Source of the DNA: Anaerolineales bacterium
GTDB taxonomy: Bacteria; Chloroflexota; Anaerolineae; Anaerolineales; E44-bin32
DNA: 64,000 nucleotides
NCBI GenBank assembly: GCA_036397095.1
Contig: DASWJQ010000099.1
Location: 11,728-75,727 of the forward strand
Direction of reading: 5' to 3'
Numbering within the stretch: the stretch's first letter is position 1; each line of letters begins with the position of its first letter. Under the pieces are notes generated by a model. The model ran no database searches and was not told the DNA's origin. It worked only from the letters and a program-made list of their open reading frames with translations. Made by a program: the position numbers and the translations under genes. This document shows, piece by piece, positions 1 through 64,000 of this stretch.

Positions 1-564
1 GGCTTCGACCGCGCCGATGACGGCGTGGCTGCCGGCCATCGCCGGTAAGCCAAGCCAAAGCGGGAAGGTGCCGCCGACAGCCAATTCGACCGCTGCCGCC
101 ATGGCACTCAGTTCGACCGACAACCAGGCTCCAACAAATGCCCCGGCCAGACGCCGACGCCGATCGGGCGATCGATAGCCGGCCCAATGAGCGATGGCCC
201 AGCCGCTCAGGCAGGAGAAGACCGCCAGGTTCAGGATGTTCCAGCCCATCACCAACAGGCCACCATCTTGAAAGACCAGGCCCTGGAGCATGGTGACGGC
301 CGTCATACTGACGACCGCGGCCCATGGGCCGATGAGCAACGCCAACAGGCTGCCCCCTAGCAGGTGGCCCGAGGTGCCCGCCGCAATTGGGAAATTAAGC
401 GCTTGGGCAGCAAAGACAAAGGCCGCCAGCACGCCCATAAGCGGCAGTTGGCGATCGTCGCAGCTTCGGTCCGATCGCCGCAGGGCTATCCCAATGCCTG
501 CCAGCGCCAACAGCCATCCGAGGGCCCCCAGCCAGGCCGGCAGAAAACCATCGGGCAGATGCAT
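1..564 (-). CDS. cbiM: CbiM/NikM-type cobalt/nickel ECF transporter membrane component (3' part runs off the window)
   Basis: Absent from the ORF track because there is no stop in the window. Reverse translation from ATG at 564 gives MHLPDGFLPAWLGALGWLL...LPLMGVLAAFVFAAQALNFPIAAGTSGHLLGG...GWNILNLAV. The MH(L/I)PDGFL N-terminus and GTSGHLLG are CbiM/NikM hallmarks. It lies 20 nt downstream of the Fur-family gene. Confidence 0.8.
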   Translation of the reverse strand, partial: MHLPDGFLPAWLGALGWLLALAGIGIALRRSDRSCDDRQLPLMGVLAAFVFAAQALNFPIAAGTSGHLLGGSLLALLIGPWAAVVSMTAVTMLQGLVFQDGGLLVMGWNILNLAVFSCLSGWAIAHWAGYRSPDRRRRLAGAFVGAWLSVELSAMAAAVELAVGGTFPLWLGLPAMAGSHAVIGAVEA

Positions 565-584
565 TAACCACGGTTTGGCCAACG

Positions 585-1031
585 TTAACCGCCCGTTCGC
601 TTGCCGCTGGCGCGGCGACAGCCAGCACAGGTACCAATCAGGGTCAAATGGCGCAGATCTACCTGGAAGCCCGCGTGGCGCTGGATGCGTTTGGCCATCG
701 GTATCAAGCTGTCGAGTGGCAGCTCATTCACCTGCTGACAGGCCCGGCATAGCAGGTGCGCATGGGGGTGTTTCGGATCACGCGGGGCGAAGCGATGGCT
801 GCCGGCGCTGGAGGCGAAAGCATCCACCAGCCCCGCCCTTCGCAGGGCATCTAGCGTTCGGTAGACCGTGGCCAGATGGAGATCCGGATGCCGGCGAAGC
901 GCCGCCTGATGAATCTGCCGAACGGTTGAATGCCCACCGAGGCCGGCCAGCGCGTCAAGGATAGCGAGCCGCTGCGCGGTCACACGCAAGCCATGCCTGC
1001 GCAGATTGTCGTCGAAGGCAGTCGCTCCCAT
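585..1031 (-). CDS. Fur-family metalloregulator (Fur/Zur/Nur type)
   Basis: 148 aa. RVTAQRLAILDAL...TVYRTLDALRRAGLV is a winged helix, and HAHLLCRACQQV...GTCAGC gives paired CxxC metal sites. RBS AGGAGGGA precedes the ATG. Confidence 0.9.
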   Translation of the reverse strand: MGATAFDDNLRRHGLRVTAQRLAILDALAGLGGHSTVRQIHQAALRRHPDLHLATVYRTLDALRRAGLVDAFASSAGSHRFAPRDPKHPHAHLLCRACQQVNELPLDSLIPMAKRIQRHAGFQVDLRHLTLIGTCAGCRRASGKRTGG

Positions 1032-1038
1032 TTCCCTC

Positions 1039-1069
1039 CTGCAAAACTTTGCAGAAGATTATCATAAGT
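1039..1069. promoter_or_regulatory. Candidate operator: 7-2-7 palindrome CTGCAAA-ac-TTTGCAG followed by a Fur-box-like AGATTATCATAAG
   Basis: Read directly in the divergent region between the Fur-family gene and the oxidoreductase gene. The palindrome lies 8 nt upstream of the fur start codon. GATTATCAT resembles the core of the classical Fur box. Confidence 0.35.
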
Positions 1070-1210
1070 GGAGACGGCCTGACGGCAGTGCTTGCAAGCC
1101 CGATGTTATGATCGATGCCCGCTGGCCCACCAACCGCCGGCAGGGACCTGCACAAGGCGGCCGGCGCAGCGCCAACCCATCGGCCGCCAATCGATCCTAG
1201 GAGCAGCCAA

Positions 1211-2602
1211 ATGCCCAGCCCCGAAACCTACGACGCCATCATCCTTGGCGCCGGTCAGGCAGCGCTGCCGCTGGCCCACAAACTGGCCGCAGCCGGCCGC
1301 CGGACGGCCCTGATTGAGCGGCATTGGGTCGGCGGCACATGCATTAACACCGGCTGTACCCCGACCAAGACTATGATCGCCAGCGCCCAGGTGGCCAATC
1401 TGGCGCGGCGTGCTGGCGACTTCGGGGTCCAGGTTGGCCAGGTCCAGGTCGACTTGCCGGTCATCGTCAACCGCAAGCGCCAGATCGTCGAAAGCTTTCG
1501 TCGGCCTAACGAGCAGCGCCTCGAAGCCGCCGATGGGATTGACCTGATCTACGGCCAGGCCTACTTCAACGGCGAGCGCCAGCTCACCGTCGAAACCAGG
1601 CAGGGGGACCAGCGGTCGCTCCAAGCCGAGACCATCATTATCAATACCGGCGGCCGGCCGCAGCCACCCGCGCCTCCGGGGCTGGAGAGGCTGAAAGCGC
1701 TCGATTCGTCGGCCATGCTCGAATTGACCGAGCTACCGAGCCATCTGATCGTGTTGGGCGGAGGCTACGTCGGCGTCGAATTTGGCCAGATGTTCCGCCG
1801 CTTTGGGACTGCAGTAACCATCGTCCAGCGCGCTGCCCAGCTGCTGCCTTTCGAGGATGAAGACATCGCCGAGACGCTGCAGGACATCCTGGCCGAGGAG
1901 GGGGTCGACCTACATCTAGGGTCCATGGCAACCGAGGCTGGTCAATCCGATCACGGCGGCATATTCCTGATGGTCGAGGCCGGCGGCAGGACCCAACGAC
2001 TCGAAGGATCCCAATTGCTTGTGGCGACCGGCCGTCAGCCCAATACCGAGGCGATACGAGCCGAAGCGGCTGGCGTCGAGTTGGACGAACGAGGCTACAT
2101 TCAGGTCGACAACCGGCTGCGCACGACGGCGGCGGGGATCTTCGCCGTCGGCGACGTCAAAGGCGGCCCGGCCTTCACCCATATCTCCTACGATGACCAC
2201 CGCATTGTTGCCGACCAGCTGTTGGGGGACGGTTCGGCCACGACCGAAGGGCGGATGGTTCCCTACACGGTGTTTACCCAACCGCAGCTTGGCCGAATCG
2301 GGCTGACCGAAAGTCAGGCCCGCCAATCCGGCCAATCCATCGGCGTCGCCGAACTGCCCATGTCCCACGTCGCCCGGGCGATCGAGCTTGGCGACACCCG
2401 GGGCAAGATGAAAGCGGTGGTAGATCGCCAGACCCAACAGATCTTGGGCGCTGCCATTCTCGGGATGGAAGGCGGAGAGCTGATGGGGGCGCTGCAGATC
2501 GCCATGATGGCCGGGCTGCCCTATCCCCGTCTGCAGGAGGCGACCTTTGCCCACCCAACGCTTATGGAAGCCTTCAACAACCTGTTTTCTGCTGTCAACT
2601 AG
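1211..2602 (+). CDS. Class I pyridine nucleotide-disulfide oxidoreductase, RclA/YkgC- or MerA-like
   Basis: YDAIILGAGQAA is an FAD fold and GGTCINTGCTPTK is the redox-active CxxxxC. A C-terminal dimerisation region is present. The start was trimmed to ATG 1211 (MPSPETYD) from track ORF 1115..2602. Confidence 0.85.
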   Translation: MPSPETYDAIILGAGQAALPLAHKLAAAGRRTALIERHWVGGTCINTGCTPTKTMIASAQVANLARRAGDFGVQVGQVQVDLPVIVNRKRQIVESFRRPNEQRLEAADGIDLIYGQAYFNGERQLTVETRQGDQRSLQAETIIINTGGRPQPPAPPGLERLKALDSSAMLELTELPSHLIVLGGGYVGVEFGQMFRRFGTAVTIVQRAAQLLPFEDEDIAETLQDILAEEGVDLHLGSMATEAGQSDHGGIFLMVEAGGRTQRLEGSQLLVATGRQPNTEAIRAEAAGVELDERGYIQVDNRLRTTAAGIFAVGDVKGGPAFTHISYDDHRIVADQLLGDGSATTEGRMVPYTVFTQPQLGRIGLTESQARQSGQSIGVAELPMSHVARAIELGDTRGKMKAVVDRQTQQILGAAILGMEGGELMGALQIAMMAGLPYPRLQEATFAHPTLMEAFNNLFSAVN

Positions 2603-2657
2603 GCATCAAGCTTTGGCGGCTCGCTTCTAATGGCTGGAACCACGAAGACCCGAAGGA

Positions 2658-2838
2658 CACCAAGTGGTAGGTAAGGAACACAAAGAAGTGCGCTTTCAGC
2701 CTTAAGGCATCAACGCACGAAATCTTGCGGACGGCTGACGTCTGACCGCAGGCCGCTCAGTGCGATCTAGCCATATCCCTCCCTAAGGCACCCCTTCGTG
2801 TTCCCCCCTTGACCCTTTGTGCCCTTTGACTCTTGGTG
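2658..2838. repeat. Long imperfect inverted repeat in an AT-richer convergent intergenic region
   Basis: Left arm: CACCAAG...GGAACACAAAGAAGTGC...CCTTAAGG (2658-2708). Right arm: CCCTAAGG-CACCCCTTCGTGTTCC...CTTGGTG (2781-2838), which is its approximate reverse complement. It sits between two convergent stop codons (2602 and 2857). Confidence 0.35.
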
Positions 2839-2856
2839 GTTCAGCTTTGCCCGCGC

Positions 2857-3804
2857 TCAGCGGCCCAGTCGGATGCGCGGGTTGAGCGCGGCGTACAGCA
2901 AGTCGGCGGCCAGATTGGCGCCGGCGAAGGCCACCACCGTGATCATGGTGACCGCTTGCAACAGCGGTAGATCCCGGCGGTCGATGGCGAACACCATCAG
3001 CCGTCCCAGCCCCGGGTAATTGAAGACATTCTCGATCACGATCAGACCGCTAATCATCCAGCCGAGGCTGATGGCGATCACCGTGATGGTGGGCAGCAAC
3101 GCGTTGCGCAACAAGTGGCGCAAGGTCACGGTCCGAGCCGGCAATCCCTTGAGTTGGGCAGTGCGGACGTAAGGCTTGTGCAGCTCCTCAATGACCCCGG
3201 CGCGCGTCAATCGGGCAATGTAGGCCAACAGCACCAGGGTGGCGGTCAGGGCCGGCAGAATCAACATTGGCAGGGCTTCGAAAAAGCCGGCCTGCAATCG
3301 AATCGAGGAATTGGCCGGCAACCAGCCGAGGCCAAAGGCGAAGACCTGAATCAGTACCAAGCCGGTGACAAACTCGGGCAGACCGACGACCGCCAGCGAG
3401 CCGATGCTGATCACATGATCTATGGGCTTGTCCTGGTTGAGCCCGGAAACCACGCCCAGCAGCAAAGCCGTTGGCACCGACACCAGCAGCACGACCGAGG
3501 CCAGCATTAGCGAGTTGCGCAATCGCGGACTCACCAGGCCCAACACGTCGGCACCGGTGCTGAAGGACTGGCCCCAGTCGCCACGCACGAAACCCTTCAG
3601 CCAGTTGGCATACTGCACCGGCCACGGGTCGTTCAGCCCCAGCTCCTGGCGCAGCGCCTCGACCGCCGCCTCCCCGGCTTCACGTCCGAGCAAGACCCGG
3701 GCGATATCGCCCGGCAGCAATTGGGTGACGATGAAGACGATCATTGAGGTGATCAATGCCGTCAGCAACAAGAAACCGAGCCGCCTGAGCAAGTAGCGGA
3801 TCAC
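2857..3804 (-). CDS. ABC transporter permease, DppB/OppB/NikB type
   Basis: 315 aa. N-terminus MIRYLLRRLGFLLLTALITSMIVF is typical of this type; multi-TM. Its start overlaps the stop of the upstream ATPase gene by 4 nt. Confidence 0.9.
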   Translation of the reverse strand: MIRYLLRRLGFLLLTALITSMIVFIVTQLLPGDIARVLLGREAGEAAVEALRQELGLNDPWPVQYANWLKGFVRGDWGQSFSTGADVLGLVSPRLRNSLMLASVVLLVSVPTALLLGVVSGLNQDKPIDHVISIGSLAVVGLPEFVTGLVLIQVFAFGLGWLPANSSIRLQAGFFEALPMLILPALTATLVLLAYIARLTRAGVIEELHKPYVRTAQLKGLPARTVTLRHLLRNALLPTITVIAISLGWMISGLIVIENVFNYPGLGRLMVFAIDRRDLPLLQAVTMITVVAFAGANLAADLLYAALNPRIRLGR

Positions 3805-5885
3805 GCCCGAGCCTCCGCCGAGAAACGGAAGACCTTCTCCTGCATCTCGGCCAAATCGTTTGCTGCGATATGGCAGTAGTAGCCCTTACCGGCAGGCGTT
3901 ATGCGCCAGGGCGGCTCCTGGTCGACGCAAATGTCGCCCAGGAAGCGTGGGCAACGAGTATGAAACGGGCACCCGGTTGGCGGATCGACCGGGCTTGGGA
4001 CGTCGCCTTCGAGGCGGATCTGCCGCTGCTCGGCCTGCGGGTCGATCAGTGGAATGGCCGAAAGCAAGGCTTCCGTGTAGGGATGATACGGTGGCTCGAA
4101 CAGGTCTTTGGCCCGAGCCAGCTCCATCAGCTTGCCTAAGTAGACCACGGCAACCGTGTCGGCCAGGTAACCGACGACGGCAAGGTTGTGTGAGATCAGC
4201 AAGTAGGAGCTGCCGTGCTCCTGCTGGAGCCGATTGAGCAGGTTGAGCAGGGAGGCCTGCACCGAAACATCCAGCGAGGTGACGGGTTCATCGGCGACCA
4301 AGAGATCGGGCTCCGAGGCAAAGGCCCGCGCCACCGCCACCCGCTGTTTCTCTCCCCCGCTTAGCTGCGCCGGATAGCGCCGGCTGTAGTCCGCGCTCAA
4401 TTGGACCGAGTCCAACAGCTCCAGCATGCGCGCCTCGGCTTGGTGGCGGGTTAGCCCTGCGAGATGCTGCAGCGGGTAGCGCAGCGTGGCGCCAATCGTC
4501 TGATGGGGATTGAGGGCTTCATCCGGATTCTGGAACACGATTTGCAGTTGGCGCAAAGTCTTCAGGCCGCGCTCGCTCAGGCTGGGCGGCAGCTCAACGC
4601 CACACAGATGGATCTCACCTTCTGTGCGTTGCACCAACCCCAGGACGGCCCGCGCCAGGGTCGTCTTGCCCGAGCCGCTCTCGCCCACCAAACCCAGGGT
4701 CTCTCCGGCGCCGATCTCGAGGCTCACGCCGTCAATGGCCTTGACCGGAGAGGCCGGAATACCACGCACCATCTGGCTCAGTCGCCGGCGCCGGTCAAAG
4801 TGCACGCGCAGGCCTTCGATTTCCAGGAGCGTCTCGCTTCCCCTCTCGACTTGCACGCTCACCGCCTCCGGCGCCGGTTGTTGGGCGTCGATCTGGCCGG
4901 CTTCGATTTCCTGCCAGCGATGGCAACGTGTCCTCCTGCCGGCACTGGGTTCATACAACGGCGGTTCTTGTTTGCACACGTCAATCGCCAGCGGGCAGCG
5001 CGGCCGGAAGATACAGCCCGTCGGTAGATCGTCAAGCGGTGGGATGCGCCCCATGATCGGCCGCAGCTTGACTTCAACCTTGGTCTCCCCCAGGCGTGGC
5101 ACCGAATCAAGCAGGCCGCGTGTGTAGGGGAACAATGGCTGCCGGTAGATGGCGGCGGTCGGCCCATCCTCGACCAATTCTCCGGCATAAAGCACCGCCA
5201 CCCGCTGGCAGATGCGGGCGACGACCCCAAGATTGTGCGTCACGTATAAGGCAGCCGTCTGCCGCGCCTGCATCAGATCCCGGATCAGGTCGAGAATTGC
5301 CGCCTGGGTGGTGGCGTCGAGGCTGGTCGTCGGCTCGTCCAACACCAGCAGGCTGGGCTCGGTGCTGAGCGCCATCGCAATCAGTACCCGCTGCTGCATA
5401 CCTCCGCTGATTTGATGTGGGTAGTTCGACAAGATGCGCTCGGGGTCGGCAATCCGGACCATTTCAAGCAATTCAAGCGAACGCTGCCGGGCCTCGTGTT
5501 CGCGCATTCCCAGATGGTGACGCAGGCCCTCGGCGACCTGCTGGCCAATCCGCAGCGAAGGGTTGAGAGAAGACAATGGGTCCTGGGGCACGAACGTGAT
5601 CTGTGCTCCCCACAGACGGCGCAGTTCATCCCGCGACAGCCGAAGCAGATCAACCCCATTGAACTCGATTGCGCCGCCTAGCACCCGACCTTCGGGCGGC
5701 AAATAGCCCATGATCGAAAGCGCCAGCGTGGTCTTGCCCGATCCGCTCTCTCCCACCAACCCATAGATTTGCCCCTGCTCGATCGCAAGCGAGACATTGC
5801 GGACGGCCCGACGGAAACCGGCGCCACGGCGGTAGCCGACCGTCAAGTCCCTGACATCGAGCAAGGGTGCTGCCGGGGTGTTCAT
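3801..5885 (-). CDS. Fused double ATP-binding protein of a peptide/nickel ABC importer (DppD-DppF type)
   Basis: Two Walker A motifs (GESGSGKTT twice) and two LSGG signature motifs (ISGGMQQR, LSGGEKQR). The start was trimmed to ATG 5885 (MNTPAAPLLDVRDL), which forms an ATGA overlap with the upstream permease stop. Confidence 0.9.
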   Translation of the reverse strand: MNTPAAPLLDVRDLTVGYRRGAGFRRAVRNVSLAIEQGQIYGLVGESGSGKTTLALSIMGYLPPEGRVLGGAIEFNGVDLLRLSRDELRRLWGAQITFVPQDPLSSLNPSLRIGQQVAEGLRHHLGMREHEARQRSLELLEMVRIADPERILSNYPHQISGGMQQRVLIAMALSTEPSLLVLDEPTTSLDATTQAAILDLIRDLMQARQTAALYVTHNLGVVARICQRVAVLYAGELVEDGPTAAIYRQPLFPYTRGLLDSVPRLGETKVEVKLRPIMGRIPPLDDLPTGCIFRPRCPLAIDVCKQEPPLYEPSAGRRTRCHRWQEIEAGQIDAQQPAPEAVSVQVERGSETLLEIEGLRVHFDRRRRLSQMVRGIPASPVKAIDGVSLEIGAGETLGLVGESGSGKTTLARAVLGLVQRTEGEIHLCGVELPPSLSERGLKTLRQLQIVFQNPDEALNPHQTIGATLRYPLQHLAGLTRHQAEARMLELLDSVQLSADYSRRYPAQLSGGEKQRVAVARAFASEPDLLVADEPVTSLDVSVQASLLNLLNRLQQEHGSSYLLISHNLAVVGYLADTVAVVYLGKLMELARAKDLFEPPYHPYTEALLSAIPLIDPQAEQRQIRLEGDVPSPVDPPTGCPFHTRCPRFLGDICVDQEPPWRITPAGKGYYCHIAANDLAEMQEKVFRFSAEARA

Positions 5886-6778
5886 GGGGCCTCGAGCTCG
5901 TCCGACTGGAGGGCCCGCTTCAAGCCGTCGGAGGCTAGATTGACTCCGACCACGACGACGGCGATGGCACCGGCCGGAAAATACATGGCCCATGGCACCT
6001 GCGAGACGAAGAAGCGCGCCTCCTTCACCATTAGGCCCCAATCCGGGTTGGGCGGCTGCACGCCGACCCCGAGGAAGCCTAGTGAGGCCACCAAGAAGAT
6101 GGCGTACGAGAAGCGCAGGGCGGCCTCGACCGCCAGGGCCGGCAACGTTGACGGCAGGATCTCCCAGAACAGAATACGGGGCAGCCCAGCCCCTTGGACC
6201 CGGGCCGCTTCGACAAACCCCTTGCTTTTGACCGAAAGGACCACGGAGCGCACCACGCGGGCCACAATCGGCGTGTAGACCACGACAATCACCAGCAGCA
6301 CACTTTTGCGCGATGGACCGAGTGTGCCTAGCAGCAACAGGGACAGAAGCAAGGCGGGCATCGCCAGCAGGCTATCAAAGACGCGCATTAGGACCTCGTC
6401 GAACCAACCACCGGCATAGCCACTCAGCAAGCCCAGGCTGGTGCCGCTGACCACTGCCAGCGCCGTTCCAAGGCCGGCCAGCGCCAATATGTCACGGGCG
6501 CCGGACACCACACGGCTGAACACGTCCCGTCCCAGGTTGTCGGTCCCAAACCAGTGGTTGGGTCCGGGGGCCTGGCGGGCATCGGCCACGATCTGCTGGT
6601 TGGCGCCATAGGGCACCAGCATCGGTCCAAAGGCGGCGGTCAACAGGAAGAGAACGACGATCGAGGTGCCAACCGCCGAAGCGGGTCGAGCGAACAATCG
6701 TCGCAGGATGAGCAAGGAGCGCCGGCCCGCGGCGGGCACAGCGCTCCCTGGAGTGTCAGCAGCCGAAGCTGCGGTCAT
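5882..6778 (-). CDS. ABC transporter permease, DppC/OppC/NikC type
   Basis: 298 aa multi-TM protein located between the binding-protein gene and the ATPase gene. Confidence 0.9.
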   Translation of the reverse strand: MTAASAADTPGSAVPAAGRRSLLILRRLFARPASAVGTSIVVLFLLTAAFGPMLVPYGANQQIVADARQAPGPNHWFGTDNLGRDVFSRVVSGARDILALAGLGTALAVVSGTSLGLLSGYAGGWFDEVLMRVFDSLLAMPALLLSLLLLGTLGPSRKSVLLVIVVVYTPIVARVVRSVVLSVKSKGFVEAARVQGAGLPRILFWEILPSTLPALAVEAALRFSYAIFLVASLGFLGVGVQPPNPDWGLMVKEARFFVSQVPWAMYFPAGAIAVVVVGVNLASDGLKRALQSDELEAP

Positions 6779-6788
6779 CGATTCCTGC

Positions 6789-8324
6789 TTACTGGCTGAG
6801 TGTGACCGTCCGCAAATCGGAGCGGCCGGGGAAGGCCTTCATTTCGAAACCATCCACGTGCTCCCGGGCGGCGCCCAACTGCGGGAAAAAGAACGGAATC
6901 AGGATTGGCCCGCGCTCGATCAGAATTCGCTGGATTTCATAATAGGCCTGAACCTGCTCGTCCTGATCGGTTGTGGTGCCGGCGATCTGCGCCCAACGGT
7001 CGAACTCATCATCGCAGAAATGCGCTTCGTTCCACATGGCGCCGCACACCATCATCACATCGAGATAGAACTGCGGATAGGGGCGTGAACCCCATCCCGT
7101 AATGCCAAAGGTGGCCTCGAGCCACCCGTTTTCGCCGTAGTAAACTCCCTCCGGCTCAACCGAGACTTCAATGTCGAAACCGGCTTCGGACAGCTGCTCC
7201 TTGAGCACGACCGCCAGGTCGGGGAAGTTCTGGGCTTCCGGCAGCCGCAACGTCAGCGCCAGGCCTTCATCGTAGCCGGCATCCGCCAGCAACTGACGCG
7301 CTGCCTCGAGGTCCCGCTCGGGCAAAGGGATCTCCTCGGTGTAGAGGTCCGGATAGAGCGGCCCGACCGGCGTATCGCGGCCCATTGCCCCCATCCCCTG
7401 CTGAACCAGCTCCAGGATCGCCGGGCGATCGATCGCTAGCCGCATGGCCTGCATCACGCGTGGGTCGTCGCCGGGCGGCTCGTCGGCCCGCAGCCGAACC
7501 ACCGGAAAGGCATTGGTGGCGACATCAAAGCGGTCGATGCCCGCCTCAGCCTCCAGGCTCTGGTACAGCGGCGTCGGCAGCTGCATCACAATATCCACCT
7601 GCCCGGTGCGCAATGCGTCGACCGCTGCCGCTCGGTCCTGGAAAACGATGTAGATTAGGTTGGCAACTCCCGGCTGGCCTTCGATGAAGTAGTCTGGATT
7701 GGCTGCTAGCTCGATCCGATCCTCGGGGCTGAAGTTGACCACCCGGAACGGACCACTGCCGTTGAAATCGCTTGCATCTTCCGTGCCAGCCTTCACGATC
7801 AGTGCATGGTTGTCGCTTAGATCGAACAAGAAAAATGGATTGGTCGTTTGCAGGCTGAAGGTCACCTCGTATTCACCGGTCGCTTCCACCGAGACCACGT
7901 TGGCGTACAGATCGACCGTAGCGAAGCCCGAATCTGGAGCCCGCAATCGATTGAAAGTATAGACCACGTCCTCAGCAGTCAGCGCCGAGCCATCGTGGAA
8001 GGAGGCGTTCTCGGTCAACTGAAATGTATAGGTGAGCCCGTCTTGGTTGATCTGCCAACTGGTGGCCAGCCGAGGTGCGATCTGATTGGAGGCATCGACG
8101 TCGACCAGATAGTCATATACGGCATTGGCCAAGCTTACTTCGGCATCCGAAGAGATCAGGGCCGGGTCGGTTTGAACGATCGGGTCGTAGCCGATGCGCA
8201 GCGTGGATTCGGAGGCTGGCACCGCGCCACCGCCACAGGCGCTTAGAAGCAACCCGGCCAACATGACGATTGTCAGCACAAACGGCAGACCCCGCTGCTC
8301 GGGTCTGAGGCTCTCCTTAGGCAT
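6789..8324 (-). CDS. Family-5 (peptide/nickel) ABC substrate-binding lipoprotein
   Basis: The start was trimmed to ATG 8324, preceded by AGGAGGAG. The lipoprotein signal is LLLSAC-GGG. The overall sequence resembles DppA/NikA-type binding proteins. Confidence 0.9.
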   Translation of the reverse strand: MPKESLRPEQRGLPFVLTIVMLAGLLLSACGGGAVPASESTLRIGYDPIVQTDPALISSDAEVSLANAVYDYLVDVDASNQIAPRLATSWQINQDGLTYTFQLTENASFHDGSALTAEDVVYTFNRLRAPDSGFATVDLYANVVSVEATGEYEVTFSLQTTNPFFLFDLSDNHALIVKAGTEDASDFNGSGPFRVVNFSPEDRIELAANPDYFIEGQPGVANLIYIVFQDRAAAVDALRTGQVDIVMQLPTPLYQSLEAEAGIDRFDVATNAFPVVRLRADEPPGDDPRVMQAMRLAIDRPAILELVQQGMGAMGRDTPVGPLYPDLYTEEIPLPERDLEAARQLLADAGYDEGLALTLRLPEAQNFPDLAVVLKEQLSEAGFDIEVSVEPEGVYYGENGWLEATFGITGWGSRPYPQFYLDVMMVCGAMWNEAHFCDDEFDRWAQIAGTTTDQDEQVQAYYEIQRILIERGPILIPFFFPQLGAAREHVDGFEMKAFPGRSDLRTVTLSQ

Positions 8325-8611
8325 GCTTGCTCCTCCTGCTTGCGGCAGTGCAGCTTGTCGTTCGTGGGTTGTTGAGCGTCCCCTCAAAGCCATTGAACCT
8401 GCTCTCCCCGAGCCCACATCGGCCAGGGGCCGGGCATTCCTCCGTGGGGCCCTCCGGCGGGTCCCATCATGACGCGTAATTCTTACCAAGTTCTTCAACA
8501 GCGCTTACCAGTTGTCGGATATTTTCGCTCAAATTGCGGGTAAAACTTGGCTGGAGGCGAAGCGCTCCGAGCATACCGTAGCAGTCAGCACCTTGGACGT
8601 GAAGTGGATGG

Positions 8612-9409
8612 TCAGTCTTGCCGGCTGAAGAGCCACACGCCTGGGATTAAGAAAAGGAGCGACAGCCCCGCCATTAGCGCAACATTGACAGCGATCGGCC
8701 GCAGGGCAACCTGCTCCAGCGCCGGGCTGGTCATCGCCCCGCGCAGGACTACCTGGCGCAACGGATCGACACCATAGGTAACCGGATCGATCGAGGCCAA
8801 TACCTCCATCCAAACCGGAATTCCGCGCAGGGGGAAGAAGGCGCCTGACAGGAAGAACATCGGCAGCAGCACGAAGTTCATCATCATGTGGAAGCCCTCC
8901 ATCGACCGCTGGCGGGCGGCAATGAGCAGGCCCAGCGAGGTCATCATGAGCGCCAGCAGAAGCAGGATCCCAATGATCTGAATGATCTGAAACCAGCCAA
9001 GTTGGATGCCAAGCAGCGGTGCCAGCACCAGTATGATCACGCCCTGCAGAAGGGCGATGCTGCTGCCACCGGCAACCTTGCCCGCCGCCACCGCGGTCCG
9101 CTCGACCGGGGCCACCATCACCTCTTTGAGAAAGCCAAACTCCCGGTCCCACACGACCGAGACTGCCGAAAAGACGCCGGTGAAGAGTACCGTCATCGCC
9201 AGAATCCCGGGGAAAAGGAACTGGGAGTAGTTGACCTGCCCTTGACCCAGACCCGAAATGGCCGCCGAAAAGCCGCCGCCAAACAGGACCAGGAAGAGCA
9301 GCGGTTGACCTAGCGAGGCAATGAGCCGGGCTCGGTCGCGCTGGTAGCGCAGGATGTCGCGCAGCCAGATGGTATAGGCACCGCGCAGCCAACCCATGAT
9401 CGCCTCCAT
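8612..9409 (-). CDS. ABC-2 type exporter permease
   Basis: 265 aa, six predicted TM segments, directly downstream of a DrrA-like ATPase gene. Confidence 0.85.
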   Translation of the reverse strand: MEAIMGWLRGAYTIWLRDILRYQRDRARLIASLGQPLLFLVLFGGGFSAAISGLGQGQVNYSQFLFPGILAMTVLFTGVFSAVSVVWDREFGFLKEVMVAPVERTAVAAGKVAGGSSIALLQGVIILVLAPLLGIQLGWFQIIQIIGILLLLALMMTSLGLLIAARQRSMEGFHMMMNFVLLPMFFLSGAFFPLRGIPVWMEVLASIDPVTYGVDPLRQVVLRGAMTSPALEQVALRPIAVNVALMAGLSLLFLIPGVWLFSRQD

Positions 9410-10449
9410 TAGTGGCCCCTCGTGCGCCGCATGCGCATCCCCATCCGCTCGGTGGCGCTGGCTTCATCTTCACGAATTGTGCGGCCGGTAAGCTTGATGA
9501 AGACATCCTCCAACGTCGGCCGACGTAAGCTGACCGATTGCACCTCGATCGGCTGGCTGCCATTTACCAACAATTGCATCATGCGCGGGATGAAAACATC
9601 ACCCTTGGAGACTTCCAAAATCAGTTCTTGGCCAGGACCAAAACGGGCGTCCACCTCGGCTGAGGCCAATTTCTCCAGCGCCGCCTCATTGTCACTGGTC
9701 CAGACCGTCACCAGATCGCCGCCTACCAGCGCTTTCAGTTCGGACGGCGAATCCAGCGCAACAATCTGGCCGTGGTCCATGATGGCTACCCGATCGCAGT
9801 TCTCGGCCTCATCCATGTAGTGGGTCGTCATAAATATGGTCACCTTTTCGCGATCACGCAGCTCCCGCAAGTAGTCCCAGATATGGCGCCGGGTCTGCGG
9901 ATCGAGCCCCAGAGTCGGCTCATCGAGAAAGAGCACCCGGGGTTGATGCAGCAGGCCGCGGGCCACCTCCAGCCGGCGCTTCATCCCACCCGAATACACC
10001 TTGACCAGGTCATCGGACCGCTCGGCCAGTTCGACTAGTTCCAACAAGCGCTGGCTGCGCCGCTCATACGTCGGCCGGTCCATGTTGTAGAGCATGGCGT
10101 GAAAACGCAGGTTCTCACGACCCGTCAGCTGTTCATCCAGACTCGGTTCCTGAAAGACCATGCCGATCGAGCGGCGCACAGCCTCCTGCTCGTCGACAAT
10201 GTTGTGCCCCGCCACCAAGGCCTGGCCCCCCGTCGGGCGCAGCAAGGTGCACAACATATGAATGGTGGTTGTCTTCCCCGCACCGTTCGGACCGAGAAAA
10301 CCGAAGATCTCGCCCTCGCCGACGGAAAAGCTCACACCACGGACGGCCTCCGTTTTCCCATAATTGCGGGATAGTTCCTGCACTTCAATGACGTTGGTCA
10401 CGGATGTCCTTTGTCTTCGAATGCCTTGGGCACGATCAATCGGGGCCAA
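9409..10449 (-). CDS. ABC exporter ATP-binding protein (DrrA-like)
   Basis: Walker A GPNGAGKTT, signature YSGGMKRRL, Walker B VLFLDEP. An alternative GTG start at 10401 (VTNVIEVQEL) is possible. Confidence 0.9.
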   Translation of the reverse strand: MAPIDRAQGIRRQRTSVTNVIEVQELSRNYGKTEAVRGVSFSVGEGEIFGFLGPNGAGKTTTIHMLCTLLRPTGGQALVAGHNIVDEQEAVRRSIGMVFQEPSLDEQLTGRENLRFHAMLYNMDRPTYERRSQRLLELVELAERSDDLVKVYSGGMKRRLEVARGLLHQPRVLFLDEPTLGLDPQTRRHIWDYLRELRDREKVTIFMTTHYMDEAENCDRVAIMDHGQIVALDSPSELKALVGGDLVTVWTSDNEAALEKLASAEVDARFGPGQELILEVSKGDVFIPRMMQLLVNGSQPIEVQSVSLRRPTLEDVFIKLTGRTIREDEASATERMGMRMRRTRGH

Positions 10450-10496
10450 GTGTAGGCAAGCAGTGGATTGTACCCAAAGGGGGGCTCACGGGATTT

Positions 10497-12236
10497 TCAG
10501 CGGCAGACGATGAGCGGTTGGCGCGCGCGGCGCAAGATCGTATCGACGCTGCTGCCAAGCACGGCCTCAACCATGGGCGGGGCAGAATAGCCACCGATGA
10601 GCAGCAAATCGGCGCCGGACTCCTCGACCACTTCCAGGATGACCTGAGACGCCTCGCCCGCGACGAGTTCGTACGCGGGCGCCAGCTGCCGCGCCTCGAG
10701 GTACTCCTTCGCCTGGTCGAGACAGACGGCCGGGTCGATCTTGCCATCGTCAACTACCAGCACGCTGAGTGGCAGCTCCCAGGCACAGGCCGTGTAGGCG
10801 GCGACAAACAACGCCTCCCAGGCCTTGGGGCTTCCGTCAAAGGCAACCAACGGACGGTTCATGGCTGTCGCCACACCGGGGACAAACAGGATGGGACGCG
10901 GCAAGCGGCGCATCAGGGTGCGCAGACCTGAGCCCAGTCGGGCCAAGCGGCCTTCCGCCGGAGGATGGGAAAGCCCTAGACTGACCAGATCGGTCCAGCG
11001 CGCCCGATCAAAGATCAAGTCGGCGACCTTGCCCTGGCCGCGGGTGAAGCGCCCTTCAACTTCCGCCTGCTGGCAGCGCGCAAGGAAGCGGCCCTCGATC
11101 TGCCCCATCCGGCGCCCGCGGCCTTCGGCTTCGCTCCGCACATGCAATCCGATCACACGGCCCCCCTCGCGCTGCGCCACCAGCAGCGCCTGCTCCAGCG
11201 CCTGCCAGCTGCGCTGGCTGCCGGCCAGCGGCACCAGAATATCTTGAAACAGACGCAGGCCCGGCCGCCGATCGACCACTTGCCGCCGCCAGTCGCCTGC
11301 CGGCGGCCCGGATTCAAGCTCGTCGGGGGTAATGGCCTCCACCAAACGTTCGCCGAACCGTCCGGCGATTGTCTGCAGGCTGCGGCTGTGTTCGGCTGCC
11401 AGGTTGACAGCAGCTTGTTCGGGCCAAACATCCCACCCCAGATGTTCGGCCAGCAGCTCCCGATGCTGATGGATCCAAAGGTACAGGTCGGCTTCCGTCC
11501 GGTCGGGGAAGTCGCGCAGGATTCCATGCCCGCGGATGATCTCGACAATCGGCAGGTAGACCCGGTCAAACCAATCGGCGACGGCCGTTTCGAAATCCGC
11601 TTCGCCGTCTTGCGCCGAACTCAGCGCCTGGTGGTGGGCACGGATCTGGTCAAGCAGCTGCGGATACCTGCCGGGCTCGGTCAAAACAATCTCGGCTTCC
11701 GGCCGGACCTCGTTCAGCTTGGTCGCCTCGAGGAAATCGGTCAGCTCGGCCTTGATCACGAGTGCGGGCGGATCGTCGGCCGGGGTCAGGGATACCTTGC
11801 TGCGCACCTCGGTGACATAGGCCTCAATCGACTCGGCGCCTACCTGGCGCGCCACGGAGACCCGGTGATGGCCGTCGCGCACGAAGTAGGCGTCCCCGAT
11901 TTGGTAGAGCTCCACTGGTGGCAGGCCGCTCAGGCCCTCCGTCATGGCCCGTACCCGAGCCCAACGCTCCTCATCGCCGGCTTCGCGCGGCAGGAACGAG
12001 CGGGTGAAATCGGTATAGCGGCCGACACTGCCAACGATCGACGCCAGCGGCACCTCGTGGAGTTCGCGCCGAGCCGTGGTGGCGGCATGCAGTTTCCGCC
12101 GCACATCCTCGTAGGAAAGCAAATCGGTCTGCTTCCCACGCAAGCGTTGCAGTATGACCTCAAGCGCGGCCCGTTGGCGCGCTGCCCTGAAGTCGCGAAT
12201 GGCCTGGATGTAGGCTGAGGCTCCCGGGTCGGCCAT
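10497..12236 (-). CDS. ParB/Srx-like N-terminal domain protein fused to tandem universal stress protein (USP) domains
   Basis: YFVRDGHHRVSVARQ is a ParB/sulfiredoxin-type motif. The C-terminal half has two USP-like units (ILVPLAGSQRSW...GLHV and ...LLLIGGYSAP...GSSVDTILRRARQPLIVCR). The start was trimmed to ATG 12236. Confidence 0.75.
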   Translation of the reverse strand: MADPGASAYIQAIRDFRAARQRAALEVILQRLRGKQTDLLSYEDVRRKLHAATTARRELHEVPLASIVGSVGRYTDFTRSFLPREAGDEERWARVRAMTEGLSGLPPVELYQIGDAYFVRDGHHRVSVARQVGAESIEAYVTEVRSKVSLTPADDPPALVIKAELTDFLEATKLNEVRPEAEIVLTEPGRYPQLLDQIRAHHQALSSAQDGEADFETAVADWFDRVYLPIVEIIRGHGILRDFPDRTEADLYLWIHQHRELLAEHLGWDVWPEQAAVNLAAEHSRSLQTIAGRFGERLVEAITPDELESGPPAGDWRRQVVDRRPGLRLFQDILVPLAGSQRSWQALEQALLVAQREGGRVIGLHVRSEAEGRGRRMGQIEGRFLARCQQAEVEGRFTRGQGKVADLIFDRARWTDLVSLGLSHPPAEGRLARLGSGLRTLMRRLPRPILFVPGVATAMNRPLVAFDGSPKAWEALFVAAYTACAWELPLSVLVVDDGKIDPAVCLDQAKEYLEARQLAPAYELVAGEASQVILEVVEESGADLLLIGGYSAPPMVEAVLGSSVDTILRRARQPLIVCR

Positions 12237-12461
12237 CAACAATCGTTTATCCTCTGAACACCGGCTCACGCAGCCGGTCTGGCACATCACGGGTATCTTA
12301 ACGTAGCTGCCTGTCGGATGGGTGTCCGCCATCATGCCCAACACAATTGGCCGGTTCAGCTAAAATGGACCAATCCAATCCGGTGGGTCCCGGCGTAGTC
12401 CCGCTTGAGGACCACGGAGCACTTCCGCGACCGGCAAGTCCTAGTAACCAGAGGTTGCTGC

Positions 12462-13121
12462 ATGACGAACGAACAGGTTGAGCGCCGCTCGTGCGCCCGC
12501 ATACCGACTGCCCATGGGGATTTCGAGCTTTGCCTGTATTCCTGTGGCGATGAAGCCAAAGACCATCTGGCCATGGTCTATGGTCAACTTGACGGCTCGG
12601 CGCAGGTGTTGGTTCGCGTCCATTCGGAGTGCTTCACGGGTGACGTGATGGGTTCCCAGCGCTGTGATTGTGGGGCTCAGTTTGAGCGCTCGATGGCGCT
12701 GATTGCCGAGTCCGGCGCAGGCATCATCCTGTACTTGCGTCAGGAAGGGCGGGGGATCGGGCTGTTGGACAAGTTGCGGGCGTACAACCTGCAGGATGAG
12801 GGCTACGACACGGTGGATGCCAACCTGCTATTGGGCCACGAGCCGGACGAGCGCGACTACCGGGTGGCGGCCGCCATCCTGAAGGACCTCGGTGTGCGCA
12901 GCATTCGACTGATCACCAACAACCCCAACAAGATCGACCAGCTGCAAGCGTATGGCATTGCCGTCGAGGCCCGTGTTCCTCTTGTCATCCCGGCCACTAC
13001 GGAGAATGCAACCTACTTGCGGGCCAAATCGAGCCGGCTCAATCACATCCTCGACCTCGATGGATCGGCCGACGATTCCGAACCCAGCGAGATCGCCCGC
13101 CGCAATGGCCGGCGAGCTTGA
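12462..13121 (+). CDS. ribA: GTP cyclohydrolase II (stand-alone, not fused to DHBP synthase)
   Basis: RVHSECFTGDVMGSQRCDCG is the zinc site. LYLRQEGRGIGLLDKLRAYNLQDEGYDTVDAN and LITNNPNK also match. The start was trimmed to ATG 12462, with GAGG upstream. Confidence 0.9.
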   Translation: MTNEQVERRSCARIPTAHGDFELCLYSCGDEAKDHLAMVYGQLDGSAQVLVRVHSECFTGDVMGSQRCDCGAQFERSMALIAESGAGIILYLRQEGRGIGLLDKLRAYNLQDEGYDTVDANLLLGHEPDERDYRVAAAILKDLGVRSIRLITNNPNKIDQLQAYGIAVEARVPLVIPATTENATYLRAKSSRLNHILDLDGSADDSEPSEIARRNGRRA

Positions 13122-13809
13122 TTCGCTCTACCGCCACCTGGAAGCATCCCCGGTTCCGGCCGATCGGCCGCTCGTTACGCTGGCGTTCGCCCAGAGCCTG
13201 GATGGCAGCATTGCCGCCGCCCCCGGCCGCCGGACGGTGCTCAGCAGCCAGCCGTCACTGGCGATGACCCACCGATTGCGCGCCATGCACGACGGAATCC
13301 TGGTCGGGATTGGTACGGTGCTGTCCGACGATCCGCAGCTGAACGTACGTTACGCGACCGGACCACATCCGCGGCCGGTGATATTGGATAGCCGGCTGCG
13401 CACGCCGCCCAAGGCCCGACTGCTCTCGGAGGATCCTTTCCCATGGATCGCTCACCACGATGGCAATGACGCCAACAGTGCCCCGCTCGAACACGCCGGT
13501 GCCATCCTGCTCCGGCTACCATCCAATGTTGAGGGCGGGCTGGACCTGATAGCCGTCCTGGACGAGCTTCGACTCCGTGGCGTGCGGCGCCTGATGGTCG
13601 AGGGCGGCAGCCGCGTCATCCGATCCTTCTTGCGCGAACGGCTGGTTGACACCTTGGTACTCACCATCGCACCGCGGCTGCTTGGCGGCCTGCAGCCCTG
13701 GATCGGGTTCGCACTTGCCGGCGACCCGCCTGTCCTGACCACACCAGCCTGGGCACAGGTGGGACCTGACATGCTCGTCTGGAGTCCGCTGAACTGGAGC
13801 GTGACGTGA
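13105..13809 (+). CDS. RibD C-terminal-type (DHFR-fold) pyrimidine reductase; no deaminase domain
   Basis: LAFAQSLDGSIA...HDGILVGIGTVLSDDPQLNVR...LMVEGGSRVIRSFL. The start was trimmed to ATG 13105 and overlaps the ribA end by 17 nt. Confidence 0.8.
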   Translation: MAGELDSLYRHLEASPVPADRPLVTLAFAQSLDGSIAAAPGRRTVLSSQPSLAMTHRLRAMHDGILVGIGTVLSDDPQLNVRYATGPHPRPVILDSRLRTPPKARLLSEDPFPWIAHHDGNDANSAPLEHAGAILLRLPSNVEGGLDLIAVLDELRLRGVRRLMVEGGSRVIRSFLRERLVDTLVLTIAPRLLGGLQPWIGFALAGDPPVLTTPAWAQVGPDMLVWSPLNWSVT

Positions 13810-14834
13810 AGACCCAGTCCTTGTGGATCGTCGAGCCCGGGCGGGCTGAAGTGCGTGAAGAAGAACTGCCGACGCTGACCCCCGGCGCGGTGCTGCTCGA
13901 GGCGCACGTCAGCGCCATTAGCCCCGGCACGGAACGCCTCATGTTCCACGGAAACGCTGGCCAGCAGGCACAGCTCGACGCCACTCTCCCGAGTCTGCAG
14001 GATTTGGCGGGCTACCCGATGAAGTACGGCTATGCCACCGTCGGCCGCATTGTTGAATTGGGACAGGAGGTCGATCGGAGTCTGCTCGACCGTTGGGCGC
14101 TGGCGCTGCACCCGCACCAAGCCCACCTGGCGTGCCCGGCCGAGGACCTGGTCCTGCTGCCGGCTGGCATCGACAGCGAAGCGGCCGCCTTTCTGCCCAA
14201 CGTCGAAACCAGTCTGTCCTTGGTCCATGATGGCCGGCCATTGGCCGGGGAGCGCGTCCTTGTGCTGGGTCTGGGCGTGGTGGGTCAATTGACGGCAATG
14301 TTGCTTGGCCAGTTCCCACTGGCCGATCTGGTGGCCGTCGAACCACTGGCCAACCGGCGACAATTGGCTGTGACCCGTCGGCTGACAGCGGTCGCCAGCT
14401 TTGAAGAGATCCTGGACCGGCTGTCTCCCGATCAGGCGCCAGGCTTCGACATGGCCTTCGAACTTTCGGGCAATCCACAGGCCCTGACGGCAGCCATCAA
14501 CGCTGTTGGCTATGATGGCCGCGTGGTTATCGGCTCATGGTACGGCGATCGGATGACGCCAGTGGCCCTCGGCACTCACTTCCATCGCAATCACATCCGT
14601 CTGATCAGCAGTCAGGTGAGCCGTATCCCACCCGCCCTGCGCGGGCTCTGGACCAAAGCCCGGCGCTTTGGCGAAGCGATCCGGCTGCTGCCGGCCTTAC
14701 GACCGGCCGAGTTGATCACGCACCGCCTGCCGCTGGCCGAAGCCCCCGATGCCTACGCATTGCTCGATCACCCGTCTGAAGCCGTCGGGATCCTAATCCT
14801 GTACCCGCCAGCCGCCACCAACGGACACGCCTGA
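13806..14834 (+). CDS. MDR-superfamily dehydrogenase, BchC-like subgroup
   Basis: SAISPGTERLMFHG...GYPMKYGYATVGRIVELG and the Rossmann motif VLGLGVVGQL. The GTG start overlaps the upstream stop (GTGA). Confidence 0.8.
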   Translation: MKTQSLWIVEPGRAEVREEELPTLTPGAVLLEAHVSAISPGTERLMFHGNAGQQAQLDATLPSLQDLAGYPMKYGYATVGRIVELGQEVDRSLLDRWALALHPHQAHLACPAEDLVLLPAGIDSEAAAFLPNVETSLSLVHDGRPLAGERVLVLGLGVVGQLTAMLLGQFPLADLVAVEPLANRRQLAVTRRLTAVASFEEILDRLSPDQAPGFDMAFELSGNPQALTAAINAVGYDGRVVIGSWYGDRMTPVALGTHFHRNHIRLISSQVSRIPPALRGLWTKARRFGEAIRLLPALRPAELITHRLPLAEAPDAYALLDHPSEAVGILILYPPAATNGHA

Positions 14835-15223
14835 TGTATTGCCTGCAGCTTGCGCGTCGCTTCCGAGCCGAGCATTTCCTCTTCGGCGGCGACTGGGGCG
14901 AGGAGAACCGGCCACATACTCATGACTACCGGCTGGAACTGCGCCTGCACGGACCGGAACTCAACCAGCACGGTTATCTGCTCGACTTGCTCGAAGTGGA
15001 GGCGTTGCTCGAAAGGGTGATTGAGCAGTTTGCCGGCCGTCAGCTCAACCAACTCGAGCCGTTTGCCGACCTTAACCCAAGCATCGAGCACTTCGCCCGC
15101 ATCCTGGCCTCCGAGCTGGGCAAGGGGTTGCCGCTAGACAACCGTCTTGCTCGCCTCGAAGTGCGCCTTTGGGAAACCGAAACCGCATGGGCCAGCTACC
15201 AATGCGAGCTGCCGTGCAGGTAG
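14834..15223 (+). CDS. 6-pyruvoyl-tetrahydropterin synthase / QueD family protein
   Basis: 129 aa. The zinc His triad is AEH...HTH. Glu occupies the position of the QueD catalytic Cys (E-NRP-HTH versus C-xxx-HGH). The start shares 1 nt with the upstream stop (TGATG). Confidence 0.85.
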   Translation: MYCLQLARRFRAEHFLFGGDWGEENRPHTHDYRLELRLHGPELNQHGYLLDLLEVEALLERVIEQFAGRQLNQLEPFADLNPSIEHFARILASELGKGLPLDNRLARLEVRLWETETAWASYQCELPCR

Positions 15224-16323
15224 CCCTCGTGGTTTGCGGCTCGCTGGACACCGTGTCCGGCGGCTTCCTCTACGATCGCCAGCTGGTGAGTGGTTTGCGC
15301 CGGCTCGGCCACCGGGTGGAGGTCGTCGAGCTGCCCTGGCGCAGCTACCCCGGACAACTGGCCGACGGCCTGAGGCCGCAGATCGTGCGGCAATTGACGC
15401 ATCTCGAAGCCGACATCGTGCTCCAGGATGAACTGTGCCATCCGTCCCTGCTCGTGGCCAATCGGTGGCCCGGGCACAGGCCTCCCATCGTGGCCATTGT
15501 CCATCACCTGCGGTCCGACGAGCGCGCCCCTGCCCTGCAGCGGCTCGCCTTTCGCTGGGCCGAACGGGCATTCCTGGCGTCGGTTGATGCCTGTGTATTC
15601 AACACGCGGGCGACGCAGGACTCGGTCGAGCGCCTGCTGGGCCGCCCGATGACCGGCGTGGTCGCCAGCCCGGCCGGTGACCACCTGGCCGGCTTTGGCC
15701 GGCCCGCGCCACCGGCATCTGCCAACCGAGGTGGGCCACTGCGCCTGCTCTTCGTCGGCAACTTGATTCCCCGCAAAGGGCTCGACACCCTGCTGACCGC
15801 CCTTGAGAGTCTCCCACCTGGCAGTTGGCAGCTGGATGTTGTCGGCCGCACCGATCTGGATACCGGCTACAGCGCCCGCCTGCTTCGGCAATTGAGCTCT
15901 CCTGGCTGGCGAGAAGCGGTCAGGTTGTGGGGACCGTTGATGGATGTGGCCCTTGCCGATCGCTACCGGCAGGCAAATCTGCTGGTGGTGCCGTCAGAGT
16001 ACGAAGGCTTCGGCATCGTCTACCTGGAGGCTATGGGCCATGGCCTTCCGGTCATTGCCAGCCGGGCGGGCGGCGCCTCCGAACTTGTCGAGCATGGCGT
16101 GCATGGGTTCCTGGTGCCACCCCGCGATCCAGCCGCCATTCGCCAACATCTGCAAACCTATCTGGCGCAGCCGAGTCTGATCAACCGGCAGGGAGCTGCT
16201 GCACTCGATCGCGCCCGCAGCCACCCGACCTGGTCGCGCTCGGTGGCCCTGGTCGAGGGCCTGTTGCAGCGGCTGGCGGCGGACCCCGTCGGCGCGATCT
16301 CATCGCCGCTCATGGATTTCTGA
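15202..16323 (+). CDS. GT4-family (group 1) glycosyltransferase
   Basis: N-terminal GGF-type motif (SGGFLYDRQL). C-terminal motif SEYEGFGIVYLEAMGHGLPVIAS...E. The start was trimmed to ATG 15202 and overlaps the PTPS gene by 22 nt. Confidence 0.85.
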   Translation: MRAAVQVALVVCGSLDTVSGGFLYDRQLVSGLRRLGHRVEVVELPWRSYPGQLADGLRPQIVRQLTHLEADIVLQDELCHPSLLVANRWPGHRPPIVAIVHHLRSDERAPALQRLAFRWAERAFLASVDACVFNTRATQDSVERLLGRPMTGVVASPAGDHLAGFGRPAPPASANRGGPLRLLFVGNLIPRKGLDTLLTALESLPPGSWQLDVVGRTDLDTGYSARLLRQLSSPGWREAVRLWGPLMDVALADRYRQANLLVVPSEYEGFGIVYLEAMGHGLPVIASRAGGASELVEHGVHGFLVPPRDPAAIRQHLQTYLAQPSLINRQGAAALDRARSHPTWSRSVALVEGLLQRLAADPVGAISSPLMDF

Positions 16324-16350
16324 GTCGTTTTGGAGAAGGAGTAGAGCAAG

Positions 16351-16743
16351 ATGCGATCTACCCTGCGCACCGTGATCATCATCACCACCTTGATCACCGC
16401 CCTCGTTCACCTGGCCGTGCTCAATTACCTGATATACACCAGCGAAGGCCACCTGGACTTGCTGTTTAGCTTGAACGGTCTGGGCTACCTGACCCTGCTC
16501 GGTATGTTCGTTGCCGCCCCGGCCTTCATCGAGGAGCAATGGGATTTCTTCCACTTCATGTACATGGGTTTCGCCGCAGTCACCATCGCGGCCTTCTTTG
16601 TTCTGGGTGGGACCGGGTTCGGCGGGACCGAAGTCGACCCGCTGGGCTACTTCACCAAAGCGGTGGAACTGATCCTGATCATCGCTTTATGGCAGCACCG
16701 CAAGTTTGACCCCGGCTTGCGCCAAACCGCTGGTCCGATGTAG
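16351..16743 (+). CDS. Small integral membrane protein (about 4 TM), function unknown
   Basis: 130 aa, hydrophobic helices. GGAG RBS 27 nt after the GT stop. I recognise no family. Confidence 0.6.
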   Translation: MRSTLRTVIIITTLITALVHLAVLNYLIYTSEGHLDLLFSLNGLGYLTLLGMFVAAPAFIEEQWDFFHFMYMGFAAVTIAAFFVLGGTGFGGTEVDPLGYFTKAVELILIIALWQHRKFDPGLRQTAGPM

Positions 16744-16790
16744 ACGACAGGGCGGGCGCGCCTCCCACAGGGCGCGCCCGCCATCCACCC

Positions 16791-17705
16791 ATGTTCGGCC
16801 CGGAAACGCTGCAGCGCGATATCGCGTACTTGGCCGCCAAACGGTCGATCGACGACCTGGCGCTCAACCACCATGTGTGGCAGACCCTTTGGAGTCAGCC
16901 GCTGCCCGAGTCTCCCCGGATTCTCGAGGCCGGCGCCGGCATCGGCACCATGCTGGAGCGCTTGCTTGAGCAAGATCGCCTGCGCACGGGTCATTACCTG
17001 GCCATCGATCAACAGCCAGCCTTCCTGGCAGAGGCCAGGGCCCGTCACCTGCGCTGGGGTGAGCAGCATGGGCTGTCCACCGAATTCGACCTGCAACGCC
17101 TGCATTTGCGCAGCGAGCAGGTCGACCTGGAGATCACCTACCTACAGACCGACCTCGCCGAGCTTTCCGCCGCCGTACCGGCAGGCTCAATCGATCTACT
17201 GTTGGGCCACGCTTTGCTCGACCTGGTCGACCTGGCCAGCAGTCTGCCCGGGCTGCTGGGCTGCCTGACACCCGCCGGACTCTTCCATTTCAGCCTGAAC
17301 TTTGACGGCGTGACCAGCTTCCAGCCGGAGGTCGATCCGGAACTCGATCGCCGGATCGCTGAGCTCTACCACACGTCAATGGATGAACGGCGGGTAGGGG
17401 GCCTGGCTTCAGGCGATAGCCGGACCGGGCGCCGCCTGCTGGGTTGGTTGGTCGACAACGATCAGGAGCTCCTGGCGGCCGGCGGCTCGGATTGGGTCGT
17501 TCACCCGCGTGATCATGCCTTTGCGTCTGATGAACGCATACTGCTCGAGACCATCTTGATGACGATCGAGCGCCAGCTGCAGGGCCATCCTGCGCTCGAC
17601 GCGACGGCCTTCTCGACCTGGCTCGCGACGCGCCGGACTCAACTGGCCGAAGGCCGCCTCGTGTTCCTGACCCACCAGCTCGATGTCGTCGGCCGGCGGC
17701 GCTAA
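16791..17705 (+). CDS. Class I SAM-dependent methyltransferase
   Basis: Motif I ILEAGAGIGTMLERL and a post-I acidic residue (YLAIDQQ). 304 aa. Confidence 0.75.
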   Translation: MFGPETLQRDIAYLAAKRSIDDLALNHHVWQTLWSQPLPESPRILEAGAGIGTMLERLLEQDRLRTGHYLAIDQQPAFLAEARARHLRWGEQHGLSTEFDLQRLHLRSEQVDLEITYLQTDLAELSAAVPAGSIDLLLGHALLDLVDLASSLPGLLGCLTPAGLFHFSLNFDGVTSFQPEVDPELDRRIAELYHTSMDERRVGGLASGDSRTGRRLLGWLVDNDQELLAAGGSDWVVHPRDHAFASDERILLETILMTIERQLQGHPALDATAFSTWLATRRTQLAEGRLVFLTHQLDVVGRRR

Positions 17706-18808
17706 TGTCGCTCGAGCAACAGCGCGCCTGCAACCAACCCGCTCCCCCCAAACAACAAATCACGGCCGCGAATCACAAGGGCCAGTGCCAGACCGGCCTC
17801 GGCTGGAAAGCCTAACTGGCCAAGCGCCAGCACCTGGCTCGCCTCCAAGGTTCCGAGGCCAGCTGGCAACGGAAGCAGGATCGCCACGCGGGCAGCCGTC
17901 AGCACGGCGACCGCCTCCAGTGGATCGAGCGAAAACCCTAGGAAGCCGGCCATCAACCAGTATTCGAAGACCAACAGGACCCAGGTGGTCAGGGAGGCTA
18001 ACAGTGCTCCAACCAGCCAGCCGGGCCGTCGGGCGAAAACGGAGCCGGCCGAGCTCTCCACCTCGGCCAACCACGCCTGCCACTTCTCCCAGCCAGGCAA
18101 GGCTTGAGCCCGCCGGGGCAACCAGCCCAGCAGCCAGCGCAATGGCTGGCCCCCGCGCGCGGCCGCCAGTAGGTAGGCCAGCGGCAGGCACACCAGGCCG
18201 CCCGCCACCAGAATCATCCCGGCGACAAGCGGCGTTTCGAGCAGGCCCAGCTGGGCCACAACCAGCAGACCGAACAACAGGAAGCTGAAATTTACGACCA
18301 GTTCGAGTGCCTTGTCCAGCGCGACGGAAGCCGCTCCTTGCGAGGCCGGCAGGTCATGCCGCTGACGCAGTAACTGGACCAACAGCGGCTCACCACCAAA
18401 CTGGGGTCCTGGCGTGAAGTAGCTGACGGCAAACCCGGCCAGGCGGTAGAGCGACAGCCAGCCGTAGACCACAACTACCTGTTGCGCCCGCAGTACCAGC
18501 CACCAGCGGCTGCTGAGGGCCAGCAGCACCCCAGCGTTGACCACCAGAATCAGGCCCATTTCCACGGGATGCAGCCCGGACAACAGCGCCGCCAGGTTCG
18601 CCCAATCGACGCCCCGCAGGGCGAGCGCCAGCAGCACGACAACCAGCAACCACAAGATGGCGCGCAGCCAAGGTCGTTGGGGGCGGCCCGCAGAATCAAC
18701 TTGGTGCGGCGAGGAGGCCCCCGACCCGCCCGTCATGAGCAACTCGACCCGGCCCCGATGGCCCTGTGGACCGGGCGGCAGCCTGTCAGGTTGACCGGGG
18801 TTGGCCAT
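17702..18808 (-). CDS. Flippase-like membrane protein (MprF / lysyl-PG synthase TM-region family, UPF0104)
   Basis: Multi-TM. The N-terminal region LALALRGVDWANLAALLSGL...LLALSSRWWLVLR is typical of the family. The start is uncertain: ATG 18808, 18736 or 18877. Confidence 0.7.
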   Translation of the reverse strand: MANPGQPDRLPPGPQGHRGRVELLMTGGSGASSPHQVDSAGRPQRPWLRAILWLLVVVLLALALRGVDWANLAALLSGLHPVEMGLILVVNAGVLLALSSRWWLVLRAQQVVVVYGWLSLYRLAGFAVSYFTPGPQFGGEPLLVQLLRQRHDLPASQGAASVALDKALELVVNFSFLLFGLLVVAQLGLLETPLVAGMILVAGGLVCLPLAYLLAAARGGQPLRWLLGWLPRRAQALPGWEKWQAWLAEVESSAGSVFARRPGWLVGALLASLTTWVLLVFEYWLMAGFLGFSLDPLEAVAVLTAARVAILLPLPAGLGTLEASQVLALGQLGFPAEAGLALALVIRGRDLLFGGSGLVAGALLLERH

Positions 18809-20021
18809 GCTCACCTGCACGATTGGCAAACAACTTCTCGCTGGGACTCCAGATGGAGTAGCGTCCGCTGCCGGCAATCAAGATACCGAGCGTAGCCGTC
18901 AGGCCAATCGTGCGCCAGGGATCGAGGCCGACGGCGGCAATGGTCAGGCCCAGCGGGAAGAGCATGACAAAGGCGGCAAAGCGGGCGGCGTAGCCCAGCA
19001 GCATAGCGGTGCCTGTCAGCACAACCAGCCCGCCAAAGAAAGTGGAGACAGCCGGCGCCGGTACAAGGCCCAAGGACCCAAGTCCCCTCACCAGTTCGGG
19101 CGAGCCCGCCAGGTAGCGCGGCGCCTGGGCAAGCGCAAAACCGGCGATCGCCAGGCGCAAGATCACCGGCATCAATCGCAGGACGATCTTGCGCAATCGG
19201 GAGCGCCAGCGCAGGTACGCCGCCGATCTGGGATCGAGGCTGTCGCTCACCACCAGCGCATCCCTGACGAAGCCAGCCATGAAAGGCGTGAAGAAGATCC
19301 AACCGGCCAGGGCGAGCTCGGGCCGGTCGAAGATCGGCCACAGCGTCACCGAAATGAACCCCATCGTCAGGCCCGCCAGCGGACGGCGGAGGCCGCTAGG
19401 TGACAACGGTTGCACCCGCAGACCAGCCCGCTGCCGGATCCAGATCAGGACGGCAAAGGCATAGCGGGCCAGCCCGACCGTCAGGAAGATCGCCGGCAGC
19501 CGGCCATAGCCTATCGCCAAGTTGACGGCAGCGAAGACGCCGAGGGCGTCCAACTCAAGGTCGAGTGCTTCCCCCAGCGCCGATTGCTGGCGGCTCTTCC
19601 GGGCCAGGTAGCCATCGAAATAATCGAATACATCGGCCAGGGTATACCAGGCCATAGGAAGCCAGGCGGCCAGGCCATCAGCAGGGGGTGCCAACAGGCA
19701 GCCTGCCAGCGCCGCAATCAGCCAGCCCCGGGCCAACGTCAGCAGGTTGCCCGGCCCCAGCCGCTCGGCAACCGGGCCGCCTGGGTCCGGGCGGTGCAGG
19801 CGCAGATTCCTTCCTGTGAACCACCACAGGTAGAGCCAAACCGAGCCGGCCAGCCAGGGCCAGTGGGCAGGAACCGCCGCAGCCGGCCCCCACCATCGGT
19901 GCGCGGCGGCCAGCAACGCCAGGCCGGCTACCCCCAGCGACAGCCATTGCCGGCGCAGCCCAGCCGGCGCAGCCTGATCGACCTCGGTTTGCCCGCGTTG
20001 AGCAGGCAGATGTTGTGTCAT
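18786..20021 (-). CDS. CDP-alcohol phosphatidyltransferase with an additional C-terminal multi-TM domain
   Basis: DVFDYFDGYLARKSRQQSALGEALDLELDALG matches D-x2-DG-x2-AR...G-x3-D-x3-D. An extra hydrophobic C-terminal region of about 150 aa follows. Confidence 0.8.
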   Translation of the reverse strand: MTQHLPAQRGQTEVDQAAPAGLRRQWLSLGVAGLALLAAAHRWWGPAAAVPAHWPWLAGSVWLYLWWFTGRNLRLHRPDPGGPVAERLGPGNLLTLARGWLIAALAGCLLAPPADGLAAWLPMAWYTLADVFDYFDGYLARKSRQQSALGEALDLELDALGVFAAVNLAIGYGRLPAIFLTVGLARYAFAVLIWIRQRAGLRVQPLSPSGLRRPLAGLTMGFISVTLWPIFDRPELALAGWIFFTPFMAGFVRDALVVSDSLDPRSAAYLRWRSRLRKIVLRLMPVILRLAIAGFALAQAPRYLAGSPELVRGLGSLGLVPAPAVSTFFGGLVVLTGTAMLLGYAARFAAFVMLFPLGLTIAAVGLDPWRTIGLTATLGILIAGSGRYSIWSPSEKLFANRAGEHGQPRST

Positions 20022-20183
20022 CCCTGGAGAACTCGTTGCTTGCGATTGGGCTCAGGCCGCCTCATCGGGCCGATGGATCCAGTCCGAGCGCCCCGGCAGT
20101 GGGGCCAGGCGGGACAAGTGCCAAACGGGGCACACTGCTCGGCGTACCCTATTTGGCAGAGTGTGGAGCTCTTGAATTCCGGG

Positions 20184-21308
20184 CTAGAACTGGAAGGCAC
20201 CGTCTTTGTAGAACAGCGAGCCGTCCACCAGGATTTCCGAATCCTGCTGCAAATCGCAGATCATGTCCCAGTGGATCGCGCTCTGGTTGTGGTTGCCGGT
20301 CTCAGGGTAACCGGCGCCGACCGCCATATGGAAACTTCCACCAATCTTCTCGTCGAACAGGATGTTGCCGGTAAAGCGATCTATGCCAAAGTTGGTGCCA
20401 ATGGCGAATTCGCCCAGGTAACGTGAGCCGGCATCCGTGTCCAGGATCGTGGTCAACAGCTCCTGCCCCTTGTCGGCTGTGGCTTCGACCACCCGGCCCT
20501 CCTTGAAACCAAGCCGGATTCCGGAGACCACCTGGCCCTGGTAGACCGCCGGGTAGGTGAAGCGCACCCAACCATCGGCCGAATCCTCGACCGGCCCGGT
20601 GTAGATTTCACCGTCGGGCATATTGTGGTCACCAGAAGCATTTAGGAAGACTCGGTCCTTGACCGACAGCTTGAGCTCACAATTCGGGCCGCGGACCTCG
20701 ACCTGATTGGAGCCCTGGATGACGTCGATGGCCTTCTGCTGCTCTTTCTTGACCCCCTGCCAATAGACAACCGGGTCGTCTTCCTCCTGGACATGGTTGG
20801 CCTGGTAGACGAACTTCTCATACCCCTCCAGGCTCATGTCGGCCTGTTGGGCATACGCTTGGGTTGGGAACAGCGTGGTCACCCAGCGCAGCTCACCACG
20901 CTGGCCGCGGTCGAACTGAGTCGCCAATACCGACTTAAGCGCTCCGCGCCGCTTGCGGATACGTTCGGCGGGCATGGCGGCCAGCAGCTTGGTATTGGAT
21001 GCGGAGTGAATCCGGATCCGGCCTTCAAAGGTCTCATACGCCAGATCCATGAAGGGGGCTGGTTGCTCCAGCTGCTCCTGGTTGGCGTAGGTCATGAAGG
21101 TGGCGTCCATCCCTGACATCATGTCCAGGCCTTCAAAGCTGACCAGCAGATGGGGGTGACCGCCGGCCTTGAGCACGTGTTCAACCAAGGACCGCACCAG
21201 GGGCTCGGCGGCCACCTCGGCCTCGATAATGACGCGGTCTCCGGGGCGCACGCCCACGCTATAGCCAGTCAGCAAGCGGGCCATGCGGTCGATGCGGGGG
21301 TCGGTCAT
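20184..21308 (-). CDS. M29-family aminopeptidase (AmpS/PepS type)
   Basis: 374 aa. The N-terminus is MTDPRIDRMARLLTGYSVGVRPGDRVIIE and the C-terminal region is GTNFGIDRFTGNILFDEKIGGSFHMAVG. Confidence 0.9.
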   Translation of the reverse strand: MTDPRIDRMARLLTGYSVGVRPGDRVIIEAEVAAEPLVRSLVEHVLKAGGHPHLLVSFEGLDMMSGMDATFMTYANQEQLEQPAPFMDLAYETFEGRIRIHSASNTKLLAAMPAERIRKRRGALKSVLATQFDRGQRGELRWVTTLFPTQAYAQQADMSLEGYEKFVYQANHVQEEDDPVVYWQGVKKEQQKAIDVIQGSNQVEVRGPNCELKLSVKDRVFLNASGDHNMPDGEIYTGPVEDSADGWVRFTYPAVYQGQVVSGIRLGFKEGRVVEATADKGQELLTTILDTDAGSRYLGEFAIGTNFGIDRFTGNILFDEKIGGSFHMAVGAGYPETGNHNQSAIHWDMICDLQQDSEILVDGSLFYKDGAFQF

Positions 21309-21407
21309 GCAGCCTCCATCCTACAAGGGGCAACCGCGGCTTCGGGCGGTCGCACAGGGGAACCGGCGGCGCGCCCCCGAATTTCACCGCCGGGCGCCAT
21401 CAGCCCG

Positions 21408-21830
21408 TCAGGCTTTGATGGCGTAGGCGTCGATATCGCGAACTGGATCGTCCGGGTGCGTCGAATTCCACATTTGGGCCAACCGCTTCAAGCTGGCGCC
21501 GATGTTTTCGTGGCGGTCGATGCCGGCCCGGTAGGCATCCGTTGCACTCAGGCGTTCAACCAGGGCCGGATCGGTCTCCAGAGCAGCGCGAATCGTACCG
21601 TCAAGGTCAATGGCCGGCTTGATGCGACCGACGCCGGGAATCACCACTGGCCGTCCGCGCACCAGGTGCCAGAAGAGCAACTCGGGCAGGGCCTCGAGCG
21701 TCTTACGGATGGTCGCTCCGTCGAGATCGGTTTGCTCCACCAGGTATTCGACCGCCTCGTCGGCTGGCAACTCGTCTTCCAACTCCAAAACTGGACGGTA
21801 CCGCTGTATCACGTCGTGCACACTGGCCAT
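21408..21830 (-). CDS. Hypothetical protein, possibly with an HU/IHF-like fold segment
   Basis: GGAGG RBS 8 nt before ATG 21830. VVIPGVGRIKPAIDLDG is faintly HU-like. I recognise no confident family. Confidence 0.5.
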   Translation of the reverse strand: MASVHDVIQRYRPVLELEDELPADEAVEYLVEQTDLDGATIRKTLEALPELLFWHLVRGRPVVIPGVGRIKPAIDLDGTIRAALETDPALVERLSATDAYRAGIDRHENIGASLKRLAQMWNSTHPDDPVRDIDAYAIKA

Positions 21831-21906
21831 GCCTTTACCTCCCATAAGTTCGGAATGTCCATTCGCAGAACAGCGCGAATCATATCACCGGTTGCCGATG
21901 GTGCCG

Positions 21907-23277
21907 TCAGGCCCGTGGTTCCTGCCCAGCCTCGACCATGCGGCGGGCTGCCCGGCGGCCGATCTCGACGGCGAAATTCGTGCCTCGGTCCCAGGGATAG
22001 ACCTGGCTCATGCTGGCCAACCACAAGCCTTCGATCGGCGTGGCCAACGGCGGAATACTCTCCGAATGATTGACCGGCGGCACCGGCTGGGCATAGGGTG
22101 TTCGGAATAGCCAGGAATCGCGCACCCAACCCGGTTCGAAGGCGCTATTGAAACGCGGCAGCGCCTCGAAAAACCTGGCCTCCAACTCCGGCTGGGTCAA
22201 CGAGAAGTACTCGTGGTCGGGATCCAGGTAGTCCCCGCAGTACACAATGTGATCACCGCCGAAGAACTCGGGCGACAGGTAGTTCGTGTGTTCGACCAGG
22301 GCCAAAAACGGGAACCCGGCTTGCTTGGGCAAGTTATGCCAGTAGATCCCCTGCTCAGACAGGCGCTGGCGCAACGCCAGGATCAACACCACCGCCCCCA
22401 TCGATTTGAGCGACAGCAGCCGCTCCAAATAGCTGGCTGGCAGGCTGGGCGCCATGCGCGCCAACAAGGCAGGCGAGGTTGTCACCAAACACTGGTCGGC
22501 CTGCAGCGGGCCGGACTCTGCCTGAATCATGAGTCCGCCGTCGTTGCGCTCAATACGCTGGACAGGCGTCCGGTAGCGCAGGTCCACTCCCATCGAAAGC
22601 AATCGCTCCGCCAGGTCATCGGCAAAGGCCTGGAACCCACCTTCGTATGTGCCAAGCCGGGGCGTACGCGCCTTGACCCGCGCCCAGAACCAGGCCATGT
22701 TGACCTGTTCGTAGTGCGGGCCAAACTTGCCTTCAAGCAGCGGTTTCCACATGACCTCATAGGCCTTGTCCCCCATCTTGGCCCGCAGCCAGCGATCGGC
22801 CGTGTGCTGCTCCAGCGGCTGCCAGTTGCGGGTCAGCGTCAAGTAGAAGCCGACCAGTCCAGACCGCAGCCGCGCCGTCAGGGGCAGGCCAGGGAACGTC
22901 AAGACCCTGGCGGCCCGGGCCAGCATGCCGGCGGCGGGCAGGCGGTTGACCCATTTGCCGAGCGGCAACAGACTCGCAAGCGGTGCGTCCATTGGGTAGA
23001 ACTTGCCCTGGTGGTAGACGGCCGTCGTGGGCCAGGGGAAAAAGACTCGATCAGACCAACCGAGTTCGTCGATCAGCCCCAAGATATGACGATCGCTGGC
23101 AAACCAGTGGTGGTAGTAGCGCTCGACCGACCAGTCCCAGCGCGGCAGCTTGAATCCGGCGGCCAGCCCCCCGGGGTGATCGGCGGCCTCCAAGACGACG
23201 ACGCGCTTGCCGGCGCGCACCAGGTCGTAAGCCGCCGCCAGGCCACCAATGCCGGCACCAACGACGGCAACGGTCAT
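21907..23277 (-). CDS. FAD-dependent oxidoreductase (amine oxidase / CrtI / protoporphyrinogen oxidase superfamily)
   Basis: VAVVGAGIGGLAAAYDL...VLEAADHPGG is a dinucleotide fold. The start ATG 23277 forms an ATGA overlap with the upstream gene. Confidence 0.85.
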   Translation of the reverse strand: MTVAVVGAGIGGLAAAYDLVRAGKRVVVLEAADHPGGLAAGFKLPRWDWSVERYYHHWFASDRHILGLIDELGWSDRVFFPWPTTAVYHQGKFYPMDAPLASLLPLGKWVNRLPAAGMLARAARVLTFPGLPLTARLRSGLVGFYLTLTRNWQPLEQHTADRWLRAKMGDKAYEVMWKPLLEGKFGPHYEQVNMAWFWARVKARTPRLGTYEGGFQAFADDLAERLLSMGVDLRYRTPVQRIERNDGGLMIQAESGPLQADQCLVTTSPALLARMAPSLPASYLERLLSLKSMGAVVLILALRQRLSEQGIYWHNLPKQAGFPFLALVEHTNYLSPEFFGGDHIVYCGDYLDPDHEYFSLTQPELEARFFEALPRFNSAFEPGWVRDSWLFRTPYAQPVPPVNHSESIPPLATPIEGLWLASMSQVYPWDRGTNFAVEIGRRAARRMVEAGQEPRA

Positions 23278-24320
23278 GCCCCGGCCTCTTGCGCTATTTC
23301 GTGCTGGACGCGATCCCAACTCAGACTTTGGCGGGCCATGTAATACGCCCCCAGCAATGTGATGGGCAGCCAGAGGGCAGCATGCAGAACCAGGGTGTAT
23401 CCGGCGGCCAACGGCCCAGCAACGCCGTAGGCCTCGAGCACGGCAATCCCAGGCGCGTCAAAGGTGCCAACATAGCCCGGCGCCGACGGGATAGTTGTCG
23501 CCAGATTCACAATTCCGTTCATCAGCATTAGGGCAAAGAATGACACATCGAAGGGGAACGCCTGCATCACAAGCCAGTATTTGCCGGTCTCCAGCAGCCA
23601 GATAACGGTCGAGGTTGCCAACACCATGGCCACATCAGCCGGGGACCGCAGGGAAGACAGGCCATCGACAAAGCGTTCGATCAGACCCATGGCATTCGAT
23701 CGGAGAGAAATCGGCAGCAGCCGTTCAAGCAGCCAGGATGCGACCCGCAGCACAGGCTGGGGGAAAATCGCCATCAGCAAGAACACGAGTACGGCGGCGC
23801 CAAAGGCTGCCGTCCCCCACAGCGCGACCGTCTGGATGCCGCCGGCAAAGGTGGTACCGGCGGTCACCCGCGCCAGCTCCGGCAGGTTCACGAAGACGAA
23901 GGCCAGCATGACTACCCCGTCGAAGGCTCGTTCAACCACAATGGTGGCCAGCGAGGCCGAGATCGGGATTTGCCGCTGGCGCCGCAGCACGTAGGCGCGC
24001 AACAATTCGCCCGCCCGCGCCGGGTAGATGTTATTGCCCATGTAGCCAATGGCGACAATCGGGAACATCTCGCTAGTGGGGACGGCCTGCAGGGGGCGCA
24101 GCAAATAGTGCCAGCGCCAGGCTCGGGCCCAGACGGCCAACATATATGCCCCCACGCCCGGGATCAGCCAGACGTAGTTAGCGCCCTTGACTGCCCGCCA
24201 GACCTCCCCCAGTTGAAGACCGCGCAGCGCCAGCCAAAGGAACAGGGCGCTGATGACCACGCCTAGCCAGAACTGCCAGCGTTTCAATCGGCCTCCAAAC
24301 GAAAGGCGGGGCCGCTTCAC
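23274..24320 (-). CDS. Flippase-like membrane protein (MprF TM-region family, UPF0104), second paralog
   Basis: 348 aa, multi-TM. WLALRGLQLGEVWRAVKGANYVWL...RWHYLLRP...GNNIYPARAGELLRAYVL is family-typical. Confidence 0.8.
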   Translation of the reverse strand: MKRPRLSFGGRLKRWQFWLGVVISALFLWLALRGLQLGEVWRAVKGANYVWLIPGVGAYMLAVWARAWRWHYLLRPLQAVPTSEMFPIVAIGYMGNNIYPARAGELLRAYVLRRQRQIPISASLATIVVERAFDGVVMLAFVFVNLPELARVTAGTTFAGGIQTVALWGTAAFGAAVLVFLLMAIFPQPVLRVASWLLERLLPISLRSNAMGLIERFVDGLSSLRSPADVAMVLATSTVIWLLETGKYWLVMQAFPFDVSFFALMLMNGIVNLATTIPSAPGYVGTFDAPGIAVLEAYGVAGPLAAGYTLVLHAALWLPITLLGAYYMARQSLSWDRVQHEIAQEAGA

Positions 24321-24370
24321 CCCGCCGGTTGGATTCTACCATGTGCATTTGACAGCCTAGGCGACAGCAA

Positions 24371-24395
24371 GCGCCGCCGGCAATGCCGGCGGCGC
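24371..24395 (-). terminator. GC-rich hairpin downstream of the SWIM gene (no clear U-tract)
   Basis: Perfect 11-bp stem GCGCCGCCGGC-aat-GCCGGCGGCGC, 45 nt after the SWIM gene stop. Confidence 0.4.
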
Positions 24396-24439
24396 TGCTT
24401 CCACCCTCGCGCAACCGAGGGTTCTTAAGCCGAATGGTG

Positions 24440-24685
24440 TTAGGCGACTTCGGGTATGGCCGGGATCATCCCCTCAAGCACTCGCTCTAGGGCCATCGTG
24501 TGGCTGCAAACGCCACGCGTCAGGAAGAAATCACAATCACAACGCCACTCGTTGTCTTCGAAGTGAACGGTGTGCGGGTTGTTTTCACCATTGAAAGTGG
24601 CGCGAAACGCCTCGAATTGAATGCGACCCCGTTCTTCGGCGTATCGCTTGGCCTTCTCGATCTTGCCAATCATCCCGTAGTCCAT
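24440..24685 (-). CDS. Small SWIM zinc-finger protein
   Basis: 81 aa. CDCDFFLTRGVCSHTMA matches CxC-x(n)-CxH. AAGGAG lies 5 nt before ATG 24685, and the track's GTG 24691 lies inside that RBS. Confidence 0.75.
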   Translation of the reverse strand: MDYGMIGKIEKAKRYAEERGRIQFEAFRATFNGENNPHTVHFEDNEWRCDCDFFLTRGVCSHTMALERVLEGMIPAIPEVA

Positions 24686-24700
24686 CGACACTCCTTTGGC

Positions 24701-24745
24701 TGTGAAAACAAAAAGGCACGCGGGCGTAGTGCTAGCCCCGTGCCT
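24701..24745 (-). terminator. Rho-independent terminator/attenuator immediately upstream of the SWIM gene RBS
   Basis: On the minus strand: AGGCACG-GGGC...GCCC-CGTGCCT followed by TTTTTGTTTT. Confidence 0.7.
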
Positions 24746-24818
24746 GTGTGCGGCCTGACTTCATTTGTCCTTGACGGACCCTCACGGCGGATTCAATGCC
24801 TCCTGAGTAAGTGCACTC

Positions 24819-24847
24819 AGTATAGGCCGATGAATGCGGCTCGTCAA
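24819..24847 (-). promoter_or_regulatory. Sigma70-type promoter TTGACG-17 nt-TATACT
   Basis: The minus strand reads TTGACG agccgcattcatcggcc TATACT. It lies between the ClC pseudogene stop and the SWIM gene. Confidence 0.6.
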
Positions 24848-24878
24848 CGACGATCAGCCTACGGGCCCTGTACGCGGG

Positions 24879-26980
24879 TCAGGTCTCTAGAACTGGCGAA
24901 TCGAAAAATCGGGATACGGATGCCGGATCCGAACCCTTGACCAGCAGGGTGACCCGGTCATGGCCAAGCAGGCGCGTGTCGCCATGCGGCAATTGCACCT
25001 CGCCGGCCCGCTCGATGCTGACAACCACACAATCGCGCGGCAGACCGAGCCGAGCCAGTTGCTGGCCGGCCGCTGGCGAATCGTCGTCTACCAGCACCAC
25101 GACCAGCTCAGCGTCCGGCTTGGGATCGATCGCTGCCATCAACTTGCCTGGCCGGCGGCGGACGGTGCCGATTTCGTAGGCGCGAATGACGTCATTGCGG
25201 CGCACGATCCCAACCAAATGTGTGGGGTCCCCCGGGCGCCACGACGGGCAGACGGGACAAATCGCGCGGCGCCATGCGCTCCATGGCCAGCCGGACAGTC
25301 TCGCCGGGAAGGGCGGTGACCAGATGCCGGGTAGCGATGTCGCCCACGGTTAGATCCGGCGCCAGCTGCTCATCCGGCCCGGCGCGGCGCAGATCGCTCA
25401 AGGACACAATCCCGACCAGTTTGCCGCTTGCTTGCACGACGGGGTAGGCGTGGCTGTTGGTCGCGAGAAAGCGCGCCGCCAACTCGCTGGCGGGCATGTC
25501 CGGCGGCACGGTCAATGCCGGCGGCCGCATGACCTCGTCCACCCGGACCGAATCCATCACATCGACGTCGCGGCCGCGCACCACGCGGATCCCGCGCCGG
25601 ACAAGCTTGAGCGTGTAGATCGACTCCGGATGAAGGTGCTGGGCAACGACGGTCGCCGTAATCACCGCTGCCATCAAGAGCAGAATAATTCGGTAATCAT
25701 CGGTCATTTCGAACACAATCAGGATGGCGGTCAAAGGCGCGCGCGCGGCCGCGCTAGAAGACGGCGGCCATGCCGACGGCGGCATACGGACCGGGGCCGG
25801 CGGCGATCGTCGGGAACAAACTGCTGGCCAACCAACCGAAAGCCCCGCCCAACATGGCGCCGGCGAACAGGCTAGGGGCGAAGACGCCGCCGGAATTGCC
25901 GGATCCAAGGGTAAAGGACGTGGCCAGCTATTTGAGAAACGCCAGGGCCAACAAGGTGCCAAAGACCAGCTCGCCGTTCAATCCGGCCTCGATCGTGGCA
26001 AAGCCGGCACCGAAGATGCTCGGCAGCTGCCGGCCTGCGCTGCCTGAAATTTCTCCCCCAGGCAGGCCATAGCCGATGGCCGGGACGAACGAGACCAGGG
26101 CCAGCGCCAGACCGCCCAGCAACAGGCCGCCGACGGCTGGTTTGAGGCTCAGTGGAAACCGGGTCCGGTCAAAAGCGTCCTCAAAGGCATACAACAGCCG
26201 AATAAAGGCCAATCCCAATCCGGCGGCCAGCAGGCCCAGCAGCAGGTAGAGCAGGATCTCCCACGGGCTCGTCAAACTGTACTCCGGAATGGCAAAAGCG
26301 GGACCGTCGCCGAGCACCGAGCGCGCCACTACACTGGCAATAACGGAGGCGATCACCACGCCGCCCAGATCACCAATCCGCAGTTCGCCCAGAACCACTT
26401 CGACAGCGAAAATCACGCCGGCAATTGGCGCGTTGAAGGTGGCGGCGATGCCGGCCGCCGCGCCGGCGGCAACCAGCATCCGAACCCGCTCCTCGGAGAA
26501 ACGCAGCAACTGGCCGACCGTTGAACCCAAAGCGGCGCCAACCTGGACGATGGGCCCTTCGCGGCCAGCAGAGCCGCCGCTGCCGATGCAGGCTGCCGAA
26601 GCCAGCAGCTTTGCCAGGGCGACACGGGGACGAATCCGGCCGCCTCGAAGGGCCATCGCTTCCATCACTTCGGGCACCCCGTGTCCCTGCGCCTCGCGCG
26701 CGAAGAAGGCTATGATCGGACCGGCCTGCAACCCGCCGATCACCGGCGCCAGGAGCAGCCAGCTCAGGCCCGGCAGGGGCACCAGAGCCGGAGCGCTGAT
26801 GAACAGCGTCCGTTCAACCAGGGCGATCAGGCCGATGAAAGCCAGGCCACCTACGGCTGTGCCGATGCCGACCAAGCCGGCCACGCCGAACATGACCGCC
26901 ATCTCCGACGGCAGCACCCGGTCAAGCTAGTTGGCCAGCAGTTTGGTTCGTTTGGGTGAGGGTAAGGTTTGCCGGTCCAC
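24879..26980 (-). pseudogene. ClC-type chloride/proton channel with C-terminal CBS pair and TrkA_C domain, disrupted by two in-frame TAG codons and two frameshifts
   Basis: Track ORFs 25928..26917, 25192..25962 and 24879..25217 are consecutive pieces of one ClC protein. Motifs present: GSGGSAGREGP, LGSGNSGGVFAPSLF, RAPLTAILIVFEMT, CBS, TrkA_C. Lesions: TAG at 26927-26929, TAG at 25928-25930, a 1-nt shift near 25754-25760, and a 1-nt shift in the C5 run 25229-25233. Confidence 0.8.
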
Positions 26981-27010
26981 GGCGGGGGATAATAGACCCC
27001 CGGGGGAAAG

Positions 27011-27772
27011 TTAGGCGCCGCTGATCAGATCCGGCAATTGTCCGATGTTGGCGATCACCGGGCAGTCGGCCTCTTCAAAGAGACCCTTGGGATCAACCAG
27101 CACCGGATGCACCCCGGCCGCCCGGGCGCCGCCGACGTCGGCGTAGTAGTTGTCACCGATGTACATGGCGGCCTCGGGCGCTACCCCGGCCAGATCCAGC
27201 GCGTGCTGCAATAAGCGTGGATCCGGCTTCCAGTAGCCCACCTCACCGGCCGCCAGCGCGAATTCGAACTCGTCCGCCAGCCCAAGGTCACCGACCAGAT
27301 CATGCAGAGGACGGTCCCGGTTGGAGACCAGACCCAGCCTTAAACCTTGTTGGCGCAGCCGCTCGAGGCTGGGTATCACGTCCGGCGGCACCTTGTCCAC
27401 CGGTTTGTAGCGCTGGCGCATCGCCTCATTCAATTGGCGGGCCAGCGACTCTGCATCGGCCGGTTCGGCGCCAAGGCGCTCGACGTGACGCCGGGTGAAT
27501 TGCAGCCAAACGTAACCGCGGTCGTCGCCAGCAGCTTCGATGTCCTGGCGCAGGTTGGCCGAATTGGCCCAGTATTCGTGCGTCCAGCGCTCGGCCCGGC
27601 GGAGCGTGGCGGCATCGGGCCGCAATCCGTATTCGCCTGCCAACGCGTAGAAAATCTCCAGACCCGGCGGATCGTTGTGCCGCAACGTTCCGTCCAGATC
27701 GAAGATGATTAACTCGAGATTCGCCCAGCCGTTGCCGGAGGCCGGGCCGTTGGAGGCGGCTGGCGAATTCAT
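27011..27772 (-). CDS. HAD-superfamily hydrolase (phosphoglycolate phosphatase-like)
   Basis: IIFDLDGTL is motif I, GLVSN is motif II, and YIGDNYYADVGGARAAG is motif IV. The start was trimmed to ATG 27772 (ATGA overlap with the moaA stop). Confidence 0.85.
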   Translation of the reverse strand: MNSPAASNGPASGNGWANLELIIFDLDGTLRHNDPPGLEIFYALAGEYGLRPDAATLRRAERWTHEYWANSANLRQDIEAAGDDRGYVWLQFTRRHVERLGAEPADAESLARQLNEAMRQRYKPVDKVPPDVIPSLERLRQQGLRLGLVSNRDRPLHDLVGDLGLADEFEFALAAGEVGYWKPDPRLLQHALDLAGVAPEAAMYIGDNYYADVGGARAAGVHPVLVDPKGLFEEADCPVIANIGQLPDLISGA

Positions 27773-28779
27773 CCGCCGATGAAGTGCATTTCGACCTTGG
27801 GCAGGTCGGCCGTCTGAGCAGTGCGCTCTTCCGAATAGCGATCGGACCGCTTTCGCCAGATCGTGCTGATGGCCGCGATCAGGGATGGGTCGTCCACCTC
27901 CTGGCGCAGCAGCGCCCGCAGATCGTGGCCCTGGCTGGCAAACAGGCAGGTGTACAGTTTGCCATCGGCCGACAGGCGTACGCGTGAGCAGTCGCCGCAA
28001 AAGGGTTGGCTCACAGAGGCGATGATCCCGATTTCGCCGGCGCCGTCCAGGTAGCGGTAGCGGTTGGCCACCTCCCCACGGTAGTTCGGCTTAACCGGCT
28101 CGAGTGGGTAGACACGCTGAATCCTATCGACGATCTGGCGCGCCGGCACGACATCCTCCAGCTGCCAGCCGTTGGTGGTGCCGACATCCATGAATTCGAT
28201 GTAGCGCAGAATCTGGCCCGAATGGCGAAAACGCTCCGCCATCGGCAGGATCTGGTCTTCATTGATGCCACGTTTGACCACCATATTGACCTTGACCGGC
28301 TCAAGACCCGCCTTGACCGCCACGTCAATGGCACTGAGGATCGGTTCCACCTCAAAGCCTACGTCATTCATATCACGGAAGGTGCCGTCGTCCATCGCGT
28401 CCAGGCTGACCGACACTCGGTCGAGGCCGGCGGCCTTCAGGTCTCGAGCGTGTTTTGCCAGCAGGGTCCCGTTGGTCGTCATGGTCAATTCGTCGATGTT
28501 CGGGATTAGCGCGAGCCGCTCAATCAGGCCCAGCAGGCCCGGACGAAGGAGCGGCTCGCCGCCTGTCAACCGCAGCTTGCGCACCCCGAGGCTGGCGAAT
28601 AGCCGACTCAACCGCTCGATCTCATCGAACGAGAGCAGCTCTTGCTGACTCAGAAACTGGTAGCCGGGACCGAAGATTTCCTTGGGCATGCAGTAGGTGC
28701 AGCGGAAATTGCATCGGTCGGTTACCGAGATGCGCAGATCTTGGATTGGTCTTCCGAGGGTATCGTGTACCGGTTCCAT
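27769..28779 (-). CDS. moaA: GTP 3',8-cyclase (molybdenum cofactor biosynthesis protein A)
   Basis: LRISVTDRCNFRCTYCMP is the radical-SAM CxxxCxxC cluster, and the C-terminus contains FCGDCSRVRLSADGKLYTCLF. The start was trimmed to ATG 28779. Confidence 0.9.
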   Translation of the reverse strand: MEPVHDTLGRPIQDLRISVTDRCNFRCTYCMPKEIFGPGYQFLSQQELLSFDEIERLSRLFASLGVRKLRLTGGEPLLRPGLLGLIERLALIPNIDELTMTTNGTLLAKHARDLKAAGLDRVSVSLDAMDDGTFRDMNDVGFEVEPILSAIDVAVKAGLEPVKVNMVVKRGINEDQILPMAERFRHSGQILRYIEFMDVGTTNGWQLEDVVPARQIVDRIQRVYPLEPVKPNYRGEVANRYRYLDGAGEIGIIASVSQPFCGDCSRVRLSADGKLYTCLFASQGHDLRALLRQEVDDPSLIAAISTIWRKRSDRYSEERTAQTADLPKVEMHFIGG

Positions 28780-28862
28780 GTCCGTACCGCCCGAACCGAC
28801 GGAACCTACCAACAAAAGGCGGGCTTAGCCGCTCCGAACTTGATCCGTCGTGGGGTGTCTGC

Positions 28863-28871
28863 ATTCTAGCA
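28863..28871 (-). promoter_or_regulatory. Extended -10 element TGcTAGAAT upstream of moaA
   Basis: Read on the minus strand about 85 nt upstream of the moaA ATG. Confidence 0.35.
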
Positions 28872-28919
28872 CAGCGGATTGGCCCTCGGCATGATTGACG
28901 GGGTCCGGGCCCGGCTCAC

Positions 28920-28927
28920 TGTATAAT
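28920..28927 (+). promoter_or_regulatory. Extended -10 element TGtATAAT upstream of the DUF1232-like gene
   Basis: Read on the plus strand 26 nt before ATG 28953. It argues against the track start at 28926. Confidence 0.4.
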
Positions 28928-28952
28928 GCGGCAACTTGACGATGAGGTTGCC

Positions 28953-29291
28953 ATGAACGAAGATCCTTCCCGCTCCCTTGTGCCCCGCCCTGGTGGCGTC
29001 TTTGACTCGATCGGTCAGCGCCTGAAGCTGCTCGTGCGGCTACTCAAAGACCGTCGCGTCAACCCGCTGATCAAATTGCTGCCGATCGGCTCGTTGCTGT
29101 ATTTGTTGATCCCCGACCTGGCTCCGGGACCGATCGACGATGCTGCCATCCTATGGATCGGCTCCTATTTATTCGTTGAGCTGTGCCCCGATGAGGTGGT
29201 GGCCGAACACCAACGCGAGCTGGCCTCGACGATCGATGGCGAGTGGCGCGAACTGGGCGAAGACAGCGAGGAAGAGCCGCTGGAAGGCTAG
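28953..29291 (+). CDS. Small membrane protein, DUF1232/YkvA-like
   Basis: LIPDLAPGPIDDAAILW resembles the DUF1232 motif (D-x-IP-x-IG-x-DD). GAGG RBS. Acidic C-terminal tail. Confidence 0.5.
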   Translation: MNEDPSRSLVPRPGGVFDSIGQRLKLLVRLLKDRRVNPLIKLLPIGSLLYLLIPDLAPGPIDDAAILWIGSYLFVELCPDEVVAEHQRELASTIDGEWRELGEDSEEEPLEG

Positions 29292-29313
29292 CTCGGAAGG
29301 GTAGGCCGCACGG

Positions 29314-30261
29314 CTAAGGGATTGGACTTGGGCTGGCGGTCGGCGCTGTCGTTTCGACGGCACTGGTCGGGCTGGCCGGCACGGTGGGGGACGGTGTGGA
29401 CGTCATCGTAGGCGTGGCTGTCATCACACCGGACACGCCCCAAATCCGGGTCACAACCTGCCCTAGGTCGCCCAACCGCCCCTGGTCTTCTCCATTGAAG
29501 ACAACCCGCAGGCCTGCGCCATTGCCCGTCAGAACACGGATCAGTTCGGTCGCCTGAAACTCCAGGATTTCGCCGGGCGCGGCCCGCCCTTGGTAGGCAA
29601 TCTCGCCATCTACTTCTACCTCAACCCACGACCTGCGCTCGACCAACAACCGCAAGTTGGCGCCCTCGGTGGGCTGGCCCAGCCCCGTCAGCTCGGGCGG
29701 CAGCGTGCCCTCCGGCGTGGCCGATGGCTCGGTCACCGGCCCACCGGCCCCGGCCAGTGTTGGGGCAGGCAGTGGGGTCTCGCTTGCCGTCGCTGACGGG
29801 CTGCTGAGCACGAGCAGTCCGGCTGGTTGCTGCTCCTGGCTGCTGGCTTCAAGGCTGGCCATCACGCGGGTGACGCCCCACACCACGACGAACAACACGG
29901 CCAGCGTGATGCCGCCGGCCACCAACAAGTCGGATGACAGCCAGCGCAACCGGCCGCCGCTGACTTGCACAGAAGGTTGAGACGGAGGGTTGAGATCAGC
30001 CGGCCGCCGGCTCCAACGCCCGATTCGAACGGTACGGCCGCCATCGTAGGCGGCCACAATCTCATCGGCGTCCAGCCCCAGATAGTCGGCATAATTCTTG
30101 AGGAAGCCGCGCGCCTGCACAGCCGACGGCAACATCTCCAGTTCGCCGCGTTCGAGGGCTTCCAGGTAGCGTTGTCGGATCTTGGTGGCGCGCTCGGCTT
30201 CCTGGTGGGTGAGGCCCAGCTTCTCGCGCGTTTCGCGCAGAAGTCGGCCTAAATCTTCCAT
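29314..30261 (-). CDS. rodZ: RodZ-like cytoskeletal protein (HTH, TM segment and DUF4115)
   Basis: N-terminal XRE-type HTH (LRETREKLGLTHQEAERATKIRQRYLEALE), a single TM segment, a Pro/Thr-rich linker, and a C-terminal SWVEVEVDGE...VFNGEDQG. Confidence 0.8.
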   Translation of the reverse strand: MEDLGRLLRETREKLGLTHQEAERATKIRQRYLEALERGELEMLPSAVQARGFLKNYADYLGLDADEIVAAYDGGRTVRIGRWSRRPADLNPPSQPSVQVSGGRLRWLSSDLLVAGGITLAVLFVVVWGVTRVMASLEASSQEQQPAGLLVLSSPSATASETPLPAPTLAGAGGPVTEPSATPEGTLPPELTGLGQPTEGANLRLLVERRSWVEVEVDGEIAYQGRAAPGEILEFQATELIRVLTGNGAGLRVVFNGEDQGRLGDLGQVVTRIWGVSGVMTATPTMTSTPSPTVPASPTSAVETTAPTASPSPIP

Positions 30262-30295
30262 GGTCAGGTAGGGGATCGTCGCTGGACGGCGGGGC

Positions 30296-30934
30296 TTAGC
30301 CCTCGTCGGGCTCAGCCTCCAGCTCGGCTTCGCGCTCCTCGGCTTGCAGTTCTTCCGCCAGTGTGGGCCGCTCGGTGGCGGCCTCCTGCCCTTCGGCTTC
30401 GGCTTCTTCGGCCAATTCTTCCTTCAGCCCGGCGAAGGACTCGGTTTCCTCGGCCTCTTCTTCGATCTCGTACGCCGATTCGGCTGGCTCGCCTTCCCGG
30501 TGCACCAGAATGGTGACCTCGGGGATCAGGTCAATCGTCAGACGAACGCCAGCTTGGTGAACGCCGAGTGCCCTGATCGGTTCACTCTCGATCGTGCGCT
30601 TGTCGATTGACGTACCGAGCTCGGCTTCAATGGCTTCGGCGATCATCGCCGTCGTCACCGAACCGTACAGCTTGCCGGTCTCACCTGCCTTCATCGGAAA
30701 GGCCACCGTCAGTTGGCCAATGGTCTCGGCCACCGAGCCAAGCTCTTCGTTGAGCCGCTTGCGTTCGGTCTCGGCCGTTTGACGAATGCGGTCGGCTTGG
30801 CCCATGGCCCCCTTGGTCGCCATCACCGCCAGTCCCTGCGGCAGTAGGTAGTTGCGGCCATAGCCGTCGGCTACCTTCTTGACTTCGCCGGCCCGGCCCA
30901 GCTTGTAAACGTCCTTGAGCAGCAACACTTTCAT
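30296..30934 (-). CDS. rplI: 50S ribosomal protein L9 with an acidic C-terminal extension of about 60 aa
   Basis: [36 protein letters not shown] is canonical L9. The tail is Glu/Ala-rich. Confidence 0.9.
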
Positions 30935-31017
30935 GGTTCATCAAGCCCTTTCATGCTGATTTGAGCACCGCCACCGGCGCTCAGGGGCGAAGGGTACAAC
31001 GCCCCACGTAATCATTG

Positions 31018-31026
31018 ATTCTACCA
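31018..31026 (-). promoter_or_regulatory. Extended -10 element TGgTAGAAT upstream of rplI
   Basis: Read on the minus strand about 85 nt upstream of the rplI ATG. Confidence 0.35.
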
Positions 31027-31043
31027 GACCGGCCTGACCGTGG

Positions 31044-31526
31044 TCAAAGCTCGTTGCCGGCGGCTGCCTTCTCCATCACCAGACCATCTTCGCCGTCGTA
31101 GTAATAGTTCGGCCACACGTCAACTTCCAAGTAGCCAGAGCGACGGTAAAGGTGCAGCGCCGCCCGGTTCGACCGGCGCAAAGTGAGGCGAAAGATCGAA
31201 GTCCCCAACTTGGACTCGGCGACGCGCATCAGTTCGGAGGCGATACCTTGACGCCGATGGTCCGGGTTGACTGCGATTGAGGCAATCCAGCCGATTCCCT
31301 TTCCTCGCCGGTCACCGATCACGTAGCCGACGATCTCGCTGCCAACCAGAGCCTTCCAGCGAATGGCGCCCGGCGCCGTCAGGGCGGCCAGGTAATCGAG
31401 CCAAGGCCAAGCGTCGGCGTCAAAGCAGCGGCGCCCAAGGCTGTGGATGGCGAAGACGTCACGCCAACTGGCCTCGTGGATCTCAAGCTGACCGTCCGGG
31501 ATCGCCGCTTTCAACGTTGCCTGCAT
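31044..31526 (-). CDS. GNAT-family N-acetyltransferase (RimI-like)
   Basis: 160 aa. RRQGIASELM is the acetyl-CoA Q/RxxGxG/A motif, and YRRSGYLEV is also present. Confidence 0.8.
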   Translation of the reverse strand: MQATLKAAIPDGQLEIHEASWRDVFAIHSLGRRCFDADAWPWLDYLAALTAPGAIRWKALVGSEIVGYVIGDRRGKGIGWIASIAVNPDHRRQGIASELMRVAESKLGTSIFRLTLRRSNRAALHLYRRSGYLEVDVWPNYYYDGEDGLVMEKAAAGNEL

Positions 31527-31604
31527 CGCTTCACTCGTCGGCCCTCGGGTCGTCGGCCGCCAAAGGCACCGATGGTATCATAGCGGCGGCCTGCGGCCAT
31601 ACTG

Positions 31605-32339
31605 ATGACCAACCTGTTTCCGCTCTTCCTAGGACTTGGCCTGGCGGCCGCCATGCTGTGGGCGGTCACGACCAAGGGCCGCCAAGCAGCTGGATCGGCC
31701 TCACTGGCGAGCAATGTAGTTCTGTTGGAAGCAGTGGTCGCCAGCAGCACGGCAGGATTGTTGGTCGCCAGACTCTTCTACGTGATTCTGCATTGGCCAC
31801 TGTATGCCGAAGCCCCCTGGCAGGGCCTATGGCTCTGGCGCGGCGGCCTGACGGGTTGGGCGGCGGTGATCGGCGCAGCACTTGGGTTGAGCGGCTATGC
31901 AAAGCTGCGCCGGTTGGACGCCTGGCAGCTGGCGGATCTGCTGATCGGGCCCGGCCTGCTCGTCAGCTTTGGCCTGTGGTTGGGCTGCCTGTCGGAGGGC
32001 TGCGCCTACGGGCGCCGGTTGGCGGCACCCTGGGGTTGGCCGGCCCCAGATCTTGCCGGGAACGTGCAGCCGCGTTGGCCGACCCAGGCGTTTGGGGCAC
32101 TCAGTGCCGCTGTCATGCTGATTCCGCTCCATCGGCTGCTGACCACTTTCCGGCTGCGACCGGGCGCCGTAGCCGGCCTGGGAATGGCAGCGCTGGCCCT
32201 GACCAACTTTGGGATCAGCCTGGTGCGGGCCGACCCGGCGCCCTACTTGGGCTTGGTCCGCGTCCAGACACTCGCCTGGGGATTGCTCACCTTGACCGCA
32301 TTGATCCTCACGTTCATTCGTTGGAGACCCACCCAGTGA
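31605..32339 (+). CDS. Prolipoprotein diacylglyceryl transferase (Lgt) family membrane protein, divergent
   Basis: WRGGLTGWAAVIG and RWPTQAFGAL resemble the Lgt GGL and HPTQLYE motifs. The RIGNF motif is not conserved. Confidence 0.6.
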   Translation: MTNLFPLFLGLGLAAAMLWAVTTKGRQAAGSASLASNVVLLEAVVASSTAGLLVARLFYVILHWPLYAEAPWQGLWLWRGGLTGWAAVIGAALGLSGYAKLRRLDAWQLADLLIGPGLLVSFGLWLGCLSEGCAYGRRLAAPWGWPAPDLAGNVQPRWPTQAFGALSAAVMLIPLHRLLTTFRLRPGAVAGLGMAALALTNFGISLVRADPAPYLGLVRVQTLAWGLLTLTALILTFIRWRPTQ

Positions 32340-33220
32340 CACATTGCAGACTGGCCCTGGTGCAGATGGATACCGTGCTCGGCGATGTCGAGGCCAATCT
32401 TGCCCGGCACCTCAACTGGATCGAACAGGCCAGCGAGCAGCGGGCCGATATTCTGGTTTTTCCGGAGCTCTCCCTGACAGGCTACCGGTTGATGGATCTG
32501 GTGCCGGACGTAGCCCGCCAACCCCACCCCGATGATCCGGCCTTCGGCCCGCTCTTCGAAGCCAGCCGTCAGCTCGACTTGGTCGTCAGCTTTGTCGAGG
32601 AGGACCCGCGCCACCGCTACTATGTCTCCGCCGCCTACCTGTCCGGCGGCGAACTCGTACACCTGCACCGCAAGGTCTACTTGCCAACCTACGGTCTCTT
32701 CGAGGAAGGTCGTTTCCTGGATTGGGGGGACCAAATTCGGGCCTTCGATACACGCTTCGGCCGGCTCGGTCTGCTGATTTGCGAAGACTTCTGGCACGTC
32801 TCGCCCCCCTACTTGCTGTGGCTGGATGGGGCAGAGTTGATGATCTTCATGTCAGCCTCCCCCTCGCGGGGCTTGTCTCAAGCCGACCAGCTTGGTTCGG
32901 CCGTTTGGGTCGAGCGGGTCAACCAGACCTACGCCAGCCTGTTCACGACGTTTGTGGCCCACACCAACCGGGTCGGCTACGAAGATAGCCTGCGGCTGGG
33001 TGGCCGGGCGACCGTGTTCGACCCCGATGGCGAGCTTGTCGCCAGTGGGCCCCAAGAAGGGGAAGGGCTGTGCCTGGTCGAGCTGGATTTGGCCCAGGTT
33101 CGGCGGACCCGGCTGCGCTTGCCTTTGCTGCGCGACGAACGCGCCGACTGGGTCCGCCGCCAGCTCGATCACATTTTGGGCGAGCCCGGCAGTTGGCAGC
33201 CCGAGGAGCCCGACGCGTGA
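32336..33220 (+). CDS. Carbon-nitrogen hydrolase (nitrilase-superfamily) protein, probable glutaminase subunit of NAD synthetase
   Basis: VFPELSLTGY carries the catalytic Glu, HRKVYLP the Lys, and LLICEDFWH the Cys. The GTG 32336 start overlaps the upstream stop (GTGA). The track ORF 31277..33220 was trimmed. Confidence 0.85.
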   Translation: MTHCRLALVQMDTVLGDVEANLARHLNWIEQASEQRADILVFPELSLTGYRLMDLVPDVARQPHPDDPAFGPLFEASRQLDLVVSFVEEDPRHRYYVSAAYLSGGELVHLHRKVYLPTYGLFEEGRFLDWGDQIRAFDTRFGRLGLLICEDFWHVSPPYLLWLDGAELMIFMSASPSRGLSQADQLGSAVWVERVNQTYASLFTTFVAHTNRVGYEDSLRLGGRATVFDPDGELVASGPQEGEGLCLVELDLAQVRRTRLRLPLLRDERADWVRRQLDHILGEPGSWQPEEPDA

Positions 33221-34062
33221 CCGGCCCGCTGGCATGGATCGACGCTCGACTGGCGATCAATCCCGAGCTGGCTGATCGCGTCTTGACCGGGTTCATTGGC
33301 AACGAACTGGGCCGCTATGGCTTCGAGCGGGCCGTTGTCGGGTTGTCGGGCGGCATCGACTCGGCCGTTGCCTGCATACTTTCGGCCCGCGCTCTCGGCC
33401 CGAAAAATGTCCTGGCCGTGCGCATGCCCTATCGCACCTCCTCCCCCGAGTCACTGGAGCACGCTGGGCTGGTTATCGAAAAATGGGGAATCCAAGAACT
33501 TACGGTCGACATCACCGACCTCGTCGATCCCTTGTTTGATCGATTCCAAGATATGGATCAGGTCCGCCGGGGCAATGTGATGGCCCGGGCCCGCATGATC
33601 GTGCTTTACGACCAGTCCGCCGCTTTCCGGGGATTGGTCATGGGTACCGGCAACAAGACTGAGCTGCTGCTGGGCTACACGACCCTGTACGGCGATTCGG
33701 CCTGTGCCATCAACCCCAACGGGGACCTTTACAAGACCCAGCTGCGCCAATTGGCGGCCTGGCTTGGGGTTCCCGCACCCATCATCGCCAAGCCGCCTTC
33801 AGCCGATCTTTGGCAAGGCCAGACCGACGAGGGCGAATTGGGTTTCACCTACGAGCAGGTGGACCGACTGCTGTATTTGCTTGTCGATGAACGCTACACC
33901 CCCGAGGATTGTCTGGCGGCCGGCTTCGACGAATCATTCGTGCGGCAGGTGTTGGCCCGCGTGCGGGCGACGCATTACAAACGCGTGCTCCCCCCGATTG
34001 CCAAGCTTAGCAACCGAACCGTGGGCGTCGACTTCCTCTATCCGCGCGATTGGGGCACCTGA
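33217..34062 (+). CDS. nadE: NAD+ synthetase (ATP-pyrophosphatase domain)
   Basis: VVGLSGGIDSAV is the PP-loop (SGGxDS), and MGTGNKTELLLGYTTLYGD also matches. The GTG 33217 start overlaps the upstream stop. Confidence 0.9.
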   Translation: MTGPLAWIDARLAINPELADRVLTGFIGNELGRYGFERAVVGLSGGIDSAVACILSARALGPKNVLAVRMPYRTSSPESLEHAGLVIEKWGIQELTVDITDLVDPLFDRFQDMDQVRRGNVMARARMIVLYDQSAAFRGLVMGTGNKTELLLGYTTLYGDSACAINPNGDLYKTQLRQLAAWLGVPAPIIAKPPSADLWQGQTDEGELGFTYEQVDRLLYLLVDERYTPEDCLAAGFDESFVRQVLARVRATHYKRVLPPIAKLSNRTVGVDFLYPRDWGT

Positions 34063-34136
34063 CTGTCGGCAATTGCCCACTGCACCAAGCGGATGTACAG
34101 TTGCATTGATGGCTTGAGTATCTCCCCGAGGCAACC

Positions 34137-35066
34137 ATGAAGCGAGCTGTCAGCGTCAGCATCGGATCTTCCAAGCGCGACAAGTCGATCGAAATCGAAC
34201 TGCTCGGCGAACGTATCTTGATCGAGCGGATTGGCACCGACGGCGACATGCAGCGAGCGACCGAACTTTTCAACTCGCTCGACGGCCAGGTCGACGCCCT
34301 GGGGGTCGGCGGGGCCGATTTGGGCCTGGATGTCGACGGCCAATGGTACCCGCTGCATTCGGTGGCCGGCCTGGTCGCAGGTGTCAAGAAGACTCCGGTT
34401 GTGGATGGTGCCGGCCTGAAGAACACGCTAGAGGCACGTTTGGCCGCCTTCCTGGATGCCGAGCTGCCGTCCCCGGTCGTCCCCCGGCGGGCGCTGATCA
34501 CCAGCGGCGCCGATCGTTGGGGCATGACGATCTCCTTTTCACAGGCCGGTTATGAATGCGTCTTCGGTGACCTGATGTTCTCGGTGGGGCTCCCCATCCC
34601 CCTGCGATCTACCACCAGCTTGAAGCGATTGGCGCGCTGGCTCGTACCCATCTTTGGCCGCCTACCGTTTGCATGGCTCTATCCGGTAGGTGAGGCGCAG
34701 GACGAACGCACACCAAAGTGGGAGAGCTATTACCAGTGGGCGAAGGTCATCGCCGGAGATTGCCACTACATAAAACGCCACCTGCCTGATCGGCTTCCCG
34801 GCAAGATCGTGGTGACCAACACAACTACCCCGGCCGATGTCGCTTTGTTCCGGGAAACCGGTATTCGCTACTTGGTGACTTCTACGCCCGTGCTCGACGG
34901 GCGATCATTCGGCACCAACATGATGGAAGCAGCCCTTGTGGCGCTGGCTGGCAAGGGCCGACCTCTCACGCGTGAAGAGCTGGCGGCGCTCATTGACCAG
35001 CTTGGCCTTACCCCGCAGCTGCACGACCTGGGCCAGGACAATCCCGCGGAAGCGAGCCGAGCTTGA
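34137..35066 (+). CDS. Conserved hypothetical protein (family often annotated quinate 5-dehydrogenase-like)
   Basis: 309 aa. The N-terminus is VSVSIGSSKRDKSIEIELLGERILIERIGTDGD...LDGQVDALGVGGADL. The family assignment is from memory only. Confidence 0.55.
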   Translation: MKRAVSVSIGSSKRDKSIEIELLGERILIERIGTDGDMQRATELFNSLDGQVDALGVGGADLGLDVDGQWYPLHSVAGLVAGVKKTPVVDGAGLKNTLEARLAAFLDAELPSPVVPRRALITSGADRWGMTISFSQAGYECVFGDLMFSVGLPIPLRSTTSLKRLARWLVPIFGRLPFAWLYPVGEAQDERTPKWESYYQWAKVIAGDCHYIKRHLPDRLPGKIVVTNTTTPADVALFRETGIRYLVTSTPVLDGRSFGTNMMEAALVALAGKGRPLTREELAALIDQLGLTPQLHDLGQDNPAEASRA

Positions 35067-35067
35067 C

Positions 35068-35472
35068 ATGGATGGTCCCGTGGACAGCCCGGACGACCGC
35101 GCCCAGTTCGACCAACTGGTGTTCGCCCTCGTCCGTCTCATCCCCGAGGGACGCGTCATGACTTACGGTCAGATCGCGGGGCTTATTCCAACCCCAAGAT
35201 CGATCGACCCAAGCGCCTACCGACGCATTCGGGCGCGCTGGGTCGGCTACGCGCTGGCACGCTGCCCACAGGATGTCCCCTGGCACCGCGTCATCAACTT
35301 CCAGGGGGTTCCGAGTCAGCGAGCCTCCGGCGGTCACCTGCCGCAAAGGGCTATGCTCGAGGCCGAGGGTGTAATGACGACCGGCGATGGCCGGATCGAC
35401 CTGCAGACCTGCGGCTGGCAGCCGATGGCGCACGATCTGGCGGGACTCGAGCTTGGCGAGGCGGGTCCTTGA
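35068..35472 (+). CDS. Alkyltransferase-like (ATL) protein of the MGMT DNA-binding domain family
   Basis: TYGQIA...VPWHRVIN: PWHRV replaces the PCHRV active site, so no acceptor Cys is present. The start was trimmed to ATG 35068. Confidence 0.8.
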   Translation: MDGPVDSPDDRAQFDQLVFALVRLIPEGRVMTYGQIAGLIPTPRSIDPSAYRRIRARWVGYALARCPQDVPWHRVINFQGVPSQRASGGHLPQRAMLEAEGVMTTGDGRIDLQTCGWQPMAHDLAGLELGEAGP

Positions 35473-36251
35473 ACGCCTTCGTCCCCGCTGGCGGGATCCC
35501 CCATATTGACGACCCGCTCTACGAAGCCGCCGGCGGCGGCGCCAAGGCCCTGATTGACATTGAGGGTCGGCCGATGGTGCAGTGGGTGCTTGATGCCTTG
35601 GGCCAGTCGCAGCACATTGATCGGGTGGCCCTCATCGGTCTCGACGCCTCGGCTGGCCTGACCTGCGCCAAGCCACTGTCCTACCTCCCCGAGCACGGCG
35701 GCATGCTGCGCAATGTCATGGCTGGCTTGTCCTGGTCGCACGCGACAACGCCGGAGCAAGCCTATGTAGTGTATGCCGCTGCCGACGTGCCCACCGTCAC
35801 TCCAGAGATAATCGACTGGCGCATCGAGGCCGGTCTGGCGGCGGTTCCGTTCGACCTCGACTATGTCGCCGTCGAACGGTCGGTCATGGAAGCCCGCTTT
35901 CCCGCCTCCAACCGATCCTATGTTGGCCTCAAGGATGTCGAGGTTTGCGGCGGCGACGTGAACCTAGTCCGGGCTGAGATGGCCATCCGGACCGAGTTGT
36001 GGGACCGGCTGGTCGCCACCCGCAAGAGTCCGTTGCGCCAAGCCGCACTGGCTGGGATCGACACACTTGTCCTGATGCTGTTCCGGCGGTTAACCCTGGC
36101 GCAGGCCGAGGTCCGTCTCAGTGAGCGCTTGGGGATTGTCGGCCGCGCCCACCTGGCGCCGTACGCCGAGTTGGCGATGGACGTAGACAAACCGCATCAA
36201 TTGGAAGTTGTACGCCGCGACATGGCCAAGGGCAGGCAAGTCCCGGCGTGA
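35469..36251 (+). CDS. MobA-like NTP transferase domain protein
   Basis: N-terminal FVPAGGIP...KALIDIEGRPMVQWVLDAL is a nucleotidyltransferase fold signature. The TTG start overlaps the upstream stop. Confidence 0.65.
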   Translation: MNAFVPAGGIPHIDDPLYEAAGGGAKALIDIEGRPMVQWVLDALGQSQHIDRVALIGLDASAGLTCAKPLSYLPEHGGMLRNVMAGLSWSHATTPEQAYVVYAAADVPTVTPEIIDWRIEAGLAAVPFDLDYVAVERSVMEARFPASNRSYVGLKDVEVCGGDVNLVRAEMAIRTELWDRLVATRKSPLRQAALAGIDTLVLMLFRRLTLAQAEVRLSERLGIVGRAHLAPYAELAMDVDKPHQLEVVRRDMAKGRQVPA

Positions 36252-36775
36252 ATTGGACCAGATGGACGGCGCTCGACGCCGCTTGGACCGAGCGCCTGTC
36301 GGTCGCTGAGAAGCCGGGCTTGCTGCGGACGCTGGCCATCGTTCTCGCCCACTCTGGCGACTCATGGTTTTGGCTGTTGGGCCTGGCATTGGTAGCGCTC
36401 GTTAGGCCAGATGATTGGCGGACCTGGGCCGTCCAAACGGCTGCGGTTATTGTGGCGGCGGCCGTCCTCGTGTTGACGGTCAAATTCAGCGTTCGCCGTC
36501 GTCGTCCGGAAGGCAACTGGGGTGCCATCTACCGCCGGACCGATCCGCACTCCTTCCCTTCCGGGCACGCCGTCCGCTCCATGCTGCTGGCAGTCCTGTG
36601 TCTCGGTTGGGGGCCCGCCTGGCTAGGCTGGGCTGCCCTGGTTTGGGCGCCACTGGTCGTCCTGGCGCGGGTCGCGATGGGCGTTCACTTTCTATCGGAC
36701 GTAGTCGCAGGGGCAGTGTTTGGGATTGGACTGGGGATTCTGAGCCTGTTGTTGCTGCCGGCTCCCTTTGCCTAG
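36248..36775 (+). CDS. PAP2-family phosphatase (membrane)
   Basis: KFSVRRRRP...PSGHA...SRVAMGVHFLSDVVAG matches KxxxxxxRP / PSGH / SRxxxxxHxxxD. Confidence 0.8.
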   Translation: MNWTRWTALDAAWTERLSVAEKPGLLRTLAIVLAHSGDSWFWLLGLALVALVRPDDWRTWAVQTAAVIVAAAVLVLTVKFSVRRRRPEGNWGAIYRRTDPHSFPSGHAVRSMLLAVLCLGWGPAWLGWAALVWAPLVVLARVAMGVHFLSDVVAGAVFGIGLGILSLLLLPAPFA

Positions 36776-36790
36776 CTAGCGTAAACACAA

Positions 36791-36813
36791 CGCGGAAGGC
36801 ACTGCCTTCCGCG
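36791..36813. terminator. Hairpin between convergent genes (candidate bidirectional terminator)
   Basis: Perfect 10-bp stem CGCGGAAGGC-act-GCCTTCCGCG between the PAP2 stop (36775) and the LCP stop (36840). Confidence 0.55.
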
Positions 36814-36839
36814 CGCCTCGCATCGTTAGAGTGCCCAGG

Positions 36840-38255
36840 CTATTGCGGTACGGACCAGTCGGACCCCAGGATGACGGCCAGGTCGATCTCGCTCTCCGGT
36901 GAAGGCTGGCTCAGAATCTGGCTCTCTGACACCCCCATCAACTCGGACAGGTAGCGAGTGGTGTAGGGGTTGCCGGTGTAGTCGATGATCAACGTCTTGG
37001 CGTAGTCCAGCCGGTCGGCGTTGGCCACCTCGACCACGTTGAGGCCCTGGCCCGTCAGATAATCGCCCGTGGCCGTCGCCAGACCTTCGATCCCGGATCC
37101 ATTGCGGACAGCCAATCGTGCGTCTTCAAGATCGGCCGCCTGCACCGGATTGTCCACCGGGATCGATGGGCCGATCGCACTGGCTTCCGTAAAGATGCTG
37201 TCACGCAGGATGCGGATTTGGTCGGGCAGCGGACGGAGCACCTGGGCACCGTCGGGCAGAGTCTCAAACTCGACCATGTCCGGCGGACCAATGATGCCAC
37301 GCCGGATGTTGTCCGGTTCAATCTCGACCGCCAGCAGTGCAAGACGGAACATCTGATCGAACGTCAGGTTTGTGAGGACCCCACTTGACATGTCCTCGTA
37401 AATCGCAGGGGCCCGCCGGATGAGGGTCGGCACCATGTCCAAGCCCAAGATTCGATCGCGTATTGCAAACGCTACTTGCTGCTGCCGTCGTGACCTATCG
37501 AAGTCGCCACCCTCTGATTTACGCGCTCTGGCATAAGCCAGCGCCCACGCCCCATCGAGGTGCTGGGCTTTAGCCCGCAGGATGACACTTTCACGTCCAA
37601 TCGGTGAGATCTTAATATCTTCCTCGACCAGGACGTCGATGCCACCGATCTCGTCAATCAAGTCTTCAAAGGCATGGAAGTAGATCACAGCGTAGTAGTC
37701 AATCGGCACGCCGATCACGTTCTCAACCGTTTGCATCGCCAGTTCGGGGCCGCCACCGGGAACGTTGTAGCTCTCCCCCAGGAAGTAGGCGGTGTTGATT
37801 CGGTTGTGTTCAAATCCAGGGATTTCAACCCACAGGTCCCGCGGAATTGACAACATACCGGCCGTCTTTGCCACCGGATCGATGGTAAACAGCATCATTG
37901 AATCGGTGCGAGGCGGGCCTTCGCCCTCGAGCCAGTCGCGATAGTCCAGACCCATGAGGAGGATGCTTACACGTTCGGTGCCGTCCCACGGCTTGGGAGC
38001 ATCGTCAACAGTGGAAACCGTCGGAGTCACCCCGGGCGCCGGGGTCGGACCATCCTGCGAGCCGGCCCCACCGCTGAAGCTGGGCAGGCCGGCCCCCGTC
38101 CAATTGGCGGCCAGGCCACGAACCGCGCTGAACATCAGCGCCGCCGAAAGCAAGCCCAGGATGATAAACGCCGCGCCCAACCCCCAGATCAGCCGGTCGG
38201 GAACGGCTCTCGTCTGTCGATTCCTTCTTCTTCGCATGTTGCTTATGTCACCCAT
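36840..38255 (-). CDS. LytR-CpsA-Psr (LCP) family protein with a LytR_C-like C-terminus
   Basis: N-terminal TM segment. ILLMGLDYR...RTDSMMLFTIDP...LSIPRDLWVEIPG...RINTAY is the LCP core. Confidence 0.85.
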   Translation of the reverse strand: MGDISNMRRRRNRQTRAVPDRLIWGLGAAFIILGLLSAALMFSAVRGLAANWTGAGLPSFSGGAGSQDGPTPAPGVTPTVSTVDDAPKPWDGTERVSILLMGLDYRDWLEGEGPPRTDSMMLFTIDPVAKTAGMLSIPRDLWVEIPGFEHNRINTAYFLGESYNVPGGGPELAMQTVENVIGVPIDYYAVIYFHAFEDLIDEIGGIDVLVEEDIKISPIGRESVILRAKAQHLDGAWALAYARARKSEGGDFDRSRRQQQVAFAIRDRILGLDMVPTLIRRAPAIYEDMSSGVLTNLTFDQMFRLALLAVEIEPDNIRRGIIGPPDMVEFETLPDGAQVLRPLPDQIRILRDSIFTEASAIGPSIPVDNPVQAADLEDARLAVRNGSGIEGLATATGDYLTGQGLNVVEVANADRLDYAKTLIIDYTGNPYTTRYLSELMGVSESQILSQPSPESEIDLAVILGSDWSVPQ

Positions 38256-38287
38256 TCAGGGACTTCCAGCAAACGGCGCAAATTATA

Positions 38288-40183
38288 TCATGCGCCTTCC
38301 AGCAGCTCCGTCAGCCGTTCCCATTCGGCCAAATGTGCCTGCAGCTCTTGTTCCAGCGACTGGTAGCGCAAGCCCAGTTGGCGCACCTTCTCGTGGTCGT
38401 CTGCCTTCTCGATTTCACTGGCCATCGCGGCCAATTTCTTCTCGAGGTCGGTGATCTGGGTCTCGATCCTCTCCAAGCGCAGGTGTGTCGTCGGCCCTTT
38501 GTCCGACTGGCGGGCGGCCTGCGGCCCTCCTCTGGCAGGTGAAGGCTCTTCCTTTTCGCTGGCCGCCCGCAGGCGCAGGTAGTCCTGGTACGAACCCGAC
38601 AATACTTCCAACTCCTGGCCTTGGACTTCGGCCACCCAAATTTGGGTGGCCAATTCGTCGACCAGATAGCGATCGTGAGAGACCAACAGGATCGTGCCGT
38701 CGTAGGCCGCCAGCGCGGCCTGCAGGACCTCCTGAGCCGGGATGTCCAGGTGATTGGTCGGCTCGTCGAGCAGGAGCAGATTGGCCCCCTCGGTCGAGAG
38801 CCGGGCCAGCGCCAGGCGCCCGCGTTCCCCACCGGACAGGTCACCCACAACTTTCTCTACATCGGCCCCGGAGAAGAGGTAGCGGCCCAATAGATCCCGC
38901 GCCTGTGAGATCCTGAGATTGGGCGCCGCCTGGAGCAGCGATTCGAGCACGGTCATCGATGGTGCCAGGCCCTCGTGTGCCTGGGCAAAGTAGGCAGGCT
39001 GGACGCCGGCACCCAGGGCCAGGCTGCCGCTGACGGGGGGCAATTCGCCGACCAATGTCTTGAGCAAGGTCGACTTGCCGACGCCGTTGGGCCCCAGCAA
39101 AGCAGCGCATTCACCGCGCTGAAGCACAAGATCCGGAACGCGCAGGAATGCCGTCCCCTGACGGCCAACCACCAGGTCCTTGGTCCGGATGACGGCAAGG
39201 CCAGACTGGTTGTCGGCATCCATTTGGATGCCGACGCTGCGCCGCTCGCCAGGCAGGTCAATCGACTCTTCGGCCAGGAAACGTTCCAGGCGCGTCCGCC
39301 GACCTTGCGCCTGCCGCGTATTCTGACCGGCGATGTTGCGTTGGATGTAGTTGCGTTCTCGGTTGATCTTCTCTTGCTGCTGCTCGTAGATCTTCACTCG
39401 GCGTTCGACCCGCTCTCGACGCTGCGTAAGGTAGGCGCTGTAATTGCCCCGATAGCTCTCCAACCCATCTACCGACAACTCCCAAATCGTGTCAACGGTC
39501 CGGTCCATGAAGTACCGGTCGTGCGAGACCACGATAGCAGCCCCAGGCCACTCACGCAGCCAGCCCTCCAACCATTCAATGGCCTCTACGTCCAAATGGT
39601 TGGTGGGCTCGTCGAGAACGAGCAAGTCGGGGTCTTCCAGGAGCAGGCGGCCAAGCAATGCCCGCGTCCGCTCACCCCCGGACAGCAATCCCAATGGCTG
39701 CTCGAACTGCTCGGGGCCGAACCCCAATCCACGCAGCACTCGCTTGGCCTCTGCCTGATAGGCGTAGCCACCGGCTCGTTCGAAGGTCTCCTGCAACGGT
39801 CCGTAGTTGTCCAGCGCAGTCGCCGCCTGGCCCGGATCGGCCATCTGCTGCTCGAGTTCGTTCAGTCGGGTCTCTGTCTGACGCAATTCCTGAAAGGCAT
39901 CCAGGGCGCAGGCCCACAACGATTGATCGAGCAGCTGCTGCAACCTGCCGCCGGTGTGGGCTTCCTGAGGCAGGTAGCCGATCGACAGGTTTCTTGCGCG
40001 CTGCAACCGGCCCCCGTCGGGCTTGTCGAGCCCGACCAATACGCGCAGCAGGGTGCTCTTACCGATTCCGTTCGGGCCAACCAGCGCAATGCGAGCCTGG
40101 TGGGGAACCGCCAGGCTGATACCTTGCAGCACATCTTGTGCGCCGTAGGCCCTTTCCAACTCGGATGCTTGCAGTAGGGACAT
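38288..40183 (-). CDS. ABC-F family ATPase (two NBDs, coiled-coil C-terminus)
   Basis: Two Walker A motifs (GPNGIGKST, GPNGVGKST) and two LSGGE signature motifs. The start was trimmed to ATG 40183 (MSLLQASELERAYG). Confidence 0.9.
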   Translation of the reverse strand: MSLLQASELERAYGAQDVLQGISLAVPHQARIALVGPNGIGKSTLLRVLVGLDKPDGGRLQRARNLSIGYLPQEAHTGGRLQQLLDQSLWACALDAFQELRQTETRLNELEQQMADPGQAATALDNYGPLQETFERAGGYAYQAEAKRVLRGLGFGPEQFEQPLGLLSGGERTRALLGRLLLEDPDLLVLDEPTNHLDVEAIEWLEGWLREWPGAAIVVSHDRYFMDRTVDTIWELSVDGLESYRGNYSAYLTQRRERVERRVKIYEQQQEKINRERNYIQRNIAGQNTRQAQGRRTRLERFLAEESIDLPGERRSVGIQMDADNQSGLAVIRTKDLVVGRQGTAFLRVPDLVLQRGECAALLGPNGVGKSTLLKTLVGELPPVSGSLALGAGVQPAYFAQAHEGLAPSMTVLESLLQAAPNLRISQARDLLGRYLFSGADVEKVVGDLSGGERGRLALARLSTEGANLLLLDEPTNHLDIPAQEVLQAALAAYDGTILLVSHDRYLVDELATQIWVAEVQGQELEVLSGSYQDYLRLRAASEKEEPSPARGGPQAARQSDKGPTTHLRLERIETQITDLEKKLAAMASEIEKADDHEKVRQLGLRYQSLEQELQAHLAEWERLTELLEGA

Positions 40184-40287
40184 GGGATCCAGCCGGGGAT
40201 TATAGCGCGCCACTCGTCCGCTCCGGGCGACCGGGCCGGCCCACGGCTGGACTATAATGGCGACCATACTCTGCAGCGCGGTGCGTA

Positions 40288-40686
40288 ATGCCCAATCCGT
40301 CATCGTCAAACTACAACAGTCTCATGCTATCGGCCGTCATTCTGGCTGGCATCGGTTGGCTGGGCCTGGCCCTGGTCCTGCTCGGCACACGCCCCACCGT
40401 GGGCCCACGCTGGCTGTTCTTCTTCTTGTGGACGGTGGCTGTCACCGGCACCGCCATGCCCTTCATTTGGGTTTTGAACCGCCGCTTTTCGCGCCTGCAT
40501 CTGCCGACCTTGGCTGTCTTGCTGCGCGAGTCCCTGCTCGTTGGGCTGTATGCCGGTCTGTGTGCCTGGCTGCAGATCAACCGCAGCCTCAACCTGCCCC
40601 TTGCCCTCTTGCTGGCCAGCGGCTTGATCGCCATCGAATGGTTGCTGCGCGGGGTTGACCGTGGTTCGCTCGGACCCGAGCTGTGA
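40288..40686 (+). CDS. Small membrane protein (4 TM), unknown function
   Basis: 132 aa, hydrophobic. Its stop overlaps the selA GTG start. Confidence 0.5.
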   Translation: MPNPSSSNYNSLMLSAVILAGIGWLGLALVLLGTRPTVGPRWLFFFLWTVAVTGTAMPFIWVLNRRFSRLHLPTLAVLLRESLLVGLYAGLCAWLQINRSLNLPLALLLASGLIAIEWLLRGVDRGSLGPEL

Positions 40687-42053
40687 GCCTGCGCAACCTG
40701 CCGTCGGTTGACCGCCTTCTCACTAGCGACGCCGGCCGGCGCCTGGTTGACGAATTCGGACGGGAGTGGAGCCTGCAGGCGCTGCGGACCTCGCTGGGGG
40801 AGGTACGCCAGAACTGGCAGGACGGTCAGCCTTTGCCCGACGCCGGCCAACTGGTCGATCTGAGCCGCCAAACACTGCAGGCCTGGCTTGAGCCCGGCCT
40901 GGTTCCGGTCATCAATGCAACCGGTGTCATCTTGCACACCAACCTGGGTCGCGCGCCGCTGGCCACCACCGCCCGGCAGGAACTGCAATCCATTGCTGCC
41001 GGCTACAGCAACCTTGAATACGATCTGCCCCTTGGTCAGCGAAGCAGCCGTGAGCAGCTGGCCGCCCATTTGCTGGCCCGCCTGACTGGCGCTGAAGACG
41101 CCTTGGTGGTTAACAACAACGCCGCCGCCGTACTGCTGGCTCTGACCGCACTCGCCGCTGGCCGGGATGCGTTGATTTCCCGCACCCAATTGATCGAGAT
41201 CGGCGGTGGCTTCCGCATTCCGGAGGTCCTCGACCAATCCGGGGCGCGCTTGGTCGAAGTGGGTACGACCAACCGTACCCACCTGGCCGACTTTGAAAGA
41301 GCGCTGTCGCCGGCAACTGCGGTCGTCCTTCGTGCCCATTCCTCCAACTTCCGCCTGGTTGGCTTCACCACCGAACCTGACCTGGCCGAACTGGCCGGAT
41401 TCTGCCGCCGAGCGGGCCTGTGCTTGATCGATGACCTGGGGTCCGGCGCATTGATGGATACGGCCGAGTTCGGATTGGCCCATGAACCTATGGTGCAAGA
41501 ATCCGTCCAGGCCGGCGCCGATTTGGTGGCCTTCTCGGGTGACAAGTTGCTCGGGGGCCCACAGGCGGGCATCCTGGTTGGGCGGGCAGATTTGATCGCC
41601 AGGCTGCGCAAGCACCCACTGGCCCGGGCGGTCAGGCCGGACAAGTTATGCTTGGCGGCATTGATTCCAACACTGGCACACTATGCCCGGGGCGAGGCAG
41701 CCCTTGCCATTCCTGTATGGCAGATGATCGCCGCTCAACCAGCGGCGCTGGAACAGCGGGCGCAGGCCTGGCGCCAACAGTTGGGCCTCGGGCAAATCGT
41801 CGACGGCGAATCGACCGTCGGCGGTGGTAGCCTTCCTGGGGAAATGCTGCCGACCCGGCTGCTACAGCTGCCGGCAGATCGGCCCGATGAACTGGCGGCT
41901 GGCCTGCGCCTTGCGACGCCGGCCGTCATCGCCCGCATTCAGGACGACCGTGTGCTGCTCGATCCGCGCAGCGTCCTTCCCGAACAGGATCCAGCGTTGC
42001 TTGCGGCGCTTAGGACGACGTTAGGGCGTCTGGGCCAGGGTGATCCGCGATGA
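40683..42053 (+). CDS. selA: L-seryl-tRNA(Sec) selenium transferase
   Basis: N-terminal LRNLPSVDRLL. Also INATGVILHTNLGRAPL, YSNLEYDL, IEIGGGFRIPEV, and FSGDKLLGGPQAGILVG (PLP Lys). Confidence 0.85.
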   Translation: MSLRNLPSVDRLLTSDAGRRLVDEFGREWSLQALRTSLGEVRQNWQDGQPLPDAGQLVDLSRQTLQAWLEPGLVPVINATGVILHTNLGRAPLATTARQELQSIAAGYSNLEYDLPLGQRSSREQLAAHLLARLTGAEDALVVNNNAAAVLLALTALAAGRDALISRTQLIEIGGGFRIPEVLDQSGARLVEVGTTNRTHLADFERALSPATAVVLRAHSSNFRLVGFTTEPDLAELAGFCRRAGLCLIDDLGSGALMDTAEFGLAHEPMVQESVQAGADLVAFSGDKLLGGPQAGILVGRADLIARLRKHPLARAVRPDKLCLAALIPTLAHYARGEAALAIPVWQMIAAQPAALEQRAQAWRQQLGLGQIVDGESTVGGGSLPGEMLPTRLLQLPADRPDELAAGLRLATPAVIARIQDDRVLLDPRSVLPEQDPALLAALRTTLGRLGQGDPR

Positions 42054-43312
42054 GACAAGATCTTGATCGTCTGATGGCGCAGACCGACCTTGATGGGCTA
42101 TGGATTTCCGGCCACGCCGGCGACAACCCGGCACTCGACTACTTCGTCGGCGGGGCCCATTTGACCCACGCCGACCTGTTCAAGAAGCGAGGCGAGCCGC
42201 CCATCTTGTATCACCGGCGCATGGAGCGTGACGAGGCCGAGCGGACCGGCTTGCGCACCGCCCTGCACGACGAGGCCGACTACGCCCGCTGGCTCGAATC
42301 GACCGGGGGCGACAGCCTGCAGGCCGACGCACTGAGGATCCGCAACGCCCTGCAGGCGGAGGGCATGTCTGGCCGCATTGCCGTTCTTGGCCGCATCGAC
42401 GCCGGCTACGCCCTCGATCTGGTCCGCCACCTGGAGGCACTGGCACCCGAATCCAGCTTTATGTCCGATGGCGGCGACGACAGCGTGCTTGCCCGGGCGC
42501 GAGCGACCAAAGACCCCAGTGAGATTGAGCGAATCCGCCTTACCGGACGGATCACTGTCGAAGTGGTCGAGCAGATCGCCCGCTTTCTCCGGGCCCGCCC
42601 GGTTGAGGGGAGCACGCTACTCACCGACGACCGGAGCCCATTGACGGTTGGCGCCGTCAAACACCGCATTCACCTGCTGCTGGCTGAGCGCGGCGCCGAA
42701 TCACCGAGCGGGCCGATTTTCGCCATCGGCCGCGAAGGGGCAATCGGTCACAGTGTCGGCCTGGATGACGACCTGGTCGAGCTCGGCCGGCCGATCGTAT
42801 TCGATATCTACCCCCGCCTGATCGGCGGCGGCTACTACTTTGACTTCACGCGCACCTGGTGCCTGGGCTTTGCGCCGGAGCCCGTCCAGACCCTCTATGA
42901 TCAAGTACTGACCGTCTACTACGAGATCTTCCCGATGATGGTTGCCGGCGGGTCACCCAAGCAAATACAAGTCGAGACTTGCCGCCGCTTCGAGGCGCAG
43001 GGCCACCCGACGCTGCTGAGCGATATGGCGACGGAACAAGGCTACTTCCATGGGCTGGCCCATGGCCTGGGCCTGGCAATTCACGAGCCACCCTTCTTCC
43101 GCCATACTGCGGCCGAAGACGCCTACCGGCTGCAGCCGGGGATGGTCGTCACCTTTGAGCCTGGCCTGTACTATCCCGACCAGGACATGGGGGTTCGTTT
43201 GGAGGATACGCTGCTAATTACGGAGAAGGGGCCAGCCGAAGTCCTCGTTCCCTATCCGCACGATCTGGTGCTGCCTATGACTCATCCTGTGGGGTCCGCC
43301 GCCCATGAATGA
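42050..43312 (+). CDS. M24-family Xaa-Pro peptidase
   Basis: HGLAHGLGLAIHEPP and TFEPGLY are the pita-bread metal ligands. ATGA overlap with the selA stop. Confidence 0.85.
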   Translation: MRQDLDRLMAQTDLDGLWISGHAGDNPALDYFVGGAHLTHADLFKKRGEPPILYHRRMERDEAERTGLRTALHDEADYARWLESTGGDSLQADALRIRNALQAEGMSGRIAVLGRIDAGYALDLVRHLEALAPESSFMSDGGDDSVLARARATKDPSEIERIRLTGRITVEVVEQIARFLRARPVEGSTLLTDDRSPLTVGAVKHRIHLLLAERGAESPSGPIFAIGREGAIGHSVGLDDDLVELGRPIVFDIYPRLIGGGYYFDFTRTWCLGFAPEPVQTLYDQVLTVYYEIFPMMVAGGSPKQIQVETCRRFEAQGHPTLLSDMATEQGYFHGLAHGLGLAIHEPPFFRHTAAEDAYRLQPGMVVTFEPGLYYPDQDMGVRLEDTLLITEKGPAEVLVPYPHDLVLPMTHPVGSAAHE

Positions 43313-44348
43313 CCAGCAACCGACCCGCATCCTGGGCATCGAGACATCGTGCGACGAAACGGCAGCGGCGGTCGTTGAGGATGGGCGCAGGATCGTTAGC
43401 CAGGCGGTTGCCTCCCAAGCGGACCTGCACGCCGCGTATGGTGGGGTGTTCCCCGAGCTAGCCTCCCGAGCCCACATCGAAACCATCTACCCGCTGGTCC
43501 GGCGCGTGCTCGACGAAGCCCACGTCGATCTGGACTCGGTGGATGCTGTGGCCGTTACGCGCGGCCCGGGCCTGGCCGGCTCGTTGGTCGTCGGCATGAA
43601 TATGGCCAAGGGCCTGGCCCTGGGCGCTGGGTTGCCACTGCTGGGGATCAACCACCTTGAGGGTCACGTGTATTCCGTATGGCTGGTGGAGGACCAGCCG
43701 GAGCCAGCCTTCCCGCTGCTGGCATTGATCGTGTCAGGCGGGCACACCGAACTCATCCTGATGCAGGAACACCTCAACTACCGTCGACTGGGCGGGACCC
43801 TCGACGATGCCGCCGGCGAGGCTTTCGACAAAGTGGCCCGGCTGCTGGGCTTGGGTTACCCCGGGGGGCCGGCGATCGAGGCGGCCGCCGCCGGCGGCGA
43901 CCCCGCAACGTTCGCCTTCCCGCGCGCCTGGCTGGAGGGCACCTGGGACTTCTCTTTCAGCGGCCTGAAAACTTCGGTGCTGCGCGAGGTCCGTGAGCTG
44001 CAGCCATCGATCCAGGCCGGCGTCAACCCACCCGAACCCGGGCTGCCGATCGCCGACCTGGCGGCCTCGTTCCAGCAGGCAGTCGTTGACGTGCTGGTCG
44101 AAAAGACGCTGCTGGCGGCCGGCGAGTTCGGTGCCAAGGCAATCCTGGTGGCGGGCGGCGTGTCCGCCAACCAGGGGCTGCGCTCGGCCTTCGCCGAGCG
44201 CGCTAAGTCACCGGTCCTGGTGCCGCCGCTCCAACTGTGCACCGACAACGCGGCCATGATTGCCGCCGTTGGACACCGGCGCTTGCTTGCGGGCCAGCGA
44301 GATGCGCTCGACATGGACGTCTTGCCTACTTGGCCGCTGACCCAGTAG
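43305..44348 (+). CDS. tsaD: tRNA N6-adenosine threonylcarbamoyltransferase
   Basis: ILGIETSCDETAAAVV...GPGLAGSLVVG...INHLEGH...VAGGVSAN is canonical TsaD. Confidence 0.95.
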   Translation: MNDQQPTRILGIETSCDETAAAVVEDGRRIVSQAVASQADLHAAYGGVFPELASRAHIETIYPLVRRVLDEAHVDLDSVDAVAVTRGPGLAGSLVVGMNMAKGLALGAGLPLLGINHLEGHVYSVWLVEDQPEPAFPLLALIVSGGHTELILMQEHLNYRRLGGTLDDAAGEAFDKVARLLGLGYPGGPAIEAAAAGGDPATFAFPRAWLEGTWDFSFSGLKTSVLREVRELQPSIQAGVNPPEPGLPIADLAASFQQAVVDVLVEKTLLAAGEFGAKAILVAGGVSANQGLRSAFAERAKSPVLVPPLQLCTDNAAMIAAVGHRRLLAGQRDALDMDVLPTWPLTQ

Positions 44349-44386
44349 GCCGGGCTGCGGCCAGTGGCGACACAGTCGCGAATATA

Positions 44387-44419
44387 AAAGAGAGAGCCCG
44401 CTAAGCGGGCCCTCTCTTT
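44387..44419. terminator. Bidirectional rho-independent terminator
   Basis: AAAGAGAGAGCCCGC-taa-GCGGGCCCTCTCTTT, flanked by A/T runs on both sides, between convergent tsaD and the 82-aa ORF. Confidence 0.7.
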
Positions 44420-44456
44420 GGCCGGGTTGCGGCCGCACTTCGAAAGAGAAGTGAAC

Positions 44457-44705
44457 CTAGCAGGAGGTTTGAACCGGACCGGACGCGACCTGGCGGCGTT
44501 CCGGCAGGTTGAGCCCCATGCCGCCAGCGGCCTCCAGCCGTTGTCCCATTTGCACCAGCCGGCCCCCCAGCCCGGCGGCGGCCGTGGCCAACAGCGGCCG
44601 CTGCACCCTACGGCTGGGCCGGTCGAGTTGCGCGTAGTGAGCGGCCTCGTCTTCCAACTGCTCACCCCGGGCTTTGGCCACTTGGACATCTTTCCACGTA
44701 ATCAT
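44457..44705 (-). CDS. Small hypothetical protein (82 aa)
   Basis: Strong RBS GGGAGGAAGG 7 nt before the ATG. It lies downstream of and co-directional with the ArsR-type gene and is followed by the terminator. I recognise no family. Confidence 0.5.
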   Translation of the reverse strand: MITWKDVQVAKARGEQLEDEAAHYAQLDRPSRRVQRPLLATAAAGLGGRLVQMGQRLEAAGGMGLNLPERRQVASGPVQTSC

Positions 44706-44778
44706 GCTTGCCTTCCTCCCGCCTCGGTCAGAGGCGTCACCGCACGAAGTAGTCGTTGGCCAGTCGCGAGCAACTGGC

Positions 44779-45912
44779 TCACAGGGGCGCCGCCACCGGC
44801 TCCGACACCGCCGGCAGGCTGGGGATGGTCAGCGGGCGGCTGACATAGGCACGCAGTGCCGTCAATGTCGCCTCCAGCTGAACGGGGTTAAGCCGGTAGC
44901 ATTTTGCCGATTCCTGGCGCCGCTCGATCAGGTAGCCGGTGGCCACCAGCTGCCGCAGATGGCGTGACGCCGAAGACTGGCTCAATTGAATGGCTTCGAT
45001 CAGGTCCTGGGCGCACATCTCGCCTTGCTCGGCGCACAATCCGAGGATTTGAAGCCGGCTGTCATCAGCCAGTGCATTCAGCCTGACGAGCAGCTCCGAC
45101 CGGCTCAACGCAGCCGACCGCGCCCGGGCTCCTGCAGGCACCCGCGCGCCAAAGATGATCCACAGCGTGCCGCTGGCCGGCAGCAGCGTGACGTACGGGC
45201 CAACATGCGCCGACGGGACGAAGCGCACCTGGCGGGCAGCGGCCAGCATGTCAAGCTTCCAATCGTCGAATTCATGACCTGTGATCCATTCGGCCAGCGC
45301 CGGCCGATCTAAACCCGGCCAGCGGGTTTCGCGGAACGCCTTCACGGATTCGTCGAGCATGGGCATCGAGCGTTCCCAAGCGGCCCGCAGATACGTCTGC
45401 CACATGGTACGCATGTGCTCGATGACGGCTGCCTGCATTTCTTGTGGATGGCTGAGCCACCTGTGAACCTGGCGCTCAACCTCCTCATAGATGGCCTCGG
45501 CCGGGAAACGCTGGCGCAGGAACGTCAGGTACAGCTCTGGGTCGGCCAGCAGCTCGGACCGCTGATGGCTCGCTTCCACCGGCTGCTTGCACTCGATGGC
45601 TTCGTACTCGGCGAACAGCCGTTCAATCCACAGCTCGGCGGGCTCGGACGCCAGATCATCCACATAGGCCGGGAAATCGGAGTAGCGCTTTTGCGGGATG
45701 AGGGCATAGAACAGCCCATTGAGCACGACCAGATTGCGCTGGCGCAATTCGTCCCCCATCTCGGCGGCCGTACGGGCGACCCACGGGTGCAACCCCTCAT
45801 AGGTCTCGATCTTCGTCAGCAGGGTCAGGTCGACAAACAGGGCTTGCGCCTGATCCAGGCCGACTTCGATCTCGCTGGTCTCTCGGGCGAGCGAATCGCG
45901 CAAGACTGGCAT
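44779..45912 (-). CDS. ArsR-type winged-helix regulator with a large (about 270 aa) N-terminal domain of unknown function
   Basis: C-terminal LADDSRLQILGLCAEQGEMCAQDLIEAIQLSQSSASRHLRQLVATGYLIERRQ is an ArsR/SmtB HTH. Confidence 0.7.
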   Translation of the reverse strand: MPVLRDSLARETSEIEVGLDQAQALFVDLTLLTKIETYEGLHPWVARTAAEMGDELRQRNLVVLNGLFYALIPQKRYSDFPAYVDDLASEPAELWIERLFAEYEAIECKQPVEASHQRSELLADPELYLTFLRQRFPAEAIYEEVERQVHRWLSHPQEMQAAVIEHMRTMWQTYLRAAWERSMPMLDESVKAFRETRWPGLDRPALAEWITGHEFDDWKLDMLAAARQVRFVPSAHVGPYVTLLPASGTLWIIFGARVPAGARARSAALSRSELLVRLNALADDSRLQILGLCAEQGEMCAQDLIEAIQLSQSSASRHLRQLVATGYLIERRQESAKCYRLNPVQLEATLTALRAYVSRPLTIPSLPAVSEPVAAPL

Positions 45913-45933
45913 CTCTACCCATCCTTCCCGTTC

Positions 45934-45970
45934 ATTATGTTTACCCGTTTATGCGGGTTATCGGCATAAT
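45934..45970. promoter_or_regulatory. Imperfect inverted repeat (candidate ArsR-type operator) overlapping the -10 element
   Basis: Minus strand: ATTATGccgaTAACCCG-cataaa-CGGGTAAACATAAT. Confidence 0.4.
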
Positions 45971-45994
45971 AGCAGGGGTGAAGGGGCGTGTCAA
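45966..45994 (-). promoter_or_regulatory. Near-consensus sigma70 promoter TTGACA-17 nt-TATTAT
   Basis: Minus strand: TTGACA cgccccttcacccctgc TATTAT, about 50 nt upstream of the ArsR-type gene ATG. Confidence 0.6.
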
Positions 45995-46019
45995 GAGGCA
46001 ACTCTCAGGATGATACGCG

Positions 46020-46044
46020 GACAGCGCCCCGACGGGGCGCTGTC
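46020..46044 (-). terminator. GC-rich hairpin 29 nt downstream of the HerA-like ATPase gene (no U-tract on the minus strand)
   Basis: Perfect 11-bp stem GACAGCGCCCC-gac-GGGGCGCTGTC. Confidence 0.45.
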
Positions 46045-46072
46045 TTGATCCTTGCATGGGGTCATCAGGACA

Positions 46073-48487
46073 TCAGTTGGCGCCAGGGAACAGCGCTACC
46101 TCCCGCTGGCCGTTTTGCCTGCGGTACGGCATCCACAGCACACCAAAAAAGCGCAATTGCACATCCTGCCGCCGTGGGGTGACAACCTTGTGGCTGATTT
46201 CGCCGGCCAGATCGATCCAGTGATCGTCAAGCTCCTCGAGACGATCGGCCATCTCGGCTTCCAACGCCTCCAACTCCTTGCGAAAGGCCTCGATGTCTGC
46301 CTGCGACTCGGCAATGTCGGCTTGCGCTTTTGATGTCATGCGCCGTTTGCTGAGCGACGTCGAAAGCCGGCGCCGGCTGCGCGAACCACTGAACAGACCG
46401 AGCAGGTTTTCGGCGTGAGTCACCCACTCTTCGGCGCGGCGCGAAGCGTGCTCTGACATATCCTCCGCCAATTCGCGCTGTTCCTTGGTTAGCTTCTCCT
46501 TCATTCGCTCAACCTTCTTCTGGTAATCTCGCCTTTCCTGTTCGGCCTCTTCATCCCGGCGGGCAGTCGCCTCCTGCAGGCAGCGTTGGTGGAAGGCCTC
46601 ATCGCTCTCGCCGGGTTCGGCCACCAGACCCAGGGTTTCATTGCTCGCCAGTCGCAGTTCACTTGCCCGGTAAAGGTAGTCGGCGAAATCCTTCTCGAGT
46701 TGTTTCATGCGTTTGGCGTCGTTCAATGGCGCCTGCACTGCGGCGTAGAGCGCAGCCGACACCGGGCCCGCCAACAAGTCGTCAGGCGCCAGGTCCAGGG
46801 CCACCGCCTCATCCCAGCGGATCATGCCCCGCGCGTCCGGCTCGGGCACAAAGGTCACGACTGGGGTGATCAAGTCGACCCCAGCCTTCCGGTCGAGGAA
46901 GCGGACATCGGCCAACGCCCCTAACCCCGCCCGGTAGACCAGCCCATCACCGGCCTGCGCGGCCTCGGCTCCACCGGGCATCAGAAAGCGTTCGCCGACG
47001 CCAGTCGGAACCGCCGGCCGCGAAGCAGCCAGCCCCGGCGGCACTTGATTTTCGGCGACTTGCTGCGGACCGATCGGTGCGGCGGCGCCAACCATTTCAT
47101 TAATGCGCCCCACCTGCGCCAGCGTCAGGGGGCCCGCCAGGTAGGCCATCGCCCAACGGGTCTGGAAAATAACCGGGGCCGGTTGGTGGACGTTGTGGAG
47201 CAGGAAGACCCGTTTGCCCAGCTGCGAGATGGCTGCGTCCATTGTCTTTCGATTGAAACCGGCCGCGCCGGCGCTGATCCCTTCCAACCCATCAAGCAGA
47301 CGATTCTTGTCCTGCTCGGTTTGCAGCCGGCCGACAAACCAGGTGCCGGCATTGCCCAGAGCCTTGTAGTCCAGGTCAACCGGGTTCTGCGTTGCTAACA
47401 CCAGCCCCAACCCAAAGGCGCGCGCCTGCTTCAACAGGCGCAATAAGGGCGCCTTGGACGGCGGGGCAGCCGTGGGCGGCAGGTAGCCAAAGACCTCATC
47501 CATGTAGAACAGCGCCCGCAGCGTGGTCGCCCCGGGTTGGCCACGCACCCAGGCCTCCAGCGCGCCCAACAGCAGGGTGACAAAGAACATTCGCTCGCTG
47601 TCCGCCAGGTGCGCCAGGTAGAAGACGGAATGGCGCGGCTTGCCTTCGGCGGTCCACAGCATGTGGTGCACATCCAGCGGTTCGCCCAACGCCCAGGCGG
47701 CGAAGCTGGGCGAGGCCAGCAGATTGTTGAGCAGAGTCGCTAGCTCAAATCGGTCGGCCTCAGGGAAGAATTCCTCCAGTTCCAGCGCACCCAGCCGCTC
47801 CAGCGGGGGATTGCGAACCTGGCGGATCAACTCGACCAGGTTGAGGTCCTGCCCCTGACGCCAGCTGGCCTCGATAAGGTTGGCCAGCAAGATGTGTTCA
47901 CGCGATTGGACCGGGTCGCCGGACACACCGACCAGGCCGAGCAGTGCGGTGGCCGTGGTGGCAATGCGGTCGCGGGCCCGATCGGCCGCCTGCGCCCAAT
48001 CGCCGGCCGGGGCGGCCAACGATGTCAGGATGTTGACCGGCCGGCCGGTTTCAGCCCCGGGCGTGTACACGGCGTATTCGACGGCTACGGCCACTTCGGC
48101 AACGCGGCTCGGTTCGATCCCCCAATCGGCCAGCCCGTCGCGCCAGGTTTGCGCCACCTCGGTAGCCAGTTCATCGACCGACTTGCCTTCACGCTGTGCC
48201 TGGTCGGCCATGATCCACGGGCCGAAATCTGCGGGCCGCAGTTGCGGAAAGTGGAGCAGTAGATTGGCCAAGTCACCTTTCGGGTCGACCAGAATGGCCG
48301 GCAATCCGTGCAGCGCCGCTTCTTCCAGCAGGTCGATACACAGGCCGGTCTTACCCGAACCGGTCATGCCGATGACAGCGGCGTGGGTTGTCAAGTCGCC
48401 GGGGTCATAGAGAACCTCTTCAACGCCGCGCTTGCCGGTCTTTAGATCGAATTTCCGGCCAAGGTAAAAGCCTTGCTTTGCCGTCAA
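46073..48487 (-). CDS. HerA/FtsK-like P-loop ATPase (DUF87/DUF853-type) with a C-terminal coiled-coil extension of about 330 aa
   Basis: Walker A GMTGSGKTG, Walker B FYMDEVFGY, and ATQNPVDLD. The C-terminal region is Glu/Arg/Lys-rich and heptad-like. Probable TTG start at 48487, 9 nt after AAGGAG; the track start 48577 would overlap the PLD gene by 68 nt. Confidence 0.8.
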   Translation of the reverse strand: MTAKQGFYLGRKFDLKTGKRGVEEVLYDPGDLTTHAAVIGMTGSGKTGLCIDLLEEAALHGLPAILVDPKGDLANLLLHFPQLRPADFGPWIMADQAQREGKSVDELATEVAQTWRDGLADWGIEPSRVAEVAVAVEYAVYTPGAETGRPVNILTSLAAPAGDWAQAADRARDRIATTATALLGLVGVSGDPVQSREHILLANLIEASWRQGQDLNLVELIRQVRNPPLERLGALELEEFFPEADRFELATLLNNLLASPSFAAWALGEPLDVHHMLWTAEGKPRHSVFYLAHLADSERMFFVTLLLGALEAWVRGQPGATTLRALFYMDEVFGYLPPTAAPPSKAPLLRLLKQARAFGLGLVLATQNPVDLDYKALGNAGTWFVGRLQTEQDKNRLLDGLEGISAGAAGFNRKTMDAAISQLGKRVFLLHNVHQPAPVIFQTRWAMAYLAGPLTLAQVGRINEMVGAAAPIGPQQVAENQVPPGLAASRPAVPTGVGERFLMPGGAEAAQAGDGLVYRAGLGALADVRFLDRKAGVDLITPVVTFVPEPDARGMIRWDEAVALDLAPDDLLAGPVSAALYAAVQAPLNDAKRMKQLEKDFADYLYRASELRLASNETLGLVAEPGESDEAFHQRCLQEATARRDEEAEQERRDYQKKVERMKEKLTKEQRELAEDMSEHASRRAEEWVTHAENLLGLFSGSRSRRRLSTSLSKRRMTSKAQADIAESQADIEAFRKELEALEAEMADRLEELDDHWIDLAGEISHKVVTPRRQDVQLRFFGVLWMPYRRQNGQREVALFPGAN

Positions 48488-48509
48488 CGGAACCCGCTCC
48501 TTTCGCGCC

Positions 48510-49580
48510 TTAGGGCACAGCCGCTTGATAGATGAGCTCGAATTGGTCGACGAATTGGGCAGCCAGCCCCGGGTCATCGATCATCAGGCTGTTTTCGTCG
48601 TTGTCATGCTCGGCGCTCTGTGTGAAATTGTACGACCCAACGATCACGGTCGACCGGTCAATTACGATCACCTTATGATGCATATTGGCCGGGTTGGTGT
48701 CCAGCCGCAAATCGAGCCCAGCCGCCCGCAGCCGATCGACGTCGCTGCCCGCCCCGCCGGATTGACGGGCTTCAGCCACCGCTCGGACCTCCACCCCGCG
48801 TTCGTGGGCCTGGAGCAACGCCTCGGCGATCGAATCGGACGTCAAGACAAAGGCCAACACGAGTATCTGGGACTCGGCATCCTGCAGCCGCTGCAGCAAC
48901 CGTCCCTCGATGCCGTCGTCGGGCGAGAAGCCAACTTCGACAGCCGCCTCACCAATTGCCAGGAATGGGTAGGGCGTATCCGGCAGGGACAGCGGCCCAA
49001 AGCGATCGTCGATGAACATCTCCTCAAATTCGCGCAGGTAGTCGGCCGCCAGGTCCGTTGATTGAATTGCCAGCAGGTGGTTGTCATTGCGGTGCAACCC
49101 GTTCCAGGTCAGGTTGAGTGAGCCGGTCCACACCTGCTGCTCGTCGATCACGACGAATTTGTGGTGCATCAGCGACGGTCGGCGATCGTCCACCAGTGGC
49201 ACGCCGGCCGCCAGCAAATCCTGTAGCGCCGGCTGGTCCAGGTTGTCGGTCTCGGCGACGACCCGCACGCGTAGGCCGCGCCGGTGGGCGGCGATCAACG
49301 CGTCACGTACGGCCGGCAAATCGAGATCGTAAACTGCGATATCGATGCTGCTTGACGCGCTCTCCAAGGCGGCCACCAGGTCGGCTTGCACGCCGCCGGC
49401 GTCTTCCGATCGGGTCTGGCCGGCTTGCGGTGTGAAGTAGACCCGCAGGACACCATCATCGGCGGGCGACGGCCGCTCCGTCTCATCGCCGCGTCCGGTC
49501 TGATAAAAGAATGTGCCGAGCGCCAACGCCAGCGCCACGACCAGTGCCGTCGGGTGCCATCTTTGCCAGGTTGCTCTCAT
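48510..49580 (-). CDS. Phospholipase D / Nuc-family protein with two HKD motifs and an N-terminal membrane anchor or signal
   Basis: HHKFVVID...GSLNLT and HHKVIVID...GSYNFT. The N-terminus WHPTALVVALALALGTFFY is hydrophobic. Confidence 0.85.
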   Translation of the reverse strand: MRATWQRWHPTALVVALALALGTFFYQTGRGDETERPSPADDGVLRVYFTPQAGQTRSEDAGGVQADLVAALESASSSIDIAVYDLDLPAVRDALIAAHRRGLRVRVVAETDNLDQPALQDLLAAGVPLVDDRRPSLMHHKFVVIDEQQVWTGSLNLTWNGLHRNDNHLLAIQSTDLAADYLREFEEMFIDDRFGPLSLPDTPYPFLAIGEAAVEVGFSPDDGIEGRLLQRLQDAESQILVLAFVLTSDSIAEALLQAHERGVEVRAVAEARQSGGAGSDVDRLRAAGLDLRLDTNPANMHHKVIVIDRSTVIVGSYNFTQSAEHDNDENSLMIDDPGLAAQFVDQFELIYQAAVP

Positions 49581-49851
49581 CCCCCTGTCCCCCTTGCTAT
49601 TCCTCGGTCTCCTACCTACCGCCTTGCGGCATTCCCACCCAACCTGGCAGCCGGCCGGGCCGCCGTGTCCCCATCGACCTGGGCCAGGCGTTTACTCTCT
49701 AGACCAACCACGATCGACACACCATCGGTATCCCATTTTGGGATCTCCAGATTCAAACGCCGGGCCCAGGCCACCAAACACCCGTGAGGCTGAAGCCAAT
49801 ATATCTGCTGCGAGCGCAACCGCAGGCTCCCTCCGTCAGCCGGATTCTTCG

Positions 49852-52053
49852 TCAGTGTGGTGATCCAACGCGGGAGAACTCGATCGTGCCGGTCCACACT
49901 TCACCTGAGGTGCCCACAATCTCGCCCTCGTCCTGATGAATGAGAGTCGTGTCGGTGCAGGAATAGGAAGCGCCTTCGGGGAGTGCCTGCAGCTCACCAC
50001 CCGTTTGGGTCGTGACGGTTGGATCCGAACCGAACGTTCCAAGCGGGCCGGAAACGACTGTAAGCGTTTCCTGCGACCCCTGGCTCTGGGTCTCCAACAT
50101 CTGTAGCTGATCATAGGTGTCGTTGGTGGAGTAGGTGCCCGAGGCGGACCGGTTGGACGTGGTCAATACCTCTGTGACATTCCCATTGACTTCCGCGCCG
50201 CGCCATACCACAACCTGGTCCTGGGTCGAGCTCTCGAATGTCCCGTCCTCCCTGAAGATAAGGCGGTGGGTCCCCTCAACGCTCACCAGGTGTGTCGAAT
50301 TGTCGGCGGTCGCTTCGACAACAGCAACCCAATAGCCGCTGGTGCCCACATCGTGTACCCACTCGCCAACCAGGCACTCGTCGCAAGCACTCTCTTCAAA
50401 GTCCTGCAAATCCAGTCGCAGCGCAGACGCTTCTGCCTCGGTTGATCCGGGGCCGATCGTGGTCATCACCACCACGTATTGTGCGATTTCGTCGCACGCC
50501 GCCACCCGCTCAGGGAGTGGCTGCCAGCTGCCCGTGGGAGTCCGTTTGGCCGCCTCCTGCGCAGCAGCACCGGACAGGTCAAGGCCGAGATCATAGGTAT
50601 GCTCGGCTTCGAATGCCAACATCGCCCGCTCCACGTGGAATGGCTTGGCCTGCAGCTCAAGCCCACTTTGTTCGGGGAACAGGGCGAGCCTATCGTTTGG
50701 GATTAGCGCACTACCCGGCAGCACACCGCCGCCCGTGTCGGCGATTTCGCCATCCAGGTAAGCTTGGGCAAACTCACGCAGTACTACATCCATCCCATCG
50801 ATACCGGCCATGTAGCTCATCATTGCGCCCTTGCTGGCAAGCGGCATCCCGTCCAGGAAGTCGATCAGCCACGGATCGCCGAACCGATTGCCAAGGTATT
50901 GAAAGAAGACCGTGTTGGCGTACGACATGTCCAGGATGGACTTGGTCGGTGATTCCTGATGGAAGGTATCAACAAAGTCATGCTCGTGGTTCACGGTCGG
51001 GTACACAAGATTGCTGAAATAGTTGGCCATGCCTTCGTTGTACCAACTGGCGACCGAGTAGCCGCTCACACCTTTGCGCCACAAGTGAACACAATGAAAC
51101 ACCTCGTGGGCGATCAGTTGTTTGAAGCTGTCCAGATCCATATCAAATGCGCCCGAAAACACCGTGATGGGGCAGGCCAGGCTGCCCAATTCAGCGGGAT
51201 CAAAACTGGGCACCATTGCCACACCAGCTTGCGGACCGCCAATGGCGTCTGCCGAGATCAAACTAAACACGACATTAGTTGAACGGACTTCGACCAGCTC
51301 GCTGTACCTGGCCTGGCTATCGGCGAGCGCTTCGGTGGCAGCGTCCACATACGACATGAATAGTGTGTCGCCGTTTCTCTCCAGCGGAAAGTACACGTTG
51401 AAAGGGTGGCCGCCGGCAGTAAACGAGTTATAGAGCAGGCAGGTTGGAACGGGACCGGCTGACTCGGGGAAACCTTCGTGCCAGATCTCACTGCAGGACA
51501 GTTCCTGGCGTTCGATTAGGGAAAGGCCAGGCGCTCCGGGCAGGGCCACCGAGTCTGCCGGCGCCGAGTATGGCTCCAGCACGGCGGCTGACGGCGCCAG
51601 CACGCGCAACAAGGAGTCAAGCTCAGCCTTCAACTCGGAGTCCTCGCTGATTTGATAAAGGTCATAAGCCAGCGCTGTCAATCCCCACACGCTCTCAAAC
51701 TGCATCTTGCCATCGGGTTGCTCGATGAATTCCGGTGGCGCTTGCTCGGAGGCCAGGGCGCGCATCAATTCGACAACGCCATCGACCAGCTCCAGTTCGC
51801 CAGCCTCCACCTGGGCGAGCATCAAGTCGACGACTTCTCGCACTGGTGGATCGGGGTGGGCCGGGTTGCCGTTGACATCGTAGAAGTCTGCCGGCGGCAC
51901 ATCGGGCGTCGGGCTGCTCGACTGCGGCTCCGCGGCACGATCCGCCCCAGGCAAGGCAAGCCCATTGCCGCCGAATGGATTGAGATCGGCAATAGCGTTG
52001 CAGGCCAGTCCGGCCAGCATAAGGATGGCAATGATTACCCGGGGTCTTACCAT
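49852..52053 (-). CDS. Large lipoprotein with an HExxH zinc-metallopeptidase motif, otherwise uncharacterised
   Basis: The lipobox is LAGLAC-N. IAHEVFHCVH is the only recognisable catalytic motif. 733 aa. Confidence 0.65.
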   Translation of the reverse strand: MVRPRVIIAILMLAGLACNAIADLNPFGGNGLALPGADRAAEPQSSSPTPDVPPADFYDVNGNPAHPDPPVREVVDLMLAQVEAGELELVDGVVELMRALASEQAPPEFIEQPDGKMQFESVWGLTALAYDLYQISEDSELKAELDSLLRVLAPSAAVLEPYSAPADSVALPGAPGLSLIERQELSCSEIWHEGFPESAGPVPTCLLYNSFTAGGHPFNVYFPLERNGDTLFMSYVDAATEALADSQARYSELVEVRSTNVVFSLISADAIGGPQAGVAMVPSFDPAELGSLACPITVFSGAFDMDLDSFKQLIAHEVFHCVHLWRKGVSGYSVASWYNEGMANYFSNLVYPTVNHEHDFVDTFHQESPTKSILDMSYANTVFFQYLGNRFGDPWLIDFLDGMPLASKGAMMSYMAGIDGMDVVLREFAQAYLDGEIADTGGGVLPGSALIPNDRLALFPEQSGLELQAKPFHVERAMLAFEAEHTYDLGLDLSGAAAQEAAKRTPTGSWQPLPERVAACDEIAQYVVVMTTIGPGSTEAEASALRLDLQDFEESACDECLVGEWVHDVGTSGYWVAVVEATADNSTHLVSVEGTHRLIFREDGTFESSTQDQVVVWRGAEVNGNVTEVLTTSNRSASGTYSTNDTYDQLQMLETQSQGSQETLTVVSGPLGTFGSDPTVTTQTGGELQALPEGASYSCTDTTLIHQDEGEIVGTSGEVWTGTIEFSRVGSPH

Positions 52054-52333
52054 TATCGGTCGGCCTCCGTCGGGCGGGCTGGCGGCAAGCCGCCAATGCT
52101 TGGGCTTGTGCTCCTGGTCGCAGGCCGCCTAGGTCGGCCGAAGACTGAGCTGCACATGTTCAACGAGAATCAGACCGGTTGGATAGGGCCCGCAAGATTG
52201 GCGGTACGACCGTTTAAGTCGAGCAGATTCGCGGCAGTCCTACGGGCCATTCTGCCGGCATTCCGCCGCCCAGGTTCGGTCTCCAGCAGCCATTGTCCGA
52301 ATATCGAGCGGAATCACAATTCTCCAGCCAATC

Positions 52334-53155
52334 CTAAGCCGGCACCTGCCAAGGAGGCTGGAGGCGAGCGGCCTCGGCCGCCATCTGCCGGATCGGATCG
52401 TAATCCCGATCTTCGACTGGGGCCCAAAACCCGAGCCCATCGCCGGCCAAAATTCGCCGGCCGGCCTCCTCAGTGGGCATTGCTGCCAGCGCCTGCAGGA
52501 TCATGTCTCCGTAAGCATCGGCAATGACTCGCCGCGTGATCAGCGGCGGCGCCGGGCTCGGCCCAAGCGTGAGGATGCTGCGCAGTGTGCCGAACAATCC
52601 CGGTTCGGCCCGCAGCGCCGTCTCCCACACCGTGCTGTCAACGGCGGAGGCTTCGATCTCCCCGCGGCGCAAGGCAGCCATCGATGCCAGGTGTGAACCG
52701 GTCTCAACCACTTGGCCGAAGTACTGCCAGTCGAGCCCGCTCCGGGCCAAATGGGCTGCCATCACACCATAGCCGGAATGCGATCCGGGCTCGTTGTAGC
52801 CCCAGGTGGTGCCAGGCAGATCGGCCAATGAACGCACCTCAGATTGGTTGGGCACCAAGACTTCGGAGTAGTAGACCGGCTGTCGCCGGTAACGTTCGGC
52901 CAGCATCACCGGCGCCGCCAGCGGGACGATGTCACCCGCTGAACGGTCCGCCCGCTCCACATAGGGCAGACCGCAAATCCAAAGCAAGTCCAACTCAGCT
53001 CGATCGAAGGCAGCCTGGCGCGATTGCCAGCTGCCATGGCGGACAAACTCAACTTGCAACCGTGTATGTTGGCTAAGCCAGCTGGCAAGGGCCTCGGCCG
53101 CCCCCGCCATGTTGGGTGACATGCAGGTCGCCATGGTCAAGCGGGGCCGGCTCAT
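52334..53155 (-). CDS. PhnD-like (phosphonate/phosphite-type) substrate-binding-fold protein lacking a signal peptide
   Basis: LWICGLPYV...YYSEVLV...GYNEPGSHSGY resembles PhnD-type binding proteins. The start ATG 53155 forms an ATGA overlap with the VOC gene. I see no hydrophobic N-terminus. Confidence 0.65.
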   Translation of the reverse strand: MSRPRLTMATCMSPNMAGAAEALASWLSQHTRLQVEFVRHGSWQSRQAAFDRAELDLLWICGLPYVERADRSAGDIVPLAAPVMLAERYRRQPVYYSEVLVPNQSEVRSLADLPGTTWGYNEPGSHSGYGVMAAHLARSGLDWQYFGQVVETGSHLASMAALRRGEIEASAVDSTVWETALRAEPGLFGTLRSILTLGPSPAPPLITRRVIADAYGDMILQALAAMPTEEAGRRILAGDGLGFWAPVEDRDYDPIRQMAAEAARLQPPWQVPA

Positions 53156-53670
53156 GGCTTTTCGACCGAGCTGGGCAAGTTCCAGGTGGCGGCCGTGGTC
53201 AACTCGAGGCTGTTGCCGGCCGGATCGCGAAAGTACAGCGACCGGCCGCCGCCGGGCCAATCGACCTCGGCCTCGATTGGGCAGGCGGCAGCCTCGAGCC
53301 GCCGGCGCCAGGCTGGCAGTGACTCGGCCGACGCGGCGAAGGCCACGTGCCCTGGACCTTCTGCCCCATGAGCCGGCACGTCACCCTGCGCCAGACGTGT
53401 CGCTTGCGGGTTGAAAATCAGCAGCACTCCCGCCCCACAGCGGAAGAACAGGTGGCGCCCTTCCACGTCAGCGAACGGCTCCAGCCCCAGTACGTCGGCG
53501 TAGAATCGACGGACGACAACCAGGTCTTGGGCATACAGGCTGGTCTCGATAATTGCGCCGATGGTTGGCCGCTCAGGCTCCAAGTGCCACCTCGCAGCTC
53601 GGTCCCCGCTCGTTATCAGCGCCGGGCAGGCTGTCAGGCATCTGACTTGCGGCCCGTCACCACAAAGCAA
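53152..53670 (-). CDS. VOC / glyoxalase-family protein
   Basis: RRFYADVLGLEP...GHVAF...YFRDPAGNSLEL. The start is uncertain; TTG 53583, after GAGG, is an alternative. Confidence 0.75.
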   Translation of the reverse strand: MLCGDGPQVRCLTACPALITSGDRAARWHLEPERPTIGAIIETSLYAQDLVVVRRFYADVLGLEPFADVEGRHLFFRCGAGVLLIFNPQATRLAQGDVPAHGAEGPGHVAFAASAESLPAWRRRLEAAACPIEAEVDWPGGGRSLYFRDPAGNSLELTTAATWNLPSSVEKP

Positions 53671-54218
53671 CCGGCCAAGTGATCATCGACCATCCCGGTC
53701 GCCTGCATCATCGCGTAGCAGGTTGTCGGGCCAATATGACGGAATCCGCGGTCCTTGAGCGCCCGAGCCATCGCTTTGGATTCGGGCGTAGCGCTCGGCA
53801 GGTCAGCCAGACGCGTCGGCCGCGGGTTTGGCTGTACTGGCCTGCCGCCAACGAAGCTCCACAGAAGTTCAGAAAAGGACTGGCCCTGCTGGCTGAGCAG
53901 CAGGAACGCCTGGGCGTTGGCAATCGTTGCCTCAATCTTGCGCCGGTTGCGCACGATGCCCTCATCGGCCAACAACCGATCCACATCGCTGGCATTGTAG
54001 GACGCCACAACCGGCGGATCAAAATCACTGAATGCCCGGCGAAAGGCGGGCCGCTTGGACAGAATCAGCCGCCAGGAAAGCCCCGATTGAAATGACTCAA
54101 GGCACAGCCGCTCGAACAAGGCGACAGCCTCCCGAACCGGCCGCCCCCACTCTCGGTCGTGATAGTCAGCCATTATTGGATCGCCATCGCCGAAACAACG
54201 AATTCGTCGGTCGTCCAA
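53634..54218 (-). CDS. tag: DNA-3-methyladenine glycosylase I
   Basis: YHDREWGRP...LFERLCLESFQSGLSW...ILSKR is canonical Tag. Confidence 0.9.
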   Translation of the reverse strand: MDDRRIRCFGDGDPIMADYHDREWGRPVREAVALFERLCLESFQSGLSWRLILSKRPAFRRAFSDFDPPVVASYNASDVDRLLADEGIVRNRRKIEATIANAQAFLLLSQQGQSFSELLWSFVGGRPVQPNPRPTRLADLPSATPESKAMARALKDRGFRHIGPTTCYAMMQATGMVDDHLAGCFVVTGRKSDA

Positions 54219-54287
54219 ACGCTGCTGCCCATTCCCCGCCTTACGCGGCTCGCTTCTGAGTCAGACTGGAGGTACCATCAGCCAACC

Positions 54288-54920
54288 ATGGCGCGCATGC
54301 TTGTGCTGTTGCTGGCCGCGGTGACGGCTGCCCTACACCTCCGAGCCGAACTTCGCGTTGAGCCTGATCGTATCCGCTGGCTGCGGCCGCTGGCAACCGC
54401 CCTCTTCGTATTGGCCGCGTTGCTGGCCGGCGAGGCGCAAAGCGGAATATACAAGGGTTCGGTCGTTGCCGGGTTGCTGCTGGCGTTGGCCGCCGACGCC
54501 GCCACCATCCTACCCGACGATCGAAACTGGTTCCGGCTGGCTGCCCACGCCCTGTCCCAGACGGCCTTCATCCTGGCCTTCACCGGCGACGCCCGCGGCG
54601 TGATGTATCCCTGGCTTGGCCTGCCATTTGGCGTCTACGCGCTGGCGCTCTACTTGTACCTCGTGCCGGCGTTGGGTCGGCGCCGTTTTGTGGTCTTGAT
54701 CTTCATTCTACTGAGCGCAGTTGCCGCCTGGGCGGGTTGGGGGCGTTGGCGATTGCTCGGCGGTCCGCAAACCCTGCTCGGCGCCGTCGCCGCAACGTTG
54801 GTCATGCTGGCCAGCGGCCTACGTTTGATGGATCTGGAGGGCCGGTCGCCAAGCCGGGGCCGACTGGCGGCGCTGGCCATCTATCACCTGGGCCACCTGC
54901 TGTTCGCCTGGTCGGTCTGA
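54288..54920 (+). CDS. YhhN-family (lysoplasmalogenase-like) membrane protein
   Basis: About 8 TM segments. The start was trimmed to ATG 54288 (MARMLVLLLAAV). The family call is by overall similarity, from memory. Confidence 0.7.
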   Translation: MARMLVLLLAAVTAALHLRAELRVEPDRIRWLRPLATALFVLAALLAGEAQSGIYKGSVVAGLLLALAADAATILPDDRNWFRLAAHALSQTAFILAFTGDARGVMYPWLGLPFGVYALALYLYLVPALGRRRFVVLIFILLSAVAAWAGWGRWRLLGGPQTLLGAVAATLVMLASGLRLMDLEGRSPSRGRLAALAIYHLGHLLFAWSV

Positions 54921-54963
54921 TTCGCCTCGCGTCGCTGATTACCTCGACGAAAGGAACAATCCC

Positions 54964-55440
54964 ATGCGCCTGTACCTGGTGCAACACGGTCAGGCCACCA
55001 CCAAAGAAGATAACCCCGAGCGGCCGCTGACCGAGGCCGGGCGGACCATCGTGGAAAGTGTCGCCGGGCGCTTGGCGGCGGCCAAGGCTGCGCCGGTCGC
55101 CCGCATCTGGCACAGCGGCAAGCGGCGGTCGGCCGAGACGGCCGAGCTGCTCGCTGGTCGGCTCCACCCTCCTCTCGGTGTGCGCAACGCCGACGGTCTA
55201 GCCCCCAACGATGATCCCAAGGTTTGGCGTGACCAGCTGGAGGCGATGACCCATGATGTGATGCTGGTCGGTCACCTACCGCACCTGGCCCGGCTGGTAG
55301 GCCTGCTGCTTACCGGCGACGAAACGAGTCAACCGGTGCAGTTCCACAACGCCGGCGTTGTCTGCTTATCTCAACAAGATGGTGGTTGGCGGCTTGATTG
55401 GTCGCTGCCGCCGTCGCTGTTGATGGCCGAGGGGGCCTAG
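54964..55440 (+). CDS. sixA: Phosphohistidine phosphatase SixA
   Basis: MRLYLVQHGQA...PLTEAGR (RHG-type motif), and VGHLP. Confidence 0.85.
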   Translation: MRLYLVQHGQATTKEDNPERPLTEAGRTIVESVAGRLAAAKAAPVARIWHSGKRRSAETAELLAGRLHPPLGVRNADGLAPNDDPKVWRDQLEAMTHDVMLVGHLPHLARLVGLLLTGDETSQPVQFHNAGVVCLSQQDGGWRLDWSLPPSLLMAEGA

Positions 55441-57821
55441 CCGGTCGCCAGCGAGACGACGGTCACCCCTTGACCACCTTCACCGGGCTCGCCGGGCCGG
55501 TGGGAGGCAACGTATGCGCTTCCATCCAGGGCGCGGCGCACCGCCTGGCGCAGCGTGCCCGTTCCTTTGCCATGGATTACACGCAGCATGGCCAGGCCGG
55601 CCAAGAAGGCGGCGTCAAGCCGTCGCTCAAGCTCTACCTCGGCTTCCTCGGCGGTCAGGCCACGTAGGTCCAATTCAGCCGATGGTGGGGGACCGTCTGC
55701 AACGCTGACTCTGACCTGTCGCTCCAGCGGCCGGGCGCTGGGCTCGGACTCGGTCCGCGCCACCGGCCGCACCTCGTCCCGCCCGGCCCGAATGCGCAGC
55801 TTGCCGATCTGGACCTCAACTTCACGCTCGCCCAACTCGGCCAGGACGCCTTCGCTGCCGAGCGTAGCCAGGTAGACACGGTCGCCCGGACGAATCTCAA
55901 TGGGATCGTCCGCCGGCTCGACTCGCCGGCGTTCGATTGGCTCATCCAACTGCGCGGCCAAGGACTCGGTTTCCGCTTTGGCCGCTTCAACCGCCTCCAA
56001 GGATTGGCCCGCCTTTGTCAGCTTGCCGCGCAACGTCTCGATGGTATGTTGGATCGTCTCCAGCATGTGGCGGGCCTCGCGCCGCGCTTCATCCAGAATC
56101 CCCCGGCGCTCATCCTCGATGCCCTGACGCTGTTGGCGCAGCTCCAGCCGGATTTCGTCGGCTTCGAGCCGAGCCTGTTCGGCCGCCGCCGCCGCCCGAT
56201 CGGCCGCCTCACGTTGCCGGTGGATCTCGTCCAACAACTTCTCAGACGCCAGATCATCAGGCGACAGGCGCCGTCTGGCTTGCTCGATAATCGCCAGCGG
56301 TAGACCCAGTCGCTCACCGATGGCCAGCGCGTTGGACCGACCGGGCAATCCCAACGTCAGTCGGTACGTCGGCTTGAGGCTCTCCAGATCAAACTCAACC
56401 GAGGCATTACGCACGCCGTCGGTCACATGGGCATACGTCTTCAACTCCGGGTAATGGGTGGCAATCAGAGTGGTCGAACCACGTTCCAACAACTCCTGCA
56501 GAATGGCAATCGCCAGCGACGCACCTTCCTGCGGATCGGTGCCCGCGCCCAATTCGTCGAGCAGCACGAGCGAGCGCTCATCCGCGTCTTCCAACACTCG
56601 CACGATGTTGGCCACGTGGCCGGAAAAGGTCGACAGCGATTGCTCAATCGACTGCTCATCACCGATATCGGCAAACACTTGCTCGAAGACCGAAAGTTGG
56701 CTGCCGGCTTCCACCGGCAAGTGCAGCCCGCATTGGGCCATCAGAGTCAACAATCCCGCCGTCTTCAGGGCGACCGTCTTGCCCCCGGTGTTCGGCCCGG
56801 TGATGACCAGCGCCCGGGTGCCGTCTTCCAGCACCAGGTCGACCGGCACAACCGTCTCCTGATCTAGCAACGGATGACGCGCACCGAACAGGCTGAAGAC
56901 CGTCCGCACGCGGCCATCGGACCCGCGCCGAGGCATCGGCTTCATGTCCGGTGCGGCCGCCCCCAACGACTCGGCATAGCGGGCCTTGGCCAAGGACATG
57001 TCGATTTCGGCCAGCGCCGCCACCGTGCCGTCGATTTCCAGGCGGTCGCTTCCGACCCGTTGACTAAGTTCGGCCAGGATGCGGCGGATCTCGTCGCGTT
57101 CGTCCAGGGCCAGTTGGCGCGCTTCGTTGTTCAGGTCCACCACCGTCAGCGGCTCGACAAACAAGGTCGCCCCCGACGACGATTGGTCGTGCACGATGCC
57201 CTTGAGCTTGCCTTTGTGCTCGGCGCGCAGGGGCAGCACATATCGACCCTCGCGTTGGGTGACCAGGGATTCCTGCAGCAGGCCGGCAATCTTGCTGTCC
57301 GCCAGCATCGCCTGCAGTTTGGTTGTCAGCCGCTCATGGACGACCTTGTGCTGGCGGCGGATCGCGCCCAGCTTGTCCGAGGCCGAATCCCGCACCTCGC
57401 CCCGGTCGTCGACGACCTGGGAAATGCGGTCGATTAAGCCCTCGGGGATGTGGATGCCTTCGGCCATCGCCCCCAAGATCGGCAGCTGATCGGCCCGCTG
57501 GGCAAGAAATCGAGCCTGCGTCCTGCCGGCAATCAGGCAGTCCCGCACCATCAGGAAGTCGCTCGGCTCGAGCGACAGCCCCCGGTCGGCCTGCTCGGTC
57601 AGCGGCCGGACATCGCGGGCCCCACCGATGGTGTGCTCGGGATTGGACTCGAGCAGTTGGCGCGCTTCAGCAGTGGCTGTCAGACGCGCCCGCACCTGAT
57701 CCAACTCGATGGTTGGCGCCAACCGGCGGGCCAGTTCTTTGGAGGCGGAAAAGTGCGCCAGGGCTGCCAGCTGGTCGAGGACTTTGGGCAGCTCCAGCGT
57801 CTGTCGGGACTTCGAATCCAT
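55437..57821 (-). CDS. mutS2: Endonuclease MutS2 (MutS domains plus C-terminal Smr)
   Basis: Walker A GPNTGGKT, DELGAGTDP, and a C-terminal Smr domain (LRVIHGKGTGTLRQAV). Confidence 0.95.
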   Translation of the reverse strand: MDSKSRQTLELPKVLDQLAALAHFSASKELARRLAPTIELDQVRARLTATAEARQLLESNPEHTIGGARDVRPLTEQADRGLSLEPSDFLMVRDCLIAGRTQARFLAQRADQLPILGAMAEGIHIPEGLIDRISQVVDDRGEVRDSASDKLGAIRRQHKVVHERLTTKLQAMLADSKIAGLLQESLVTQREGRYVLPLRAEHKGKLKGIVHDQSSSGATLFVEPLTVVDLNNEARQLALDERDEIRRILAELSQRVGSDRLEIDGTVAALAEIDMSLAKARYAESLGAAAPDMKPMPRRGSDGRVRTVFSLFGARHPLLDQETVVPVDLVLEDGTRALVITGPNTGGKTVALKTAGLLTLMAQCGLHLPVEAGSQLSVFEQVFADIGDEQSIEQSLSTFSGHVANIVRVLEDADERSLVLLDELGAGTDPQEGASLAIAILQELLERGSTTLIATHYPELKTYAHVTDGVRNASVEFDLESLKPTYRLTLGLPGRSNALAIGERLGLPLAIIEQARRRLSPDDLASEKLLDEIHRQREAADRAAAAAEQARLEADEIRLELRQQRQGIEDERRGILDEARREARHMLETIQHTIETLRGKLTKAGQSLEAVEAAKAETESLAAQLDEPIERRRVEPADDPIEIRPGDRVYLATLGSEGVLAELGEREVEVQIGKLRIRAGRDEVRPVARTESEPSARPLERQVRVSVADGPPPSAELDLRGLTAEEAEVELERRLDAAFLAGLAMLRVIHGKGTGTLRQAVRRALDGSAYVASHRPGEPGEGGQGVTVVSLATG

Positions 57822-57876
57822 GGCGGACGGAGTGTATCACGCTGCGGGTGACCGGCCCCTGACCGGTCTCGACCGC

Positions 57877-59940
57877 CTAGAAGTTGAGCAAGTCGTCGAT
57901 CGCGTGGGCGATCATCTCCGTACTGGGCAGCACCTGTTCGGCCAAGGCCCGGCCGTAGGGGATAGGCACGTCGGGCGTCGCCAGCCGGCGGGGTGGTCCA
58001 TCCAAGAACTGGAAGGCCTGCTCGGCAACGGTCGATGCTACCTCGGCGCCGAAACCGACGGTCCAGGTGTCCTCGTGCACGATCAGCGCTTTGCCCGTGC
58101 GGCGAACCGAAGCGAGCACCGCCTCCTGGTCCCAGGGCACGATGGTGCGTAGGTCGAGCAGATCGATGCGACCGTCGAAAGACCCGGCCGCTTCCAGGCA
58201 GCGGTAGACCATCGCCCCCCAGGTGACCAGCGTCAGCTCATCACCTGGAAGCAGACGGGCGGCCCGGCCAAATGGCAACTGGTACGCCGGCCCGGGATCG
58301 GGGCGCCGAGCTTCGGCCGCGTCGAGCAAGGCGCGGTGCTCGAAGAAGAATGTCGGATCGCTGCCGCGCAGCGCCTGCCGAAACAGCCCAGCAGCATCCG
58401 CCGCGTTGCTGGGGAAGGCCAGCCGCCAACCCAGGGTATGCGCGTAGATGGCCTCGCCGGTGACCGAGTGCCACGGGTCACCGATCTTCTTGGAAAAGCC
58501 GACCGGGATGCGCACGACGACCGGCGCCGCAAACTTGCCAGCCGTGCGCCAGCGCAAGGTGCCCAGGTCGTTGATCTGCTCTGTCGCCGGATCGGCATAT
58601 TTGCGGAATTGGATTTCGGGGATGGGCAGCAGGCCGGCCAGGGCCAGGCCGACCGAGCGGCCAAGGATGCCTTCCTCGGACAGCGACGTATCAAAGACGC
58701 GGCGTTCGCCGAAGGCGGCCTGCAGCCCCAGGGTGGCGCCGTGCACCCCGCCCTTGGCCCCCACATCCTCCCCGAAGATCAGGGCGCGCGGGTTGTCGGC
58801 CAGCTCCTGGTGCATCACGGCGCGCACGGTCTCGATCATGTTGCGGCGCGGCCCATTGGTGTTCGGCTCTGCCGCGGCCTGCCTGCTTGCCTCCTCGTCC
58901 CGCTCGATTCCTCCGACCTCGGCCGGAGCCCCTTCGGCGAACACGTGCCGCACGGCCGGCTCGGCCGCTGGCTTTCGCTGGCGCGCGCTCGTCAGGGCGT
59001 GTTCGACTTCGTCTCGAGCCTGACGATCCAGCTCTTGCCAAGCGGCCCGGCCGACGACGGCTTCGAGCGCCGCCAATGGATCACTGGCCCGTTCGGCCTG
59101 CAGCATGGCCTCGTCCTTGTAAGCCTGGTTGTCGATAAAAGTGTGGCCGGTCAGGCGCGGGACTTGAAGCCGCAGCAGACACGGACCGTCGCCGCGCCGC
59201 ACGCTCTCGACCGCCTGCGCCACCAGCGCCGCCGTCTCGGCCGGTTGCGTGCCCGACCCCGCCAGCACCGCCAGGCCCTCGAAGCTGGCCAGGTTGGCGG
59301 CAATGTCGCCGCCCGGCGTCTGGAAATGGGCCGGCACCGAAATGCCATAGCCGTTGTCCTCAATGAAGAACAGCATCGGCAGCGCCAGGGTCGTGGCCAT
59401 CGTCAGCGCTGACCAAAAGCCATTGGTGGCGACCGAGCCATCGCCGCCCAGGGCGACCGCGATGGCGCCATCCCAATCTCTGTCTTGAAGCACATCGCAG
59501 TGGTAGCGGATGGCCTGCGCCCAACCGGCAACCGGTGTGTACTGGGCGCCGACATCACCCGAGGCCGGCAGCACGGTGACGCCCCGTCGCGGCGGCAGCG
59601 AAAAGACCACGCCGACGTCCCGCCCTTCCGACGGGCTTCCCCCCAGGCCCATCCCGGCGGCCAACGCTTCGTCCAACTCCAGCCCGACGGCAAGCATGAA
59701 CGGCCGCGAGCGGTAGTACACGCCGGCGGCGTCGTGTCCTTGCGTCAGGTGCTGGGCCAGCAGGATTTGGGCCAGCTCGTGGCCCTTGGCCGAGAACTGG
59801 TAGGGCACCTCACCCTGAGGCGCCAACGCGGCTTCTTCTAGCTCGTCAAGACGCCGGGAGCGTAGCGCTTGCAGCGCGATCGCCTGCCAATTGAGTTCAC
59901 CAGCCTCGGCCCGGGCCGAGGAGGGTTGGGTTGATTCCAT
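57877..59940 (-). CDS. Fused alpha/beta E1 component of a TPP-dependent 2-oxoacid dehydrogenase
   Basis: The N-terminal half carries the E1-alpha TPP motif (GDGS...NGYGIS). The C-terminal half is E1-beta/transketolase-like (IFGEDVG...). The start was trimmed to ATG 59940. Confidence 0.85.
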   Translation of the reverse strand: MESTQPSSARAEAGELNWQAIALQALRSRRLDELEEAALAPQGEVPYQFSAKGHELAQILLAQHLTQGHDAAGVYYRSRPFMLAVGLELDEALAAGMGLGGSPSEGRDVGVVFSLPPRRGVTVLPASGDVGAQYTPVAGWAQAIRYHCDVLQDRDWDGAIAVALGGDGSVATNGFWSALTMATTLALPMLFFIEDNGYGISVPAHFQTPGGDIAANLASFEGLAVLAGSGTQPAETAALVAQAVESVRRGDGPCLLRLQVPRLTGHTFIDNQAYKDEAMLQAERASDPLAALEAVVGRAAWQELDRQARDEVEHALTSARQRKPAAEPAVRHVFAEGAPAEVGGIERDEEASRQAAAEPNTNGPRRNMIETVRAVMHQELADNPRALIFGEDVGAKGGVHGATLGLQAAFGERRVFDTSLSEEGILGRSVGLALAGLLPIPEIQFRKYADPATEQINDLGTLRWRTAGKFAAPVVVRIPVGFSKKIGDPWHSVTGEAIYAHTLGWRLAFPSNAADAAGLFRQALRGSDPTFFFEHRALLDAAEARRPDPGPAYQLPFGRAARLLPGDELTLVTWGAMVYRCLEAAGSFDGRIDLLDLRTIVPWDQEAVLASVRRTGKALIVHEDTWTVGFGAEVASTVAEQAFQFLDGPPRRLATPDVPIPYGRALAEQVLPSTEMIAHAIDDLLNF

Positions 59941-59980
59941 GCAACTTCTCCCGCCGGCCATTATAGCCGCCGGTCCCGGT

Positions 59981-60014
59981 CAATAAAGAAAACGCTCCGG
60001 CCCGGGCCGGAGCG
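59981..60014 (-). terminator. Rho-independent terminator after ccmD
   Basis: Minus strand: CGCTCCGGCCCGGGCCGGAGCG (22-nt palindrome) followed by TTTTCTTTATT. Confidence 0.7.
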
Positions 60015-60035
60015 CACTGCCTGATGCCGGCTGGC

Positions 60036-60212
60036 TCATTGCGCGGATTGTTCGGTTTCGTCGACCAGATCCTCCAGCAGGGCGCGGTCCTGGCGCAGAT
60101 TTCGGAATCGCAGCAGCAGATTGACCAAATAGACCGCCATGATACCCAGGATGACGCCGTAGCCGAGCAGCATATAACCCAGGGTGTCGGCCGGACCCTC
60201 TTGCAGCAACAT
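60036..60212 (-). CDS. ccmD: CcmD-like small membrane protein (58 aa, not listed in the ORF track; every listed ORF is at least 60 aa)
   Basis: Own translation: MLLQEGPADTLGYMLLGYGVILGIMAVYLVNLLLRFRNLRQDRALLEDLVDETEQSAQ. It has a single TM segment followed by a basic stretch. RBS GGAGAGGAG. It lies 21 nt after the ccmC stop. Confidence 0.65.
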   Translation of the reverse strand: MLLQEGPADTLGYMLLGYGVILGIMAVYLVNLLLRFRNLRQDRALLEDLVDETEQSAQ

Positions 60213-60233
60213 ACAGGCTCCTCTCCCGTCCAG

Positions 60234-60950
60234 CTAGGCGGATAGCACTCGCAGTTTCAATTCTTCGACACGATCCGCCAGCGACTGCAAGCGCAGCCGG
60301 TGCCACAACAGGCTGGCGTAGACAAAGGTGAAGGTGAGCAGGCTGAAAAGGAAGGCTTGCAGCATGCCGGGGGTCATGTCGAAGGCGCCCTCAGCCGTCG
60401 GATCGCCGCTGCCGATGACGACCGGGTGGATCGTGCGCAGCAGCCGGATCGACAGGAAGGTCATCGGGACGCTGATGAAACCGACGATGCCGTAGACTGC
60501 GCCCAGCTTGGCCCGCCGGTCCGGATCCTCGATCCCCTGGCGCAGCATAAGGTAGGCAATGTAGACCAACTCCATCACGGTGGCCGTCACCAGCCTTGGG
60601 TCCCATGTCCACCACGTATTCCAAATTGGGCGGGCCCAGATCGAGCCACTGGCGATATTGATCAGTGTGAAGACCACCCCAATTTCGACCGAGGCCACCG
60701 CAACATGATCCCAGCGGCGGCCACCTCGCGTCAGGTAGATAATGCCGGCGATGGCCACCACCAGAAACGCCAGCGCACCAACCCAGCCAGCGGCGACGTG
60801 GAAGTAAAACACCCGCTGCACCTCGCCCATAACCACCTCACGAGGCGCATAAACGAACACCATGTACAGGGCCAGGCCAAACAAGACGACCGTCAATCCG
60901 GTCAGCACCCTCAACCCCGCTGGCATCGGCTTCATCGGTTCTTCCTCCAT
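60234..60950 (-). CDS. ccmC: Heme exporter protein CcmC
   Basis: WNTWWTWDPRL is the WWD heme-handling motif. Conserved His residues lie in flanking loops. Confidence 0.9.
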   Translation of the reverse strand: MEEEPMKPMPAGLRVLTGLTVVLFGLALYMVFVYAPREVVMGEVQRVFYFHVAAGWVGALAFLVVAIAGIIYLTRGGRRWDHVAVASVEIGVVFTLINIASGSIWARPIWNTWWTWDPRLVTATVMELVYIAYLMLRQGIEDPDRRAKLGAVYGIVGFISVPMTFLSIRLLRTIHPVVIGSGDPTAEGAFDMTPGMLQAFLFSLLTFTFVYASLLWHRLRLQSLADRVEELKLRVLSA

Positions 60951-60959
60951 GGCGTCCCG

Positions 60960-61697
60960 CTACTCCTGCACAACCGAGTCATACAGCATCATGGCTACCG
61001 CCACAAAGATAACGTCGAATGCTACCAGCAGATTGAGCCAGGGGCGAATCGCATCGGGCGGCAGGCCCTGCAAATAGCCGTCACTAGCCTTGACGGCGGC
61101 AATCAGCGCCGGCAGGACGACCGGAAACAGCAAGATCGGCAGCAGGATGTCGCGGGTGCGAGTCTGGATGGCCATCGTCGCCAGCAGGGTGCCGACGGCG
61201 GCATAGCCAGCCGTCCCCATCAGCACAACCAGCAGCAGCCCGGGGGATACAAGATTGGTGCTGTACAGCAAGCCGAACAGCGGCAGGACGATGGCGGCCA
61301 CCAAAAGCATGAACAGCCAGTTGGCCAAGGTCTTGCCAAAGTACAGGGCACTGCGGTCGACCGGCGTCAGCAGCAAGCCATCCAGGCTGTTGCGTTCCCG
61401 TTCGGAGGCCATCGCCCTGTTAAGCCCCAACGTGCCAGCAAACGTCAGGGTCACCCACAGCACCCCGGAGGTGATCTCTGACCGCAGCTGGACCTGGAGT
61501 TCGAGCGCAAAGTTGAACAGCAGGATCACCAGCAAAGAGAAGACCAGCATGGCGCCGACCAGCTCCCAACTGCGCACCTCGGCGGCAATATCCTTGCGCA
61601 CCAGGGCGGCGATGGCCCGCAGATACTGGCGCCAGCCGCTGGCCAGTTGGCCCGAGGCTGCCGTCGTCCGATCGGTGCGCTCGGCAGCCTCAGACAC
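60960..61697 (-). CDS. ccmB: Heme exporter protein CcmB
   Basis: Six-TM ABC permease. The N-terminal KDIAAEVRSWE motif and its position between ccmA and ccmC fit CcmB. Confidence 0.85.
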   Translation of the reverse strand: MSEAAERTDRTTAASGQLASGWRQYLRAIAALVRKDIAAEVRSWELVGAMLVFSLLVILLFNFALELQVQLRSEITSGVLWVTLTFAGTLGLNRAMASERERNSLDGLLLTPVDRSALYFGKTLANWLFMLLVAAIVLPLFGLLYSTNLVSPGLLLVVLMGTAGYAAVGTLLATMAIQTRTRDILLPILLFPVVLPALIAAVKASDGYLQGLPPDAIRPWLNLLVAFDVIFVAVAMMLYDSVVQE

Positions 61698-62409
61698 GCG
61701 TCACCTGCTGATAGGTGGACGTGAGCTGGGCCAGACTGGTCGTGGCAACGGGCAGACTGGCGACCAATTCACCGCGGGAGAGCACATCGACACGGTCGGC
61801 CAAGCGATGGGCGCGGCCAATATCGTGAGAGGTCATGACAACCGTCCTGCCCTCGACCGCCACCTCGGACAGCAGTCGGTCGAGCATGACGGCCGCCTCC
61901 TGATCAAGCCCGGTGTGGGGCTCGTCGAGCAGCAAAACCTGCGGGCGATGCAGGATGGCTCGGCCGATGGCGAGCCGCTGTTGCATTCCGCGCGAAAACG
62001 CACGCACCAACTCATCAGCAACCCGCGTCAAACCGACCAGGGCCAGCACCTCCGTCAGCCGCCGCTCCAGATCGGGCAGACCGTACATGCGCCCAAAGAA
62101 ACGCAGGTTCTCGGCGGCGGTCAGGTCTCCATACAGCATTGGTTGGTGGGCGACTACACCTAGCAAGCGGCGGACCTGGCTCTCGCCGCCGGGGATAGGC
62201 AGACCGGCGATGCTGACCAGCCCGGCGGTTGGCCGGGCCAACGAGGTCAGAATGCGCAGGAAGGTCGTCTTGCCGGCGCCATTGGGCCCGATCAGCGCTA
62301 CGAACTCGCCGTCGCCCGCCTCGAAGGTCAGGCCGCGCAGCACCGGCTTGAGGCCGTAGCGCTTAACCAGACCACGGACTTCAATCACCAGTCGCTCGCA
62401 TGCGCTCAA
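61690..62409 (-). CDS. ccmA: Heme exporter ATP-binding protein CcmA
   Basis: Walker A GPNGAGKTT, signature FSRGMQQRL, Walker B VLLLDEP. An alternative GTG start lies at 62388. Confidence 0.85.
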   Translation of the reverse strand: MSACERLVIEVRGLVKRYGLKPVLRGLTFEAGDGEFVALIGPNGAGKTTFLRILTSLARPTAGLVSIAGLPIPGGESQVRRLLGVVAHQPMLYGDLTAAENLRFFGRMYGLPDLERRLTEVLALVGLTRVADELVRAFSRGMQQRLAIGRAILHRPQVLLLDEPHTGLDQEAAVMLDRLLSEVAVEGRTVVMTSHDIGRAHRLADRVDVLSRGELVASLPVATTSLAQLTSTYQQVTRV

Positions 62410-64000
62410 TCAACTCGCCCTTGAGACTCTGGCGCTGCCGCTCGTATTCGTCCGCCGCCAGTTCGCCCGCCTCGTGCGCATCATCCAGGGCTGCAATCGC
62501 CTGCAACAGTCTGACTTGCTCCGACTCATCGGGATCGACGGCCGCAGGCGGCGCCGGAACCGGCGCCCGCCGGTCCGACAGCCACGGCGCGTACCAGCGG
62601 TACAGGGCCACGGCCACCGCGACCAGAGCCAGCAGGCCAACAAGCCAGGCGTAGCCCTGACCACCGAGATCGATCTGGGACCACCAAGCCGGCGGCTCCA
62701 AGATCAACTCGAGTGTGTCGCCGGCCTGGAACGGGCCCAGGTCATACTGGTGCAGTTGTTCGCCGCCGGCCTGACGCAAGCCCTGATCGATCATGTTGTC
62801 GGCTTCCACCATCGGTCCGCCTTCGCCCACCAGCACCGTCACCACCTGGACCGGGACGGTAAGCGGTTGGCGCACAACGAGGCGGCCATCCAGTGGGAGG
62901 TCGAAGCTGAACACAATCTGGGCGGCTTCCCCGCCGGGCCGGATCGGGCTGAGCAAACGGAAGCCGGCCTCGGTCGGCTGGTACAGGTCACCAAGCTGCC
63001 CTTCTTCGAAGCGAAGGTTGCTGGCCTCCGGCGGCAAGGCGATCACTACCCCGCCCAGACCATCAACCGGCACGACGGTTTGCTCTCCAAGATTGGCCAG
63101 CAGCCACAGCTCGATGGCCCGCAGCGTCCCATCTGGGCCTTGCTCGAGCAGCAGATGCACCCGGCTGGCGGCCACTTGCGAGGCATCGGCCGTCGCATCG
63201 AAGACCGGCACATCCAGTTCGAGAGACTCGCCCAGCTCGGTCAGGTGGGCGACCTCCGACGAGTAGCGCACACCCTCGTATTCAGCGGTGACAACGTACA
63301 ACCGGCCGACGACAACCTCGAGCTCCCCGAAGGAGAACCCGGCGGCACCGTTGGCTGTGGCCGTCTCCGTGAAGACCTCCTGTTGGCCATCGAAGGCATG
63401 CAGCGTGACCTCGACGGGTTCGTTGATGGGTGAGTCCTCGGTTCCGGCGGTGACCCGGCCTTGGATCCGGCCTTGGGCCGCGGCTTGGTCCTCGACCGGC
63501 GGCGGATCGCCCGCTTCCTGCTCCGCAGCCGTCTGGGCTTCGGCCGGAAGCCGCTGCACCAGCGCCGCCAGGGCGTCAATTTCCTCCGGCGATAGGGCCC
63601 CCTCGAAGCCCGGCATCCCGCTGGCTTGGCCGCCGGCGATCACGGTGCTAATGGCGTCCCGTGAGCGCTGGGCATAGCTCGCCAGGTCGGCCAAGGCCGG
63701 CCCGCGCTCGGCCCCCTCTCCTGCGGGGCCGTGGCATTCGGCGCAGTGGTCGGCATACAGCGGGCGCGCCTGGGCGGCGACCGAGTCGGCAATGCCAAGC
63801 GAAAGGCTGTAGGCGACGACATCCCAACGCTGTTGATCGGTTAGGCTGACAAACGGCGGCATGAAGCGGTCGATCCGGCCTTCGGTCACGGTCTGGTACC
63901 AGTCGGCCGGCGAGGCCTGGGCCGCCAGCTCCGGATCGGCCAGCGCCGCCGGCGCCACCGGCAATTGACCCGCCTGTTCCCCGTCGCCCTGGCCGCTTTC
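62381..64000 (-). CDS. Multidomain membrane-anchored cytochrome c protein (5' end outside the window)
   Basis: CAECHG is a heme-binding site, and a second cytochrome c-like unit lies upstream. There is a beta-rich middle domain, one TM segment (YAWLVGLLALVAVAVALY) and a short helical C-terminal tail. The open frame continues to 64000. Confidence 0.7.
   Translation of the reverse strand, partial: ESGQGDGEQAGQLPVAPAALADPELAAQASPADWYQTVTEGRIDRFMPPFVSLTDQQRWDVVAYSLSLGIADSVAAQARPLYADHCAECHGPAGEGAERGPALADLASYAQRSRDAISTVIAGGQASGMPGFEGALSPEEIDALAALVQRLPAEAQTAAEQEAGDPPPVEDQAAAQGRIQGRVTAGTEDSPINEPVEVTLHAFDGQQEVFTETATANGAAGFSFGELEVVVGRLYVVTAEYEGVRYSSEVAHLTELGESLELDVPVFDATADASQVAASRVHLLLEQGPDGTLRAIELWLLANLGEQTVVPVDGLGGVVIALPPEASNLRFEEGQLGDLYQPTEAGFRLLSPIRPGGEAAQIVFSFDLPLDGRLVVRQPLTVPVQVVTVLVGEGGPMVEADNMIDQGLRQAGGEQLHQYDLGPFQAGDTLELILEPPAWWSQIDLGGQGYAWLVGLLALVAVAVALYRWYAPWLSDRRAPVPAPPAAVDPDESEQVRLLQAIAALDDAHEAGELAADEYERQRQSLKGELIERMRATGD

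Follow-up and report, generated by a model that had tools for sequence, protein, structure and literature searches.

A unit of nine genes in an Anaerolineales bacterium is proposed to make a glycosylated and methylated compound based on a 2-amino-4-oxo-pyrimidine, most likely a pterin, which in many bacteria would be attached to a membrane lipid; we give this reading a probability of roughly 0.45. Well supported is that the system leaves the riboflavin route after the second, archaeal-type step, GTP cyclohydrolase II (GCH II) being followed by a RibD_C reductase, while the chemistry beyond this step is what we infer. The DNA analysed, here called the window, comprises 64,000 nt (Chloroflexota; E44-bin32; GCA_036397095.1, contig DASWJQ010000099.1, positions 11,728 to 75,727, forward strand), and a literature search found no published function for the cluster.

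Layout and recurrence of the unit

Seven genes on the + strand at 12462–17705 carry the domains first assigned to them, and ORF coordinates and junction sequences reproduce the overlaps and gaps of the original prediction. Canonical GCH II (219 aa, 12462..13121; PF00925, 2e-66; above the NCBIfam RibA cutoff) overlaps by 17 nt with a stand-alone RibD_C pyrimidine reductase (234 aa, 13105..13809; PF01872, 7e-42; TIGR00227, 150.9 versus a cutoff of 150.15), which shares 4 nt (GTGA) with a zinc-ligand-free, BchC-like MDR dehydrogenase (342 aa, 13806..14834; weak ADH_zinc_N match). Next, with overlaps of 1 nt (TGATG) and 22 nt respectively, come a PTPS-family T-fold protein of a non-canonical subfamily (129 aa, 14834..15223; PF01242, 3e-24) and a GT4 glycosyltransferase (373 aa, 15202..16323; Glycos_transf_1, 4e-32). 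Gaps of 27 and 47 nt precede the genes for a small DUF7475 membrane protein (130 aa, 16351..16743; PF24287, 5e-10), with four hydrophobic, transmembrane segments as read by eye from the sequence, and for a class I SAM methyltransferase (304 aa, 16791..17705; Methyltransf_12/25), whose AF2 model (pLDDT 94) retrieved generic class I methyltransferases only in Foldseek. The 47-nt gap 5' of the methyltransferase gene holds a GC-rich 13-bp hairpin (16751..16782, + strand; RNA fold −32.3 kcal/mol, z = −4.9), and the corresponding gap of the relative L002 (75% identity) also has a hairpin, of another sequence. Some Chloroflexota loci likewise have a DUF7475 protein beside the cluster, while others have a DUF420 protein at a similar place.

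The unit had been thought to end at 17705, but it extends to 20021: two convergent genes on the − strand (17702–20021), encoding a flippase-like LPG_synthase_TM membrane protein (ORF 17702..18877; PF03706, 3e-37; TIGR00374 above cutoff) and a CDP-alcohol phosphatidyltransferase (411 aa, 18786..20021; PF01066, 4e-15), belong to it, being conserved together with the operon under several gene orders. The former probably starts at the ATG at 18736 (344 aa), judging from a 342-aa homologue in L002.

The same arrangement was seen again in 80 genome loci and 80 metagenome loci and is thus not a product of chance, in line with the claim of a co-conserved unit distinct from riboflavin synthesis. More than 2700 MDR homologues were found, and the family is present in at least 594 species genomes, from taxa including Chloroflexota, Gammaproteobacteria, Desulfomonile relatives, Actinobacteria, haloarchaea and Bathyarchaeia. 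Co-conservation of all seven genes, as originally proposed, holds in part: among 35 fully flanked loci the trio of MDR, PTPS-like protein and GT4 is near-universal (PTPS and GT4 in 34/35 each) and constitutes the conserved core, whereas the methyltransferase (25/35), GTP cyclohydrolase (21/35), RibD_C (19/35) and DUF7475 protein are frequent without being universal, LPG_synthase_TM and the CDP-alcohol transferase occurring in 19 and 13 of these loci. A recognisable PTPS was not found in the actinobacterial loci. No curated Pfam or NCBIfam family places the MDR, PTPS, GT4 or methyltransferase in a characterised pathway, which agrees with the earlier statement that the gene set matches none.

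Departure from the riboflavin route

The first two steps rest on the best-understood enzymes. GCH II shares 49% identity with E. coli RibA, and its zinc ligands Cys54/65/67, described beforehand as intact, are, like Tyr105, Arg128 and Lys154 (E. coli numbering), the same in all of 78 cluster-linked copies; conversion of GTP to 2,5-diamino-6-ribosylamino-4(3H)-pyrimidinone 5'-phosphate would be its well-supported function. The reductase was correctly called deaminase-less, as Pfam and NCBIfam detect the RibD_C domain only. Its best PDB matches (6p8c, 2azn and 4ha7) are reductases of precisely this 2,5-diamino compound, the nearest solved relatives being diamino-specific enzymes of archaea and fungi, and 18 loci encode the reductase as a fusion with GCH II. 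An equally well-supported second step would thus yield the ribitylamino compound directly with the 2-amino group kept, and since bacteria already possess the RibD deaminase, a separate deaminase-less reductase is sensible only if this group is to be retained. Archaea form the 2,5-diamino-ribityl intermediate within their normal pathway, which fits that no RibD_C gene was seen in the cluster at the six archaeal loci fetched. One archaeon has a GCH II–MDR fusion, and in the two haloarchaeal genomes sampled GCH III takes the place of GCH II in the cluster.

These two enzymes are the same as in the early riboflavin and F420 steps in their archaeal and fungal order (GCH II or III, then ArfC/Rib7). 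However, the 164 cluster loci have no deaminase gene nearby and no ribB, ribH, ribE or folE within 10 kb; none of the latter four has a homologue in the 64-kb window either, as the original prediction held for the three riboflavin genes in and beside the operon, and what follows in the cluster are the MDR, the T-fold protein, GT4, the methyltransferase and the lipid enzymes. That the system is nevertheless an alternative or housekeeping route to 5-amino-6-ribitylaminouracil, the precursor of riboflavin and F420, with the PTPS-like zinc enzyme as the missing pyrimidine deaminase, appears very improbable: the MDR, GT4, methyltransferase, phosphatidyltransferase and flippase would be left unexplained, no FO-synthase-like neighbour recurs, and the reductase fits only 2-amino retention. 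On its side stand the overlap of the cluster taxa with F420 producers and the haloarchaeal GCH III gene, possibly identical with arfA, which is a housekeeping riboflavin gene in Hfx. volcanii with deletion causing riboflavin auxotrophy (PMC8305020), as well as a review that, from unpublished work, assigns a 'PTPS-IV' subfamily, of unconfirmed identity with the cluster family, to F420 synthesis (PMC5041015).

GCH II is also borrowed by a secondary pathway. The toxoflavin cluster combines GCH II (ToxB) with a RibD-type enzyme (ToxE) and methylates last (ToxA). In contrast to the unit described here, ToxE has a deaminase domain and PTPS, MDR, GT4 and lipid enzyme are missing; relatives of ToxC and ToxD do not recur among the neighbours of our cluster.

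From the ribityl intermediate to a proposed glycosylated pterin

The MDR carries an invariant SAISPGTE motif and Tyr76 in place of the Cys and His zinc ligands, and behind its GxGxxG motif β-2 ends in an acidic residue, which suggests NAD rather than NADPH as cofactor. BchC is the top NCBIfam match, yet its 70 bits fall short of the cutoff (291), and this identity was rejected. The AF2 model resembles threonine, butanediol, sorbitol, xylitol and idonate dehydrogenases, and a zinc-free, NAD-type enzyme of polyol-dehydrogenase character may re-oxidise a secondary hydroxyl of the ribityl chain, both site and direction being ones that we infer; some zinc-free MDRs act as reductases. If the 2' position were oxidised, an Amadori-type ketone could cyclise with the 5-amino group, yielding a pterin that resembles 7,8-dihydroneopterin-3'-phosphate. 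Precedent for a pterin from the GCH II product comes from Chlamydia, where RibA and TrpF lead to dihydroneopterin monophosphate without GCH I (PMC4161248). This bypass differs in using an Amadori isomerase and in feeding folate synthesis, while in the cluster, with the reductase fused to GCH II, the MDR would have to re-oxidise the intermediate before a ring could close. Such a path of reduction and re-oxidation is more roundabout than the GCH I route, which counts against the pterin reading.

The subsequent PTPS-like protein bore out its designation as a pterin-type enzyme in its family match and not in its catalytic site. It scores below the QueD and 6PTHBS model cutoffs of NCBIfam, and its family signature (H14, GGDWGxEN, H28-x-H30, LDxHGYLVD, NPSIEH and WE113-114) places an invariant Glu24 at the QueD cysteine position; the alignment further shows no Asp-His dyad, so that the Cys/Asp/His triad of the characterised PTPS-II and QueD subfamilies has no counterpart. 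The zinc histidines and the pterin-binding elements NPS.E and WE, including the pterin-binding Glu, are retained. Weak PDB matches are PH0634 and S. coelicolor SCO6650 (3d7j; 1.4e-4). The latter is likewise a PTPS-family protein without triad and shares a C-terminal E-x-x-AWASY motif, but lacks one zinc histidine that the cluster family keeps. SCO6650 is presumably linked to the GCH II paralogue SCO6655, which we take to have Met at the Tyr105 position; this Tyr is kept in 78/78 cluster copies. The enzyme, with Glu for the catalytic Cys, may remodel the side chain; the missing triad counts against the proposed reading.

The GT4 reaches no specific NCBIfam family, and its PDB matches, among them SPS, MshA, BshA, BGluT and PimA/PimB, are all generic. 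It would glycosylate a hydroxyl, and the methyltransferase would methylate the product. As MshA, acting on a polyol phosphate, is among the best-characterised of these relatives, it is conceivable, if distinctly unlikely, that no pterin ring is formed and that an open or modified ribitylamino-diaminopyrimidine, such as an 8-ribityl-pteridine or a glycosylated ribityl chain, is made instead. Its polyol phosphate would then be the acceptor for GT4 and phosphatidyltransferase, a role that inositol phosphate has with MshA and with phosphatidylinositol-phosphate synthase. The fusion of reductase and GCH II makes the ribityl intermediate certain, and variant clusters encode a ComB-like phosphatase; on the other hand, the pterin-binding Glu and NPS.E are retained, and the universal MDR would have no obvious role if the chain stayed fully reduced. 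Furthermore, every PTPS-family enzyme that has been characterised works on a pterin (PMC5041015).

Lipid-type genes and the fate of the product

The CDP-alcohol transferase has an intact D..DG..AR..G...D...D motif and a conserved extra C-terminal membrane region, and its subfamily occurs almost only beside this cluster. When it seeded a reciprocal scan, 16 of the 17 loci with at least 5 kb on both sides contained MDR, PTPS and GT4, and the LPG_synthase_TM gene adjoined it in 15. The placement of the lipid genes varies. In Anaerolineae they lie upstream in the same orientation as the cluster, in the window they follow it convergently, and in Gammaproteobacteria they are inserted, on the opposite strand, between the PTPS and GT4 genes. 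A variant cluster has in their stead a PlsC-type acyltransferase, the ComB-like phosphatase and a C92 papain-like amidase. Taken together, transferase and flippase-like protein point to a lipid-linked or exported product, which the original prediction had not envisaged, although CDP-alcohol transferases can also yield soluble phosphodiesters. In Chloroflexota and Gammaproteobacteria a phosphatidyl group would be added, or in the variant the compound may be acylated by the PlsC-type enzyme, after which the LPG_synthase_TM protein could move the molecule to the outer leaflet.

The original prediction had likened the product to the soluble pterin glycosides of cyanobacteria and Chlorobium (biopterin glucoside, cyanopterin, tepidopterin), and such a product would leave the phosphatidyltransferase/flippase pair with an associated but distinct task, for instance export or the addition of a phosphodiester tail in place of a lipid anchor. 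We consider this rather unlikely, and the analogy to cyanopterin or biopterin glucoside finds support only in a generic GT4 similarity. Both systems share the origin from GTP, a PTPS-family enzyme, an oxidoreductase that in the cluster, as MDR, could replace sepiapterin reductase, and a GT-B glycosyltransferase; cyanopterin is known from the literature to carry methylated sugars, and tetrahydrobiopterin glucosyltransferases, which have the GT4 fold, appear among the PDB matches (5ze7, 9v0l). No phosphatidyltransferase or flippase gene lies within ~9 kb in the six archaeal loci or in the Desulfomonile-type and actinobacterial clusters, which puts lipid attachment outside the universal core and would reduce the latter to GTP cyclohydrolase, MDR, PTPS-like protein and GT4. 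However, the known pathways (GCH I, PTPS, sepiapterin reductase, BGluT/PGT) begin with GCH I instead of GCH II and a reductase, use triad-bearing PTPS-II, and employ an SDR instead of an MDR; sepiapterin reductases use NADPH, as opposed to the NAD suggested here, and the similarity of GT4 to BGluT is generic (4e-9, C-terminal domain only). The dedicated CDP-alcohol transferase subfamily and the acyltransferase of the variant cluster likewise argue for lipid attachment.

Such a lipid-attached pterin glycoside recalls the phosphatidylinositol-mannoside pathway (PgsA1, PimA and an acyltransferase), which also clusters a CDP-alcohol transferase with a GT4 and has the PlsC-type acyltransferase of the variant as a parallel, and MprF, whose flippase module is the LPG_synthase_TM domain. 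The relation to the mannoside pathway is at the family level of sequence, with a head-group precursor derived from GTP instead of inositol and a putative lipid product. If the proposed reading is true, the unit would represent a pathway for GTP-derived, lipid-linked glycosides that is distinct from riboflavin synthesis.

Layout and neighbourhood of the gene cluster

The operon consists of seven plus-strand genes, of which the first, for GTP cyclohydrolase II (GCH II, 12462-13121), overlaps by 17 nt with that of a RibD_C reductase (13105-13809), followed by a BchC-like dehydrogenase lacking the zinc ligands (MDR, 13806-14834; 4-nt overlap, GTGA), a PTPS-family protein (14834-15223; 1-nt overlap, TGATG) and a GT4 glycosyltransferase (15202-16323; 22-nt overlap). 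A gap of 27 nt precedes the DUF7475 membrane protein (16351-16743), with four hydrophobic segments recognized by eye from the sequence, and a gap of 47 nt the SAM methyltransferase (16791-17705), where a convergent gene comes next. The ORF table and the junction sequences reproduced this layout, including overlaps and gaps, as it had been described in the original prediction, and every domain assigned there was confirmed by Pfam and NCBIfam; MDR, PTPS, GT4, the membrane protein and the methyltransferase are not named by any curated NCBIfam family. The extent of the unit had been drawn too small. Two convergent minus-strand genes of lipid type belong to it by co-conservation, namely those of an LPG_synthase_TM flippase-like protein (17702-18877, probable start 18736) and of a CDP-alcohol phosphatidyltransferase (18786-20021), whose catalytic motif is intact and which carries an additional, conserved membrane region at its C-terminus.

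The 47-nt gap between the DUF7475 and methyltransferase genes is filled by a perfect 13-bp GC-rich hairpin (16751-16782, plus strand; -32.3 kcal/mol, z = -4.9), and a 12-bp hairpin of different sequence occupies the same gap (12959-12986) in L002, a relative with 75% identity; such an element may be concerned with processing, stability or attenuation within the operon. Rfam detected neither an FMN riboswitch nor any other in the window or upstream of the operon, and a promoter/terminator scan gave a signal no higher than background. The window DNA is metagenome-derived, and a 4.5-kb contig from JGI shares 100% identity with it across the CDP-alcohol transferase match (residues 1-410).

Several further genes in the vicinity do not recur with the cluster. 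Usp, ABC transporter and M29 peptidase genes were found beside it again only in L002, and so was a minus-strand pair (21907-24320) in which a second LPG_synthase_TM gene (23274-24320) overlaps by 46 nt the start of a flavin amine-oxidase/phytoene-desaturase-like gene (21907-23319); this pair may constitute a separate lipid-modification module. Approximately 8 kb from the cluster, a gene of a MoaA-type radical-SAM protein, a GTP-consuming pterin enzyme (Radical_SAM and Mob_synth_C domains; 27769-28815, minus strand), is overlapped by a HAD hydrolase ORF (27011-28000), and no recurrent link of the MoaA-type gene to the cluster was seen. A CLC chloride-channel gene (25192-26917, minus strand) is apparently split into two overlapping ORFs, one covering positions 1-249 of the Voltage_CLC profile and the next positions 308-346 and the CBS domains, which suggests a frameshift, pseudogene or sequencing error. 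In variant loci, the additional neighbours POR subunits, ClpS, Mrr, DUF427, TsaE, aspartokinase and M32 turned out to be unrelated.

Distribution, co-conservation and variant clusters

When 185,579 species genomes were scanned with an MDR alignment, relatives appeared in at least 594 of them, with 45-50% identity between bacterial and archaeal members of the family. In 80 fetched loci, whose mechanically called ORFs were compared with the window proteins, the order GCH II-RibD_C-MDR-PTPS-GT4-methyltransferase recurs across bacterial and archaeal groups. It is found in Chloroflexota, Desulfomonile-type deltaproteobacteria, Thermoanaerobaculia, Gammaproteobacteria (Methylomonas defluvii, M. fluvii and Pseudohongiellaceae), Solirubrobacterales, Egibacteraceae, Bathyarchaeia, Methanosarcinales and Halobacteriales. 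Among the 35 fully flanked loci, PTPS and GT4 were each present in 34, the methyltransferase in 25, a GTP cyclohydrolase in 21, RibD_C and LPG_synthase_TM in 19 each and the CDP-alcohol transferase in 13. In many Anaerolineae the lipid-type gene pair, which in the window is convergent and downstream of the operon, shares the strand of the operon and lies upstream of it; in Gammaproteobacteria it sits between PTPS and GT4 in opposite orientation. Reciprocally, a metagenome scan was seeded with the transferase alignment alone; 16 of the 17 loci that extend 5 kb or more to either side encode MDR, PTPS and GT4, which marks this transferase subfamily as dedicated to the system. The flippase-like gene accompanies the transferase in 15 and GCH II together with RibD_C in 14 of these 17 loci.

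Gene fusions and replacements affect mainly the first steps. GCH II and RibD_C form a single polypeptide in 18 loci of Chloroflexota and others, including L039 (8086-9402), GCH II is fused to MDR in one euryarchaeal MAG locus (L035, 9266-11005) and GCH III replaces GCH II in both haloarchaeal genomes sampled (n = 2). None of the six archaeal loci fetched has a RibD_C gene in the cluster, and Desulfomonile-type clusters retain RibD_C without GCH II; folE, encoding GTP cyclohydrolase I (GCH I), was looked for as a replacement in clusters devoid of GCH II and not found. In archaea reduction precedes deamination, whereas bacteria deaminate first. The normal archaeal pathway thus already supplies 2,5-diamino-6-ribitylamino-pyrimidinone phosphate, and in bacteria retention of the 2-amino group calls for a dedicated reductase; the presence and absence pattern of RibD_C in archaeal and Desulfomonile-type clusters fits this established order.

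A Chloroflexota variant without GCH II, RibD_C and transferase carries a ComB-like phosphatase gene between MDR and PTPS, a C92 papain-like amidase gene downstream, and genes for a PlsC-type acyltransferase and a flippase-like protein upstream; this is a further sign of a lipid context. Actinobacterial loci encode no PTPS recognizable by the family HMM; their clusters (L004, 293-871 and 1868-2242; L058) encode two small proteins without Pfam match, of 192 aa between GCH II and MDR and of 124 aa after MDR at the usual place of PTPS. A 4HBT thioesterase gene separates the GCH II-RibD_C fusion from MDR in Candidatus Leptofilum and in a related Anaerolineae MAG (L039, 9474-9923; L016), and what looked like a ribBA-ribH pair upstream in L039 proved by Pfam to be this fusion and thioesterase. 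A rhomboid protease gene separates the methyltransferase gene from the DUF7475 and flippase genes in L039 (13532-14296), and L016 has a 193-aa ORF at the corresponding place.

Enzymes of the cluster

All parts of the cluster belong to known enzyme families. GCH II matches PF00925 at 2e-66 and, with a TIGR00505 score of 249 (cutoff 206), is a member of the RibA family. Because all 78 cluster copies keep its three zinc cysteines, Tyr105, Arg128 and Lys154, the canonical product is expected. The reductase, with 234 aa, comprises RibD_C only and does not qualify as a bifunctional RibD with an N-terminal cytidine-deaminase-type domain; the eubact_ribD model scores 97 (cutoff 156) with an alignment restricted to its C-terminal half. 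Its best PDB matches are archaeal and fungal 2,5-diamino-6-ribosylamino-pyrimidinone 5'-phosphate reductases (6p8c, 5e-25; 2azn; 4ha7), and the TIGR01508 score of 119 is below the cutoff of 186.

The cluster is not a canonical riboflavin operon, and a riboflavin precursor route is an improbable alternative, against which speaks that ribB, ribH and ribE do not recur beside it. E. coli RibB, RibH and RibC queries matched nothing by tblastn and blastp in the window or in 164 loci, in line with the original observation of no ribB, ribH or ribE near the operon, and the 64-kb window contains no ribB, ribH, ribE or folE homologue, second GCH II or second RibD_C.

MDR is not a BchC (TIGR01202, 70.5 bits; cutoff 291), and photosynthesis genes do not recur in the cluster neighbourhoods. 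Invariant Ser and Tyr residues take the place of the zinc ligands, and the acidic residue after GxGxxG suggests NAD as the probable cofactor. Its AF2 model (pLDDT 82) matches threonine, butanediol, sorbitol, xylitol, arabinitol and idonate dehydrogenases.

PTPS is characterized by the family signature H14, GGDWGxEN, H-S-H, LDxHGYLVD, NPSIEH and WE. Within the motif GGDWGxENxxH-S-H, an invariant Glu at -4 occupies the position of the QueD Cys, no Cys is present and the Asp-His dyad is replaced. PTPS-II, QueD (PTPS-I) and PTPS-III are defined by CxxxxxHGH, CxxxHGH or ExxHGH plus the Asp-His dyad, and the protein matches none of these published motifs (PMC5041015); it falls below the 6PTHBS cutoffs, the QueD model scores 43 (cutoff 89), and its PDB relatives PH0634 and SCO6650 are weak. 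Two orphan subfamilies were listed in a 2016 review, PTPS-IV, which unpublished work linked to F420, and PTPS-V of unclear role; membership in PTPS-IV would lend some plausibility to an F420 precursor route, a further and improbable alternative. PTPS-family enzymes are known to act on pterins only (PMC5041015).

GT4 shows generic kinship to SPS, MshA, BshA, BGluT and PimA. It was rejected as a pteridine glycosyltransferase, as the BGluT/PGT structures 5ze7 and 9v0l align only over residues 182-315 (4e-9 to 1e-7); these rank below SPS and MshA. The methyltransferase model (AF2, pLDDT 94) retrieves only generic class I methyltransferases by Foldseek. The transferase belongs to the CDP-alcohol phosphatidyltransferases (PF01066, 4e-15), with D132, D135, G136, A139, R140, G149, D153 and D157 of the motif D(x)2DG(x)2AR(x)8G(x)3D(x)3D invariant, and reaches no specific NCBIfam equivalog (pgsA, 31 vs 109). 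The flippase-like protein is not an MprF, as it possesses the LPG_synthase_TM domain only (MprF model 19, cutoff 600).

A candidate pterin-lipid pathway

The first two steps are well supported, with GCH II predicted to convert GTP to the ribosylamino-diaminopyrimidinone phosphate and the reductase to convert this to the ribitylamino form; all subsequent chemistry we infer. In the favoured route, MDR would oxidize the ribityl 2'-hydroxyl to an Amadori-type ketone, which could cyclize to a dihydroneopterin-phosphate-like pterin. That a GCH II product is able to reach a dihydroneopterin-phosphate-type compound is exemplified by the RibA and TrpF bypass of Chlamydia (PMC4161248). A ribityl compound that does not cyclize is a less likely alternative product, compatible with the well-supported ribitylamino intermediate; the restriction of PTPS-family enzymes to pterins favours the cyclized form. 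GT4 and the methyltransferase would next modify the product, to which the transferase (in the variant, the acyltransferase) would attach a lipid before export by the flippase-like protein. The combination of GT4 with a transferase or acyltransferase parallels the enzyme set for phosphatidylinositol mannosides. A soluble pterin glycoside is a less likely alternative, against which the dedicated transferase argues. We consider it possible, with a probability of roughly 0.35, that the cluster makes a new class of membrane lipid, with a head group derived from GTP, a pterin (or ribitylaminopyrimidine) bearing sugar and methyl groups, that would be assembled by the transferase and flipped outward by an MprF-like module.

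No description of the cluster was found in the literature searched, which included a review on bacterial pterins from June 2026. The gene set occurs in at least approximately 600 species of two domains of life, and its carriers, Anaerolineae, marine Gammaproteobacteria, methanotrophs, Desulfomonile relatives, haloarchaea and Bathyarchaeia, are abundant in the environment. If the pterin-lipid reading is true, such lipids would be common in Chloroflexota and marine Gammaproteobacteria, archaea would have a form that is soluble or anchored in another way, and 2,5-diamino-6-ribitylaminopyrimidinone phosphate would be a new branch point of GTP/riboflavin metabolism, opening a GCH I-independent, reduce-then-reoxidize route from GTP to pterins. 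Two orphan groups, a PTPS subfamily and a family of BchC-like MDRs, would acquire a function, and membrane lipids might carry a redox- or light-active head group.
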